DNA of 63,029 nt, counting the filler, from Reticulomyxa filosa (Eukaryota; Protista; Foraminifera), in the NCBI GenBank assembly GCA_000512085.1. It is 11 parts of 11 records of this genome, joined end to end, with 100 filler letters (N's around TTAATTAATTAA, not from the genome) between each part and the next. Parts side by side here need not be neighbours in the genome. Positions count along the whole stretch, not along the records: positions 48,612 to 54,450 come from ASPP01026105.1; 10 more parts are not named here. One strand, 5' to 3'. A program made the position numbers and the translations under genes. This document shows, one piece after another, positions 1 to 63,029 of the stretch (positions are counted from its first letter, which is position 1; each line of letters starts with the position of its first letter). Under the pieces are notes generated by a model. It ran no database searches. It was given only the letters and a program-made list of their open reading frames with translations, and was not told the origin of the DNA.

Positions 1-38
<38 letters not shown>

Positions 39-90
39 GAGGGTGCTAAAAAAAAAAAAAAATGAACAAATGAAATAAAACTGTAAACAG

Positions 91-3000
91 AATCATTTGG
101 TTGGTCATTTGGGTCACAATCTGAGAAACATGCAATGCTTGCATTACCTGTTGACGTCGGATATTCGAAATGAAATCAGCCAAGAGCAAATTGACAGCGC
201 ACTGAATCGAGCGATAGAATTCCAGCACGAAAGTGTGGTGAAGGCGATAATGTCGTGGGAGTACTTGGACTCGAACAAGAAGAGCATGAGAGAGAGCGCA
301 CTGAACTTTGGGAAAGAGAAGTCGAAGATGGAACTGTTCTATCATTACTTGCGCCAAGGAATGAGTGAAAGCGACTTGGAATTTATGATGACCAAGTTGG
401 AGGAAGTAATGGTACAAATGATCGAAAACCACGAAATACTATCTACGGATGTGTTCAATTTGATTTGGATCCACAATAAAGACAATCTTTGGAACGCCAT
501 GCACTCGCAATGTCAAAAGATGTTACACGTCGATTCGCTCAGCGACAATGTGTGTGACTGGCAATGGATTCAATACCACGCTTTGGAGACAAATCATCTC
601 ATGTGTTGGTTGGACTATGACAACTCCGTCAAACACAGTAAGATGTTATCCAGAGATAAGTCAAAGCACAAGAGTATTAACAGCAATGGCAATCATCACA
701 GTCATATTCGTATCAATAATAATAGTAATAGCAATAGCAATAACAATAACAATAGCAATAGCAATAGCAATAGCAATAGCAATAGCAATAGCAATAGCAA
801 TAGCAATAGCAATAGCAATAGCAATAGCAATAGCAATAACAATGAAAATGGCAATGGTAATGAAAATGAAGAAAAAGACGAAGACGAAAACGAAAACGAA
901 AATGAAGATGAAAATGAAGATGAAAATGAAGATGAAGACGAAGAAGAGGAAAAACAATTGATACACACTAACTATATACGCAATGATGTTGCTCACGGAG
1001 ATCGCAAAACTGCAGCTCATAACTCGAAACACACGAAGCTGAAATGGGATGTGATACTGGACATAGCCAACAACGAGTTGAAAAAAGAAGAAACAAATTT
1101 CCAAGTGAAACTCAAACAAGACGTGGACAAAAACGAAAAAGAATTCGAACAGCTATGCCACTTCCATTGTGACGAGCTTATCAATCCCAAATTTTTGGGA
1201 AAAGAAAATAAAAAGAACTTGCGACAAGACAAAATCCCTTTCGGCGTTTGCGCTCAAATCACCGCTAAAGAGTTGGACGAAATGTCCCTATTTTGTAGCG
1301 AGTACTCATTCAATCCAAAACAGTCGTATGACTACAACATTTATTTGCATGAATTGTTACAACGAGCACATGCTTTGAATGACTCCTTTCAAAAGTTCAC
1401 TACTTCAACCAATCAATCAATCAATCTTTTTTTTTTTTTTTAAATAAATTAAAACATTATATACAATACATACGTACACAAATATGTACATATTATATAT
1501 ATACATATATGTACAAATATAAAATTGAAAGAGAGATGATGCACATGCTGTATGAATGCAAAGCGGATGAATGTGCGAAAGGACTCGTGAAAACACACGA
1601 ACGATGCAAATTGAAAGCAGAAGAGGAGTTTCGCAATGGCGCGTTTCCGAAATGTGCGCTGGTGATTGATGTAGTTCGGTGTTGTGCCATCTTTGATTCG
1701 ATAGAAAAGCTGCACAAAGGGTTGGAAATGTTCCGCGAGCAAATAAAGGCGTATCCGCGCAAAGAGAGCAAGAAAGAGATTCACCTCGAAATCATGCGCG
1801 TGAAGAACGGCTTTGCGCACTACAAGAGACAGCCCACGTCGCAAACGAACAGCGTGTACAGCGACAAATTGAGGCTCCCTATCCCAAGTACATTTACCAA
1901 TGTCAAGTTCAACATTATATTCACGGACCTGCGCCAAAAAGAAAGCGTTGTGGGTGAAGTCCAGTTCCTTCTCAAATCCATGGTCGAATTACATAAAAAG
2001 CAGTACAACTTTATTGAAATCAAAAGACGTGCCAATCACATACACGGTGTCTTTGAACAGTTCAATTTGAACACGTTCGACTTTCAATTGAAAATGGCTG
2101 GCTTCAATTCCGGGTCTTTGTGTCCTTTGATGCTCCATCATCCGTTGGAGTTTTGCAAGTCCGACTTGATTTTGAGAGGGCAAGACAACAGTGGCGACCA
2201 ATTCCTTGGGTCCATGGCCTACAACTGCAATGTCAAGTACCAATGTGCGAGGGAACTCATTCAACGTCTCATTCCACACAATGTCGTTCAAAAGCAATTG
2301 TTTACTGCGCCGCGGAGTGGTATATGTATTAATGCACCTTTTTTTTAATAAAAAAATAAATAAATAAATTATTATTTCTCTTTTTTATTTCCATTTCAAC
2401 TTTTCCTCCTCTCTTTATCCCTTTTTTTTTTCCCCCCTTGCGCAGGTGCTTATCCCTTCATGTACGCGATATGGAAGCAAACTTCTTTGGACGCTATCAA
2501 ATTGTTTGTACCAGAAGCTGCTGATCAATCCTTTTGGCATTACACTGACAGAGTTTCATTTGTGTCTTCGTCATATCACATAACGTACACATACACACAT
2601 GCAAACATATTAAAAAATAAACAAGCTTTTTTTTTTTTTTTGCAATAGCTTCGCTATTCGTTTTTACACTTTGGTGTTCGTAATATCAATGTGAAGTTGA
2701 TCGAGATCTTGAAATTCTTACAAACACACATATCACGACAAAAATGGGAAGAATATGTTGTGACCCAAGAATTGTCGGTATGTGTGGGACTTTCCTTCGT
2801 CAATATCTGCATTGTCCTAATGTTTTGAAAAAACTGAAAATCAAACCTTTTTTTTTTTTTTTGCAATTAATATGATGGGTTTGAGAATACAGCGTGGATT
2901 CACCCCTCTTCTTTTCGCCTTGTATTGGCAATTTGATATTTGCGAAGATGTTGTGAAATTACTCATTCCCGAAAATTATCACGAAAATTATGCGTTTTGG

Positions 3001-3867
3001 GAATGCACAACCAATGCCCGAGATGTTGAGTTAAAGAAAATACTAACAAAATAATTCTCTTTTCTTTTGATTTAGTGCACACATATATACATCACTTTGG
3101 GAACCAAAAGGACCAAGCCTCTGTCATTCACTTTGCTGGACGTCGTTTTAAAACTAATATTTTAGAATGTTTGCGAATATTACACAAATTTATGCCGTCG
3201 TCATCTTGGGAGACTTGCCTCAAAATGGTGGACAAAGTTTCGTATTTTTTCTTCGTTACAAAAAAAAAACGCTGTTTGTCATACGATATTCCACGCAGTT
3301 TTATGTGTGTTGTGTCCAATTAATCACGTATAGTATGGATATACTCCGATTATGTCCTGTTTACGATTTCAGCGAGATATTTGTGATGAAATGATTGACT
3401 TGTTAACTCCTCGGGAACTTCATATTCGTGACAATGAAATTAAAACAGAAGAAACAGAGCCTAAACATGGAGCTTGGAATTTCTGGGGACAAATCACTAC
3501 TGTATGTCTGCTCTTGTTCATTATCCTTTATTCTTATCAAACTATATTTGGCTTTTTTCTAAATAAAAAAATTGCCTAGAACTTGAGTGTTTTTCGTGGA
3601 GGAAATATTGTCCACTTGTGTTTGGCCAATCAATGTGGTAATGAGTTGGAACGATTACAGTGTCTGCGTAGACATATCCCACCAAAAATTTGGACATCTT
3701 TACTTTCGTCAAAAGACGATACACTGGTACGTATGCATTGTTCGTATTCTTTTCGAAACTGAATGTTAATGTTTGTTGTTCATGAATAGATGAAAGAAAC
3801 TCCTTTGGAATTAGCACAAAGAATGGAACCACCAACACAAATTTTAGATTTGCTAAGAGTTGATTAG
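91..3867 (+). CDS. Multi-exon, 5'-partial protein: Asn/Ser and acidic low-complexity region, divergent RelA/SpoT-like nucleotidyltransferase domain, C-terminal ankyrin-like repeats
   Basis: Acceptor ...aaacag| at 90. ORF 97-1443 joins ORF 1509-2348 through a GT-AG intron at 1395-1531 (DSFQK|EMMHML). Motifs GLVKTHERCKLK, DVVRC, RVKNGF and GEVQFLL are ordered like the Rel/SpoT synthetase motifs. Later exons encode GAYPFMYAIW, GFTPLLFALY, GYTPIMSCL and ETPLELA repeats. TAG at 3865-3867. Confidence 0.7.
715..950 (+). repeat. Coding (AATAGC)n Asn-Ser repeat followed by a GAA/GAT/AAT acidic repeat
   Basis: Tandem hexamer/trimer repeats directly visible and in frame with ORF 97-1443. Confidence 0.9.
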
Positions 3868-4008
3868 ACTGAACCATTTGTATTTCTTGAAAGACATTGT
3901 TTTTATTTTCCTTGAAAATTTGGCTTTAAAATAAAACTATTAAAAAACAACATTAACATTGGAGTGCCCTAAACTTGCAAACAACACATGCTCTCAGTCT
4001 CATCACCA

Positions 4009-7000
4009 CTACAACTCAATATCATTATTTGATGGTTCTGTATCTTGAGAAGTAAGGTCTTTGATAGCCTTTTGTGCTCGTTTGGAGGTTAAAGTGAACT
4101 TGTTGTCTTCGGACCAATGCATATAAGATTCCAGTCGTTTTTGTGCGGATGGTTTGTTGAGTATTGTATCAACGACAGGTTCCAAGGTCTTGTTTACGGT
4201 TTCGATGTCCCAACAAAATTTCAAATAGCACATTGTCTTAAGTTGTTCTACTTGTGGTTTTCCAAATTCAAATTTGTCCAAAGACGAGTCAACTAAAGGT
4301 TTCCAATAAGTTTGAATAACATCTTCAGATGGAAAATCTCTTGACACATACCAATGTTTTTTAATGTTGCGATGTTTCCATTTGAACCAATTTTTGTTAT
4401 GTTCGTTGTGTTCAATACCCCCATCATCCGAAGGATTTTCACGTAAAGGTTTTTTATCCATTACAGGGGAATAAATCCAATCGCGAAATTCTTGCAATCC
4501 TTTTATAACAGTGTCCATTTCTGTCGTTCCTGGTTCTTTATTGTTGCAGAAGGCTTGAATAATTTCTACTCCATTGACAATTCCAATTCCCTTAATTCCC
4601 TCTGTGTAATCTGATCCTAGCAGCATGGCCAATCCGATCAATTTTTCACGAGATAAGCCCATTTTGGTGCGAATAGTTGCAGCTTTATATTGTTCGACGT
4701 TCTTGTCCATGTGGAACAAATGACGATAGATGAGTTGTCCATCAAACAAAAACACATCACTATCGTCAGTAACCACACCATCAACCAAGCCCAGCCGATT
4801 TAATTCTGCACATTGAGCCTCTGCCTCGGCTGGAGAGACAATATACGGGATACCGAACATATCCAAAAGTTGTTTGCATTCCAATATCATGGCAGGAGTG
4901 ACCTGCGCTTGTTCAGACAATTTATCGTCCAAAAAGTCCATGGCAGACAGTTCTTCCTTGTTCTCCAAGTTGTTCCACTCTTCAAAAGTGCTTACATTCG
5001 GAGGAAGATCTTCCACAGCATGTTCATCATTTGAATGTATTTCAACTGAGTCTTTTGTCTCTGGCTGCACTTCTATTTTCATTTCTTGTGTCTCTTCATC
5101 GCTTTCAAAAGTGGGAACGTCAATTTTAAAATCAGAAGGAACTTCTACAGACAAATTTGATGGAGAAATAGCACGACGAGATGCTTGATTCTGCTCCTGC
5201 TCTTCTTCTTCTTCTTCTTCTTCTTCCTCTTCAATTTTCATTTCCATTTCTTTTTCTTTTTCGTTTTCATCAACCGCAGACACATGATCCTCTTGCATTT
5301 CAACCACAGGTTTGGTTTCATCCGAAGACATGATATCTTGCAATGAAACAGTTACATGTGTCCCTTGCGTTAGCTTTGCAATTCTGTGAAAATTCTGTCT
5401 TGTATTTTTCAAATCCATGATTGCGTTTGGTACTTTGTTTTCTGGCGAAGGATTTTGGGGCTTTGCACTTTCAACAGCACGAGGGGGCAACCCCAAATCG
5501 CTGAGTAGCACAGGCACCATTAATAGTGGTATGTTTTGAATTGTGTCGTGAGCATCAATATGGCCATCATTGCCATTGGTAGTGTTAGATTCCTTTGGAC
5601 AATCACACTGTGAGCAGTGATCAACCATGTGAGAATTTTGCCACATGCACGTCGCACAAACCCATGTCATGGAAGACGAGCTGTCTGAAATGGAAGAGTT
5701 ATGGATAGCATCAGAGGGGACAGTATTGGATTGAATAAGCGTGGTATTGGTACTGCTGCCCCACGTCCGTCGATCGTGTTCGCAAACCGCACACTTGTCG
5801 AGTTTGCCTTCGTTGAGATGTTCACACAACAGACACTTCCACGACCCTCCTAAGGACTGCTCACGCGGACAGTTGCAGACATCACACGCAGCCCTTTGTT
5901 TCAGATTCAAGTATTTGCATTTGCCACAACTCCAATGTTCGGCAATATAGGTGCCATTGGCCTGAACGGAGGAAGAAGACGAGGAAGAGAGCAAAATAGT
6001 CTGCGGTCGATATTGATTGTTTTTGTGTTTATTCCAATTTAATTTCCTCTTTTTTGTGGCTTTGTCATTCGCTTCAAAGTTGGAAGGATACTTTCTTTTA
6101 ACCGGAAATGGCTGTTGTTGTGCAAGCGTAGGATCATGTTCATCTTTGTTTTCATGCCAATAAGAGTAATGATAATAATGAGTATTCACCTCGCTTGCAA
6201 TGCGATGCATCTTTCCACGTCCGTGTTCTTGTTGAATTCCATTGCTATTGCCATTATTGCCATTGCTGTTGCCATGTTCATCTTTTGTCTTTTCCAACAA
6301 GTCTTTGTGGTATTCACTGATCATTTCTTCGCGGATTTTTTCGATTTGCGAATTCATTTGTGATGTTTTCAAGACTGTTCCAAAGGAAGAAGAGTGGGAC
6401 AAAGCACATCGAATCTGATCGACCCCTCCTCTCTTCCCAAGTGTTACATGCACATATATGTAATTTGTTCGAGTATATTTGGATAAGTTTTCAACTGACA
6501 ATTCGTCAATTGAACACTCGCGTATTGTTCGGGGTCGGTCGATGCCACGAGAAACTCTTGTCTGTTCTCTTGTCTCAGTTGGTCTCGCATGCGTTGCATT
6601 ATTTCGTATTGCATCGACGCCGGATACTGTGCAATCTCCGCGGCTGTCAAATCGGTCAAGTCGTCGGGGAGTTGAAAGATTTCCTCTTCATTGCCGTTAT
6701 TCTTCTTTCTACTCCTATTCAAGTGTCTCGTCTTATTCTCAATCTTATTCTTATTACTTGTATCTTCCAACGGTCTTGATAACTCCTCGTCGTCATCGTC
6801 ATGATCATCATGGTCATCATCATGGTCATCATCATTGTCATCATTGTCATCATTGTTTTCATTGTTTTCATTGTTATCGATCGATTCGTCATCCTCTTCT
6901 CTTTCTTCTTTCTTTTCTTCTTTCTCATTGCTTGTTTCGTGCTTCTTTACACTCACACTCTCCTCGAAAATAAATGTGGTATATGAATTGGTCGTTCCGT

Positions 7001-7400
7001 CCACTTGCTTTGTTTCCTCTTTTTCTTCGCCTTTCAGAGACTGTGTTCGCATCAGTTTCAATTGATGCCATAACAGTCTCTCTGCTGCTTTGCGAATGTC
7101 ATTTTCACTCGCCTCGCGGCGGATTCGTCGCATTTTTAACGTCGAGCGCTTCAGTGCTGGCGGGGGACCGTCGAATACAAATACTGGTCTTATATTGAAA
7201 AATGCTAGTTTACATATCCTTCGAAATAGTCCAAGCAAATGCGCGTTCGCTATCACTTCCCCATTTGGGTTCCGCATCGCTTTCAGGAACTGGACCAGCC
7301 AAAGTGACGCGTCTACTGCCAACACTAAGCCATTCAACGAATCCATCGAGATTGTAGTGCCAGAAGGCTCTAAGAGTTTCCATAAGCCGTCGACACCCAT
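4009..7400 (-). CDS. ERCC5: XPG/RAD2-family nucleotide excision repair endonuclease; 2 exons, intron 6375-6499
   Basis: XPG-N motifs MGVDGLWKLL, DASLWL, VFVFDG. XPG-I motifs EAEAQCA, TDDSDVFLF. H3TH motif LLGSDYTEGIKGIG. PIP-box-like QKRLESYM near the C-terminus. A GTCAGT...CAG intron joins QLTN|FLKTSQMN, which explains the two overlapping ORFs. Confidence 0.93.
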
Positions 7401-7675
7401 TAATAAATAATGCTTATGGAAAGGGAATCCTCAAATAAATAAACATTCCGTTTTGGAAACCAAATTGTCAAAGAAACAGTTCCCCAAAGTTAAGTCATCT
7501 TTAAAAAACTTTTTTAAAGTGACACGTAATTTAAATGAATTGTCGCACTTGCGTTTGTTTTCCTTGAAGGAAAGATTTTTTAAATTCTTCGGTTTAAAAG
7601 TGAGAGACGAAAAGTTTTTATTTTTTTTCTTGCCACTTTTCAAAAAAAAGTGCAATTTTAGCACATTGAATAAAA
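7401..7675. promoter_or_regulatory. Probable bidirectional promoter between XPG and the amino-acid transporter
   Basis: Head-to-head ATGs at 7400 (-) and 7676 (+), 275 nt apart; no specific motif identified. Confidence 0.4.
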
Positions 7676-9733
7676 ATGAAAAGCAAAAATTCTCCGGTTG
7701 CCGATTTGGTTCATGTTCGTGATGGAGGAGGTACTACGATTGGCTTTTGGGGAGGTTGTCAATTGCTTGTAAATAACATGGCTGGTCCTGCCTTGGTGCT
7801 GTTGCCTAGTCTGTTCCAAGAAGCAGGATACTTGCCAGTGTCGATTGTTTTAATAATAACAGCCATATTATCAGGGATTGATGGCTGGATGTTAACAGAA
7901 GCTCTTCGGAGGATACCCGGCAACCACGATCTGTCTTTGCACGCAGAATACACTTCATTATTGGAACACTATTTACCAAAGACAGCGCACAAATGTTGTT
8001 TGATGGTATATTTGTTATCGTTGATGTCACTGTTAATGTCCAATATTATTCAATCAGCACAAGTTTGTCTTTATTTCGGTTCCTATTTTTTGATTTTCCC
8101 TCCCCTCCTTCTTTCCCTAACCATAACTTTTTTAATGTAAAAAAAAAAAAAAGGTGACTGACTTGGCTATTCGTGATATGTTTGGTTGTTCGTATGGATT
8201 GGAGTTGTATGGCTACCACCATGAAAGCGAAACGACACATGTGATGCGTCTCATATGTGGCGAAATAAAGCATAACATAACCCCATTCGAAGACAACAGC
8301 ATTGTATTAAGCAGCGGTTTCATATTGCTGGGGTTGATCTGCATGATGTTTAGCAACAAAAACTTGAATGACAATATTATTTTGCAATGGATTGCAAATA
8401 TTGGTTTGTGCGTGTTGGTGTCGATATGGCTATACGTATTTTCCAAGCAAAAGACATTCGACTCTCATCGAATCCCATTTGCCACATGGCGTTTCGACCA
8501 CGTTTTAGGCGTGGTCTTATTTAACTTTGCATTTATTGGTAAGTTTATATTTGTGTATTGTTATCACTACAATTTAACAAACGTTTTAATTATCAGTTAT
8601 TATTATTATTTTTTTTTTTTTTTTTTAAATTGAGGAGAGTTACGATCCCTTCGTGGGTAAACGAAAAGAGAGCAGAGGTATCGATTGTGATGACACTGAT
8701 ATCTTCGTTATCATTTGTAGTGGTATTGTTCGGACTGATTGGCATATTGGGAGGCATGTCGTACGAGAATTTCTTTCAGAGCTCGAGCAACTTGTTTACG
8801 GCGTTGGACAGTAGCGGATCATTAGGGAGGTGGACGGTGTATCTGTTTCCAATTGTGCAAACAGTCACGTCCATTCCTGTGTTCAGCATTGTCATTCGAT
8901 ACAATTTGGAAGACTACGGCTTTGATCGCACACGTGCCAACATTGTTGCCATTATGTTGCCATGGCTGTTTTCCATCTTTTTATACACTGGCGAAGGATT
9001 CAATGAGCTTTGTGATTGGTCCGGCACTTTTTTGGCGTCATTCGTAAACTTCATTTTGCCACCTTATCTCTACATTCGAGCGCTACAAGAAGTCGATATG
9101 AAGTTGGTCGGGGAATTAAGGGATATTAGCAACAACAACAACAACAACAACAACTTGAAAATGGAAATCGAAATGCACAAAATAGACGAACGCATTGACA
9201 ATCCTAACAAAAATACCAATGACAATACTGCAAGTCTTGCAGAGAATGATATTGCAAATACAAATGAGGAAGATAACGAAGATGACGATGATAAAGCGCA
9301 AGAGATGATGTCATTGCTACACGTCCACACAGATCGCTCTATGAACAAAAATGTTTCAGACGAGGTTGTAAACAAGAAGTTGGAAGATGAAAAAAGAGAC
9401 TTTCGAGGAAATGATGAGTTCTCATTAGTAAATAGAGAACTGGAAACTGTGGATGATGTGTCACAAAGTAAAACTGAATTGCTTCTGTTAAGAAAACGAA
9501 ATCATTGTAATACCTCTTCACAATCCTTGTCAGCACAGAACGGGACAACGAAAACTAAAAATAAACTTAGACTTCGCAATCGACTGGAAACTGAAAAAAC
9601 AGGCTTTTCTCAAACTCCTGATCAAGGGTTAATATGGCGATTAAGACTTGCTTATGCTTGTTTATATCTCGCATTTGCTTTGACACTATTTGTCATTGGT
9701 CAAAAAATTATCATTGGAGATGTTGCGCGCTAA
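7676..9733 (+). CDS. Amino acid transporter (Aa_trans/AAAP family); introns 8063-8153 and 8539-8639
   Basis: Motifs LLVNNMAGPALVLLPSLFQEAGY, GVVLFNFAFIVTIPSWVNEK and SIPVFSIVIRYNL, plus many hydrophobic segments. The GT-AG introns keep the frame. Confidence 0.85.
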
Positions 9734-10268
9734 CAATTTTTGTTGTTATTTTCATTTTATATTACAAACAAAAATGTTTTAATATGATATTGAGAACATC
9801 ACACAAACTTAAAATATTCCGCTACAATATAAATTCTCTTTCATGAAATCACCAAATCTTTCATCTACCAAAAAGTAACAAGTATCACTCCGGATCCTAT
9901 TATTAGATCTTAAAAATTTGTATCTCTAGCTTGAAATTACTTGCAAGACCTTTTTTCTTGCCAAAATTATTCATATTTGAACTATAAAACATAATATTGG
10001 CCTGGCAAGTAATTTAGATTTGTGAACATATTTCAATAGTATAAAGTAGTATATATGGATAATTTGATAATGCTTGAATATTGATATTATTTGTGACAAT
10101 TTCTCTTAAAAAATGTAATAAAAAGTAGTCCTCGCAAAAGATATTACTTGGACAATTGCTATTTTTTGCGATTTTCATTTCTTAAAACAAAAAACCTGCT
10201 TTACCAAGGATCACCCAAGCCTTTTCAGTTTTTTCTGGACTAGCTCGCTGTAAAAAGTTTAGCGAATT

Positions 10269-11068
10269 ATGCAGTCAGATTCTGATTGGTCAGAAGTAAG
10301 CGATGTACAACAAGGTCATTGGGATATTTTACCCGTCGCCGTAAATTCTGCCGAGCAGAATCCACGAAGTAATTCCGAGGACGGTGACGAGGTGTCCAGT
10401 GTTCAAAGTAGTGAACTTGTGGAGGAGTGGACAAACCTGCAAACTCAATCTGGGGAAGCAAAAACAACAAACGAGAATGCACAATTTCATAACTCAGTAA
10501 TTGAAGAAGTCGTTGATGAAAATGTGATTGCTGAGGTTCCACAGCCAGAGAGTTCAACCACGACTACTTTGCACAATGTGAATATTTTGGCGGAGTTGGA
10601 GAGGCAACGTGAAGAAATCCAAAGACTGAGACAACAATTAGAAGAAAAGCAAAGAGAAAGAGATCAAGTTTTGTTAAAGCATGGATAAAAACATGAGAGA
10701 AGTAACTTTGGATGGGGAAAAATAAACTACTTTGCAAAGAAATTTCTCTTGAATTTTCTTCTATTGTCTATGATCACTGATCACACTGACAGGCGGTGAT
10801 GGCAATGGAAGAAGCAAAAGCACAGCAAAATCGAAACGTGACGGAATTAGAGCATTTACGTGATTTTAATGGACGCATTGTCCAACAAAACACGGCTTTG
10901 CGAAACATGATTGCAAAGAACAAGCGCCGTAACATTGACGAAAATACGGCCAATGGTGCCAAACGTCATAACAAGCCTCAGCGAAAACCAACTGTTCCAG
11001 CCAAATTAAGATTTCGAAGATCAAGAACTACTCATCGCAGTGTGTTCATGCATCAAAGAAAGTGGTAA
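10269..11068 (+). CDS. Hypothetical coiled-coil protein, 2 exons
   Basis: ORFs 10269-10688 and 10796-11068 can be joined by GAT CAA|GTTTTG...GACAG|GCG. Acidic N-terminus, heptad-rich middle, basic C-terminus. Confidence 0.55.
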
Positions 11069-12096
11069 TGAAAACAGAAAGTCCACGAGCTCAATAAAAG
11101 AGATTTGTTTGTGTTGGATTTTCTATTTTGTTTGGTGACTCTCGCTTTCTTCTCATTGTTTTGTTTGGTTCGGTTTGGTTTTTGGTTTTTGGTTTTTCTA
11201 AATGGCAGTGTCTGAAGTTTTTTCGTAAATTTGTTGGAAAAGAGTGAACATTTCCAACGATAAAACGCAACTCTATCACTCTGAAAACTTTATAAAGTGG
11301 TCCAATTTGCATGCTATTTAACAACAAAATTATATAGGGATACAAGTTAGGGATACAATTGGTTGCAAAATATAACCACACAGTACAAAATTTCCTTTTA
11401 TTTGTTTGTAGGTAAATCTTTCATAATATTATTCAATATCGTTAGAAAATTGTAAATTGATACTCTCTTGGCACCAGAAATATTATCAAGTGTTGCTTCA
11501 GGACGTGAGTAACTAAGTGAAAAATATTGATAAAATTGATTAAATATGTGAACAATTTTCAAATCTAAGGTTCTTTTTACACTTGTAATCTTATATTAAA
11601 ACTTTCAATATTATTTTAGTTTTTTTTGTTATGAAGAAATTGTGTTATAAGATACTCTGGCCAAATTAGTTTTCATCACGTTTAAAAAAACGTTGGAATG
11701 GTGTAGTTTTTGTTTTTTCAAAAACAAGTTTCTGCACTTTATTTTAAAAGAGTAATATTTTGCGCACTCTTAACAAATTTTAGCAACATGTCAACAGAGG
11801 CAGATACTAAAAACATTATAGTCTCAGGTACGTCATTGAGTATGAAACTTGTTTTGCATGTTACTTCTTTCTTCTTTTGTTAGCAACACCACTGGTCTCT
11901 TCTTGAATAATTACCAATTTCTGCTTAAAAAATGTGAATTGACAGCTTCGGTTGAGGGCAAAAACCAATTTAAAAAAGTAGAAGGCATAGCATCGGGGTA
12001 CGATCTTTTTCTGCATTTTCCCCTCGGTCCATTCTTTTTGTGCATAATGAAAGGGACACAAGGGTTTAAAAAGACAAACAACACTTTTAAAAAAAA

Positions 12097-15000
12097 ATGG
12101 ACAACAGGCGCACAAACAACTTGGAGACGATTAGTAATAAAACAGATATAAAAGACACGGTCAATACTTTAAGGAATAGTCAAGGAGCAGAACAACAAGG
12201 TATTGGAAGTGGTGTACGTAATACCCCTAGTGCAACAATCAAGACAAACTCAGCAAACGGTCAAGCCGAAGGCGGCGCGAGAACGGCCATACTCACAACT
12301 ACAATCAACATCAACAATAACAACACAAAGGACCATACCATCATACCTACAGCGACAAATGGCAGTTCGCTACATAAGCTTAGTAATGGAGGTCATGTCA
12401 TAACAAATGACTGGAACATAACAAAGGGCGATGTAAACCAATCGAACATAACAAAACGATACAACGTCAATGGAGTTGATATTATTGAAGGTATGCCCAC
12501 CAAAGATATCATTGACATTCCACGAATCCGACAATCCCAACAAATCGATCCTCACAGTGAAATTTTCCCTGACGATACCAGCCTATTCATTGGAGATTTG
12601 TCACGACATGTTTCCGAAGTTTCGTACTCCTCTTTCTTAGCTATTGTCGCTCCCCTCTTCTTTTGTCCCCTTTTTTTTCTATCACTCAAATAGACAAATA
12701 CACTAACCAAAAAAAAAAAGGAACACATGTTAGAAATATTTTCCCAATTTGGTGAAGTAGAACATGTAGATATCAAACGGGATAAAGTCACTAAAAATAA
12801 TTTAGGCTATGGCTTTGTTACATTCAAAGTTAATTGAGCACCAAGACGTATACATTTCCAACTCAAAGAAGAACACAAAAAACAACAACAGAATCGTGAC
12901 CAAGCAGAACAAGCAAAGCGTAATATGCATGGCATGGAAATAGGTGGTCGTACGATCCGTATTGGTTGGGCACAAAAAAATACCAATTTATTTGTTGAGA
13001 TTTTTTTATTTTATTTTTTGCCAAATTTTCGCCTTGTTCACATTTTTGAAGGCTCCTTTGGAAATTGTTGGAAATAACAGGTGGGAGATTTGGATGGTAG
13101 AATCGATGCCGAACATTTGAAAATAATATTCAAACAGTTTGGCCCGATTTACAATGACGATACTTTTGTAAAGAGAAACGGATATGTATGTAGTTACTCG
13201 AATACTACTCCCCTTTGCTTGTTTTTAATCTCTCTTTCAAAGAACAATTTGCAAATTAACAACCAAAGTGATACCCTAGCCGTTTTATTTATTTTGGCAA
13301 TGACGGCCAAAAACAAACGCACAAAAAAAAAAAGGGATTCGTGAAGTTTAAACATCGAACACATGCTGAAAAGGCAAAAGCAACTCTGGATGGAAAATTT
13401 TTAACCATCCCGGGCACAAATCAACAAACAGAACGTCCAATTCGTATTGGCTGGGGAGATGCAAATACTCAGAGAAATTGCGTTCATGTCCAGTTTGACA
13501 GTACCCATGTGAGAGCGTCTGTTTCTTACTTGTGTTGATCGATGAAAATGGCTTATTGTTCTCATCACTTGTGTTTGTTTGATGCGCGGGGTGGGGGCTC
13601 ATGAATCTTCCAGGGTGCTCAAGTGGACCTTAAAGAAAGCGATTTTAATGAAGTATTCCAACAGTTTGGTGTTGTAGTGAAAGTATCATTGCCTCGCTTT
13701 CCTGACAAAAAGCTGAAAGGCTATGGATTTATCCATTTCGAAGAAAATGATGACGGGTATATGGCTTTGTTTTGATTTCCATTCAAAAAACCGAAAAATG
13801 TTTGGCAATTGTTCAAAAAGTACACATACATTGTATTTGTCTGTCTCAAATGAATAAACACGATGACACGCTTTGAAATTTAGAGAGGAAGCAGCAGCAC
13901 GTGCAATTACTACACTGTCATTCGGAAAGTCAACGGTGTGACTATTCAATGCAATTTTGGCAAAAGCAAAACCAAAGACACAAGCGCTTCAATAAACACT
14001 TTCGTTCCAATCAGTTTGATGACGAAATGGATGACATGGGCGAATCTCAAAATTCAGGAAATGAAATCAACTCTAGCCACAATCGCACTATGAACTCGGG
14101 ACACAATACAAGTGCTTCATATGAATATTTGAACAATCCCAACCCTCAAATTCAACGAATTGGTGGCTCAGTCGGCAACGAGACACTGGCATTCCATCCA
14201 CAATTGGAGTTTGGGCGTCTTTGTGACATAAACACAAACAGCAAACAAAGCAATAAATACCAATGAAATACGCACACACTGTTTCACATTAAAAATACTG
14301 TAGAACAGAAACAGTGAAGCAGCAACATATGCTGCAAACCGAAACATGCTGGAGCCAACTGTTGGATCCTTTTCAAATCAATTGACCAGTACCACTACAT
14401 TACCACCATCACTGACCCAATTCACCAGCTTGCCACCAGGTCCATACTTGGCCCCACCTGCAATGTACGGAAAGACATTAGAGGCCTTGGCAGCCGTTTC
14501 ACCAAATTACGCGCCTTTTGGTAAACCAAGTCCGTCACCAGCAATGCTGTCGCCTCCAAACTTACCCAATGCAGTTTTTTTTTTTTCATAGCATTTCCAA
14601 CAATACGTATCAATGAATAAAAAAAAAAACAACCAACTAGTTTATGCATTAAATTGATCAAATAGGGAAATTTCACGGGATTATCTCCTCCCAATCCAAC
14701 TCCAATGAACCAAAGTGCGTCCAATGTATTGTTGCGGTTATCTGGACTGAATCAGTTTACTAATAGCAATGTCACATTACCCGCAAACATAACTGCGCCA
14801 AATTCGTCAATACAACCCGGTACAACTGGAACCAATTTTGCCAATTTGGTTGCATTTTTGCCTCAAACAAGTTTATCCGGATTACATCAATCGCTTTCTC
14901 CAAACTGGGGAGCAACTGGTTTAAATTCAGTTACATCTATGCCGAGCATTAACAACCACTTCACTGCCAGTCCTTCCATGAATGTCAACAAGACTACCGG

Positions 15001-15097
15001 GCAGCCATCTAATCCATATGGCAATTTTCCGATCTCTTTGAATGGCTTAAATCTTTCGCCACCCAATTTACCAGTGAAAGACAAGTATGTTTTTTAA
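12097..15097 (+). CDS. Multi-exon RNA-binding protein with three RRM domains and an Asn/Pro/Ser-rich C-terminus
   Basis: RNP2 SLFIGDL and LF(V)GDL; RNP1 LGYGFVTF and KGYGFIHF; RIGWAQKN and IRIGWGDA RRM ends; several short GT-AG introns. Confidence 0.85.
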
Positions 15098-16579
15098 TAT
15101 TACAAATTTCCAATTTATGTCATATACAACAAAAATAAAAAACTCGCACTGACTCTAACAGCTTGGTGAATCAAAGATAATTCAATTGGTTTATGCCAAT
15201 TCCATGGTGGAGAAATTTTTTATTTTAAACATGCAAACGTTAATGTGTTTTACACAAGTTTGCTTCGAAAAATCTTTACAAAAAGTCACTGTTGACAAAC
15301 AACAAGACAATTTGTTTTTGGTGAACGAGAAAAGTTTTGTGATTGTTTTTAAAAATTTTTGGATGGTATTGTTGCGGCGAGATAAAAAGGTGCAAAAATT
15401 TGCAACAAAGTTTATTTTGTGAGTGGAATCGAATTTTTTTTTGAAAAAACTCTTCACCAAAATTTTGTTTTCTTTTTGTTTCGACTTTTTTTTGTTTTGT
15501 TTTTTCGTCTGTTTCGGGCGTTTTTTTGTGTTTCAATGCAAATTTGTTCGATAAAAAATAACTATCACAGATATGACACCTTTGTCAATCACGTTATTTT
15601 CTTTCTTTTTTTTTTTTTTGAGATGACATTTTTTTCTTTACAACTTTCTTTGATTTGTTTGTGATGTCGAATTGTTTGTCAGTGCGCTTTTTTGATCTGT
15701 CAACAAAAATGAAAAACTTATACTTGAGTATTTTTTGTTGTGTCAAAAAATTTTTCCCCTTTTATTGTCCTCATTAAAAATTTTCATGTACTTCTCCAAC
15801 AAAAAATGTTTTACGTGTTTCTCTTTTATCCTCAATATACTTGATGGCAAATGTTTTGTCTTTATACTGCACTTATTTTGAATCACATTTTGACGTTGAT
15901 GAATTTTCTCTGGAATGTTCAATGTATTGAGAATAGAACATATACATCTTGGACACGTTATCTATCTCAAACGTACGCGATCAATTTCACCAATTTTGTA
16001 GTTTAATTACCATCAACTCTAAAAAAGACTCACCAAAATGAGCTCTTACAAACATTTCATTTCTTCACAAAATTTTTGATTCTACATGTGGATGGACCGG
16101 AAGTATGTTTGTTTTTAATATAAGTGTAAAACGACAAAATTCCAATTTTTTTGGTAATATCAATGCATAGATCTGTTTAAAGGAATGTTTATTCTGAAGG
16201 AAATTATAAATTTTTATAACTTATTTTTGATCATGTGTACAATATTTTATAAGCTTTTGATTATTAGTATAACAATTTCATAGTACTTTTCACAAGTCAA
16301 ATGAAATATTCATTTTGGTCATTATTTTGCAGTGTATCGCTTGTATACAATTTTTCAACAAATTACAACGTTATTTGTTTAAAACTGTTCAAGAAGAGCC
16401 TTATTTTTTATATCATAGCATATATTGATCGCTGGGATATTAACAGTTGGAATATTAAAGCATTGATAGGTATATCAGCATGTCAATTTGTTCTCTTCAA
16501 GTGGCTATAGTTGTCATTGAACTAGGAAAACTCTAAAAACGTACTGTTTTTGTGACCGCAAATTAAAAGAGATAGAGAA

Positions 16580-17355
16580 ATGAAATCGATATTATTAACA
16601 CGGAAAAAAAAGAGAAAAAACTAAGCCCAAGCAATAAACGTGTGTCATTTTCATTGCATGCACTGGAACAAGTGATAGAAATTCCAGCAGCGAACAAAGG
16701 ATCACGAAGAGAGTTGCGGCAAATTAGTGAAAAACTGTCAAGTGATCTGGAGATGTATCGATATCAACGTCGATTGTGCTGTCGGAAATGGCGTGACCCA
16801 TCAATGATCAGTTATGGAAGTCATCGTCCATTGGACATAACCAAAAATTGGAAACAAATGCAAAGCAAATTGGTTAAGATGTTCCAAAACGAATGGGCGA
16901 CCGATTTATCCATGTGTTTCAATCGAAAGCAAATCGATTTACTTCAACCCATGATCGAAAGGGCTCAGCCGAATGCCGAGTTGTTCAGTATATGGAATTA
17001 CTGGACACTCCTCATATGGTCGGAAGAAGCCAAACAAAATCGAATTCAAGAGCTTCGTCGCACATTGTCTTCGTCATGTATTATTCTTATTTATCTTTTT
17101 TTGAGAATTTAAACACTTTTAGTACTCTCCCCTGCTATTAATCAAATAATAGACGATAGCGATGATTCAGACACAAGTGAAGAAAAAGATGAGAAACCTT
17201 ATTCAATGAAAAAAGCATCACAACGAAATTCTAACTTCATGGAACTAACCAGCGAAACGGAAAAACAATTGCTTCAGCTTTTGGAACGTCTTATGAAATG
17301 CAAAGAGCAAATATTTGCAGCTAAAAAGAATGTTGTTCACAATCCCGGCATCTGA
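16580..17355 (+). CDS. Hypothetical protein, 2 exons; likely a 1-nt homopolymer frameshift near the start
   Basis: ORF 16642-17112 splices (TCA T|GTATT...AATAG|AC GAT) to an acidic exon ending TGA at 17353-17355. The ATG at 16580 is one base out of frame across a poly-A run. Confidence 0.5.
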
Positions 17356-17913
17356 CATTGTTTTTTTTTCAATTGTAATTCGTTTGTGTCAACAATTTTT
17401 ATACTTTTCGCTTTGTTGATGGACTTTTTTTATCTGTTTTTTTTCTGGGATTGTTTATCAATCAAGGATCAGTTATTGGACAGTTTTTGGCTGATTTTGG
17501 TTTTTTTTGTTTTTTTTTGTTTTTTTGTTTTTTATGTTTTTTGAGAGCGTCGCATTTATGGGCAATTGGTACACAATTTACATACTTTTTTACACACCAA
17601 TTGGGATCAAAATGCGAAACTTTCTTGTTGCGTTTTGTTTCATATTTGTTTGGTTGCGTGTTGGAAGTTGGAGATGGTCCACTTGTTAAAAAATCTGTAG
17701 ATGAAAGCAATACATATTATTGCATCTAAAAAACATAAATTGAAAACTTGTCTGTGGAAAAGAAGAAAGATGTCAACCTTTGCTAAGAAAGAATTTTTTA
17801 ATTTTTGTTTTGAAAATGTTTAGGGTAAGGTATATCCATCAAAATCAATTTTTGAAAAATTAAGTGGTGGATGACCTCGATTGATTTCAGTGTTTTTCAA
17901 AAAAGAAAAGAAG

Positions 17914-19368
17914 TTACAATTTGGTGTCTTGAGATATTTGTTGTGAGGATTCGTTAGTAATGTTTTCATTTACTGTAGTAACATTATTGTCTGTAGCATG
18001 TTTTGATTTTTCGTGCTCTTCTTCAAGTTTCATTTCTTCTGGAACGGGTACGAAAGAATCGATGGATGGCCCTTTGTAGTCCACAAAGTACTCATTCATT
18101 TTATGAATAGTAAATTCTCTCAATATCAGATTGTCTTCTTCATCTTTGCCAAAACCACTGGCTGTACCATTGAATTCTAAGATGTATTCTTTGCCATCTT
18201 GAGCAGCAACCAAAACATCTACAGTAACAATGTCCATACCACCAAAGCTCTGTCCACAGATATCCGCCCAAAATTTATATCGTGGCAACAATTCCAAGTC
18301 CTCAATATGTGCTGTCCCAGTATTAGTTTTCCAATTGCCACTCATTGAAATTCTTTTGAATACCCGATAATGTGTACCGATTTTTTGGATTCTCAAATCA
18401 CATTGCCCTTTCATTCAAATTTTAAAGATTGTGAGAAAAGGTTGTCTGGATAGTATATGTACATAGGAAAATATATACAAACCTTCAATATACTTTTCAG
18501 CCGTGCAATACTGACCTGATGATATGTACATGTGCAATTTGAAGCAAAAGAAAAGAGGCAAGCATATATGAACAAAGACCGACAAAAGAATTATTTACCG
18601 GTGCAAGTCACAACGGATTTTAAATCTTGAAACTGCTTTTGATCGTCTAATAGCATCTTTCCATATCCGGCGTGACCGGCCCCAATTTTGATCACAAGAG
18701 GACCTGATGGAGAGGTAGTCATTTCTTCACCAGACGAGTAATAATGATGGGGGAAAATAGGAAAATTCTCTTGTCCATAAATACGATTAAATTTAATCAA
18801 TTCGGCGATCATCAATGGTCGATCCAACATACAATATTCGCTTATTAAACTGTTGTATTTACGTGAGCGCATATGCACTAAAAAAAAAATTGTGGGCAAA
18901 TATATCTTCATGCCTGTTTATAGACGGTAATTGTGCATGAATAAAACCAAATAATTTGTTGCGATTGTCTCCTCCAGGAAAAATCATAAAACACAAATTA
19001 CGAATCAACAAATAATCTGGTATGAAGGTACGTGCCCCTTTTTCAGATTGCGGCGTGTCCGGGATTGGTTTTCGTGGGCGTTGCAATGTGCACACGCATT
19101 TGCTGTCTGAATAAGATGTGAATGTTATATCTGCCCAACCTGCCTGCTCCACAATAATCTCTCTACCATTGGAAAGTTTGCAGCCCTTGAACAGGCTATA
19201 AAAGTTTTCGTCGGCGTGTGAAGAGATTACCAACAGTCGTACTGGTTTGTTCTGCTCTCCTGACACTCTACTCGGATGTTTAAAATCATCAATCCTACGT
19301 TTTATATCTTCGGCATTTCTACTTACATGTTCATCGGTTTCGGTTAGATTTTTTTGAGAATTTCCCAT
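17914..19368 (-). CDS. Synapsin-like ATP-grasp protein; exons 19368-18914, 18849-18599, 18515-18483, 18407-17914
   Basis: Synapsin C-domain motifs: VEQAGW, TFIPDYLLIRN, LPSINSL, PLVIKIGAGHAGYGKM, YCTAEKYIE, DLRIQKIG, RISMSGNWKTNTG, FGGMDIVTVD, DGKEYILEFN. The splice junctions restore a continuous frame. Confidence 0.9.
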
Positions 19369-20024
19369 CTTTTGATTATTTCGTCAATCCTAACAAAAAC
19401 TCACCAAACAAAAACTGGGCCACGGTGTGTTTCTTCATCCCATTTTAATTGTTTTTAAGCTGATTTTGAGTAATGAAACAACACAGCAAAAGTTCCTAGA
19501 TTTCACAAAAATTGCTTTTTTTAATTAAGATATGTCCCATCGAATAATACAATATTACAAAAATCCAACTACTGTAAAGAAATATATTACTATAAAAAAA
19601 AATTTTTTACTAGCTATAAACTTGTAGAATCTTTTCGCGACAAATATCGGAAATGCATGAAATTTATTTTCAAAATTTTCTTCAAAACTTAAGATTTTGA
19701 AGTATAGTCAATTTAAACTTACATTCTTCAAAATAAAACTTTTTTAACAAAGTTAATATTAATGAATAGTGAGACTAATACTAATTTTTAAAAAATTATA
19801 GCAACACATCAACAGGGTATCTAACATTAATGTATTTGTATAAGCTTGTATTTGTATAATTTGCTATACAAAATATTTACAGACTATCTTTGGAATTGAA
19901 TGTACATTCTGTAATGTAGAAGAATTACACAAGAAAAGAGTAGCCAAGAGTGGAAATGTACATTATCCTTGGAGTGATGAAACTGAAATCATATGACGCA
20001 GTGAATGTAATATTACATATACTA

Positions 20025-20190
20025 CAGTAGAATGCAAAATAAAGTTGACACCTAAAACGACACATTATAGAGATGTGACTTTCTAAATGAAAAAACAATA
20101 TTCAGACATAATTTTTTAAAAATATATACTAATCGTGTACTTTTTAAATATCATTTTGGTTTTTTATTACATCTTTCATAATTGTTTAAA
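20025..20190 (+). repeat. Left terminal inverted repeat of the Tc1-like element
   Basis: aatgcaaaataaagttgacacctaaaacgacacattatagagatg... is the reverse complement (few mismatches) of ~21232-21397. Confidence 0.85.
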
Positions 20191-21231
20191 AAATTTGAAT
20201 ATTTTATTGATTTTTGACTGTGTCGTAAACATGAAATTTGCCAGCTTTTTTTAAAGCATTTTCAGAAAATTCTCAATGTGTAGATATTTGTAAAAAAAAA
20301 GATTAGTCTTCTAAGTTGAATAGTTTTTGAGAAAACTCAATTTTTTGTTAACAAAAAAATTTTATTTTGCAGAATTTAGTGTTATTTTCAAAGTTTATAC
20401 ATGAAGGCAAGACGGTTTTTGACTACTGTGTGCTTTGTTTTTAATTATCATTTGTTTTTTCTTTTTTTTGTCCAATGCCAAACAAGTCAAGTTAATTCAA
20501 AAGCACAAGAACTAAAATTTTTTTTTGTGGTAAGATTGTTTTTAATGAAAATTACCATTTGGTTAAATCACTTTTTGCATTATATACTAATTGTATTCTA
20601 TCTGATTTTGTTAAGTTTGTGCATGTTTCTTTGTCAATTTTTTTACATTCTAATTCAAATTGCTTCTAAAGTTCTTTTTTTGATATGAATGGTCAATTTT
20701 TGAATATTTTTGTTTTCACTATCCACAACATATTTTCGATTTGGTTCAGGTCTGGAGAATTTGGAGTGAAATCCAATACTTTAATAGCATTTTGTTCAAA
20801 ATATTGTTTTGTTGTAATTACTGTGTAGTCAGTGGCATTATCTTGCTAAAATATACGATTTTTATTATCTACTAAGCACCAATTAATGCTTTTTGAGCAT
20901 TTCACACATAGAACTTTTTTGTAAATATCTGCATTGACACATCAATTAATGTTACATGCATGACCAGGTCCAAGACCACAAGATTATGCTTATACAATCG
21001 ATTTTTGATGTTTTTATGATTGAACGTCAGCTTCTATTTACGCACACATTCATGACTTACACGAAATTTTTTTGCAATTTTGCGCAAACTACAGTTCTAG
21101 TGCAACTGCTCAACAGCACACATTTTGTTAAAATTCTCAATCCTTTAGAAATTTTCAAAAACAAATAATCAAAAAACTCAAATATCAAATTACACTGAAC
21201 TAAAAAAAAAGGAAAAATAAGATAAAATATT

Positions 21232-21397
21232 GAAATAATTAGGAAATATGTAATAAAAAACCAAAACGATATTTAAAAAGTACAAGATTTGTATATATAT
21301 TTTAAAAATTATGTCTGAATGTTGTTTTTTCATGTAGAAAGTCGATCATCTCTATAATGTGCCGTTTTAGGTGTCAACTTTATTTTGCATTGTATTG
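21232..21397 (-). repeat. Right terminal inverted repeat of the Tc1-like element
   Basis: ...catctctataatgtgccgttttaggtgtcaactttattttgcatt pairs with 20031-20075, and the similarity continues inward. Confidence 0.85.
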
Positions 21398-21419
21398 AAT
21401 TAAAAGATAGTAAAAGAAG

Positions 21420-22330
21420 TAACATTGTATCATAAATATATCAAATGGAGAAGTTTCTGAATTGCAATATGACAACATCATATAAATTATTGAGAAGCAA
21501 TTATGATATTGAAGGTTATGTAAAGATAAGTTCAAAGAGAAATAAATACAATATCAAGATCTGAAAGTTGGTGTCACAGATTTACAATGATCAAAACTCA
21601 CATAAGAGCAAATTTCAAATGCATATTCAATCAGGTATCAATTTGAGAAGTGGAATAAACAGACACAAAAAGATATTTTAAACACATTGGATGAAAATAC
21701 AATTGTAGTATTTGCGAATGAAAAATTATAAAATACTTAGTTGTGGAAGGATGGTCATTTTAATTGATACCAAGTTTGTGATTAATGCAATATGGGATTC
21801 TGATATATATAAATTGCAAATTATGGATTGTCAGAAGATCTTGATATCATTTAATGATAATAATGTTACCGAAATTTATTGGATTAAAGAAAATTCTGTT
21901 ATTCATGAAAATGATAAAGTGGATATTATTGCAAATAATGCTCGTAAGGAAGCAAAGTAATTGCAGCTAGATTTGGTTAAACAGCATAGATCAGAAGCAT
22001 TCCTGAATAATCACAGATTGAATAAATTCTTTACAGAGCAATGGAATAGACATTAAATTTTGTATTGATACTCCAAGACATATTGTCCTGATTGTATTTG
22101 GTGTGAAGAAGGGACTGTCGAGTCGCACTGTTAAATATAAACAAGGGAAAGGAAGAGATCATATTTGAGAATGTGGAAGGTGAACAAGAAAGCTAGAAGG
22201 CAATTCTTATGTGCCAACATATCCTGCAATTATGACTACTCAAATCAAAGCCAAAGATAGACAGCAAATATTTAATTAAGAAATGCTTGGTGATCTGTTG
22301 TATTCGATTAACTTGGATTATCAAAGAGCT
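21420..22330 (+). mobile_element. Degenerate non-LTR retrotransposon 3' remnant (RNase H-like and C-terminal Cys motif)
   Basis: ORF 21712-21960 ends IYWIKENSVIHENDKVDIIANNARK, resembling the RNase H WVxxHxGIxGNExADxLAK motif. HRLNKF and YCPDC fragments lie downstream. Many stops. Confidence 0.55.
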
Positions 22331-25300
22331 GTATTGGAAGTTTTCAGTATTATATTTTTGGTATAATTTTTTAGTTAAAAAATAAGTATTACTTTGTCTA
22401 ATTTTTAAAAATTGGATTATCATTTTTTATTGAATGTAAAAATAAACATGTTGTGAAAATTTTTTTGAAAGTACAATTAAAAGATATGATTAAACTATTA
22501 CGTTTTTTTAAGTTTCAACAAAAAAAAAAGTAGGGGGAAATTAAATATCATTGGAATGAAAATTGGTTGGATGAAATTTTGTCATTGATTCGTTTTCTAA
22601 ACAGTTCATTTTTTATCGCGCTGCAATGAGAACTAGAAAAGCAAGTGTTGGTCTTTCAAGCGGAAACGATACATCCAGCCAAAAGTGACCCGAACGTGTG
22701 TTCGCAATGCATATTTCATCCATTGTACATGAGGACGCACATTAAGTTTACTATTCCACCAAATTACAATGGGAAGGAATCAACATATGCAAATTACGGG
22801 ACATCAAATGACAAAATTTCAAACAAGTCAAAAAAAAAGGATGGATAAGAAGATGTATTTTTGGTTAAATTCATGTGTTGTTGATGACGACAGTGTGGAC
22901 ACAGTTTTGCCATTCTTGTGTGTAGTATGCATTATACGTGTAACACAACTTTTTATTGCTATCGTAATATGGATCTCCATTGGAACTGACATCTCTTTTT
23001 TTTGTGAACACGAACACAGAGTATAAGTAATCAAAAAGGTCGAAAGTCGAAAGATGACAAATGGATACTGTTTACAGCAGGACCAATGGGGACTGGTAAA
23101 ACTCACACTGTCCGTTGGTTGAATCAACAAAAGCTGTCACATATAGACATGTCACCAAAGAAGTATACAAGTATCTATCGGTCAGGTTTTTTTTGGATAA
23201 AAGCTGATGTTCTGATCACTTGATCAAGATAAAAAATCCAATTTGGAATGGTTGGATGCATCAACTGCTGACACTCATTGAGGGACTAATTCGATGACCC
23301 AGAATAATATTGGTGGTGCAACAGCGACAGCAACAGCAATAATAGGCAATCGACGAATCGAATCACAAGTAGTTGCAATGGAAAGTCAATGGTGCAACTA
23401 AATCTAAATTTTGCACAAACGATTCAAACTCTGACTTTATGCAGCACGGTTGAGATGAGAAACATTGATGTTGACCCATATGGGACGAAAGGATTGATAG
23501 CGTCGACGTCGGAGGTGATGGGCGCTACGCAGGGATTGTAAGCCAGCAATCATAGCAGCAGTAGAAGCAACATCAGCTCGGACAATGTCGGTAAGGCAAT
23601 TCTACAAAGAAGCTCAATCTTTAACTTGAATCCCAAGAACACAATGCGATATCGTAACGAGGACAGCACGTCAACAGACACACGCAGCACTTGGAAGCAG
23701 CCAAATGTCTTTGGGAAGTGTTTACATGATTTAAATAATATCATAATCTGCATAGGATATCAAGTGATGCAAAACTAGTGACAGCACAATTTGTAATATC
23801 TGATTTAACGGTGTTGGCAAACCTAGCTGGAATATCGGTCCACATTCAGCGAAATCGTTGCGGAATTGTTCCATTTTAGCGGTATCATGGACAACAGTAA
23901 TATAATGAACGCATCAGATTTTCCAGAGCATATTATCGACGACAATGATATCCAGCACAATATTTCGCAGGTGAAACACTTAACTATTTACAAGCTGATG
24001 ATAAAATTGCAGATGACTGTCAACAGTGTGATAGTATAGTTGACAGACTTTGTGAACAGTAATTTACTATAATCAAACAGTGTCTCGAATCAAAAGAATT
24101 TCGGATCACTAGCAACAGCACAATTCAGTCAATTAAAAAAAAAAATCAAATAAAAAAAGGGGGATATGAACATAAGATGATAGCAATGTCATCAGTTAGC
24201 GAATTGAACAGAATACAAGTAATGATCACAACGTCTGAAAATCCGTATAACTTTTTGATCATTATTTATACTAGCTCAGCTTATAACATCGCATGGACAA
24301 GTAGAGATAATAATAATAACAATAATAATGATGACAACATAGAGCATGATGACAATAACAATAACAATAGAATAATAATAAAAAATATACTACAACGTCA
24401 TCATTACTTCAACTTGCTAAAAAAGTTGTTTTTTTTTAACATTTGTGTTACAGAATGTGACCAGTATCGATATTGTTCGATTTTTGAAGTTTATTTTGAA
24501 ATGACCATTTTCCAGCTGCCATGTTAGTAGGAAAATTATTGAAGAATTTTATTGTTTGGAAAGATTTAGATAACAATATGACATTGGAAATAGTAGCTAT
24601 TACAAGTCAAGAACTGCATACTGTGGTGTGTGAAATTATTAGATCGTCATTTAAAAATTTTTGGAATTGATACAGCCTCTTGCAAAATTTTTTTTTGCAA
24701 GTTATTGAAAAATGTTGAAGTTACTGAATTTATCAGAGTTCAGCAAACATATGGCGAGCAATAAAGATCCAATATCGAATAAGCACCAAAGGTTCGTCAT
24801 TAACTATATTGCATTCACAAAATATGAAAGCAACATCATCAGGACAAATAAATATAAACTCGATGAATGAGAAAGACGAAGATTTATTATGACAAATGGA
24901 ATATCAAACAATGTAAGGAGATCATAGTTGATTTATCTTTTGGATTGAGAGGCAAAAGATCTCTATCAAGAGATAAAGATGATGAAATAATATAATCATC
25001 AAACAAGAAAATGAGGACGAATTATGTCACAAGTGTTGTTTCATCACAAAATGAAAAAGAATGAAAAAAGGATAAATTGAATGACGAAAACATTTGGAAG
25101 TAGAAAAGTATTAAAATTCGCAGCGATTACTTTTGTCGAACATCTATGACACTAATAATCAAATCAGTGGATGGAAGAAAACTTAAATCAGCATCATCGG
25201 TGAATTGGTTGGTGGTGAAACAATTTGAATCAAAGTCAAAGCACACGTTCTCACAGACTTGGAGGACATTGTTTGTGCATTTTGATAATCAAAAGATTAA

Positions 25301-25439
25301 CGGAGAAGGATTGGAGAGAATTGCAATATCATTTAATGAATTACATCAACAAGAAAATAAAGAAGAAAAAGAACAAAAGAAAAAGAAGAAGCAAATGAAA
25401 TGTGTTGTGTACAATCCAAAGTATATATATATATAAATT

Positions 25440-27395
25440 AATTTAAACATCATTAATCATCGATATAAACTTTTGAAAAAAAAGTTGTATTTTGAAGGAA
25501 AACAAGCACAAAACAACTAGTTACTGCAACATCTAACAGTATAGTTAATCTTCAATTTTCGAGCCAACAAGATTGTGGCGAAAACAGAAACAAAGAAAAC
25601 AAACTTTTCAAACTAATAAGAAAATTTTTTTCAATTAGTAAAATTTTTTTATCGTAGATAAAAATGTTTATACTAGTTGAAAATTTAATATATAGTATTG
25701 CGATATTTCGTAATATCAGATATCGAACAACTAGCATACCAAGCGAAATTTCTAAAAACAGCAGTTAAAACAGAATAGAAAGCTTGCAAGCAAAAACTGA
25801 GTACTTTCCATTGAATAATTGCAATTAAACATTCACACAAAATTGATTATTTTAAGTATTAAATTTTAATTTTTTGTTTTAGTTTTTTCTAATTTGTTAA
25901 AAGAAAGCAAATTGAATATCAATATTTTATAAAACTTTAACACTTCGAAAATAGGGCCCAGAGAATTCAGTTGAGCAACGATCATATAATTCCCACTGAC
26001 ATCCACAGGGAAGAGCCAAATTATTTTCACAACCGTTGATTGATCTCAATCTTTAACTTTTGAAATTTACTTTGCTCTTTTGCTATTTTAAATTTAATTA
26101 AGACTTTAAATTGATATTTTTGCTTGTTGTGTTGATTGTGAGTTTTAACAAATTTTGTAGATGGATCCACTCAAGAAGATTAAATCGTTCCAGTGATTGT
26201 CTGTTTCGATCTGAACTTATTTGAAAAGAATTGAAAGAGGCAAAGAAGATCACATAACACATTGCAATTGTAGCGATTGGAATGCACACAATCCTGACTG
26301 GTTGATGAAGAAACAAAAGATTGAAACATGGAATGTAAGAAACAATAATTATCGTCAAGTCCTGTCAAACAATTTGAGAGAATGGAAAGAACCATTGCCA
26401 CAGTGGTTTAAAGATGATCAAAAATTGTTGGATTATGCAGTGTTGTAGATGCAGGAAAAAGAACAATTGGAATGAAAACAGTGTGGAAAAGAAACAAGCC
26501 TTGGTGGAGTGATTCTATCTACAGAAAAAGAAAACAGTTATTCTTCCAATTCAAGTCGATGAACAATAAATAACAAAATCCTGAATTGATTGATTCTCAT
26601 ACAATAAAAAAAAAAAAATTAATATTACATCCTTCATGATTTTGTCAACATCTATCAGGTTTTGAAGGAAATTTTGAAAATAAAGTTCAAGTATTACAAC
26701 GATCTTCGTCGCAGAAAATTCCTTAAGACAAAGAAAATTTTTTTTAACTAGTAAAAAAATCTTTTATAAAGTTTTTTTTAAATAGTGTTTGGAGTGTGAC
26801 TTCTTACCTTTTTTACTCCTTTTGGCAACGTATTTATTGCAATTTATTTTTGGGAGGGTCTTTCGCCGTTGGTTCAGCATAAACTCACCACACTTTGAGG
26901 CACGCCTTTAAGAGAAAGAGTCTTTTATATAGCGACAAGTGAAAAAAAAAATTTTAAATTTTAATTTAATCTTTAAAATATCAAAAAAAACCAAATAAAA
27001 TCAAAGGTTGTACGTCGAGATCAATCAACGGTTGCAATGCCAATGCTCAACTGAATCCTCTGGGCCTTGTTTTCGAAGTGTTGAAGTCTCATTGAAATAT
27101 TGAGATTCAATTCAAATTAAAGCAAACTAAAACAAAAAATTTAAACACTTATTATTAAAGAAAAGCATGTGAATGTTGATATTGCCATTTCGGCTTATTT
27201 AATAAAAAAGTGGCTCGCCATTCTTTCTTGTTGACAATCTTGTTGAAGACGAAAATCGTTGTTAATAATCGAAGATTAACTTCGAACTTCTTTCAGATAC
27301 TTCTAGATGTTGCAGTATCTAGTTGTTCTGTGCTTGTATTCCTTCAAAATACAACTTTTTTTCAAAATTTATCTCGATGATGAATGATTATTTTT
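25440..27395. repeat. Large imperfect inverted repeat (arms ~25440-26100 and ~26950-27395)
   Basis: 25470-25535 vs 27303-27366, 25940-25978 vs 27043-27082, and 26030-26048 vs 27017-27034 are near reverse complements. Confidence 0.75.
26221..26545 (+). mobile_element. Non-LTR retrotransposon fragment (endonuclease/linker region)
   Basis: DWNAHNPDW resembles the APE-endonuclease GDFNAHxxxW motif; RNKPWWSD is typical of the APE-RT linker; reading frame interrupted. Confidence 0.55.
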
Positions 27396-27399
27396 TTAT

Positions 27400-28482
27400 A
27401 TTTTTTTAAAGAATTTCTGCTTTTATCAGCACGTATTTTGAGTTTGGAAAAAAGGCTATCCTGGTGGATATGAACACGGATAATGCTGTCAAATAATGGA
27501 AAACGTTCATTAATTGATCTATCAAAGAAAGATCGCAAGAGAGGTCGAAGATGATCACATCACTGGAACGATGAACAAAAAGATGAGACATTCTGAATTG
27601 AATGTCAATCAATCAAACGAACCAAAAGAATTTTTCTGCAAGAATTATCCAATATTGGTGATTGGTCCTGTAAATGGACACTAATTGAAATCTCAAACAT
27701 TGATATTGAAAATGTTTGGGAGAAAGGAAAGATATTGCAACGTTGATCAATGGTGAAGGTAACCTTTTCAACAAATGATGCCAAACGAGCCATTCAAGAG
27801 AAAAACATTTGTATTGAATTTAATGTAGCTTTGATAAATTTCGAAGTAGACCAAGCTCACATTTCCACCAATGCAAGAATTGTCTTGGAATGTAAGTATT
27901 GTGGAAGATCCAATCATTCATGAAGAATGCTTCCACAACAAGAAAACAAGATATCAACGACATTAATGAATATAATCAATGAACGAGTTAATTATATTCC
28001 AGAACAATATTAACGACTTCATTTCGAAAGCGATATATTGGAGATGAATCTCCACACAATTCAACCACATCTATGTATCTTTCAGGAATGTTTCCGATCG
28101 GAGAATAGACCAAGTATTAATAATAACTAACTCCAGAGTTTATCAATGAATTCTGGAGCGAAACAAAAAATATTTGAAACAAGACAAGATAAGTTTCAAG
28201 TATATCGGACTTGAAGAAGAACATTGGAAAAAAGACTATATGGAAAGGAAACAAGCCTTGGTGGAGCGATGCAATTGGATCACTGCAAGAAGGTAATACG
28301 AAACAAGATGGTCATCATCAATTTGAAATAAATTGAAGCTTTGAGACACATACCAACGAATAAAGATGTTCAAGAATTGGATATATATCAGTCAAGCAGG
28401 ATTTCAGTCATGGCGTATCATTATGGGCATCCAAATGAATGCGATTCACAACAAATACAATTCAGAAACTTTTTTTATTATA
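27400..28482 (+). mobile_element. Non-LTR retrotransposon fragment (gag-like Cys knuckle and ORF2 pieces)
   Basis: QCKNC and CKYCGRSNH remnants near 27870-27930. A second KPWWSD copy at ~28250-28270 is similar to 26490-26515. Multiple stops. Confidence 0.5.
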
Positions 28483-28582
28483 NNNNNNNNNNNNNNNNNN
28501 NNNNNNNNNNNNNNNNNNNNNNNNNNTTAATTAATTAANNNNNNNNNNNNNNNNNNNNNNNNNNNNNNNNNNNNNNNNNNNN
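28483..28582. other. Artificial contig linker
   Basis: N44-TTAATTAATTAA-N44 (stops in all six frames). Confidence 0.98.
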
Positions 28583-28614
<32 letters not shown>

Positions 28615-28739
28615 TTTGCTTTGAAACAAACCAGTGATAAAAAACAACAATGACAACAAATACATAAAACAAAAAAAACTTACCAAACGCAAGGTAAATT
28701 GACACGAAGAGAGATCCTGGAACCAGACCAATAAACATA

Positions 28740-29481
28740 AATCCAAAACAACAGTGCATTCTTCCAATTGGTCAATTGCCTCGTCCAAGTTCTGGCATTC
28801 CTTATCTATCATGTTTATGCGTAGCTGCAGATCACTGTTGTCATTGTCGTTGCGTGCTTGTTCTTCCAGTCTGCTCTTGCGCTTTGTTAGTTGCTCTTGT
28901 CTGTTCACGTGTGTGTGTGTATGCGCATAATAGAGAGGAGTTGGTCAAAGGAACGCTTTGCTGCGATTTTGCGTGTAAAATATAAAAGAACAATACAGAA
29001 ATTTGATTCCCCCCCCCCCACTCAACAAGGCTAAAAGCTTATTCTTGTATTCTGCCACTCGAAATGAAAAGTGAAATGGCATCGCACCATCATCATTTAT
29101 CTCAGTGTCAGCTACCAATCTATTCCATTCCGAAAAACATTTGTCCTTTTTTCGCTGGTGGCAGAAAATACATTCACATAATATACATATATATATTGTA
29201 TATTATGTGAATGTGGACATTACACATACACTTTGTGTGTGTGTGTGTGATGCACATATACGTGCATTTTTTAAAAAAAAAAGTGCAAGATCAACACAAA
29301 CACCAAACTGAGCCAAAATTTCAAATAGTGTTAATTCAACACGAGTCGGGTTTCCAAACGGCGTGTACTGTTCAAGCCGAGAAGCAAGCCCACCATTAGA
29401 ATCAGTAAATGTTTCAAGACATTGCAGTTGATCACTTTTGGACCACAAAGCTTTCACTCCCGAATGAAGTCCAAGATCCAT
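28740..29481 (-). CDS. Hypothetical multi-exon protein, probably 3'-truncated at the contig end
   Basis: ORF MDLGLHSG... followed by coding-like segments (KCFSEWNRLVADTE; coiled-coil QEQLTKRKSRLEEQ...LDEAIDQLE) separated by microsatellite-rich introns. Confidence 0.45.
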
Positions 29482-29713
29482 GTTTTATCTCTAATGGAAA
29501 AGGGAGCTTATATCGACGCCTTTTTTTAAAACAAAAAAGTTCAGTACGTCAGAGCAAGCTTTTTGCATTGCAATTTGAAGTGTTTTGTGTTTTAAGCCAA
29601 TTTTTGTAAATAATATGACAAGGTTGGTTTGATGGATAATTTGTCTTCAAACGATGACGCTTAGTTTTTTTTGTGGATGTTGATGAGCCTCTGTTGTAAT
29701 TGAGAGACTAATA

Positions 29714-32092
29714 ATGTCAGGAGAAGCATTAGAAACAGCAGTTTCTGGTCGCCGAACACATGTACCCGCAAGCGCCCCACCACCAAAACCGGTCGATGGC
29801 GCAGAAGCCTCGATGGTATGAATTGCAGTGCAGAAAACAAATAATACAACGAAACAAAAGAAACAAAGAAACAAAGGAACAAAGGAAGAACAACAAAGGA
29901 CCAAAGAAAATACACAAACGAAAATCACAAAAAGATGGTACTACAAGACAAATTGAGGAAAACGGAGGAAAAGTATCAACAATGCAAGCAAGAGTCAATT
30001 AGATTTCAACAAAAGTGTCACAATTTGGAGTCTCAATTGTCGTCATTGAGCCCTAAAAAACAAATGTCCAATCCAAACTTTGGCAAAATTGATCAACATC
30101 AAAGTGAAGTTGTACTTTTGAATGAGCGTATGAAATATTTGGAAGACAAAAATGATCTTTTGAATCAGGTTTTTTTGTTTGTTTGTTTTTGTACTTGTTT
30201 CCGGCTATTCATATTATTATCAATTGTTATTATTATGAATATTGTCAAATGTAATGAAAAAAAAAAAAAAGACAAAGAACGCATTGAGTCAGGATTTGAG
30301 CGAATGGCAAGAGAAAGTGGAAGCATTGCGAATGGAACTGAAAGGCAAGGAAGAGAGGATCGGGAGCATGGGCGAGCAGATAAGCGAATACAAAAAAAAG
30401 GACGAACGAATGAGTGAGTTGGAGCGTTTGAATGCGAGACTAAGCGAGGAGAATAACAATTGGAAAGAGCAGTACGCGGTGATGAAGATTACCACGCAAA
30501 CCCAGGGCCAACAATTGAATGCATTGTCTGTGCGAACAAGAGAGCTCGAAATCCAAGACTTGGCGTTGAAAGATGACAATGACAAATTGACTTCGGCAAA
30601 TCAACAATACAGAGTTCAAATACAAGAAATGCTCAAAGTCCTCGGTAAATCATTTTATTATATATATGTGCATATATGACATATATGTACATTTGTTAGA
30701 TGTCAGCACATGTAACATGTTGGTCATGTCCCCTTTCCCTTTTTTTTTTTTTTTTTACAATTCTCAAAAAAAAAAAAAAAAGAGGAACAAAAGAATGAAA
30801 GCGAAATGACATTGCAAATGGCAACGAAAAAGCACATGACAATGATAAAAGAGTTAGAAAACCAATTGAAAGTCGAAGCTAACCAAAATGTGCAATTACG
30901 ATCGGAGATGTGTCAAATGAAGGATGACTTGGACGAAATGAAATGGCGTGAAAAGACTAAACGCGAAGCGGAGATGAAGGCCAATGCCAATGCCAATGCA
31001 ACCCAAATCAATGGCAATGGTAGTGTTCCATCGACGACATCACAAAACGAACATGAATTGGTGATCATCAGCTTGTCGGAGCGATTTGCCGCGGTGAAAG
31101 AAGATAATATGACCCTAAAGAATCGACTAAACAACAAAAGCCACGTCATTGAACAACTGCAACAAGAGTTGAAGAAAAAGCAAGAGTGGATTGCAGATTT
31201 GATTGAGAAATTGAATGAAAAGCCTGCTTCACCTCCCAACGCTGTCCACTCACAGCTGCAAGATCATGGATCGCACACCCAAGACATCTCATCATCACTT
31301 CCGTCCAAATCCGAAGCTGTGCCTTTGCCGTCGACGACACCTTCGCAAGCGAATCAAAGTCGCAATGGCGACAACAACAGCTCCTCCTCTCCTCATGACG
31401 CGCAAGCCAAACCGGAGACCAAAAAAAAGTAGCGTGGTTGCGAAGGCCTCTTTGGCCACTAAATTGATCCAACAGCAGCGAGCCCAAATCGAACATATGC
31501 GAACCGTGTACAACAAACAATGGTCAATTTTGTCCAATCAGTTGCAACAGCTCTCTCATGATAATGATCGACTTCATGTCGAAAATTCGAGTTTAAATCA
31601 AGAATTGAATGTACGACATACTTTAACTTTTTTTTTTTGGAAGAAAAAAAAATAGTCAAATTATTCCGCTTATTCACAAATGTAATAACCCCCTTTTTTT
31701 TTTTGAAATTCAAATAGAAATTGTTTTCGCTGACAAAATTACAAGCGGCGCAGATAAAGTTGTTGCGCCAAAAAACAAACCAACCAGAAGAAAGTGAACT
31801 AATTGGCAATGAGCTGATCGACTTGGAACAAATCACAGAGGTGCTGACAAAACCCAAGGAATCGAAACCATCTGAACAGGACAAACGCGACCTGGAAGAC
31901 AAAGATGATACTACTGCTACTCTTCTTCCTCAGGATGCGCCCGGGGATAAGAATGACGTTCAACAACTGGCTCAATGGGTGCAAATGATGATCGAACAAC
32001 AAACGAATGGCGATTATGTTGATGTGGATATTGGCGACTTGGCCGAAGAGGACATAGATATCGAACCTGAAGCTGAGCAAGATGGAATCTAA
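29714..32092 (+). CDS. Multi-exon coiled-coil protein
   Basis: ATG at 29714 (MSGEALE); GT-AG introns link heptad-rich ORFs 29935, 30242, 30806, 31215 and 31721; acidic C-terminus ends at 32092. Confidence 0.72.
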
Positions 32093-32902
32093 ACACTACT
32101 TTTTTCTTTGTCTTTCAATACACAAACAATCAATGTCACTTTATTCTATCTTATTGTAAAAAAAAAAATTGTAATTTCAATGGTAAGAGCTAGTCTTAAT
32201 TACAATGCCAATCTAATATATCAAAATATACTTTAACAAATAATTCAACTTTTAATAATAAGATATTTCTTTCGAAAACTATCATGATGGAATAAAATTA
32301 AAACTATTGCTTGCTTCAATTTTTAGTATATTTTATAAGTTTATATTTATACCACTTCGTAACAAAAAAAGCTTAGCATAAACAACAGAACGATGACAGT
32401 ATTCAGTTATCATATTTAGATATTCGAAAATTATTAATTATAGCATCATTTGCTTGTCACATATAAATTATATTGTATATGAATTTTTTACTGTTACAAA
32501 GCCAAACAATACAGGCCATATGAAAGATAAAATATTTGTAATTGACAAAAAACTGTAAAAAATGAATGCACTTGGAAACATTTGAAGATGGTATATGTTT
32601 TAAAAAATGTTAAAATGTTAATTTTTACTAGAAAATCAATCTCCATAAAGTACAATTTTCTATGTCATTGCTTTTGTCAATGCACGTAACAATAAGAATA
32701 GCAATGCTAATTTGCTTAGTGGTAACAAGTATATCGTTTGTTCTTGGTCATGTTGTAAATCATTAATATTGGATATTGAAACATTTGTTCACAAACTCGA
32801 TTCTTTGATTTCATTAAATAAAGTACAAACTGGAGTACAATAGATTTTATTCCTTGGTACACGTACGTAAAAGATCCCCTGTAAGATAAAACTGAGCGCT
32901 TT

Positions 32903-35426
32903 GTGCCACTGAAGGACAACGACAAAGTGAATTTTTCTGCTCGATCCATCCAAATTTGTTCCTCCACTGCATCTGTGGAGATGAGGTCTGGTCTAAATTG
33001 TAACAAAGGACATAAGAATCTTTTTCAATTGAGTGTGAGAACAACGTTTGTGATCTCACAACCAACGTCAGTTCGTCATTCCCGTCAGAAAAAATTACGT
33101 CAGCTTCTCAATGCACAACGAATGAAAAAGTATGGTCAAAAGTATGAAATAGAGCGCGAAATAGCACAAATATTTTCTTTCGACAATCCCACAGCTATTT
33201 CTTTCCGACAGCTATTGATCACACAAGTTAGTAATTGGACAAAAAAAAGGATGAGTAGAGTTGTTTTGGAAATTTCTGGAAAAATCTGTGATCAAGAAAA
33301 AGAAATAATTTTTTTTTGCTGGGGCGGGGGGGGACAACAACAAAAAACAAAAGAAAGAGCCATTGCCACGTAAGTTGGCAATGATGATTGAGCGTACAAC
33401 AGGCGTACGCATTAGTCCATTGTATCAGGCAATGCCAGAGGCGTTGTATAAATGGATGACAGATGAGAAAGTGGCAAGCAAATTGAATTCCAAAATGACA
33501 GCAAAAAAAGCACAACTAATAAATGAGATCGCAATGGATCACTTTTCATTGACATCACAAGACCCGAAAAGATATCCAATCTTAAACATTAGGTCCGAGG
33601 ACACCAATCCGTTTGTGCGCATGTTTAGTGGCAGTGTGTTGTTCGAAGGTGACCAAGAACGCGTGGAAGAAGCATTACAACTTTATCAATTCTTGAACTC
33701 AGTTAAACGGACTCCACTGTTCTCAACAACAACAACAACAACAACACAAATGGACATCAGTCATCGTTACATTGAAATGAATACAAACATTGAATATACA
33801 CATATACCCAAAAAAAAAAAAAAAGATGACACTCAATTTTGAGTTGTCTTTGTCGAATTTGCCACGACGAATATTAGACCAATGGATGATAAAGTTTATG
33901 AACAAAATGTTAATCTATCGCACAACTCCAGAAATAAAGCAAGCTGATAATAAAATAGCGGTGGACGACCCATCCAAAAAACAAGAGCTAAACACTTTGC
34001 AATATGATAGTATTCACTCCATTTCTAATTATTTGAACTCCATCTTTCCATCGCAACTTTCTGTATCATCGCCATCACCATTAACTCCCTCTTTTTCTTC
34101 GTCGTCATCATCTTCTGCTGTTAGTGCGAATGAACGGCTGGGCTCTTTGTCGAAAAAGACCTTGTTCAAACGTCGGAAGATTAGTGAAGAACAGCACATG
34201 TATTTAAACGCGTTTGCGAAAAATGGAGTTTGGTTTCGTCGTTTCCTAACTTTGCAGTCTTCGGCTGTTGATATGTCTTCTCCTATTTGCTTTTACAAGC
34301 AAAACCTACTATCCAAGACCAAATTCAAACTGTATGGCACTTTTCAAACCATCAAACATGTTATAAATGATTTACAAGAGTTGAGCCAGGTTTTTACTCT
34401 CTCTTTATTCCTACTGCTATCTCTTTATTCCTATCTCTATCTCTTTATTCCTATCTCTATCTCTTTATTCCTATCTCTATCTCTTTCATTTTGTAGCCCT
34501 CTTCACACATACACACATACACACACACACACACATACATAATATACACTTCTTCATTGATTGCATTTTCGAATCAAAATAATTACCTCAAGTCTTGCAC
34601 AGCGCTGCACCTTGGAAGCGATCGAGTCTCACTCTTGTTGTACAAATTCCCATGGCTACTTTACAAAGTTGAAAAAGTTACCAATGCTCGAGTATGGCAA
34701 GATATGGCAAGGCCTGGAATCATTTGGGTTTACGCCGATCACAGAAAGGATAAACAACGTGCCATTCGTTTTTTGCAGATTTTTTTTAATGTTCCGTTTT
34801 TTGTTTTTTTTTTTTTTTTTAAATGAACAACAAGAATAATTGCATTCATTTTAAATTAAAGTATACACATACACACCCAAAATATAAATGTATACGAATG
34901 TATAAAATAAAAGCAATTTGAAGTAATGAATTTAGATTTGAATAAATTTGCAATGATAAATGGCTTTCATGGACAAAAGATAAAAAAAATCCAAGAACAA
35001 TGCAAAGCCCAAGTGTTTCGATTTAAGCACAGTCCACGAAAAAACGATCACCAAAAGCGAGCACAATTACAATTCAACAAAACAGAATACCAGCAATGGC
35101 TTTTGAAAAATGCAAATACTGCTGACAATGATAATAACAAAGTCAATATCAATCCAAAATTAATATCCAGTTCAGATGTTAGATCCGTGAAATTAATCGC
35201 GGGCGAAACAAGCAATGAGACAACGTCAGTAACGACCTCCTCGTCCGTAGAACAACAATCGAAAACGATATCTCTGCAAGTGCAAATGCAAGACTCGAAT
35301 CAAATTCAAAAGTACTCCATGCCTTCTCCGACGGAGACGCAGTCTTTGACGGATTTCCAAAAGCAACAATTTGTCGCAAAGCAAGCACAATCTCGACCAA
35401 AGACACAGTTTAAAAAAAGAGTTTAG
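32903..35426 (+). CDS. Multi-exon hypothetical protein with a C-terminal KH-like motif; start not determined
   Basis: Collinear + strand ORFs 32903, 33363, 33790, 34557 and 34926 separated by intron-like tracts. FAMINGFHGQKIKKIQEQCKAQV matches the KH GxxG consensus. Confidence 0.55.
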
Positions 35427-35475
35427 TTTTCGACACTAATTACAAAACTTATCCAACCTTTTTTTTTTTTTTTTT

Positions 35476-35575
35476 NNNNNNNNNNNNNNNNNNNNNNNNN
35501 NNNNNNNNNNNNNNNNNNNTTAATTAATTAANNNNNNNNNNNNNNNNNNNNNNNNNNNNNNNNNNNNNNNNNNNN
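35476..35575. other. Artificial contig linker
   Basis: N44-TTAATTAATTAA-N44. Confidence 0.98.
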
Positions 35576-35761
35576 AAAATTGATAAAAGTTCATTTAAAC
35601 CCCAACATAATTCATTTCTGTTTGTTATACACACACACACACATACATAATATTATTTAAAAAAAGGGGGAATATAACATATTCGCACATATATAATAAA
35701 AAAAAATACTTTATTAAATTAGGTTTATCCTTTTTTTTTTTACTTTAAAAAAAAAAACAAC

Positions 35762-36563
35762 TTAACACATCCATACACAATCTTTGACCACAATTATCAA
35801 TTATTAATCCATTACGATCTTTATTTAAAGAATATGATTCATTCATATTTTGATTCAAATAATAAAAAGCTTGTTTATCATAATACATTTGTAATAATAC
35901 TTTAGTCACTGATTCACGTAATCTAATTAATTAGATTATATCATATATATCATATATATCATATACATATACATATAAACACATATACATATATACATAT
36001 ATGTATATCACATATCACAATCATCAAAACTGAATATAAAATAATGCATGACTTGTATTATCAAAAACAACCACTGGAAATGCTATCAATGCAATAATTG
36101 ATACTATTATTGACCAATAATAAAATCCATTCACATCTTTTTTCATTATAGAATTACTTAAATATTTTATTGGATATGTTACTATTATTTCAAGAGATTG
36201 TAAACATAAAATTGTTAACATTTTACAAAACATTGATTTCTTAATTAATCTCCAATTATATGATGACATCTTTGGTATTATATCTGAAAATAGATTATAA
36301 GTATACCACATTATTGATGAAATACCTACTGTTGATTCATTCAATTGTTTCCATCCTTTTGTACAACAATTTTTTGAATTATTCACACTTCTTCGAATTC
36401 TCTTGTGATTAGCTAATTCTGATTTGGTCTTCGAGTCTGTGACAGTGCTCTCTGAAGCATAAGACGAGGAGGAAGTCAAACCATCAGATCCAGTTTCTTG
36501 TCCAGAAACAGAGTAGGTCTTACGAGAACGAAAACCAGTTCCTGACCACAACAACCGCAGCAT
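35762..36563 (-). CDS. ABCD-family (peroxisomal-type) ABC transporter, N-terminal part; truncated by the gap
   Basis: TM segments in ORF 36024-36563. The next exon reads LRESVTKVLLQMYYDKQAFYYL...IDNCGQRLCMDV, matching the ABCD DNPDQRIxxDV motif. Confidence 0.7.
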
Positions 36564-36869
36564 TTTTTAGTCCCACAACAAAAAAAATGAGGAAAGTTCG
36601 AATTCAAAATCTGACTGGTTAGTACAAAGTTTTTTTTGGTTTAATTTCCAAATCACTTGAATGACAAATTTTTTTCCTTTCAAACACCAACTGTCAAAAA
36701 AGCGCAGCCTTCTTTTAAAGTTGTCAGGAGAAACACGTTCAGCAAATTTTTTTTGCTGTTGAAGTCGTCACAACAAAACGAGTACATCTCTGTAATAAAA
36801 GTTTTTTTAGAGCGTTGATACTAAGCCAGCTGTTTGTTTTTTGTATTGTTTTGAAAATATGGGGCAGTA

Positions 36870-37181
36870 ATGTCAGAAGAAAACTCGTGGGTGAGCAACA
36901 TTACAAGTCTGACGAGTAGTGATATCTCGGTAATGGTCGCTGCGATATTTTGGTCGTGGTCGGTTTTGCCAGACAAACCGAAATTCTTTGAAAAATTGCT
37001 TGAACACGAGGTATATAGGAATTACTTGAAATGGCTCGTTTTGTATGCGTTACTGTATCAAGGTCCTGCCAAGGGCAAGCACACAAGAGCAGTGATTGGC
37101 CTTTTACTTGCTTATATACTCAGAAAGTTCTTGGATGATATCCACGAGAGGACAAAAGCCTATGATGGCCACGATCAATGA
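36870..37181 (+). CDS. Small intronless membrane protein (103 aa)
   Basis: Clean ATG-TGA ORF with coding-like composition and 2-3 hydrophobic segments; divergent from the ABCD gene. Confidence 0.6.
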   Translation: MSEENSWVSNITSLTSSDISVMVAAIFWSWSVLPDKPKFFEKLLEHEVYRNYLKWLVLYALLYQGPAKGKHTRAVIGLLLAYILRKFLDDIHERTKAYDGHDQ

Positions 37182-38232
37182 TCTAAAATACAAAATTAAA
37201 TGATAGTAGAAAAATCAACCACTTTCTTGTTGTGGGGCTATTTGTGGAAATTTTTGTTGAAAGAAGACAATTTAAAGTGTTTTTCATATGTGAAAGCTTG
37301 TGAAATTACTATGGTTAAATACAAGCTGATAAAGTTAGCCCTTGCTGTACAAAAGTAAAAATTTGATCAAAAAATCTTTTATTATAACATCAATATAATT
37401 TTTAAAGTGGAGAGAGGAGAAATCAGAAGTATCTATTTTTAGGATGTTAGAAACATTCAAGTATTTTGCAAAATATTTTTTGTTATTTGAGCAAAACACC
37501 ACATTTTCGAAGATTTGATTAAAAAATGATTGAATCTGAGCTAAATGTATCATCCAAAAGGTATCCCATAAGAATAGTGATTGACCTTGCAAGAAAAAAA
37601 GAGAAGATTGTCGCACTCTGAAACATTTAAAAGAAAATATTTTGTATTGACGCTTTTGAGAGGAAAGCCAAGTGCTGCTCTTTATTTCAAATTAACGGAA
37701 GTGGATACACAAGAAACGTGCGAACCATTATGAACAATTCAAATGCTACAATGCGATTGACATATTTTCTGTATGCTAACAAAAGTACTTTCATAAAAAA
37801 AGGTGACATGTGGACAGACATTTTTATTTTAGTCGAGGGATAAATTCTGTGTTAGAGCACATAGCGCGAATACGCAAAAAAAAGAACGGAAAAGTTTTTT
37901 TGGAAATAAGTTGCATAATAATTTATTTGCATTAACACAGAAATATGCAGGAGTGAAATATGCACATCAAGAAATTATGCTATCAAGCCTTGAGACACGC
38001 ATACAAAAACATTTGTAAGAAACATTTCGTGCATGAATTGTTGTAAAAGTTCATTGAACGTTACTCCAAAAAAAAGCCACTAGCATGAAGTGTATTACAT
38101 CGTGCGTATTTTTCAGTTTAGGACAAAAACTCAGTGCATTAAAGGTGGTCAAAAATATGCTTTAAAACCAGTTCCTTTGGTAATTTACCACGCCCATTTC
38201 GACATAAACGATGAAAGCATTTCCTCACAAAC

Positions 38233-39092
38233 TCACAAAAAAACTGAAATAATGAAAGTCAACACCAACGCACCAATTGACAATACAGCTTGGTTGGCAG
38301 GGCAAATGATGCAATCCCATTCAGTGCCCGAGTCATCTTCATGACATCCAGCAGGATAGGTAGTAGAAGAGTCAGTACCAGAACATTGAGAGCCATCATA
38401 CTTATTTCGTGTTGCGTACGCTTTGCTCTTTGTGTCGCAGTGAATTTCCCACATAACACTAGTTTTTGAAGATGATCCGTAGGTTACACAGATCTCGTCA
38501 ACCAGTGCAACAGCTCTATTATTACGTAACACATAACACGTATTGCAATAAAAAATTCACATTACGTGTGACGCAACAAAAAAGGAACTAACATTGCAGA
38601 AGTGCAATCGCCATCAGCCGCAGTGCAACTGCAAGGGGTTTTTCTTCCAAAAGTTTTTCCGCACGAAACATAATCTTGGTCGCACTCAAAGACAGTGCTG
38701 TTTGTTATATCCTCGACAGTTGGATTATCACCTGAGTTGTTTATCACAATAATTTTTTGCAAAATTTTTTTTCTTTATAGCCTCTTTTTGTTTTCTACCT
38801 GAGCAGTCTGCATTTCCTGAATATGAGTATCGCAAAACTTTGCTTGAAGTTGCGCATTTATACTTGAAGGAGAAAAATACACCCTTTCCACTTGAGCTCT
38901 CCACTACGTAGTTGCACTTATTAACGCCCACAGGATATTGAACTATTCATCAACAACTTTTGTTACGTTGTGTTTTTACAGTTGTTGGAGAAACGAACTA
39001 AAAGCGTCTTCATAATCGAACACCCACTGGCAATTCTTTGCCAAGACTGTACCAATAAACAGCGCAAAAACTGTCCACACACGGTTGCTCAT
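38233..39092 (-). CDS. Cys-rich secreted, probably GPI-anchored surface protein; ~4 exons
   Basis: Signal peptide MSNRVWTVFALFIGTVLA; Cys-rich exons (YSGNADCSG, YDGSQCSG); hydrophobic C-terminus AVLSIGALVLTFIISVFL-stop. Confidence 0.75.
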
Positions 39093-40077
39093 TGATCTTT
39101 GTGTTAGTAAGGTCAGAAAACAAAGAAACCAAAAGCAAAAACTACATAAAATTTTTAAAAATTCAGTTAAAAAAAACCTTGTGTTTCCGCAAAAAAAAGA
39201 AAACATTGCAAGGAGAAGCTGTCCAGTGGAGCTCTGGTGTTAGGTAATAAACAGACAGTGCTAGTTCACGAAACGCTTCAATAGAAGCAGTCGAACGAAG
39301 CAGTAAATAAATCACATTCTACATAAAACACTAAAAAGCTTCACTGATTTGCCTACCATAATCAAGAATGAGATTTTATTTTTAATTAAAGCTTACATTT
39401 TATTGTTTGCACTATAAAATCGTTGATTATTTTTGTGAAGTGCTGTTGGCAATTTTCTTACTAAATTTTACCAATTTACCAAATTTTGTATGTTGTCTGT
39501 TTGTGCTAAAAAAATACTCATTAAAAAATTAGAGTATATGAAAAATAAATTATGATATTTAGTGAGATTCCCCATTCAATTATAACAAAGCCATGATCAA
39601 TTCTCTTTTTAATATTTCTTCCAAACATATTGAAGTCAGAACTACAACAAATTAAAAAACATAAAAATTGACAAGCAATCATGTAAGGCGCAAAAGCGCA
39701 ATATGGTAGTAGCTGCATAATTCAATATTTTTTCTTTTTCTTTTAATTTAAACACCGCCCAAACAATTGGGACAAGTTTCAGGAAACAAAACTTACATAT
39801 TTTGAGTTGTCTGTTAGATATTGCTATGAAGGCCAAAAAACACATAATATGAACTACTGGCAAAGAGTAGACGATACAACATTAAATTATGTCATCCTGT
39901 AGAAGACAAACATTTGAATATTGCATAACTTTTGAAATTTGTTATTTTCTTTTTCATTTTTTGAATTTCAAAAAAAAGAAATTGATCTTTGTTTTTTGTG
40001 TAAGGTCTCAAAACGACCTTACCAGACGTGTGTTGAGTTTTTTTTCCTCCCCCTGTCAGAGAGCTGAGCTGTATGAC

Positions 40078-41448
40078 ATGACAGTATTAAACGGGAATTC
40101 AGAAAGTGGCCAAAATATACTATTTCCATTTTATTTCGTCTGCATTGGAGTGTTGTTAGTGTTTTTCGTAGTTCATTTGTCGACAATCCGTGACGAATTG
40201 AAAAAGCAAAGAAGAGGTTCTAGATCGCCACGGCAAGGATCGGCGAGCGCGCAGTTTGCGTTGGGCGAGTATTGGACATGTTGTACGTGGTTAAGGGGCA
40301 TAACATATACGCAGCTGATCCATGGATTTTCGATATTGTCAATAGTGTTTGGACTAGTGTTCCTGCTGTTCAGTGTATTGTTGTATCATCAATTTAAGGT
40401 GTCATCGTGTCAAGTGTATGGCGTGACGCCGTTATTGGGTTACTATTATCATAAGGTTTGCATTTACGAATGTCTATTAGTGCGTTTGCAAGCATCATTT
40501 TCGGGATCGCCGTATGCGTACCGAGGATGGGTGATAGCAGTGTTGCATTTGGTCAATGGGTCGCTGTTGCTGGGACTCGCGCAGCCAGTGATTTTGCTGA
40601 TGAAGCACATTAAGTTTGTGAAAAGGGCGTCCAACGGGGGCAAGATTTGCGCAACACATTACCCTTTTTGGGGGAGCGCATTGTCGGCGTTGCTCGATTT
40701 GTGCATCAACATTGTGCTATTGATTTTGTTCATTAAGCCGTTGCTCGCATTGGCTAAACAGCAACAGATCGCATTAATGCAACAACAACAACAACAACAA
40801 CAGTCGCCTTTGGATGCTTTGGAGACTTCATTGAGCAGTGAAGATCCAGATGAAGATGATCCAACACAAATGCAAACACAAACACAAACACCAACACAAA
40901 TACAAACGCGGGTAACATCTTCCAAGGTTTCTTCATTACGACATACGTATACTCCAAAAGTGGTAGTTCCCACTGCTATTATTAGTCCCGATAATTCGAC
41001 TGCGAATCCATTCCCAACACTTATCACCGTAGATGCCACCTTGAAAAAACAACGCATGCGAGAGTTCCGAAAAACATCGGCGTTTTATAAACTGTCCATC
41101 AAAGTCACCACGCTCACATTGATCATGGTCTTATCCACTATCTTGTCCATGAGCTTATACTCGTTTCTCACGTGGACCATCGGACTCATGTTCGATGTCG
41201 TCACCAACTGTCTTTGCTTGCTTCTCATGTTCAAAAAATATGATGCCATCTACAAGGTCCTTTGCAATTGCTGCAATGCCTGCGTTGGCTATTGCGGCAC
41301 TATTGGCTTCACAAACACATCCAATGACACATTCACCAATGCCATCATCGCTGTTCAGCTGCCTCCTCCACAACCTCCTGCTACAATACCCATACCTGCT
41401 ATTTCACCCGCGCCTAACACTATCGCCCTTACTGAAACGCGCTTGTAA
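40078..41448 (+). CDS. Intronless 7-TM GPCR-like receptor
   Basis: Seven hydrophobic helices; Cys at the top of TM3 and in ECL2; long polyQ/Thr-rich loop between TM5 and TM6; helix-8-like YKVLCNCCNAC. Likely start ATG at 40078. Confidence 0.75.
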   Translation: MTVLNGNSESGQNILFPFYFVCIGVLLVFFVVHLSTIRDELKKQRRGSRSPRQGSASAQFALGEYWTCCTWLRGITYTQLIHGFSILSIVFGLVFLLFSVLLYHQFKVSSCQVYGVTPLLGYYYHKVCIYECLLVRLQASFSGSPYAYRGWVIAVLHLVNGSLLLGLAQPVILLMKHIKFVKRASNGGKICATHYPFWGSALSALLDLCINIVLLILFIKPLLALAKQQQIALMQQQQQQQQSPLDALETSLSSEDPDEDDPTQMQTQTQTPTQIQTRVTSSKVSSLRHTYTPKVVVPTAIISPDNSTANPFPTLITVDATLKKQRMREFRKTSAFYKLSIKVTTLTLIMVLSTILSMSLYSFLTWTIGLMFDVVTNCLCLLLMFKKYDAIYKVLCNCCNACVGYCGTIGFTNTSNDTFTNAIIAVQLPPPQPPATIPIPAISPAPNTIALTETRL

Positions 41449-44298
41449 ATATAGCTTCCAAAGACGATGCTAGGATTTATTTTCTTTTTTTTTTTTTTTT
41501 TTATTTGTTTCTTTGTTGTTTTTTTTTTTTGTTGTTGTTTCTTTTCAGTTTGGATGGGCTCAGGGCTCGTTTTTGTTTTCTCACTTCTTCTGTTCCGTTT
41601 GTTTTGTGTAGATGTTTATTTCAAATAACAACATACCAACACCACACTCGCTCATGAACCCGTGAGAAAAACAAAACAATCCTACAAACACCTTTATTTT
41701 CTTCTTTTTCTAACAAACGGAAAAAAATTCTCTTTGTCGTTTTTATGAAAAAATCGTTTTTATTTACTTCAAAAATTGTGTATATTATCTATGCCATCTC
41801 TTCTTGTCCTTGCAACTTACTATTCAAAGCATATCCCAAAAAAAATACTTTGTATGATTTTTTTCACCAATTTGAGTTTCATGGAAAAGTTGAATATAAA
41901 ATCAAAATTAACAATTGAATTTATATTTGATCCCAAAAAAAGTAGGTCAATGACACTGTTTTGGCGATGAGACAGGAAAACTGACTCTTCTCAAAAGAGT
42001 TAGCATTGGGAGGTATCAAGTGAAAATTAACAAAAAACAGGTGAAGAAGCGAAAGAATACAAGGAGTTTTATGTTTTTCAGTCGGAACAGCATAACATTG
42101 CAAAGTATGAGATTGATTTCAACGATGAAAAAACAAAACAGTCGACAATTATTTTCTTAACACAACAGAACTGATATAACGAGTTTTATCACTTTTGTTG
42201 ATGTACTTTTTCAATGATAAATATGAAAAAACCAATTTCTAACATGAATTTCATTAACAAAACTGGCAAGTTTTTTAACTACATGTATGTGATATTTTAT
42301 TCTTTATAAAAAGTGTTGTGAATGTGGCTGAAACATATAATTAATTTTTAAAATCAAAATTATGTTGTGAAAATAAAACCAATTGTTATACATTTCAAGT
42401 GCATTATATTTGTATAATTTTTTTTTATGTTCATCATAATAGATATACATCAGAAAAATGTTAGTCGTTTATACTATTTCCATTTTACATTCATTACACT
42501 TTTTTTTTGAAAAACATTATTTTTTTTTATATCAGCGTAATGAAGATATGTTCACTTCTTGAAATTGCTTGTTCAACAAAAATGTAAATGATATTTTTTC
42601 AATAAAAAAACATTTTTGAAATAAATTTTCTAATCTTTTTTTGTTAAGCAAAAAATTGTTTGTGATATCAATCGATACAAATGCAAATAACACACTTTAT
42701 AGCTTTATTTCTCTTTGATTTGTTGTTGAGTGAACAAAACTTTGACACTACAATCTGGCAAATGGCGTTCACTTGATATCTTTATTTCTAAAATCATACG
42801 CAGTGAAAGCCGAAATAGGAATTAAAAGAAAGTTTGACCCTGCTGTCAAATGTTTACTCAGAGATAGTTTCATACGCTTTGAGAAAAGTGGTGTATATAA
42901 TTTGCTGCGGCAGGACGATGTAACAAGCAAACTGTTCCCAATACAGAATAGTCTCAATCACGATTTAATTTCTTTTGCTACGTTTTCTATCATTTTCTTC
43001 CTTACTAAAGAGCAATGAACTCTCATACACGTTTGCTCAAACTCTTCATTTACAAACGAAATGACATATTATCGCGCTTTTTTTTGACACAACTTATGAC
43101 ATGAAACAAAATGTACAAACACAAATTGCTTCGAAATTCTCTTTGTAGTTTTATTCAAAATTGCAAACTTAAAAATGCTTTTTACGAAATTAGAAATTGA
43201 AAAAGTAAAGTTTTATCAGTTGGTTGTTTTTCAAACCGCAAATACGACAAATCATCACTCTTCAAAAAATAATTTTTATAAAAAGTGTTATGATGTGATT
43301 GAACTAGGACATATAATTATTTTTCAAAATTTGTTATATTTAGCGGAAGTAAAACCAATTGTTGCCCAAGTCAAAGGCATTCTATATATTATTATTTTTT
43401 TTCAGATTTATTATAATGGACATCTAACTAAAAAGAGAATCATTAAATTTTCATTTTACATTCACGACACTTCTTTTTTAAAATTTTTATAAAATACTTG
43501 TTCTTTACAAATTAGCTTTCTAAGTTATTTGTTGAAATAATGCTTGCAAATTTTGAGATAGTTATCTTCATTTTAGTAAAATTTTTAATAATTGTACTTT
43601 ATATTCAATTCACATAATTTTTCTTATTATCGACAAACGAAGATCTATCACTTCATTCAAATATAAATTCGATAATACAAAACAATTATATTCACCAGAA
43701 ATTTAACAGCTAAATTTAACTATATAACTCCGAACGGTTAAACCAAAGATAGTCAGAAAAAATATCAGAACTGATACTGAGAAAGCAAACATATTGGACA
43801 TATGATTTGTGTTACCACTTCAACAGTCAAAGTGGGGCATTGAAATCATTACTCGAATTTTATAGTTCGTTCGATTTTCAAGCAGTGTATCCACTAACTT
43901 GATCAATTTTGGTTTTAGCTGAAACAGAGTTGGTGAACACGTATTCGGAAAAAGTATAACAACTATATCTCCAAAAATTTTTTGAAAATGGTACTATAAC
44001 GACAATTTTGGAGCCTTTTGAATATTTTTTATTTTTCCTTAATTTGTTTGTTTTGTGAGTTGTACAATTTCAAGAAAGGTATATTTTGACTGTACGAAAT
44101 TATGTGTAATGTCTAACAAGAACGGTTATTGAATTTGTTTTTCAATTCGTGAAAAGTAAATTGTGTAGTCAACAGATATTTTTTTGTATCTTGCAAGACT
44201 AATCATAGTCAAGGAAGAGAAGGAGGGAAATTGCTTGTTTCGGTTTCCCTCAAAGATTTTGAGGAAGTAGAGAATGCTGGAAAAAAAAAATGCGTATT

Positions 44299-44730
44299 TC
44301 ATTTCTCTGATTTATTTGAAATTTCTTTAATTGCTGCCAAAGGAAACAGCAATGCAGACAATAAGAAAACTAAAGGTTCTCGGCGTGTTACAAAGGTTGC
44401 ATAATCTTCAAACATCTCACCTCGGTGTTGTTTTGTCGCTGAAGTAAAAAGGAGCTGAGATGCCAAAATATAAGATACAATTCGAGGAAAAATGTACACA
44501 CCAAACCGCATTAAATGCCACATAACCAACAGTCCAGTGGAATTTTCATTCAATTCATCCAAGGCTTGCATTTCAGCCATGCCCGTTCCACTTCTCCCCA
44601 GCAGCATGTGATCCGCACTCCCTAAAAAAAGTACCAATCTCGTTCTTTGTCAATACCTTTTTGAATCCCAAGCCACCATCCCACCATATTCCAGTCAAAG
44701 ATATTCCATTCATAGCTTATCCATTCACGT
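44299..44730 (-). CDS. Partial hypothetical membrane protein, 5' end in the gap
   Basis: REWISYEWNIFDW... exon joined by a short GT-AG intron to GSADHMLL...; two hydrophobic segments. Confidence 0.4.
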
Positions 44731-44769
44731 ATATATTGCAAAAAGTTTTTCAATGCCCTTTTTTCCCCC

Positions 44770-44869
44770 NNNNNNNNNNNNNNNNNNNNNNNNNNNNNNN
44801 NNNNNNNNNNNNNTTAATTAATTAANNNNNNNNNNNNNNNNNNNNNNNNNNNNNNNNNNNNNNNNNNNN
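44770..44869. other. Artificial contig linker
   Basis: N44-TTAATTAATTAA-N44. Confidence 0.98.
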
Positions 44870-45929
44870 AAAAAAAAAAAAAAACAACAATTAAATAGAA
44901 GAGAATATTAAAAGAAGGATAGGATGATGAAAGCATTTAATTGTTATTGGCAGAGTTGGTATGCATGGATGCAAACAACTTTTTTTGTTAGATAAAATAA
45001 AAAATTGGTTGAAAAAAAAAGAAAAAGAAGGCAATATTGGATTGGAGAGGAAAGGATATGTGTACAATGAAATAGTGAAACCAAGACATTATTCATTGAG
45101 CTATGGAATATGTCGAAGTGGAGATTTGAGTACGATCTAACCAAAAGCAGCAAATTTGTCATTGATAAACAAACTGAGCAAAGAATTGGTAAAGAATATA
45201 TTGAAAGAAGACATCCCAACGACAAAAAGTGTAATAATTTTGCCATTTGCAACGGAAATATCCATTGTGCTTATCTTGTTAACATTGAAGCAATACAAGC
45301 CAAAGGCAAAGTATGTGATATGGCAATGAGACATGTTTGACGACAGAATTCGAATGTGATAATATATTAAATGAAAATTTTAAGGTAATCACCGATTTAA
45401 AATCGATTAAATCCAAATTAAATACATTTGAACATCCCAGAGAAGATATTTTATGTGTCCACGAATTTCTGATAATATTAAAGAGATTAGAAACATTTGT
45501 TGTTAATAATACATATGACATGCAATCATTATCTATCCTTCACCAGTCTTAATACAGTGTCATCTCGATGTCATTATCAAAATACTGATAAAAATTTTAT
45601 GGTCCCTATTGGTGGCTCCATTGTTTGCCCCATTCAAAATTCAAACAATTTCTTTGCCAACTTTTTCATTTCTGATTTATCTTCCATTTATCCTGGCGGA
45701 CAGATATTTCAAACACCTTGGATATCTTCACCACTTTATTGAAAATAGGGTCCAATCAATGGAATCATCTCAGAAATGAACAAACTCAAAACTTTTTGTT
45801 ATTCAAAAAGACATTACAAGATGCCTTTTTATATGTTATTCAATGAACATGAAAACGAAAAAGAAAAGGAGGATGTAAATGTTGTTGAAAATGTAAATAA
45901 ATGCAAGAATGAAAAAAAAGTATGGATAC

Positions 45930-46029
45930 NNNNNNNNNNNNNNNNNNNNNNNNNNNNNNNNNNNNNNNNNNNNTTAATTAATTAANNNNNNNNNNNNNNN
46001 NNNNNNNNNNNNNNNNNNNNNNNNNNNNN
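45930..46029. other. Artificial contig linker
   Basis: N44-TTAATTAATTAA-N44. Confidence 0.98.
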
Positions 46030-46799
46030 TTTTATGCGTCAGTTTTCTTTGCAACCTACTGTAGTATGTAATAAATAAGTATTGTATTACAAAAGTCATT
46101 GTTAGCAGCAATAATAGAAAGTTACTGATTTCATGTTTGTTTTTTCACAAGATTATTTGATTTTGGTTAAACAACTTCTTCACGTAAAAATGAAAGTAAA
46201 TGTTAAGATAAACACAAACACTTCAATAAAAAAGTTGCAAAAATGTGACATTGCTAATGCATTGACATACAAGCCAAAATACTTTTTTTAATCGCTTGGC
46301 CACACTCGTTTGCTTTCTATTTAGTCAACAATTTAAAATTTGGAGAAACGTGTTCTGTCTTTTTTCCTCCATAAAAAAATAATTTGTAGGTGTTTTTCTT
46401 GAATGAAAGAAAAATATACATATGCCGAGTGAAATGAAGAAAAACAACATAAGACAAAGCAAATGCAAAGGAAACAAACCATGAAAGGACAGACCGGTAG
46501 AGGAAAAGACCACAAGTAACAAGATACTTTACATGCAAAAACGCACTCTGGTTTTCAACATGTTCGAAATTAAACATCAATTCACCCACAAAAAAAAAGT
46601 GAACCAAAAACAGTTGGAAGGGAAAAAAAAAAACGCACAGCTAATGACAACTGGACAAAAAAAAAAGAAAATCAAACAAACAAAAAAAATTGAAATTCAA
46701 AAAAAAAAGATCAATCATCACTGCAAGGGAAAGAATACAATCTAACTTCGCACTTTTGTGTTTTTTTCCCCCGTCAAAACAACCCAAAATGTTCTAGAT

Positions 46800-48493
46800 T
46801 TACTTATCTACTTCCCACACTTGGACTTTTTCAATGACGACTTTGTGCATTTTTTTGGGCAACATGACAGCCAAACGATAGCATCCAGTGGGAATGTTTG
46901 AGAAAGCTACACCTTGTGACTTTCCTCCTTTTCCAAATTCAAGTTGGTTGGTGGCCATATCTAATACCACAGTGACAACATCACCAGCTTTATACGTAGC
47001 GCCATATTTACGGTATTTTCCTCCTTTCATAATGCCTCCATCTTTACCAAAGTACCCATAGCCTAATCGATCAGTGCAAAAGATAGTATTGAGAAGTTTG
47101 CGATACTTGGTGCTATTTTTTTTGAGCGAGTCATCTGTTTGCATAACTCCGATTGCAGCTTGTCCTCCTTGGGTCACTCGAATGATCCATTCGACTTTCA
47201 TATCTTTAGTCACTTCCACTAGTCCAAATGCACTATTTCCATCCTGAATGCTGTTTTTGGCCAAACACGAGTTTCCATCAATTCGCAATTGCGTTCCTGA
47301 AAACGCAAATTGGTCCTCGGTGGCCCTTGGCTCCTTCCATTTCACGTCGACAGCACTGGGCTGTCGAGCTAACAGCAATGATTCGCTGGCCGTTTTGGTT
47401 GGGTTTTTAGGTACCGATTCAGGTCTCAATTTCGCTCCCGTTCCATTTGTTTTGGTTGACGTAGTAGCACTGGTGGTTGATGTTGCTCTCGCTGGTGGCT
47501 TCTTTGGCTGTGTGAGCTTTGAGGTAATTTTAGTGCCATTTGCTTTTGGAGTAGGCTTTCCGCGTTGTGGGGCTTTGTTGGTGTTGGTACTGGTGTTGCC
47601 TGTTTTGCGGCCTTGCCCTGTGGACTTATCCGGCACCTTTTTTGCCGGGGTCACATTTTTTGAAGTCATTTTTGGCAAGTCCGTTGACGGCATCTTTCCG
47701 TTTGGTGCTCTGGTTGACTCGGTTGTTTGAGCAGCTTTGCCATTTACCGATTTTACGTCCGCTGCTTCCTCCTTGTTTTCTTTCTCTTCTGTTTTCTTTT
47801 CCATTGCTGCTGGATCCTCCTTTCGGTTCGCTGTCTTGTCGTCTTCTGGTCCTTCGAATTTGAATTCCTTTTTGATCGTTCAAAATAAACAAACAAAAAA
47901 AAGTAATGTCCTCCTACTTTCGATTTTTTTTTAAAAAAAAATAATAATACGACTTAACATCAGAAGATGACTTATTGTGTCCAAACCAACTTGCGCCTCG
48001 AGCATGGTGGCCTCCATTGCTAAAATTGCTGGGTCCTAAGATGCAATATTGTAATTATTTTGCAATGTATGAAGTAAAGATCAACCAATCAATAACAATA
48101 ACAACAAAAAAAACAGTTTTTTTAAAAAAAATGAGTGGATTCACATATGTATCAAGTGAGATCAGTTGTGTTGTTAACGTGGTGAATATTGTTTCGTGTT
48201 GTAAAGGGTTGATTCCAGCAATTTCACTTGATGTGGCCTGTATTGAAGGGAAACAGCAAGTCTGTAGCCATCAACGCCTTCGTCTTCATTTGTCTGCAAA
48301 TGTTCGAAAGCGACACCGTGATCATTGCCGTTAACACTGAAACGTAATGTATGTTTTTCCATGTCCAAATGAATTCCAATGACGTCCCCTGATTTGAATC
48401 CCTCTCCCCATTCGATCAAAGATCGATGGCAATAAATGCTTCCATCATCGCCGTAGCCATAGCCATACTGTGAGTCAGTATAATCTTCTCCAG
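46800..48493 (-). CDS. 5'-partial protein with two SPRY/B30.2 domains separated by a Lys/Thr/Pro-rich linker
   Basis: SPRY motifs YGYGYGDDG..WGEGFKSGDVIGIHLDM..LRFSVNG..GVAF and GYGYFGKDG..YGATYKAGDVVTVVLDM..GVAF. Phase-compatible GT-AG introns link them (SP|RPSNF, SSD|EFKFEG). Confidence 0.8.
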
Positions 48494-48511
48494 CTGTAGC
48501 AATATATATAT

Positions 48512-48611
48512 NNNNNNNNNNNNNNNNNNNNNNNNNNNNNNNNNNNNNNNNNNNNTTAATTAATTAANNNNNNNNNNNNNNNNNNNNNNNNNNNNNNNNN
48601 NNNNNNNNNNN
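48512..48611. other. Artificial contig linker
   Basis: N44-TTAATTAATTAA-N44. Confidence 0.98.
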
Positions 48612-49571
48612 GACGACAAGAGTGGCGATCGGCGCGTCGATTTGGGAGAGCGACAACTTGAAGTTTGACTTTCGCAAATGGATGACACATGCCGAAATTG
48701 GACTGAACAAAGCCATTGCGCGCGATTGGAATTGCTGCGTGTTGTCGAAAGGCGACGAGGCCGACCTCAGTCAATTGAACGCATTGGCAGTGCCACCGTC
48801 CACTGCCAGTGTCAGTACTGGTGTTGGTGTTGGTATTGGTGGCGTCAGTGTCGGTGTCGGCGCAGGAGATCAAAACGCACACAAACATCAATCCACTTTG
48901 TCCAGATTCGCCACCGCCTCGCTTTCTCAAAGCAACTTGTTGATCGGACAACAAGGCAATTTAGGACTCACCACAGAACAGATTCAACAAGTTTTGTTTT
49001 GTTTCATTTGATTTCGTTTTGTTTTATTGAAATCCCTTGTCTTATTTATTTGTAATACTTGTAGAGCTTGCAATTGTATGATAAACTTCAACGACTCGAA
49101 AGTGGCGACAAGGACAGCTTTATCGCGCTGTCTTTGGTTCGCAGCTATGTCGCTGCTGGCGCACATTACAACTTCCAAAATTACAATGACAATGGAAACA
49201 CGCTGCTAATGCTCTCCATTATCAAACCACTCCCTATGATCATTCTCTACTTGTCCAAAAAAGTCTCCGCCGATGTCAACTTTGACTTGCCCAATGCTGA
49301 CGGAAACACTGCGCTGATGCTCGCCATTGAGTATGGCCTGTCCGATGATGTCATTCGTCTTCTTTTATCCCTTACCAAAGATAAAAATGTTGAAAATAAA
49401 GTTGAGGCTTTTCAAAATATATTACTCGGTTTTATCTTAATCACAATCCATTCATTAAATATATACATGTACATACATATACATATTTGTATGCAGAGTG
49501 GAAAAACTGCACTGGCCATCGCACGACAAAAAGAAAGAGAAAATATCATTCGATTGTTATCAGAAGTTTGA
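48612..49571 (+). CDS. 5'-partial ankyrin-repeat protein with a possible GGDEF-like segment upstream
   Basis: Ankyrin repeats NGNTLLMLSI, DGNTALMLAIEYG and SGKTALAIA; GT-AG introns near 48991-49065 and 49401-49497; TGA at 49569-49571. Confidence 0.8.
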
Positions 49572-50401
49572 ACAAAGCTACTTTTTTTGTTTTGTCAAAT
49601 TAAAAGAGTAGATTGTTTTGTCTAATGATAGTTTGTGATGTGATATAGTGTTGCTTTGTTTTTGAATAAAATAGTTTTTTCTTTTTTTTGCATGTGCTTT
49701 CATTTCAAACCAAGCGATGTGGAAACAGCTCAATGATAAAACAACTCCATTACAATTTTATCTTTTTAGTTATTTTTCTACATGCTTACATCTTTCTTTC
49801 CAATACAATGTTATAGTAGGCTAATTTTTGTTTCTCTTTACAAAACATAAAGTAATAACATCCTTGGGTCTGTGCCAACGAAAAAAAAACTATTCAAAAG
49901 AAAATGTGTGTTGTATAAATTTTAGACGGGATATACGGCTCAGTACTATCTCAAAATGTTCTCTAGTGGAATGTTTTGGGATAGAGATAAGTTCATAATC
50001 ATACTATCTAATCCTTATTCTACACAATGCTCATCTAATTTAGTTACTCGTACTAATTTTAATTGTATGATAAGAATAACAATTGTTTTCATTATAACCC
50101 TCAAACTTTGTGAGATTTCTATTATAACGAAAGACAGTATGTTGCTATAAGATATTTTTCGACATAAAATATTTAAAATATTGCACATTTTGTCGCTGTT
50201 TTTTGTTTTGTAAGATTTACAACATTTACTAATTGTTGTTTTATATATTTTATTTTTTTAATCCGTTTCAATTGAAAGAATTAATTTAAAGCACAAACAT
50301 CTTTTTTTTGATTTTTAACTTTATTTTACAAAAACAAAACATTTACCAAATTTACGAAAGCTAAATCAAAATCGATACAAGTGATTGACAAAAGATACAC
50401 C

Positions 50402-51000
50402 TTAAGTGTACGCCATTTCGTACCACGTATCTTTTCCATGCTTCACTCTAGATTGACCTTTCAATACAAACCCAACCTTTTGATAAAACGGAATCAAGTA
50501 TTTTTTGGCCAACAGTTTGATAGTGCTTAATTCATCTTTTTCAAGCTTTGGATGCATCGTTTGCAAATATTTTTTGAGTAATTGCGTTCCAAATTTGTGT
50601 CGACGATACTTTTTATCAATCACAACGGAATGTATGCAAAGGGTCTTGCCACCGTCGATATGTGATTGCATGCTTTCTTCTGTTAATTCGGCTTTATTTT
50701 TTAAATTTAATCCATTAAAAAAATGTTGAAATATCAATATGCAAAAAAAAAAAAAAAAAATCGTCAAATAATAATAATAATAATAAAAGACAAACCAGAG
50801 TCGGCTAGAGTTCCGCAGATAAATCCAACTGCTTGATCATTATAAGTTAAAACCTTGAAATATTCGGAAGCAAAGATGAAGCGATAGTACAAGTTTTCGG
50901 ATGAAGCAGCTTCGTCGGGAGGATAACTTTCGGCCTCGAGTTCACAAATTTTGGCGAGATCGGACTTTTTTACAGCACGGACAGTGAGCAATTTCAAGTT
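50402..51000 (-). CDS. GNAT N-acetyltransferase domain, arylalkylamine/polyamine acetyltransferase (AANAT/PAA1)-like
   Basis: [73 protein letters not shown]. Confidence 0.9.
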
Positions 51001-51691
51001 GAAGTCAGTTTTGGCGGAAGCGTCTTGCGATACTTCTCGAGTGCAATTCTCTGCCCTCACATAAACGTTCATTGTCGGAAGCTTCACCAAGCAATGACTG
51101 GCGTCTGTCCGAAGCAATTCACCTGTGCCAAATGGCGTTTTTACCAATTCCACAAATGCACTGCTTCTGTAAGCAGGCACGTGTTCACGAGTAGGACTAG
51201 TTTGCGTGCCATTATCATCTTCACTATGTTTCGATTCATCTATGCAGAAAAGAGTTTTAATCATTGTCATTATTATTATTATTGTTGTTGTTGTTATTGT
51301 ATATGTTCACTCCTAACCTGAAACAGGGTCTTGTCCTTTATTTGGAGGGACTTCGGCGTTATTGGCTTTTTTGTCTCTTGCTTTTTTATCTCTGCCTCGC
51401 CGATGGGATTCGTCTGTGGATGTTTCGGATTGCGGACTGTCTGATTTGAACTGCCGCTCTGTTTTTTCTTTGCGGGGGCCACGAGGGGACAAGCTGCGAG
51501 GGGTGTGAATACGTGGCATCCCCACGTGATCCTTGGCAGCCAACTCGGCTTCACCATTGTCGAAGCTCACATGTTTCTCGTGGGCACCACTTCGCGGACT
51601 CATTTGCAATGACTTCAAAATACCAGGTGGCCGTGTAATATTGGCGTTTTGAATATATTTCGGTGAAGGACTGCGACCCAAGTCACTCTTT

Positions 51692-51722
<31 letters not shown>

Positions 51723-54408
51723 TGAGCAAATAAATGAATGAATAAATAAAAGAACAAAATAGAATCACAAACCTTGGGTGTACTTTGCATTGCCTGTTCT
51801 CTTTGCTTCTCTCTTTCTTTTTCTTTCATAAGCTCCAAGTCAATGGGCAGCAATGGACCCATATTGGTAGGGTCAATCGTCGACGATTTCGACACCGCCG
51901 GAGTGATGGAATCCAATTTCACCAAGTCATTTGGAAATTCCTCCCACGATAGTTTCCTCTTGCGTTCCTCCAAGTTTTCGTCCAACACTTGGCCCGTCTC
52001 TTCGTCATATTCACCGCGGCTTCCCACCTGCGCTCTCTCTGCTCGAGTTCCTCGCGTGTCATGTTCCTCACGTGTGCGCTTTCCTTTCGTCGAAGATTCC
52101 GTATTGTCGTTTCGACTTTTTTGTCCGGATTGAACGTCCGGCAACTTTGATGAGTGGACATTTTTAAACAAAAAAAAAGTCCGAGTCCGAAATTTGTGTT
52201 TTCCTAATATGACAGAGAAAGAGAGAGAGAGAGAGAAAGAAAGAGTTGTAAAGTGGTACGAAACCAAACTGAGGTGGTGTTTAAAGCAGAGGATTTATTT
52301 GGGACCACAAAAGACTGATTATCTAACGTGGTTGGTGTTTCGGTGGGCGAGTCGTTTGCAAGTGTGACAATATCTTTCATGACGGTGGTCTCGACCTTGT
52401 TGTCTTTGTCCTTATCTTTATCTTTATCTTTAGACCCTCGATTGTTTATTTTTTGATTAATACCATGGTGCTTCAAACTCAAGTTTACATTCTCTCCTTC
52501 TTCTTCCGCGTCCACATCAAACTCATCTGCCAAATCTGTCGACGCCCGATCGAGATTCATCACGTTCAATGTCGTGGCCAGGGTCGGCTTGTCGTATTTG
52601 GGATAGCCCTCCATTTTTATAAAGTTTTCCTCTTCACGAAGGATTAGAGCTCGGTAATCCAGTCGCGTGTTCGGCACACTGGTGTAATAGATATCATTGC
52701 CTGCACTTCCTCGTAACGAATAGTTTTTGCCTATCCATGATCTCTGAATACGTGTATACATACATATATGTATATATGTATATGCATATGTATATGTATA
52801 TGTATAATATGTGATTATGAATGCACAACCCAACTTTAGTTTGATCATCCCAACCCGATTGTAATACAGAGTTTCTGGCAATTTCACACAAGTCAATGGA
52901 AGACAAATTGAACACTTGAGCACAGATTGAATACTCTTCTAACAGCGCGTCTTTGGTGTAACTAGTATTCACATATAATTGCAATTACAATCATTTAAAC
53001 AAACAAAAAGGTTCGAAACTGAATCAATAAAGGATCGTCTGTTGACAATGCCACGTTCAAGCCTCTTTTGAAAAAGTTTGGAAACGGGTTTTTATTGTAT
53101 TCACAAACTAATATGTTATTCGACAATGGAGACACTGAAACGCCGACCTGTGTTGTATTTGTTGTTTTTTATCAGGTAATACCACTACTTTGTCCCTTTT
53201 TTTTTTTTTTATGTCCAAAAAAATATCTCTCCCCCTCCCTCTACCTATTTTTTTTGTTTGCATACTGCAAAATACAAATACATGCCCACCTGATCCAAGT
53301 AATAGAGATATTGCAACACAGGAGACCGTTTTAACAAAATGCCGTGATTGATTGAATTGGCTTGTCAAAACAATTGAGGAGAAGAAAACAACCAAAGAAT
53401 TTTTTTTATAAGGCTATGAAGACTAATGGTCATAAAAGATATGTACATATGTGTATACATATATACACATATATATACATATATTATAGATATTTACCTA
53501 AAAGATAAGCTGAAGCCAAATGATCGACACTGCCTGCCTCCCCACTATGGGGGCGGAAAGAAAAAGTGTTCATTCCTCGTTCTTCCCTCAGCTTGTTTAA
53601 TTTGATAATGTTGACCCACATATAATACATGTACATGCTATCAATAAGAGAACAACACAAGTGTCGAGCAATTGAAATTCGATCAAGTTATCGATGGTTG
53701 TTTTTTGTTTGTTTGTTTGTTTGTTTGTTTTTTTTTTTTGGTTTAAAAGACACGAAAAGTTTGAACATGTAGGGAGGATTGGAGTCATTAGTCCAGTCAT
53801 CTGGATCGTGACGCCTACCCAAGCGAGGGTCAGGCATTGATTCATCGTCTACGCTATCGAACCCAACGACTGTTTCTAAAAACTTGTGTAGCTATCAATT
53901 CAATTCAACATTGAACATTGAATAATGAATAATGAATAATGAAATGTCATGTTAACCTCATCTTTTTTTTAAAAAAAAAAAAAAAAAAAAAAGAACAAAC
54001 TGAAGGACAACTGGAAGGGTCAATGGTGACTTGGAACAAAGGCAAGAAAATGTTTTCCAGCATTTGACCAAAGGACTTGAGTATTCCACGACTTCGATAG
54101 ATATGATACAAGCGCGGGACTTGGATCAACCATCGAACGTGGTCCGAGTGCAATTTGAAGTCACACACCCAATCGGCAAGCACCTTCCATTCGTCTCCCT
54201 TTGTCCCATACACTGACAAGCGACTTTCAATTTTGGTATATTTTCCCCACTCCAAATCTGAAAACACTTGTTGTGTTAATTCCGCAAAGTATCGACCTTT
54301 CATATAATTATCGACTTTCAAAAATATGTTTCGAAATTCGGAAATACCAACCGGGTTATATTTCAGATTGAACTTGTCGAATCTTTCAAATGTGCCCCGT
54401 TCTGCATG

Positions 54409-54409
<1 letters not shown>
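50402..54409 (-). CDS. 5'-partial AMP deaminase apparently fused, via a low-complexity linker, to a PAA1/AANAT-type GNAT acetyltransferase
   Basis: The AMPD exons continue in frame through GT-AG introns 52145-52269, 51688-51772, 51240-51317 and 50692-50795 into the GNAT domain; final stop at 50402. Confidence 0.72.
52620..54409 (-). CDS. AMPD: AMP deaminase catalytic domain (multi-exon)
   Basis: Motifs [89 protein letters not shown]. Confidence 0.96.
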
Positions 54410-54448
<39 letters not shown>

Positions 54449-54450
54449 AA

Positions 54451-54550
54451 NNNNNNNNNNNNNNNNNNNNNNNNNNNNNNNNNNNNNNNNNNNNTTAATT
54501 AATTAANNNNNNNNNNNNNNNNNNNNNNNNNNNNNNNNNNNNNNNNNNNN
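54451..54550. other. Artificial contig linker
   Basis: N44-TTAATTAATTAA-N44. Confidence 0.98.
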
Positions 54551-55707
54551 ATTCATATAGTGCCATTTAGGTATGGCAGTTTTTTTTGCAATATGTCATA
54601 TTAATTATAATTTTTTGTCTTTGTCTACTTTTTTTAATTGCATTTTTCTTGTATTCATTTGATAGTATCGTAAAACTTTTTTGTCATTTTCATCTTATTC
54701 ACATCCTGCGCAAAATGCAGTAACATAAATTTTTTGTTTGGTTCATGCATAAAATAAAAAATTGCGATTTTCATTTAAAAAAACAAAGAAAAAATTATTC
54801 ACTTACAGACTCTGGAAATTTCCAAATGCTTATTTCCTTTTTTTGGACTCTAATATTATCATTGTTGGCTAAAACAGTAAACTGCTGTAAAAGATTATTA
54901 ACACAAAAAATAAAACGTAAAAATTTTTAGAAAACCCAAAACTTGTCTAGTTTTTTTAATAACTATCTTGCATTATGTTGCAGTACTGTACTTTTTTTGT
55001 GTTACATATGATACTAAAAATGAACATACAAACGCTTTTCAGATTGACAGTGCTACATATCAATCGAGTCTATGAATGAATAACTTGGCAATTATTATTG
55101 TATAATATAATGTTTCAAGACTTCATTGCACTAATATCACTTGCATAAGTTGCTTTTAATATATGCTGTAGCTAAATAATAGCATACTGCTTATCTCTTT
55201 TTGTTATGTTGCACTCGCGTAGGCTTTATTGTACCGGTATAACAATCTCGCAAGCCTCGCGCAATTTAGAAAGCATTGCAAAATTAAAACTCTTGGACTT
55301 CAAAAATTTGAAAGATGCCAAAGAATTTCGATTATAAAAAAAACGAAGAATTGAAATTAAACATTATTTAAATCGTTTATTGAGGAAGCACTGTCAAAAG
55401 AATAAAACAATCAAAAAAAGTTCAACAGTGTTTGAATACAAACTGTCCCGCTGGAAGAGATTGAAGAGTGCACGATCTCGAAAAAACACATTATCACACC
55501 ATTTTTCGATCACCAAAAACAAAAAATCGCTGTCGTGAAACTCCACATAACCACCCACAAAAAAAAAAGAAAGAAATAAGCCATTTATAAAATAAACCAC
55601 TTGTTTTAACGTGATAATATGCACTAGATTTGTGTGTTCAATTTTACTTTTTTTGTGTTCCCCTTCTCTAATTTGCATGGTAATTTGTCATAAGAAAAAA
55701 CATAAAT

Positions 55708-56420
55708 TTATGGTCTGTTGTGTAAAACCCGAGGATTTCTCAATTTGATGGATTCGCCGTATTGCTTTAGTAAGTACATCAAGCTGAGTAATAACGCCGA
55801 CAAACCGAAACTTGTGGCCCATTCAGCAGTAGTAATTCTGGCTTTCGTATCAAAGCCGAGATCATTCAACAATGTATCATACCAACTATGTTCAGCTTCA
55901 GCAACCGGTTCTAGTCAATCAAAGGGACGAACGAATGGAAAAAAAAAAAAAATTTAAAAAAAAGAAAGTAACAAAACGATTGCGAGACGACATTGTTTCA
56001 TCATTGGACGCATCTTCGACGAAAGGTTCAATGGTCCCTCCTTGAGCCCTGGAGCTTTGAGAAGAGAGAATTTGTATAGGGGGGATAACCCCATAAGTGG
56101 ACTGACCAGGGACGTGATGTTGTGATCTGTTTTGCGCCTCGTGCCCCCCCAGTCGCCCGTCTAATTTAATATGCAATTGGCGAATGAGCCGTTCCAATGG
56201 TCGTATTTCCTGAATGACATGAACAGGATCACTGCTGTTCAGCACCTGTTTCAACATGTCTTTGATCTGTTGTAGCTCTTCTTCGATCTCGTCCAATCGA
56301 TCACCTACTTGTTCTTCACTGTAATTGCTTTGGACACTCAGCGCGCCACCACTACGCTGTGTGCTGGGGTCATTTTGTGCTTTTTTATTCAACGACTTCA
56401 GTATATCTTCCCACTTTTTT
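55708..56420 (-). CDS. 3' part of a hypothetical protein with a coiled coil and a near-C-terminal TM helix
   Basis: ORF 55919-56392 (RLDEIEEELQQIKDML) splices to the last exon EPVAEAEH...FGLSALLLSLMYLL...HNRP-stop. Confidence 0.55.
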
Positions 56421-56421
56421 T

Positions 56422-56521
56422 NNNNNNNNNNNNNNNNNNNNNNNNNNNNNNNNNNNNNNNNNNNNTTAATTAATTAANNNNNNNNNNNNNNNNNNNNNNN
56501 NNNNNNNNNNNNNNNNNNNNN
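56422..56521. other. Artificial contig linker
   Basis: N44-TTAATTAATTAA-N44. Confidence 0.98.
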
Positions 56522-57056
56522 AACAAGAACACGAGCAGTGGTCCCCGGGCCATATGCATGCGCAACAGCTGTTGTCGTCGTCGTCAAAGTCACAAGACCT
56601 GATCGTCACCGATGCTACGAAGCATATGCGAAAGCCTCCGTTTGTGTCACCCGATCATCAACAGCAGCTGCAGCGTTTTTACGAAGCAACCAAACCCAAT
56701 GTGGCGGTCTCTTCTTCCTCTGAAGATAAAAATGCAACAACTGCGAATGTAAATGCGACAACGATATCAACAGAAGCATTTGCAAGAGCAGATCTATCGA
56801 AAGACAATGCATCGTTGCAACACTATCTTGGCAATTCGTCTGTCATTGGCGACAAAAACAGAGGTCTCGAACATGCTCTTCCAATTCCACTCGAACAGCA
56901 AGAACAAGGATTGACTGCTAATCAAACGCAGCCTATCAATCTTATCCACGGCGGATATCTCGAAGAAGACTTGGTATCATTGTTTCTGTTATTTAAAAAA
57001 ATACATAGGGAATATATTATCATTATTATTATTTTTTTTTTTTTTTAATGTTATCG

Positions 57057-57103
<47 letters not shown>

Positions 57104-57501
57104 GAAGTCATTCATGTCCGCATGTTGATGGCGAATACATTCACATGCCAAAATTTACCAAAACAAATGTAATCCCTCAATCAGTCAGCATTTTACATAT
57201 TGAAACAAACAAACAAACAAACAAACAAAACAACAGTTGAATGGAAAGGAATTGACAGAGGAAGAAAGGCGAGAGCATGCCATTCGTACCCAAAACCAAC
57301 AGCGCTTGCAACAATATCGACGATATGCGCAACAGTGCGGCATCTCTCCCCCTACGCCGGAACAAGAGCAGTACTACCGATTCAATTTTGGAGAAATGTG
57401 GGAAAAGATGTATTACAAGCGCCAAATTTATAAAAGACAGCAATTGCAATTACAACAGCAGCAACAACAACAACAGCAACAGCAACAGCAACAACAACAG
57501 C

Positions 57502-57550
<49 letters not shown>

Positions 57551-59150
57551 GCAACAGCAACAACAACAACAACAACATCCTTCATCTCAACAACAGCAAA
57601 CACATGGACAAAGCATATACGATGCGGACGGAAAACTTTCTCTAAAGGCGTTGTATCGCTACCGACATTACTACCAACAGAAATATATCGAAATACGGAA
57701 AAACGTCGAGCAAAACCCCAAGTATATCCCGCAGCTGCAGCATTACGAGCAAAAGCTGAAGTACGTATTGAAGAAAATAAAAGAGATTGAATCGACAAAC
57801 TTGAAAAGCAGCACAGCTTACAAAGGGTCGCCCAACATGGACCCCACGCTTGTGCCGTCGGGCTCAAAGGCATCTCTTGCGCCTTCCGGACAACAAGCAA
57901 TGGAAGGGTATGACTTGAATGACATGGGTGACCATATGCTGTCGTCGGCGAGGACACGGCCTTCGATGAAGCCAATCGAAGATGAGCGATCTCTCCACAC
58001 ACCTATCTCGCAGACGACGGGACCTTATCCCGGTGCAAATGTCCCATCTAGGGACCCGTATATGGCGAGATATCTTTCAATGCAACCACAATCGCAATCG
58101 CAATCGCAATCGCAATCGCAATCACAACAGTACCGCACACCGCTAGGCTATGAGGACCTATCCAAAGATATGGGAATGCCACAAATGACACAGATGCCAC
58201 CTCCATCCGAAAGTGGATACTACGAATCATCCCTTCTTCATCATTCTCATCCTGCGGAAACCATGTCACATGTGCATCCGTCCAAACCGGGAATGCCCTA
58301 TGGAATGCATCCCTACGGAGGACATTCCGCCAAGTATTCTCAAATGGTCAGGTCCGATCACATGGGAGTTGCCATGTCACGCTATTCCGATGCAAATGCA
58401 GTCGGACTTCGAACCATTGCCACTGTTCAAGATAGTGCCATGAGAGAGCACAAAGATATGGGTGTTGAGTACCTCTTTCCGCAGGATGATGCTACTGCCG
58501 ATAATGTCATGGATTTGAATTTAGGTACATTATGACGTTGCATCTTTTCAACAAAAAAATATATATATATATATATTACATATACATATATACATATACA
58601 TATATACATATACATATATATATATATGTATATGCATATGTATTATGTGTATTAATAAACGAAATGAAACCAAACTTGTTTTGTGTGACAATTTGATAGC
58701 GACATTTGGATACAGCACTGCCGAAGGATTGATACGCGGCAACAAAGCGATCTCATCCGAGCGACTGGTAATCGGAAGCAACAGCGGCGAGATGCAGAAG
58801 CCAGCGACAGTGATAAGCAACAAAGAGGAACGAACACAAGACATTGAAAAGAGCAACAAGAAAGAGGAAGGACAAACACCTCTTGATAGTAGCGATCCGA
58901 CAAAGACAAGTAGTCAATCCAAAGAGTTTTTATCTGTGACCGCGGGTGCTATCAACAAACAAATGATGAATGAAGCCAACAACGACCCCTCCAAAGAACC
59001 GTCTTCAAACAATAACCTGTCCCAACTGCAAAAGTATGATTTAAGCAACAAAAAGGAGAGCGGAGTCCCGTCCGTTGCAAGGACGGACAATGCACTACCA
59101 CTTTGGTTCTATCATGGGTTTAATCTTTACAAGACCAAATACAATCCTGG
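56522..59150 (+). CDS. PolyQ/low-complexity N-terminal region, probably of the downstream protein kinase
   Basis: Collinear ORFs 56554, 57237 and 58645 separated by microsatellite introns; polyQ tract at ~57440-57576. Confidence 0.65.
57056..57103 (+). repeat. (GTT)n microsatellite, intronic
   Basis: Directly visible. Confidence 0.85.
57440..57576 (+). repeat. CAA/CAG polyglutamine repeat (~40 Gln)
   Basis: Directly visible, in frame with ORF 57237-58535. Confidence 0.95.
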
Positions 59151-59217
59151 TGTGTATAAATTTGTATACGTATACATATGTGCATATATGGACAGATAGA
59201 CTTCTTTGTCGTAAAAA

Positions 59218-59317
59218 NNNNNNNNNNNNNNNNNNNNNNNNNNNNNNNNNNNNNNNNNNNNTTAATTAATTAANNNNNNNNNNNNNNNNNNNNNNNNNNN
59301 NNNNNNNNNNNNNNNNN
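59218..59317. other. Artificial contig linker
   Basis: N44-TTAATTAATTAA-N44. Confidence 0.98.
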
Positions 59318-59483
59318 CTTTTATGTTTACAAAAGGGGGCGAATTAAGTTTGATCTTATAGGTCTACATCAATGCGCGGCATAATGTGGATATGCTTGTG
59401 ATGTGTATGTATATAAATAAATAAATATGTACATATATATATATATATGCAAAAAAATGAATCCTCGTTGCGGAAACAACAAG

Positions 59484-60230
59484 TATATGCAAGCCCATGA
59501 TATTGTTCATTTGGACTTGAAACCCGACAACATCTTGTTTGAACGGAAAGATGAAGATTCGCCCATTAAAGTTTTTTCATGCATACATCAACATTACCCT
59601 TTGTTTTTCAATGGACCAAATTACACATATTCAAGCTCAGATTTTTAGTGTGCACGTATATGTATGTATATTGGGGGGGGGGGAGGATAGGTGATTGACT
59701 TTGGAATGGCACAAATAGTGCCACGAATGAAAAAGCTGAGACAATTGGTGGGAACACGTTTAGTGTTTTATGTGTGGTGTTTTTTTGTTTAATGTTTATC
59801 AAATGGAGCATAGTGACACTACGTTGCATACAAAAATAAATGTACGTATGAATACAGCGTATTACACGGCGCCGGAAGTGTTGAATGGGAAATATGATCG
59901 TTCGGCAGACATGTGGAGTGTTGGAGTGATATTGTTTTGCATGCTATTTGGGTTTCCTCCTTTTTACGTGGATCACGACTGCCTGATGGTGGGACAATCG
60001 GAGGAAGACGCGATATTTAACGCGATCCAAAACGGCTTTACTCCAGTCACTCAGCCCGGCTACGGGCCTTGGTTTCCAGAAGGGTCCCAAGTCTCCGACT
60101 ACGCAAAAGACCTCATCTCCAAACTGCTCGTCAAACAAGTCAAAGATCGTCCCACCGTCGCCGAGTGTCTATCTCATCCATGGATCCGAGGAGAAGCAAA
60201 CGATCACGCCATTCCACGTACCGTTTTTCG
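59484..60230 (+). CDS. CAMK/CDPK-group Ser/Thr protein kinase, subdomains VIb-XI (partial)
   Basis: HLDLKPDNILF, VIDFGMA, GT..YYTAPEVL, DMWSVGVILFCMLFGFPPFY, AKDLISKLL, ECLSHPW. Confidence 0.92.
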
Positions 60231-60248
60231 ATCTCTTTTGTTTCGTAC

Positions 60249-60279
<31 letters not shown>

Positions 60280-60448
60280 TAGCTACTTGAAGATGAAGGG
60301 GAAGGAGTACGTATGTGTAGCTTATTATGCATTTAATAATCCACTATAGTAAGTGTGTAAAGAGGGGAGGGGATCAGTTGGTCAATGTTTGTTTACCAAA
60401 CTTTTTTACTTTTTTTTTCTTTTTTTTTTTTTAAAAAAAAAAAAAAAA

Positions 60449-60548
60449 NNNNNNNNNNNNNNNNNNNNNNNNNNNNNNNNNNNNNNNNNNNNTTAATTAA
60501 TTAANNNNNNNNNNNNNNNNNNNNNNNNNNNNNNNNNNNNNNNNNNNN
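60449..60548. other. Artificial contig linker
   Basis: N44-TTAATTAATTAA-N44. Confidence 0.98.
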
Positions 60549-61704
60549 AAACAAAAAAAGAAAGAAAGTACAATGAAATGGTATAATAAACAATAAAAAT
60601 AAGACAACGGAACACTGAAACTAAAAACAAAACTAAAACTCACCAAAAGGGGGGTGCAGGGGGAAAAGTCTTGTTGAACAAAAAATAGTAAATTTTTTAT
60701 TGCATTTTTGTTTATTCCAAATGTAAATATGGAAACGTGTAAGTGCTTATGAAGCTACATATATTTGACTTTGATAAAAATGCTTGCAATGAAAAATGTT
60801 ATAAACTACCATCTCAAATTATAAAACAAGTCCATCAAAATAAAAATTGTTTAAATTTATTTTCACAGGTATCCAGGGATTCAAAAATAAGAATCTCTAA
60901 AGCAAGTGCACAAGCTAGTGACAGAAAATGATTGTCTCAGTCCATAGACCCCGTTTCGTGTATAAAAAATATTAAAAATGATATGCTGAACATTGCATCT
61001 TTGTTTAGATTATGAAAATAGCAGTTGGATTCGATATACCAATCATTTCCGACATATTAAAGATGATGGTTCTTTAAAATCTGCAAAATAAGATAAAAAT
61101 GAAATGTTTTTGTGAATTATTATGGCTCACGATATACGTAGCTAGTGCAGGGACAACAAGTGCGAAAGGAACTTTGTTCCGGAAATGAGTTTTTTCAGCA
61201 AAACGAAAGTACTTTAAACAGGAGATAATTTACAAAAGACAAGAAATAAGAGTGTTGTTTGTGGAGAGTTTGATTTAATCGATCCAATAATTCACCCGCA
61301 TAATCGTTATCATCATATGTTAACATCGATGTACACTTATACCTTGTTCCAAATAATTGTCTAAGTTTTGATATATCATATTTCACACTGTTTACTTTTT
61401 ATCATTTTTTTCATGTCTTATTGTTCCGGCTAGCACTACTCTCATAGTCTTGTTTCATCAGGCTTGATTTACTGCGGTATCTATTAACTTTGCTATATGA
61501 GAGTGCGTATACACAAAATATCTTCATATATAATGTTATGTATCGTCTATTTCTCTTTCATTCGTTTGGGCGATTTAGATATTACTTTTTTCTAAATATT
61601 TTTTATTTTTCAATTATGTTTTGAATTTCACAAAAATGACAAATTACACTTGTAATACTTACTTAATTTATCAAAAATATTTTTTTTCAAAAAACCAAAA
61701 AAAT

Positions 61705-61804
61705 NNNNNNNNNNNNNNNNNNNNNNNNNNNNNNNNNNNNNNNNNNNNTTAATTAATTAANNNNNNNNNNNNNNNNNNNNNNNNNNNNNNNNNNNNNNNN
61801 NNNN
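61705..61804. other. Artificial contig linker
   Basis: N44-TTAATTAATTAA-N44. Confidence 0.98.
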
Positions 61805-61896
61805 AAAAAAAAAAATATGTGCACCCCTCTTTTTTTTTTGATTTCTCTCCTCCTTCTTTCTCTATACACACATAAAAAAAAAAGCTTACACATAAC

Positions 61897-62010
61897 TTCC
61901 TCATCCATATAAAAGTTGTCTATTTCACAGTGCGGCAAAGAACCTGGTTTCAGCAGTTTTTCTTGGTAGGACAGTTCTGTAAACTCCTTTCGGTCAGTAT
62001 TTTGAGCCAT
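61897..62010 (-). CDS. Probable first exon of an unidentified gene (MAQNTDRKEF...)
   Basis: ATG at 62010, coding-like composition, then a GTTATG donor and a T-rich intron running into the gap. Confidence 0.4.
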
Positions 62011-62392
62011 TTTTGGATTAATTTCTTTATATATTGATTTGCCGACAGTTTGTCCTAAAAAACACTTCAAACACTATTTGCTTTATTTTTTGGTTCAATA
62101 TTTAAAATTTGTCAGACTTTTCATGTCAAAGTTTTGGAAAATTTTATCGTACGCAGGAAAAGGGGCACCTACAAGACAACATATTACCACCAGGCCACAT
62201 GGATTAGTACAATCATCATAGCAATAGATAATGAATTAATGTCATAAAATTCCAAGAGATATCGATGAGTAGCTTGCTTCCTTAAAATACGGAAGCAAGA
62301 GCAGTTTTTTGTGAACCAAAATTTAAAAAAATTTCGTGATCAGTAAGATATTGTTCACAAACTTCACATTATTGCCAAAAAAAAATAACAAG

Positions 62393-62705
62393 CAATGCAT
62401 GTTGCCAAGAAGCGCAAATTGAGCGAAATTGTCAAGTATGTGTGTTCTCGGAAGCTTCAAAAAAAGTGAGACAAGAAGAGTGTGTGGTGCAAAAAATTAG
62501 TTGTGACAAGGAAACATTGGAACTGGAGGAGACAAAAATCGAGGATAAGATGAAGGAGCTCTACAAAAAGTTGGAAGCGAACGACTTGAGCAAAGACGAC
62601 CTCGAATCGCTATACGATCAATGGAAATTTGTGCTCAGCTGTTATAAAAAGAGCGATACCAATGCCTTTCTATCTCCCAAGCAGCCGAGCAACGACGAAA
62701 CCAAA
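62393..62705 (+). CDS. Exon of a hypothetical coiled-coil protein (partial)
   Basis: Open frame after an aacaag acceptor (KETLELEETKIEDKMKELYKKLE), ending at a GTTTCG donor. Confidence 0.4.
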
Positions 62706-62952
62706 GTTTCGACCCCTTTTTTTTTTTAATTTATGTATTTTTGTGTTTTGTTTAAATAGTTTAAAACGAGACAATTCTCAAAACAAACAAAAAAAAAAGT
62801 GTAATGAATAAAAATTGTGAGGTGTTGTCATTGGTGTGTGCTGAGTCACCAAATCCAAATGAAGAAACATACGACGAAGAATTAGTTTAGAAACGTTTCT
62901 TTTAAAAAAGCAAGTGTTTTTATATTTGAAAAGGAAAAAAAAAAACGGGGGG

Positions 62953-63020
<68 letters not shown>

Positions 63021-63029
63021 TATTGCAAA

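What the first reader, a model, noticed from the sequence alone, without database searches (positions are those of the whole stretch)
1532..3867. Eukaryotic RelA/SpoT-like nucleotidyltransferase domain fused to ankyrin-like repeats
Seen in sequence: GLVKTHERCKLK...DVVRC...RVKNGF...FTNVKFN...GEVQFLL, in the order of the Rel/SpoT synthetase motifs (RxKxxxSxxxK, DxxxxR, GYxSxH, ExQxRT). The third motif is substituted. About six ankyrin-like repeats follow, in an intron-containing gene. Established: (p)ppGpp synthetases are bacterial or plastid-associated, and divergent small alarmone synthetases can make (pp)pApp or pyrophosphorylate tRNA. Inference: a repeat-sensor-gated nucleotide second-messenger, toxin or immunity enzyme in a protist, with possibly changed substrate.
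Basis: partly seen in the sequence, partly recalled or inferred. Interest (0 to 1): 0.78.

Follow-up and report, generated by a model that had tools for sequence, protein, structure and literature searches.

The report
Likely disabled protist alarmone-synthetase-like ankyrin protein
A spliced gene of a foraminifer-type protist places a domain predicted to fold like bacterial "alarmone" (ppGpp/ppApp) synthetases between ankyrin-like repeats; it belongs to a large, untested eukaryotic family, and this copy has lost seven residues that the family almost always keeps, so it is likely a weakened or non-catalytic, ATP-binding member.

Summary
The five motifs are there, in an intact gene of at least 992 codons with eight GT-AG introns; it starts before the window, not at 1532. 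An AlphaFold model of the window's own domain (pLDDT 89.7) matches RelA/SpoT synthetases first (Z 11.5 to RelQ), though Pfam RelA_SpoT misses it. Eight ankyrin-like units follow, about one per exon. The domain belongs to a large eukaryotic family: 3,653 representatives at 50% identity, with at least 13 other Reticulomyxa-named relatives. Its first two motifs have the spacing of Tas1/Apk ppApp synthetases. New here: this copy differs at 7 of 24 near-invariant family positions, while 100 of 151 relatives differ at none. ATP/metal residues are kept; the changes fall on the inferred acceptor side and include Tyr-to-Phe at the inferred G-loop, the standard impairing mutation of these enzymes. Best reading: an impaired or non-catalytic paralogue in a family of probable pyrophosphokinases. 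No activity is shown. This scan met the family four times before on other DNA.

The parts
91..1394 (+). First visible exon (codons 1-435 of the model); follows an acceptor AG at 89-90, so the gene's 5' end lies before the window start
   Evidence: Open frame and splice sites; residues 1-175 align to Reticulomyxa-named paralogues P0023, P0021, P0020 at 33-39%
91..630 (+). End of an N-terminal ankyrin-like stretch (about 91-270) and a conserved, probably helical region
   Evidence: Pfam Ank_2 E=0.12 on residues 13-55; the matching part of P0023 carries Ank_2 at E=4e-8
673..954 (+). Low-complexity Asn/Ser then Asp/Glu linker
   Evidence: Sequence; shorter acidic linkers at the same place in paralogues
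1222..1230 (+). RQD motif ahead of the domain, a family mark of unknown role
   Evidence: RQD within 60 residues upstream of the domain in 126 of 141 homologues long enough to test
1309..1394 (+). First helix of the RelA/SpoT-like domain (YDYNIYLHELLQRAHALNDSFQ), cut from the rest by intron 1 (1395-1531)
   Evidence: Family profile matches both exons
1532..2060 (+). Core of the RelA/SpoT-synthetase-like domain. Kept: K455, R459, K463, D481, R484, R524, K526, N527, K560, N562, E577, Q579, R600. Changed from the family: P453L (1584), Y468F (1629), Y556F (1893), D558N (1899), K589H (1992), H593Y (2004), Y596I (2013)
   Evidence: Alignment of 151 homologues; model and fold searches
2181..3867 (+). 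Eight ankyrin-like units in two alternating types, about one per exon (2181-2319, 2446-2552, 2649-2777, 2893-3024, 3111-3236, 3334-3501, 3580-3726, 3790-3867 with stop)
   Evidence: Splice model; unit-to-unit z-scores 7.8 and 13.6 within one type, 9.2, 3.4 and 5.7 within the other; ankyrin profile from three relatives scores 11.9 bits against a best shuffle of 6.3; 37% identity over 471 columns to Ank_2-positive P0005 across four introns

Best explanation
This is an intact spliced gene of a foraminifer-type protist whose product joins ankyrin-like repeats to a domain predicted to have the RelA/SpoT (alarmone synthetase) fold, and it is likely an impaired or non-catalytic paralogue that would still bind ATP. 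Shown: gene structure, family membership, residue changes, predicted fold. Inferred for the family: intact members transfer pyrophosphate from ATP to the 3'-OH of a nucleotide, as bacterial small alarmone synthetases do, and the repeats hold the enzyme off until a partner binds. Inferred for this copy: the ATP/Mg side is complete but the acceptor side is eroded, so it binds ATP and partners without making much product, acting as scaffold, decoy or regulator among its many paralogues.
For: Fold: first 23 listed Foldseek rows and top 8 VIA rows are RSH synthetases (RelQ 5dec Z 11.5, rmsd 2.7, 128 aligned; RelP 6ewz Z 10.6; SaEAS 8vx3 Z 10.5). Family chemistry: K455, K463, D481, R484, K526, N527, E577 invariant in 151 of 151, in the order of FaRel2's donor-site K66, K74, D90, E145, Q147 (PMC11782079 passages). 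This copy: 7 changes at 24 columns that are at least 90% conserved; 100 of 151 relatives have 0, 31 have 1, only P0067 also has 7. 0 of 10 changes in the donor/metal set, 6 of 9 in the second set. Y-to-F at the G-loop is described as the established way to impair RSH enzymes, and FaRel2-Y128F still binds APCPP at 2.1 uM. Erosion is commoner in the Reticulomyxa clade (mean 1.9 changes, 11 proteins) than outside it (0.5, 140 proteins), as expected of an expanded family that spins off pseudoenzymes. Repeat domains braking a synthetase have a bacterial precedent (Tde-SAS TPR; PMC10434055 abstract).
Against: No activity has been measured for any member, so 'impaired' is relative to an inferred activity. 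That F556 is the G-loop tyrosine rests on motif order and on its place before the strand at model residues 124-132; I had no residue-level superposition. I drew the donor/acceptor split after seeing the changes. Several changes are mild (Y to F twice, D to N), and a separate five-member clade (P0008, P0010, P0073, P0120, P0144) keeps F-x-Q-x-L/I-x-N at the same motif, so Phe here can be a stable state. The 151 relatives are the best hits of a profile that included this protein, not a sample of all 3,653. Some changes could be assembly errors or allelic; no reads could be laid.
Confidence: 0.5

Rival explanations
1. Active enzyme with a re-cut acceptor site: it still activates ATP but passes the pyrophosphate to something other than a free nucleotide, such as an RNA or tRNA 3' end, a protein hydroxyl, or water.
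For: All 10 donor/metal residues are kept while changes cluster elsewhere. tRNA-modifying FaRel2 has a smaller positive patch on the acceptor side than alarmone synthetases (PMC11782079 section 13), and this copy loses K589 and H593. The frame is intact over 992 codons.
Against: tRNA-modifying toxins also need the G-loop tyrosine (Y128A non-toxic, bioRxiv 575399 passage; Y128F impaired). No sister protein shares this set of changes, so there is no conserved new specificity clade.
Confidence: 0.17
2. Ordinary working member of the family: it makes the family's alarmone-like product, perhaps more slowly, under control of the ankyrin repeats.
For: 17 of 24 conserved positions are kept, including the catalytic Asp and Glu; the model is confident; substitutions in plant/diatom RSH motifs have not always abolished activity (PMC6881373 passages).
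Against: Y468 is invariant in 151 of 151, and D558N and Y596I occur in none of them; K589H in 1, H593Y in 2.
Confidence: 0.14
3. A decaying duplicate with no current function.
For: Most eroded member of a lineage-specific expansion, tied with P0067; no RNA evidence in hand.
Against: No stop or frameshift in 992 codons, 8 of 8 introns with GT-AG ends; donor-side residues untouched; end branch 0.63 against a median 0.41, not flagged as long.
Confidence: 0.12
4. Not pyrophosphokinase-like chemistry at all: a pol-beta nucleotidyltransferase (NMP transfer, as in TUTases or cGAS) or a non-enzymatic RsfS/Iojap-like binding fold.
For: RsfS/Iojap chains score Z 7.8-8.3 and TdT 7.0 on the window's model; profile comparison with E. 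coli RelA alone gave nothing; no Pfam RelA_SpoT match.
Against: RSH synthetases lead by about 3 Z units and align 128-141 residues against 90-101 for RsfS-like chains; the basic first motif matches Tas1 by sequence; Atlas models of RelA_SpoT clusters match paralogue P0001 at TM 0.67.
Confidence: 0.07

Closest known systems
Bacterial small alarmone synthetases RelQ/SAS1 (5dec, 5ded), RelP/SAS2 (6ewz, 6fgk) and the exported SaEAS (8vx3)
   Same: Best structural matches of the window's own model (Z 10.3-11.5, 128-133 residues; Foldseek E 6e-5 to 8e-4); same order of basic helix, catalytic Asp, G-loop aromatic and E-x-Q strand.
   Different: 9-16% identity; motifs differ (P-x-K-x-x-x-R for R-x-K-x-x-x-S, D-x-x-R, Y-x-D-x-K for Y-x-S-x-H, E-x-Q-F-L for E-x-Q-x-R-T: 0 of 151 have E-x-Q-x-R-T, 2 have Y-x-S-x-H); nuclear, spliced, flanked by ankyrin repeats.
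Tas1/Apk1 and Apk2 (p)ppApp synthetases
   Same: Tas1 (6ox6) is the best PDB sequence match of two family profiles, on the first motif only (P-I-K-x-x-x-R-x-x-x-K-x-x-x-D-Y; E=0.17); the second motif has Arg where Apk has RYT against AVR of RSH (PMC12226406 passage); structural Z 8.5.
   Different: The sequence match is weak and 27-28 residues long; the third motif is not G-x-N (3 of 151), the fourth is not Y-H; no secretion domain or immunity gene; the structural score is below that of RelQ/RelP. Product cannot be read from the motifs.
tRNA-pyrophosphorylating toxSAS (CapRel 7ztb, FaRel2 8pu3/8pu4)
   Same: Same fold (CapRel Z 9.3, rmsd 6.1, 141 aligned); CapRel is a sensor-gated fusion, as guessed here.
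   Different: No antitoxin or pseudo-zinc-finger domain seen; G-loop tyrosine is lost in this copy.
Treponema Tde-SAS (DsRel, SAS-TPR) and fungal NLRs with an N-terminal RelA_SpoT domain
   Same: Synthetase domain joined to repeat domains; TPR acts as a brake in Tde-SAS; RelA_SpoT listed as effector domain of fungal NLRs (PMC4986451 passages).
   Different: Those domains match Pfam RelA_SpoT or keep Syn1-4; this one does not. No NACHT or NB-ARC domain in the visible gene; ankyrin rather than TPR.
Eukaryotic divRel SASs (Dictyostelium, ascomycetes, diatoms) and plastid RSH1-4
   Same: Eukaryotic RSH synthetase domains (PMC3153485 passages).
   Different: Those were found with RSH profiles and are sporadic or plastid-linked long RSHs; this family is a large expansion that Pfam and NCBIfam miss. 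Overlap with divRel/FunRel/MixRel was not tested.

Membership tests
RelA/SpoT homologue (RSH) synthetase domain | Synthetase fold of the pol-beta type | tested here: met
   Model pLDDT 89.7, pTM 0.82; top 8 VIA rows and first 23 listed Foldseek rows are RSH synthetases. Predicted, not solved.
RelA/SpoT homologue (RSH) synthetase domain | Match to Pfam RelA_SpoT (PF04607) or an NCBIfam RSH model | tested here: not met
   No match at E up to 10 for the window's exon; 0 of 42 relatives at 1e-5.
RelA/SpoT homologue (RSH) synthetase domain | ATP-donor and metal residues (basic first motif, catalytic Asp, E-x-Q) | tested here: met
   K455, R459, K463, D481, R484, E577, Q579 present and conserved in 146-151 of 151; equivalence to FaRel2 residues is by motif order.
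RelA/SpoT homologue (RSH) synthetase domain | G-loop tyrosine that stacks the acceptor base | tested here: not met
   Tyr in 142 of 151 relatives, Phe556 in this copy; position assigned by motif order and model.
RelA/SpoT homologue (RSH) synthetase domain | Pyrophosphate transfer from ATP to a 3'-OH | not testable with these tools
   Needs an enzyme assay.
Canonical (p)ppGpp synthetases (Rel, RelA, RelP, RelQ) | S-x-H in motif 3, A-V-R type motif 2, I-R after E-x-Q | tested here: not met
   Signatures as given in PMC12226406; absent in the window and nearly all of the family.
Apk/Tas1 (p)ppApp synthetases | RYT (motif 2), G-x-N (motif 3), YH (motif 4) | tested here: not met
   Only the Arg of RYT is matched (R-C-S/A); Y-x-G-x-N in 3 of 151; E-x-Q-F-L in place of YH.
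toxSAS toxin-antitoxin / NLR-type immune effector | Linked antitoxin, hydrolase or NACHT/NB-ARC domain | tested here: inconclusive
   None in the visible gene; the downstream neighbour is an XPG nuclease. The 5' end is missing and no whole genome is held.
Ankyrin repeat proteins | Tandem helix-turn-helix repeats of about 33 residues with a TPLH-like start | tested here: inconclusive
   Units are 36-56 residues with TPL/TPI/YPF-like starts; Pfam Ank E=0.084 on 1 of 8 units; homologous to Ank_2-positive paralogues; local profile beats all 999 shuffles. The repeat region was not folded.
Unnamed eukaryotic RelA/SpoT-like family (GPVK..R..K / D..RC / R.KNGF / Y.D.K.N / E.Q / K...H..Y) | Profile match and tree placement | tested here: met
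   E=3e-52 to profile A4, which included this protein; found without it from the other side: P0001 and P0003 hit at 2e-15 and 1e-51; sits in a 12-row clade, SH-aLRT 96, quick tree.

The most novel reading that the evidence does not exclude
Protists run a large, repeat-gated nucleotide signalling or defence system built on an alarmone-synthetase fold, and this copy is an active enzyme whose acceptor site has been re-cut to pyrophosphorylate an RNA end or a protein instead of a free nucleotide.
Probability: 0.13. Interest if true: 0.85.

Novelty: new variant of a known kind. Interest (0 to 1): 0.5.

Why it matters
Alarmone synthetases are treated as bacterial or plastid enzymes with a few scattered eukaryotic strays (PMC3153485). 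Here is a family of thousands of eukaryotic sequences, missed by Pfam and NCBIfam, with an invariant active site and ankyrin, WD40 or RCC1 partners. If intact members are active, protists have an undescribed nucleotide messenger or cell-arrest system, and that is testable with one purified domain. This particular gene matters less as an enzyme than as a natural control: it shows which residues the family can lose, suggests pseudoenzyme regulators within the expansion, and is the wrong member to assay first.

Tried and rejected
Library scans: no RelA_SpoT match in Pfam (not among the 25 of 32 families shown), NCBIfam; PHROGs gave 10 single-member weak matches, none named as an RSH (122). PDB by sequence: nothing useful from the single exon or shallow profiles. 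hhalign of the family against E. coli RelA alone: probability 0.4%, misaligned. Viral contigs: 0 of 258 candidate stretches. Phages and plasmids by tblastn: only E above 3 or no match. Prokaryote genomes: the one hit L003 is a chance peptide in a VWA-type protein, rejected; 1 of 401 genomes of that phylum matched at E=0.003 over 59 positions (119, L004, not followed). So no close bacterial relative or donor was found in those searched. RNA: no RNA holder listed; this says nothing on expression. No second copy of the domain in the window. In one search two regular expressions were faulty and are not used (the 'D....R' line repeats another pattern; the window's 'K...H..Y' hit is at another place). 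My ankyrin seeds were badly in register, so that score is a low estimate. The tree is the quick version. The Atlas gave an answer only for the paralogue, not for the window's own protein. No complex prediction was run. Considered and rejected: gene start at 1532 or at the Met of the 279-residue database entry P0002 (it begins and ends inside introns); bacterial contamination (eight spliceosomal introns); plastid RSH (no hydrolase, TGS or ACT part seen).
Full report
Gene. The finding lies in a spliced + strand gene. Nine exons (91-1394, 1532-2319, 2446-2552, 2649-2777, 2893-3024, 3111-3236, 3334-3501, 3580-3726, 3790-3867) join through eight AT-rich GT-AG introns of 63-137 bases into 992 codons with one stop at the end. 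The first exon follows an acceptor AG, and the window's first contig is 28,482 bases (N block from 28,483; same length as the contig of the window's own database protein P0002), so the 5' end is cut by the contig edge. Homology runs across introns 1-4: 37% over 471 columns to P0005 and 41% over 371 to P0003. Introns 5-8 rest on splice sites, frame and repeat register. The database entry P0002 (279 residues) is exon 2 only, read into introns at both ends. The nearest named relatives are Reticulomyxa filosa proteins, so the source is a foraminifer, probably that species or close kin (inference).

Fold. Pfam, NCBIfam and direct PDB sequence searches give nothing. AlphaFold2 on window 1533-2081 with 116 relatives gave pLDDT 89.7, pTM 0.82. 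Foldseek's first 23 listed rows are all RSH synthetases, led by SaEAS 8vx3 (E 6e-5, TM 0.53), RelP and RelQ, then Tas1, Rel, CapRel and FaRel2; the first other row is TdT at rank 45. VIA-align over 48,161 chains ranks RelQ (Z 11.5, rmsd 2.7, 128 aligned), RelP (10.6), SaEAS (10.5), RelP of B. subtilis (10.3), Rel (10.1), CapRel (9.3), Tas1 (8.5) and RelA (8.3) first; RsfS/Iojap chains follow at 7.8-8.3 and other pol-beta enzymes at 7 or less. For paralogue P0001 the ESM Atlas gave 27 of 30 feature hits in unnamed clusters (the three shown at 0.95, eukaryotic where recorded), 3 in a set with RelA_SpoT (0.90, 34% of members), and a structural match to a RelA_SpoT cluster at TM 0.67.

Family. A nine-sequence domain profile found 3,653 representatives at E up to 0.001, 1,000 at 1e-10, 244 at 1e-30; only the best 150 were listed. 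Named members come from Reticulomyxa, Nonionella and Bolivina; Atlas clusters add ciliates and diatoms on very few records. Of 42 relatives that I chose (mostly long ones plus the nearest clade), 21 carry ankyrin repeats, 2 WD40, 2 RCC1 and 0 RelA_SpoT at 1e-5. In a quick tree the window's protein sits in a 12-row clade (SH-aLRT 96) whose other 11 rows are all Reticulomyxa-named; with RFI_24241 and ETO35982 that makes at least 13 relatives named from one species. They share the whole layout: ankyrin-like start, helical region, acidic linker, RQD motif, domain, ankyrin-like tail.

Motifs. From 153 proteins, 151 domains were aligned with the window's (2 dropped for covering under 110 profile positions). 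The family reads G-P-V-K-x-x-x-R-C-x-x-K-x-x-x-D-Y, D-x-x-R-C, R-x-K-N-G-F, Y-x-D-I-K-x-N, E-x-Q-F-L-L, K-x-x-x-H-x-x-Y-x-x-x-R. K455, K463, Y468, D481, R484, K526, N527 and E577 columns are invariant in 151 of 151. The first motif matches Tas1 (best PDB sequence match of two profiles, the only one for A7; E 0.17) and the second has the Arg placement of Apk's RYT, but motifs three and four fit neither the ppGpp nor the ppApp signature. Pyrophosphate transfer from ATP is therefore a fair inference for the family; the acceptor cannot be read off.

This copy. Of 24 columns at least 90% conserved, the window's protein differs at 7: P453L, Y468F, Y556F, D558N, K589H, H593Y, Y596I. Among 151 relatives 100 differ at none, 31 at one, 11 at two, 8 at three to five, and one (P0067, same clade) at seven. 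It keeps all 10 residues that I assigned to the ATP/metal side and changes 6 of 9 in the second set, where 127 of 151 change none (the split was drawn after seeing the data). Y556 sits just before the strand that follows the long loop (model residue 121), where RSH enzymes have the base-stacking G-loop tyrosine (inference). PMC11782079 calls Y-to-F there a well-established way to impair RSH enzymes and reports that FaRel2-Y128F still binds APCPP (2.1 uM) and tRNA. Two of the seven codons need two base changes from the family residue, which argues against simple sequencing slips but does not exclude them.

Repeats. The last 340 residues fall into eight units whose borders mostly coincide with introns 2-8 (six of phase 0). 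Units 2, 4, 6 resemble each other (z 7.8, 13.6; but 2 against 6 only 0.2), as do 3, 5, 7 (z 9.2, 3.4, 5.7). Pfam sees only unit 4 (Ank, E 0.084); the same region of P0005 is Ank_2-positive. Ankyrin-like is reasonable; the region was not folded.

Mechanism. Shown: gene, family, residue pattern. Predicted: fold. Inferred: intact members bind ATP-Mg on the basic helix and Asp481/Glu577 and pass pyrophosphate to a nucleotide 3'-OH; repeats restrain or target them, as the TPR domain does in Tde-SAS. For this copy I commit to an ATP-binding, poorly or non-catalytic paralogue (0.5), against re-cut acceptor (0.17), normal activity (0.14), decaying duplicate (0.12) and non-RSH chemistry (0.07). A toxin or immune role is possible by analogy with fungal NLRs and bacterial effectors, but nothing here tests it.

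Novelty. Nine literature searches listed no paper describing this family; one search was uninformative because 'rela' matched ordinary words, and the library lacks most subscription papers. Eukaryotic RSH synthetase domains as such are known (divRel, plastid RSH, fungal NLRs). What I saw of each paper: passages from keyword finds for PMC3153485, PMC4986451, PMC3482391, PMC12226406, PMC12691689, PMC6881373, bioRxiv 575399 and 2022.03.16.484565; abstract, outline and passages for PMC10434055; passages and section 13 for PMC11782079. No supplements were read; those of PMC3153485 and bioRxiv 575399 could list members of this family under divRel, FunRel or MixRel. This scan's own notes describe what appears to be the same family four times in other genomes; none was found by sequence or in this genome. 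Verdict: real, a new variant of a known kind; the family is the interesting object and this gene is one of its most eroded members.

Noticed in passing
window 4009-7430, - strand: Convergent neighbour is an XPG/Rad2 nuclease gene (XPG_N E 1e-29, XPG_I E 3e-25) with RanBP2-type zinc-finger-like Cys motifs between the two halves; no sign of a functional link.
   Followed up: partly
P0008, P0010, P0073, P0120, P0144: A long-branch five-member clade (SH-aLRT 100) replaces Y-x-D-x-K-x-N by F-x-Q-x-L/I-x-N while keeping K-H-Y-R in the last helix: a conserved candidate for a changed acceptor, better than the window's copy.
   Followed up: no
P0067 (RFI_20384), P0005, P0104: Further eroded copies in the same Reticulomyxa clade (7, 4 and 3 changes), at partly different sites, suggesting repeated loss of activity.
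   Followed up: partly
P0023 and P0164: Two family members are named 'Ras guanine nucleotide exchange factor' by NCBI; Pfam shows only ankyrin in P0023 at 1e-5, so the name looks like a transfer from the repeats.
   Followed up: partly
P0036, P0126, P0071, P0084, P0019: Other fusions of the same domain: coronin-like WD40 (P0036), WD40 (P0126), RCC1 repeats (P0071, P0084); P0019 shows two matched stretches.
   Followed up: no
window 1222-1230: An RQD motif precedes the domain in 126 of 141 relatives; role unknown.
   Followed up: no
window 28483-61804: Ten pairs of 44-N blocks mark joins between short contigs, so genes beyond 28,482 are not true neighbours.
   Followed up: partly
window 7670-9733 (+), 17914-19383 (-), 46800-47879 (-), 48568-49571 (+), 50402-51306 (-), 53947-54498 (-), 59764-60282 (-): By eye and recall only, not tested: amino-acid transporter, synapsin-like ATP-grasp protein, SPRY protein, ankyrin protein, GNAT acetyltransferase, AMP deaminase fragment, Ca/calmodulin-type kinase.
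   Followed up: no
L004 (G189:C4:40438-40614): Single weak bacterial match to the family profile (E 0.003, 59 positions, 135-residue frame); not examined.
   Followed up: no

Follow-up and report, generated by a model that had tools for sequence, protein, structure and literature searches.

AMP deaminase (AMPD) sets the size of the adenylate pool and the energy charge, and acetyltransferases of the AANAT/Paa1 type within the GNAT superfamily acetylate polyamines and biogenic amines. Polyamines have also been reported as activators of yeast and mammalian AMPD. To our knowledge, the known AMP deaminases end soon after position ~625 of the Pfam profile AMP_deaminase (PF19326); this family includes the characterised enzymes yeast Amd1, human AMPD1-3 and Arabidopsis FAC1. 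Domain fusions are common in protists, and genomic data for Foraminifera are sparse. We found no published description of an arrangement in which AMPD and a GNAT domain are joined.

Here, we analysed a window of 63,029 nucleotides from the foraminifer Reticulomyxa filosa. Within it, the piece derived from record ASPP01026105.1 carries on its minus strand the 3' part of an AMPD gene that leads in a single frame into an AANAT-like GNAT acetyltransferase. With four putative introns and six homology-defined AMPD introns removed, this frame comprises 982 codons (54408 to 50405) and closes with the stop codon listed in Table 1. The 5' part of the AMPD gene lies beyond the edge of the piece (54450), and positions of the AMP_deaminase profile below ~270 are absent. 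Judged from sequence, the locus is probably one gene (probability roughly 0.75-0.78) that encodes AMPD, a long disordered linker, a five-stranded beta motif and a GNAT domain of the AANAT/Paa1 type. Sequence searches were run with single exons or with the proteins of relatives. Positional composition and codon log-odds trained on homology-proven exons preferred the model frame for the AMPD tail, L2, L3 and the N-terminal part of G1.

Table 1 Features of the studied gene, in order of the minus strand (a slash within a motif marks a splice boundary)
Feature	Coordinates	Strand	Evidence and remarks
AMPD exon, first in the piece	54001..54409	-	Pfam AMP_deaminase 149.5 bits, profile 278-388; translation
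AMPD exon	53767..53891	-	open frame with conserved 11-residue stretch; BLASTP to foraminiferal AMPDs
AMPD exon with catalytic FRPHSGEAG motif	53498..53637	-	82-87% identity to P0155/P0156
AMPD exon	53290..53360	-	translation and BLASTP to foraminiferal AMPDs
AMPD exon with STDDP active-site motif	53020..53147	-	translation and BLASTP
AMPD exon	52835..52961	-	86% identity to Bolivina P0156
Last AMPD exon	52270..52743	-	Pfam AMP_deaminase profile 579-625 of 630, 31.4 bits
Putative linker intron 1	52145..52269	-	125 nt, GTTTGG...AAAG, GC 0.35
Linker exon L2	51773..52144	-	124 codons, charged; open frame
Putative linker intron 2	51688..51772	-	85 nt, GTTTGT...A23 G, GC 0.14, phase 0 on both sides
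Linker exon L3	51318..51687	-	123 codons, rich in Ser/Pro/Arg/Lys; open frame
Key putative intron	51240..51317	-	78 nt, G/GTTAGG ... CTCTTTTCTGCATAG/A; GC 0.26
Exon G1	50796..51239	-	short N-terminal part, small beta motif (51156-51043) and GNAT N-half (50979-50796)
GNAT intron	50692..50795	-	104 nt, GC 0.13; verified by homology
Exon G2	50402..50691	-	GNAT C-half, acetyl-CoA motif, equivalents of AANAT His122 and Tyr168; stop TAA 50404-50402
AATAAA hexamer, possible poly(A) signal (putative)	50320..50325	-	~77 nt past the stop; read from sequence

In the AMPD part, the match to family PF19326 is significant on single exons, and the remaining exons share 60-87% identity with AMPDs of Foraminifera. 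Both active-site motifs of the C-terminal half, PHxGE and STDDP, are present in the exon translations (as FRPHSGEAG and ALSTDDPLL, respectively), and for the exon bearing the former motif, the intron position after the residues PPY is common to the relative on L003. The AMPD domain ends at ~52640 and is followed by an acidic, Lys-rich tail of ~123 aa, the start of which resembles P0272, P0275 and P0156; by log-odds, the model frame of the tail is the best of six. A tree built from the single AMPD exon e1 has little resolution and shows only that the studied gene falls outside the clade of Reticulomyxa P0184 and Ammonia. P0184 (L014), the annotated AMPD of R. filosa, has far fewer introns and represents another paralogue.

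At the other end of the frame, exon G2 alone scored above the Pfam cut-offs for Acetyltransf_10 (39.3 bits), Acetyltransf_7 (31.4 bits) and Acetyltransf_1 (28.9 bits). A sequence search of the PDB returned serotonin N-acetyltransferase for all of the top five matches, with an E value of 1e-5 when the C-half was used alone. The fold was assessed on a model of the relative P0275, which is 48% identical to G2: its top Foldseek matches were 1L0C, 1IB1 and 1CJW, and AANAT was the best fold match, with TM scores of 0.82-0.88 by target length and an rmsd of 1.6-1.9 Å. Sequence and the fold of this relative thus bear out the assignment to the AANAT type made in the first-pass annotation; a resemblance to yeast Paa1 is presumed here as well. 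The two GNAT halves are joined across an intron whose junction, GTLADS/A/ELTEES, aligns without gaps to the intron-free homologue P0001. With residues numbered as in sheep AANAT (His120, His122, Tyr168), the GNAT contains the equivalents of His122 and Tyr168, whereas Cys occupies the position of His120 (LCIHS), a trait shared with the aligned close relatives. Apart from the Tyr168 equivalent, the LCIHS motif and the stretch HGKDTWYEM are likewise intact. The acetyl-CoA motif (Q/R-x-x-G-x-G/A) reads R-R-H-K-F-G, so that its first Gly is replaced by Lys, a residue at which P0013, P0275, P0006, P0007 and P0001 keep Gly.

Ahead of the GNAT domain lies a small beta motif that is kept in P0013, P0275, P0006, P0007 and the studied gene and that forms five strands in the P0275 model (pLDDT 90-95). 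BLASTP with G1, covering motif and GNAT, found P0275 (35% over 113 aa) as well as P0007 and P0006. The motif includes a conserved Met (~51076), and since this residue lies inside the motif, a GNAT start at this internal Met was ruled out. A word search with exon G1 returned a single homologue; in this range of lengths, the collection searched contains no close relatives of the organism. A locus search with a clean alignment returned only distant GNATs of 33-41% identity, none of them in an AMPD context.

The proposal that AMPD, linker and AANAT-type GNAT form one gene is supported by independent relatives: an AMPD with a C-terminal GNAT was found in four other sequences. P0013 (Tara scaffold_28958, L003) contains the arrangement in one ORF of 581 codons and occurs also on a separate Logan assembly (L003/L004); P0275 (LUOE22 scaffold_1556, L013) is likewise one uninterrupted ORF on a metagenome scaffold. 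Both are 48-51% identical to the studied gene in the C-half of the GNAT and 67-76% identical in several AMPD exons. The remaining two are P0154, labelled as from the foraminifer Nonionella stella (EP01083_P024731), with 894 aa, AMP_deaminase at 154-690 and GNAT at 771-882, and P0155 (JGI 3300017224, L006), with 886 aa and a full AMPD plus GNAT on a 3.4-kb transcript-like contig. In this second pair the GNAT is partly degenerate: it has lost the LTxESM..H loop, another residue takes the place of the conserved His, and P0155 also lacks the acetyl-CoA motif.

What separates the two domains at the studied locus is a spacer of ~123 + 124 + 123 + 86 residues, counted from the end of the AMPD domain to the GNAT domain at 50979. 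The first-pass annotation had given a charged, Ser/Pro-rich linker of ~350 aa; the spacer is somewhat longer. Compared to the linkers of the fused relatives, that of the studied gene is longer by a factor of two to four. Sequence searches with L2 and L3 found no homologue anywhere, and neither the linker exons nor the small motif matched Pfam at E values up to 10. Both measures of coding potential point to the modelled frame. For L2, this frame ranked first, with 0.99 in positional composition and codon log-odds of 63.6 versus 55.1 for the next best; for L3, it reached a posterior of 0.996 and log-odds of 69.2 versus at most 41.5 in the other frames. Coding on the opposite strand of L2 and L3 was ruled out by stops in those frames and lower scores, the margin for L2 being modest. 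L2 contains no ATG until its last 29 codons and must therefore, if coding, join the AMPD exon. Direct joining of L2 or of the AMPD tail to G1 was ruled out by phase, because their donors are in phase 0 and the acceptor at 51240 is in phase 1.

All segments intervening between the exons are of the GT..AG type, and GC ranges from 0.13 to 0.35 in introns versus 0.37 to 0.50 in exons; the AMPD intron at 54000-53892, for instance, is GT..AG with a GC of 0.19. The four GT-AG introns predicted earlier downstream of the AMPD domain were recovered at the same positions and are all phase-compatible. The donor of putative linker intron 2 takes the form also seen in AMPD intron 1 and in the GNAT intron verified by homology. 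At the first two linker junctions, however, there are 5 and 17 in-frame GT..AG pairs of 50-150 nt, so that phase compatibility alone is weak evidence there; in the region of linker intron 1, the in-frame alternative 52259-52204 takes a stronger, pyrimidine-rich acceptor. Because splice signals are weak in this genome, the exact ends of the linker introns are uncertain. Gene models therefore need care, and automatic annotation could split genes of this kind. As a general feature, splice signals of this genome comprise GTT-rich donors and short, AT-rich introns full of homopolymers.

The continuity of the gene hinges on the 78 nt at 51317-51240. At this locus, continuous coding across the junction requires the removal of this segment, which is in phase and intron-like: its coding log-odds are negative in six of six frames, its acceptor is a pyrimidine-rich CATAG, and only two in-frame GT..AG pairs of 50-150 nt exist, both from the donor 51317. 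The first-pass annotation had described TAG 51313 as the only stop between the domains and placed it in the donor. The placement holds, as TAG (51315-51313) directly follows the G/GT of the donor; the count does not, as a second in-frame stop, TGA, occupies 51309-51307, and both lie within the putative intron. The nominal start codons at 51270 and 51264, which are the only in-frame ATGs upstream of the conserved-motif Met, fall within the same segment, and ATG 51270, 42 nt past the TAG, does lie in AAT/ACA-rich, intron-like sequence as had been suggested. We infer that the segment is spliced out to give one polypeptide with both domains, and its retention would yield an AMPD-only product.

The stop and the nominal ATG could also be read as the boundary of two tandem genes, an AMPD with a long disordered C-terminal tail ending at TAG 51313 and a separate protein of motif and GNAT starting at ATG 51270, an arrangement that we regard as quite unlikely. 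In this reading, the second protein would depend either on a promoter inside the region encoding the AMPD tail or on a read-through transcript common to both, and it could also coexist with a fused isoform. The in-frame ATG 51270 would yield a standalone motif-GNAT protein whose N-terminus is about as long as that of P0006, and such proteins exist: P0007 (L005) and P0006 (an MMETSP transcript), of 231 and 309 aa, have their own ATG, carry the small motif in one or two copies and are the closest relatives of G1/G2 (39%/54% and 37%/50% identity). On L006, the gene for P0006, with its canonical motif and GNAT, follows that of the fused P0155 as an ORF of its own at a distance of ~600 nt, so that tandem but separate genes have precedent. 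Long AMPD tails without GNAT also occur in foraminifera (Bolivina P0272/P0274, Reticulomyxa P0184), and the length of the linker and the lack of homologues for L2 and L3 speak against the fusion as well. However, the 42 nt between stop and ATG leave no room for a 3' end and a promoter; the spacers known are ~600 nt on L006 and ~830 nt in the piece itself, where this is the distance (GC 0.23-0.29) between the 3' ends of the studied gene and of an adjacent ankyrin gene, so that a gap as short as 42 nt is not expected from genome compactness. Moreover, the ATG and the first ten codons lie in sequence with a GC of 0.26 that scores as non-coding and ends in the acceptor, a GT donor matching this acceptor in phase overlaps the stop, and two relatives have the same parts in one ORF. 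An assembly artefact, i.e. a chimeric contig, or a decaying GNAT pseudogene is hardly credible. In its favour are the shortness of the piece and the abundance of homopolymers and microsatellites in the genome. Against it, four independent contigs from other organisms show this gene order, none of the exons is interrupted and all are conserved, and the halves of the GNAT meet exactly at their intron junction.

With a single fused gene as the preferred reading, the role of the GNAT domain has to be considered. Since the domain retains equivalents of His122 and Tyr168 together with most of its acetyl-CoA motif, it is probably active. A tentative proposal, to which we assign somewhat less than an even chance, is that it acts as an amine acetyltransferase and that its tethering couples adenylate breakdown to acetyl-CoA or polyamine status. 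Polyamines or arylalkylamines would be the substrate class, as they are for the yeast and vertebrate relatives. The GNAT would be tethered to the AMPD oligomer, and local acetylation of polyamines could tune AMPD; alternatively, the GNAT domain may sense acetyl-CoA. It appears rather unlikely that the gene is fused and the GNAT is a non-catalytic module serving AMPD, as an acetyl-CoA/CoA sensor or an oligomerisation domain. Retention of the domain in P0154 and P0155 in spite of its degeneration and the Lys in place of the first Gly of the acetyl-CoA motif are in line with such a module, but the domain is otherwise as conserved as the standalone, presumably active forms (48-54% identity), with LCIHS, the Tyr168 equivalent and HGKDTWYEM intact.

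A fusion that several lineages have kept, some in a form that looks active and some in a degenerate one, is evidence of the type from which a functional link between two pathways is predicted. It is conceivable, although we consider it doubtful, that the recurrent fusion reflects an unrecognised regulatory link of adenylate catabolism with amine acetylation or acetyl-CoA status, in which the GNAT acetylates a polyamine activator of AMPD, or AMPD itself, or senses acetyl-CoA on the AMPD oligomer. If so, the same coupling would be predicted by 'Rosetta-stone' logic where AMPD and GNAT are separate proteins, and the degenerate GNATs of fused proteins would be pseudoenzymes with a regulatory role that arose from it. 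Given how common domain fusions are in protists, the finding without biochemistry is moderately interesting rather than striking, and it adds to the few gene-level facts for Foraminifera.

Compared to the described systems, the studied gene shares with the characterised AMPDs the match to the catalytic domain and the motifs PHSGE and STDDP. Unlike these enzymes, it runs ~640 codons further, into a second enzyme domain. With vertebrate AANAT it shares the best PDB sequence match, the best fold match (by the relative's model) and the equivalents of His122 and Tyr168; it differs by Cys for His120, Lys for Gly in the acetyl-CoA motif, a small beta domain ahead of the GNAT and the putative tether to AMPD. 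Among the fused relatives, P0013 and P0275 have the same order, namely AMPD C-terminus, non-conserved linker, small beta motif with TPxGxG and canonical AANAT-like GNAT, but their linker of ~115 aa lies in an uninterrupted ORF, whereas that of the studied gene comprises ~400 aa and requires three short introns. P0154 and P0155 are full-length AMPDs with a C-terminal GNAT in one ORF and differ by linkers of 60-80 aa, the absence of the small motif and a partly degenerate GNAT.

Translation of the minus strand of the piece 48612-54450 (GC 0.375, GC-richer blocks alternating with very AT-rich ones) revealed seven blocks that together encode an AMP deaminase (AMPD) over its C-terminal 60%, the 5' part of the gene being cut off at the edge of the piece. 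The last of them matches Pfam AMP_deaminase profile positions 579-625/630, and the catalytic motifs 'PHSGE' and 'STDDP' are both found in the exon translations. The six introns in between, positioned by homology and reading frame, are 58-142 nt long with a GC content of 0.19-0.32. All six run from GT to AG; their acceptors are weak and their donors GTT-rich (GTTTGT, GTTCAA, GTTTCG, GTTGGG), and donors throughout the gene are likewise mainly of the GTT type rather than GTAAGT. The introns of the gene are full of 22-31-nt homopolymer runs and TA/CA microsatellites (51689-51711, 53971-53992, 54411-54441, 53439-53493, 52773-52806). Long intragenic A or T runs could lead to internal oligo-dT priming and truncated cDNAs, a possible source of Lys-rich 'tails' like the one on the Bolivina argentea AMPD P0156.

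The AMPDs nearest to the window and to its fused relatives are foraminiferal (B. argentea P0156 and P0157, 82-86% to the window in three exons) or otherwise rhizarian, which points to a foraminifer as the probable source of the window. The annotated AMPD of Reticulomyxa filosa, P0184 (ASPP01008319.1), is a paralogue distinct from that of the window. Its tail of 250 aa is not conserved and finishes in a hydrophobic stretch resembling a transmembrane segment, and about 25 residues of the annotated protein resemble translated intron.

Downstream of the AMPD, the four GT-AG introns of the first-pass annotation all have GT and AG ends and fitting phases; with them, a single frame of 982 codons can be read that starts at 54408 and closes with TAA 50404-50402. 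The intron between the two exons of the AANAT-like N-acetyltransferase (GNAT) domain, G1 and G2, is 104 nt long and proven, as the translations abut exactly against the intron-free homologue P0001 (49% identity across both halves). The three putative linker introns are as AT-rich as the proven ones (GC 0.35, 0.14 and 0.26), and the linker exons L2 and L3 (GC 0.49-0.50) are if anything above the conserved exons. In the AMPD tail, L2, L3 and the N-terminal part of G1, the predicted fusion frame was picked by both of two coding models, based on positional composition and codon log-odds and trained on the homology-proven exons alone; in L2 its lead over one antisense frame is modest. By the same analysis, the 78-nt segment between L3 and G1 scored as non-coding in all six frames.

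At the first two linker junctions, where 5 and 17 in-frame GT..AG pairs of 50-150 nt occur, phase compatibility by itself says little. At the L3-G1 junction there are just two, both using donor 51317. The exact ends of the linker introns are uncertain. The alternative 56-nt intron at the first junction would replace the 125-nt one, keep the frame and lengthen the linker by about 20 residues. Searches with L2 and L3, each window exon being queried separately, returned no homologues, and neither matched Pfam. Protein phosphatase 1 docks at SILK ([GS]IL[KR]) and RVxF ([KR]x0-1[VI]x[FW]) motifs, and a stretch of L3 ('GILK', 12 residues, 'KHVSF') fits both. Several Ser/Thr-Pro sites surround it; the stretch is not conserved in the fused relatives P0013 and P0275. 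It could reflect phospho-regulation of the linker, or chance.

Features of the putative AMPD-GNAT gene and its surroundings in the window
Feature	Position	Strand	Remarks
AMPD exon	54409-54001	-	Pfam AMP_deaminase, profile positions 278-388, 149.5 bits
Linker intron	52269-52145 (putative)	-	125 nt
Alternative in-frame intron	52259-52204	-	56 nt; stronger pyrimidine-rich acceptor 'CTCTGTCATATTAG'
Linker exon L2	52144-51773	-	
Linker intron	51772-51688 (putative)	-	
Linker exon L3	51687-51318	-	
SILK/RVxF-like stretch	51624-51562	-	in L3
Linker intron	51317-51240 (putative)	-	78 nt
GNAT exons G1 and G2	51239-50796 and 50691-50405	-	two exons encoding one GNAT domain
Small motif	51156-51043	-	in G1
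Ankyrin-repeat gene	48622-49571	+	convergent; truncated by the edge of the piece; Pfam Ank_2, 46.9 bits

We searched a library of 1.84 billion proteins with a profile in which P0001 and each of the two GNAT exons of the window formed a row of its own. This gave mainly standalone GNATs, and in addition P0013 (576 aa), in which AMP_deaminase (residues 1-198, profile 433-626) is followed by a linker and a GNAT (413-573). P0013 occurs twice: on scaffold L003 of a Tara Oceans metagenome and, separately, in a Logan assembly (L004). On L003 it lies in an uninterrupted ORF of 581 codons with earlier AMPD exons upstream on the same strand, and an intron at the 'PPY' position is common to the window. 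A region-restricted search with P0013 identified P0275 on another metagenome scaffold, where one ORF comprises the AMPD C-terminal end, an approximately 115-aa linker, a small motif and a canonical GNAT (35% identity to the window over motif and GNAT N-half, 48% over G2). Searching with whole P0013 yielded P0154 (894 aa; AMP_deaminase 154-690, GNAT 771-882), labelled Nonionella stella, a foraminifer, in EukProt. BLASTP with the window exons found P0155 (886 aa), a complete ORF with a weak GNAT behind AMPD on the 3.4-kb contig L006, which we take to be a transcriptome contig because MMETSP transcripts occur in the same sample series. Thus, the search for this architecture elsewhere that the first-pass annotation had proposed turned up no fewer than four further sequences, which most probably come from four other organisms. 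The standalone P0001 lies on a JGI contig (3300016811) that also holds a same-strand protein kinase ORF and a long opposite-strand ORF within 4.9 kb; either the genome is very compact or the contig was assembled by read-through.

Do AMPD and GNAT share one mRNA, or are AMPD and motif plus GNAT separate genes? G1 has a single in-frame Met ahead of the GNAT domain; it belongs to the small motif, where it is conserved, and is therefore not a start codon. The GNAT coding sequence therefore begins at ATG 51270 or 51264, in the AT-rich 78 nt, or splices to L3. L2 has no ATG before its last 29 codons and therefore, if coding, is joined to the AMPD exon. Two in-frame stops lie inside the 78 nt (TAG 51315-51313 and TGA 51309-51307), not one as originally claimed. 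The TAG does overlap a donor in phase with a pyrimidine-rich acceptor, and the segment looks non-coding, all of which speaks against separate genes. The nominal GNAT ATG likewise lies in intron-like sequence near the stop, but at 42 nt from TAG to ATG 51270 rather than about 45. So short a gap likewise speaks for the fusion, as real spacers measure about 830 nt here and about 600 nt on L006. The former is the AT-rich stretch between the GNAT stop and the end of the ankyrin-repeat gene, a gene interrupted near 49400-49480 by at least one short intron rich in microsatellites.

In favour of separate genes, standalone motif-GNAT genes are known, such as P0007, located between unrelated genes; foraminiferal AMPDs can bear long tails without GNAT; and L2 and L3 lack homologues. 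Moreover, the opening twelve codons of the GNAT protein P0006 stand at the end of L006, about 600 nt past the stop of fused P0155, so a separate GNAT gene can follow a fused AMPD in tandem. Against this, two relatives hold the same parts in a single ORF. Altogether, we put the probability of one fused mRNA at roughly 0.78; an extra GNAT-only or AMPD-only isoform besides it is possible. On L006, a GT at 2755, six codons ahead of the P0155 stop, is in phase with the AG at 3367-3368, which a single base separates from the P0006 ATG. Splicing here would append P0006 (two motifs and a canonical GNAT) to an AMPD with a degenerate GNAT; the phases would agree by chance in 1 case in 3, and at about 610 nt the intron would be far longer than the others seen.

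In the GNATs joined to AMPD in P0154 and P0155, neither the 'LTxESM..H' loop nor the conserved His is left, and P0155 has lost the acetyl-CoA motif as well; these domains are candidate pseudoenzymes kept at the AMPD C-terminus. Their retention suggests that the GNAT matters for AMPD itself too, and might serve it in, for example, ligand sensing or assembly. Polyamines are reported activators of AMPD, so that tethering a polyamine acetyltransferase to it would make sense. Our literature search found no paper linking AMPD with a GNAT domain, nor one on AMPD in Foraminifera in that sense.

The small motif of about 38 residues ahead of the GNAT is shared by the window, P0013, P0275 and P0007, occurs twice in P0006 and is absent from the ~265 further proteins retrieved. 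It follows the pattern hydrophobic residue-x-T-P/Q-x-G-x-G, after which come the conserved Met and then a Cys. In the AlphaFold model of P0275 residues 140-368 (mean pLDDT 91), the motif folds into a unit of five beta strands preceding the GNAT (pLDDT 90-95). The AANAT-like GNAT subfamily is also fused to PhzF-like domains (sometimes with a double GNAT), an acid phosphatase domain and an HMG box (among P0003, P0142, P0276, P0277, P0002 and P0044), and appears to be a frequent fusion partner.

G2 by itself exceeds three Pfam GNAT cut-offs, and its best PDB sequence matches are in every case serotonin N-acetyltransferase (AANAT). The GNAT in the model of P0275 best matches the AANAT structures 1L0C, 1IB1 and 1CJW (TM 0.82-0.88 by target length). 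The window GNAT is probably an active amine N-acetyltransferase: it retains residues corresponding to His122 and Tyr168 of AANAT, together with the 'LTxESM..H' loop and the greater part of the acetyl-CoA motif. It differs from AANAT at the His120 position, which is Cys in the window as in the close relatives aligned, and at the first Gly of the acetyl-CoA motif, where the window has Lys, unlike these relatives.
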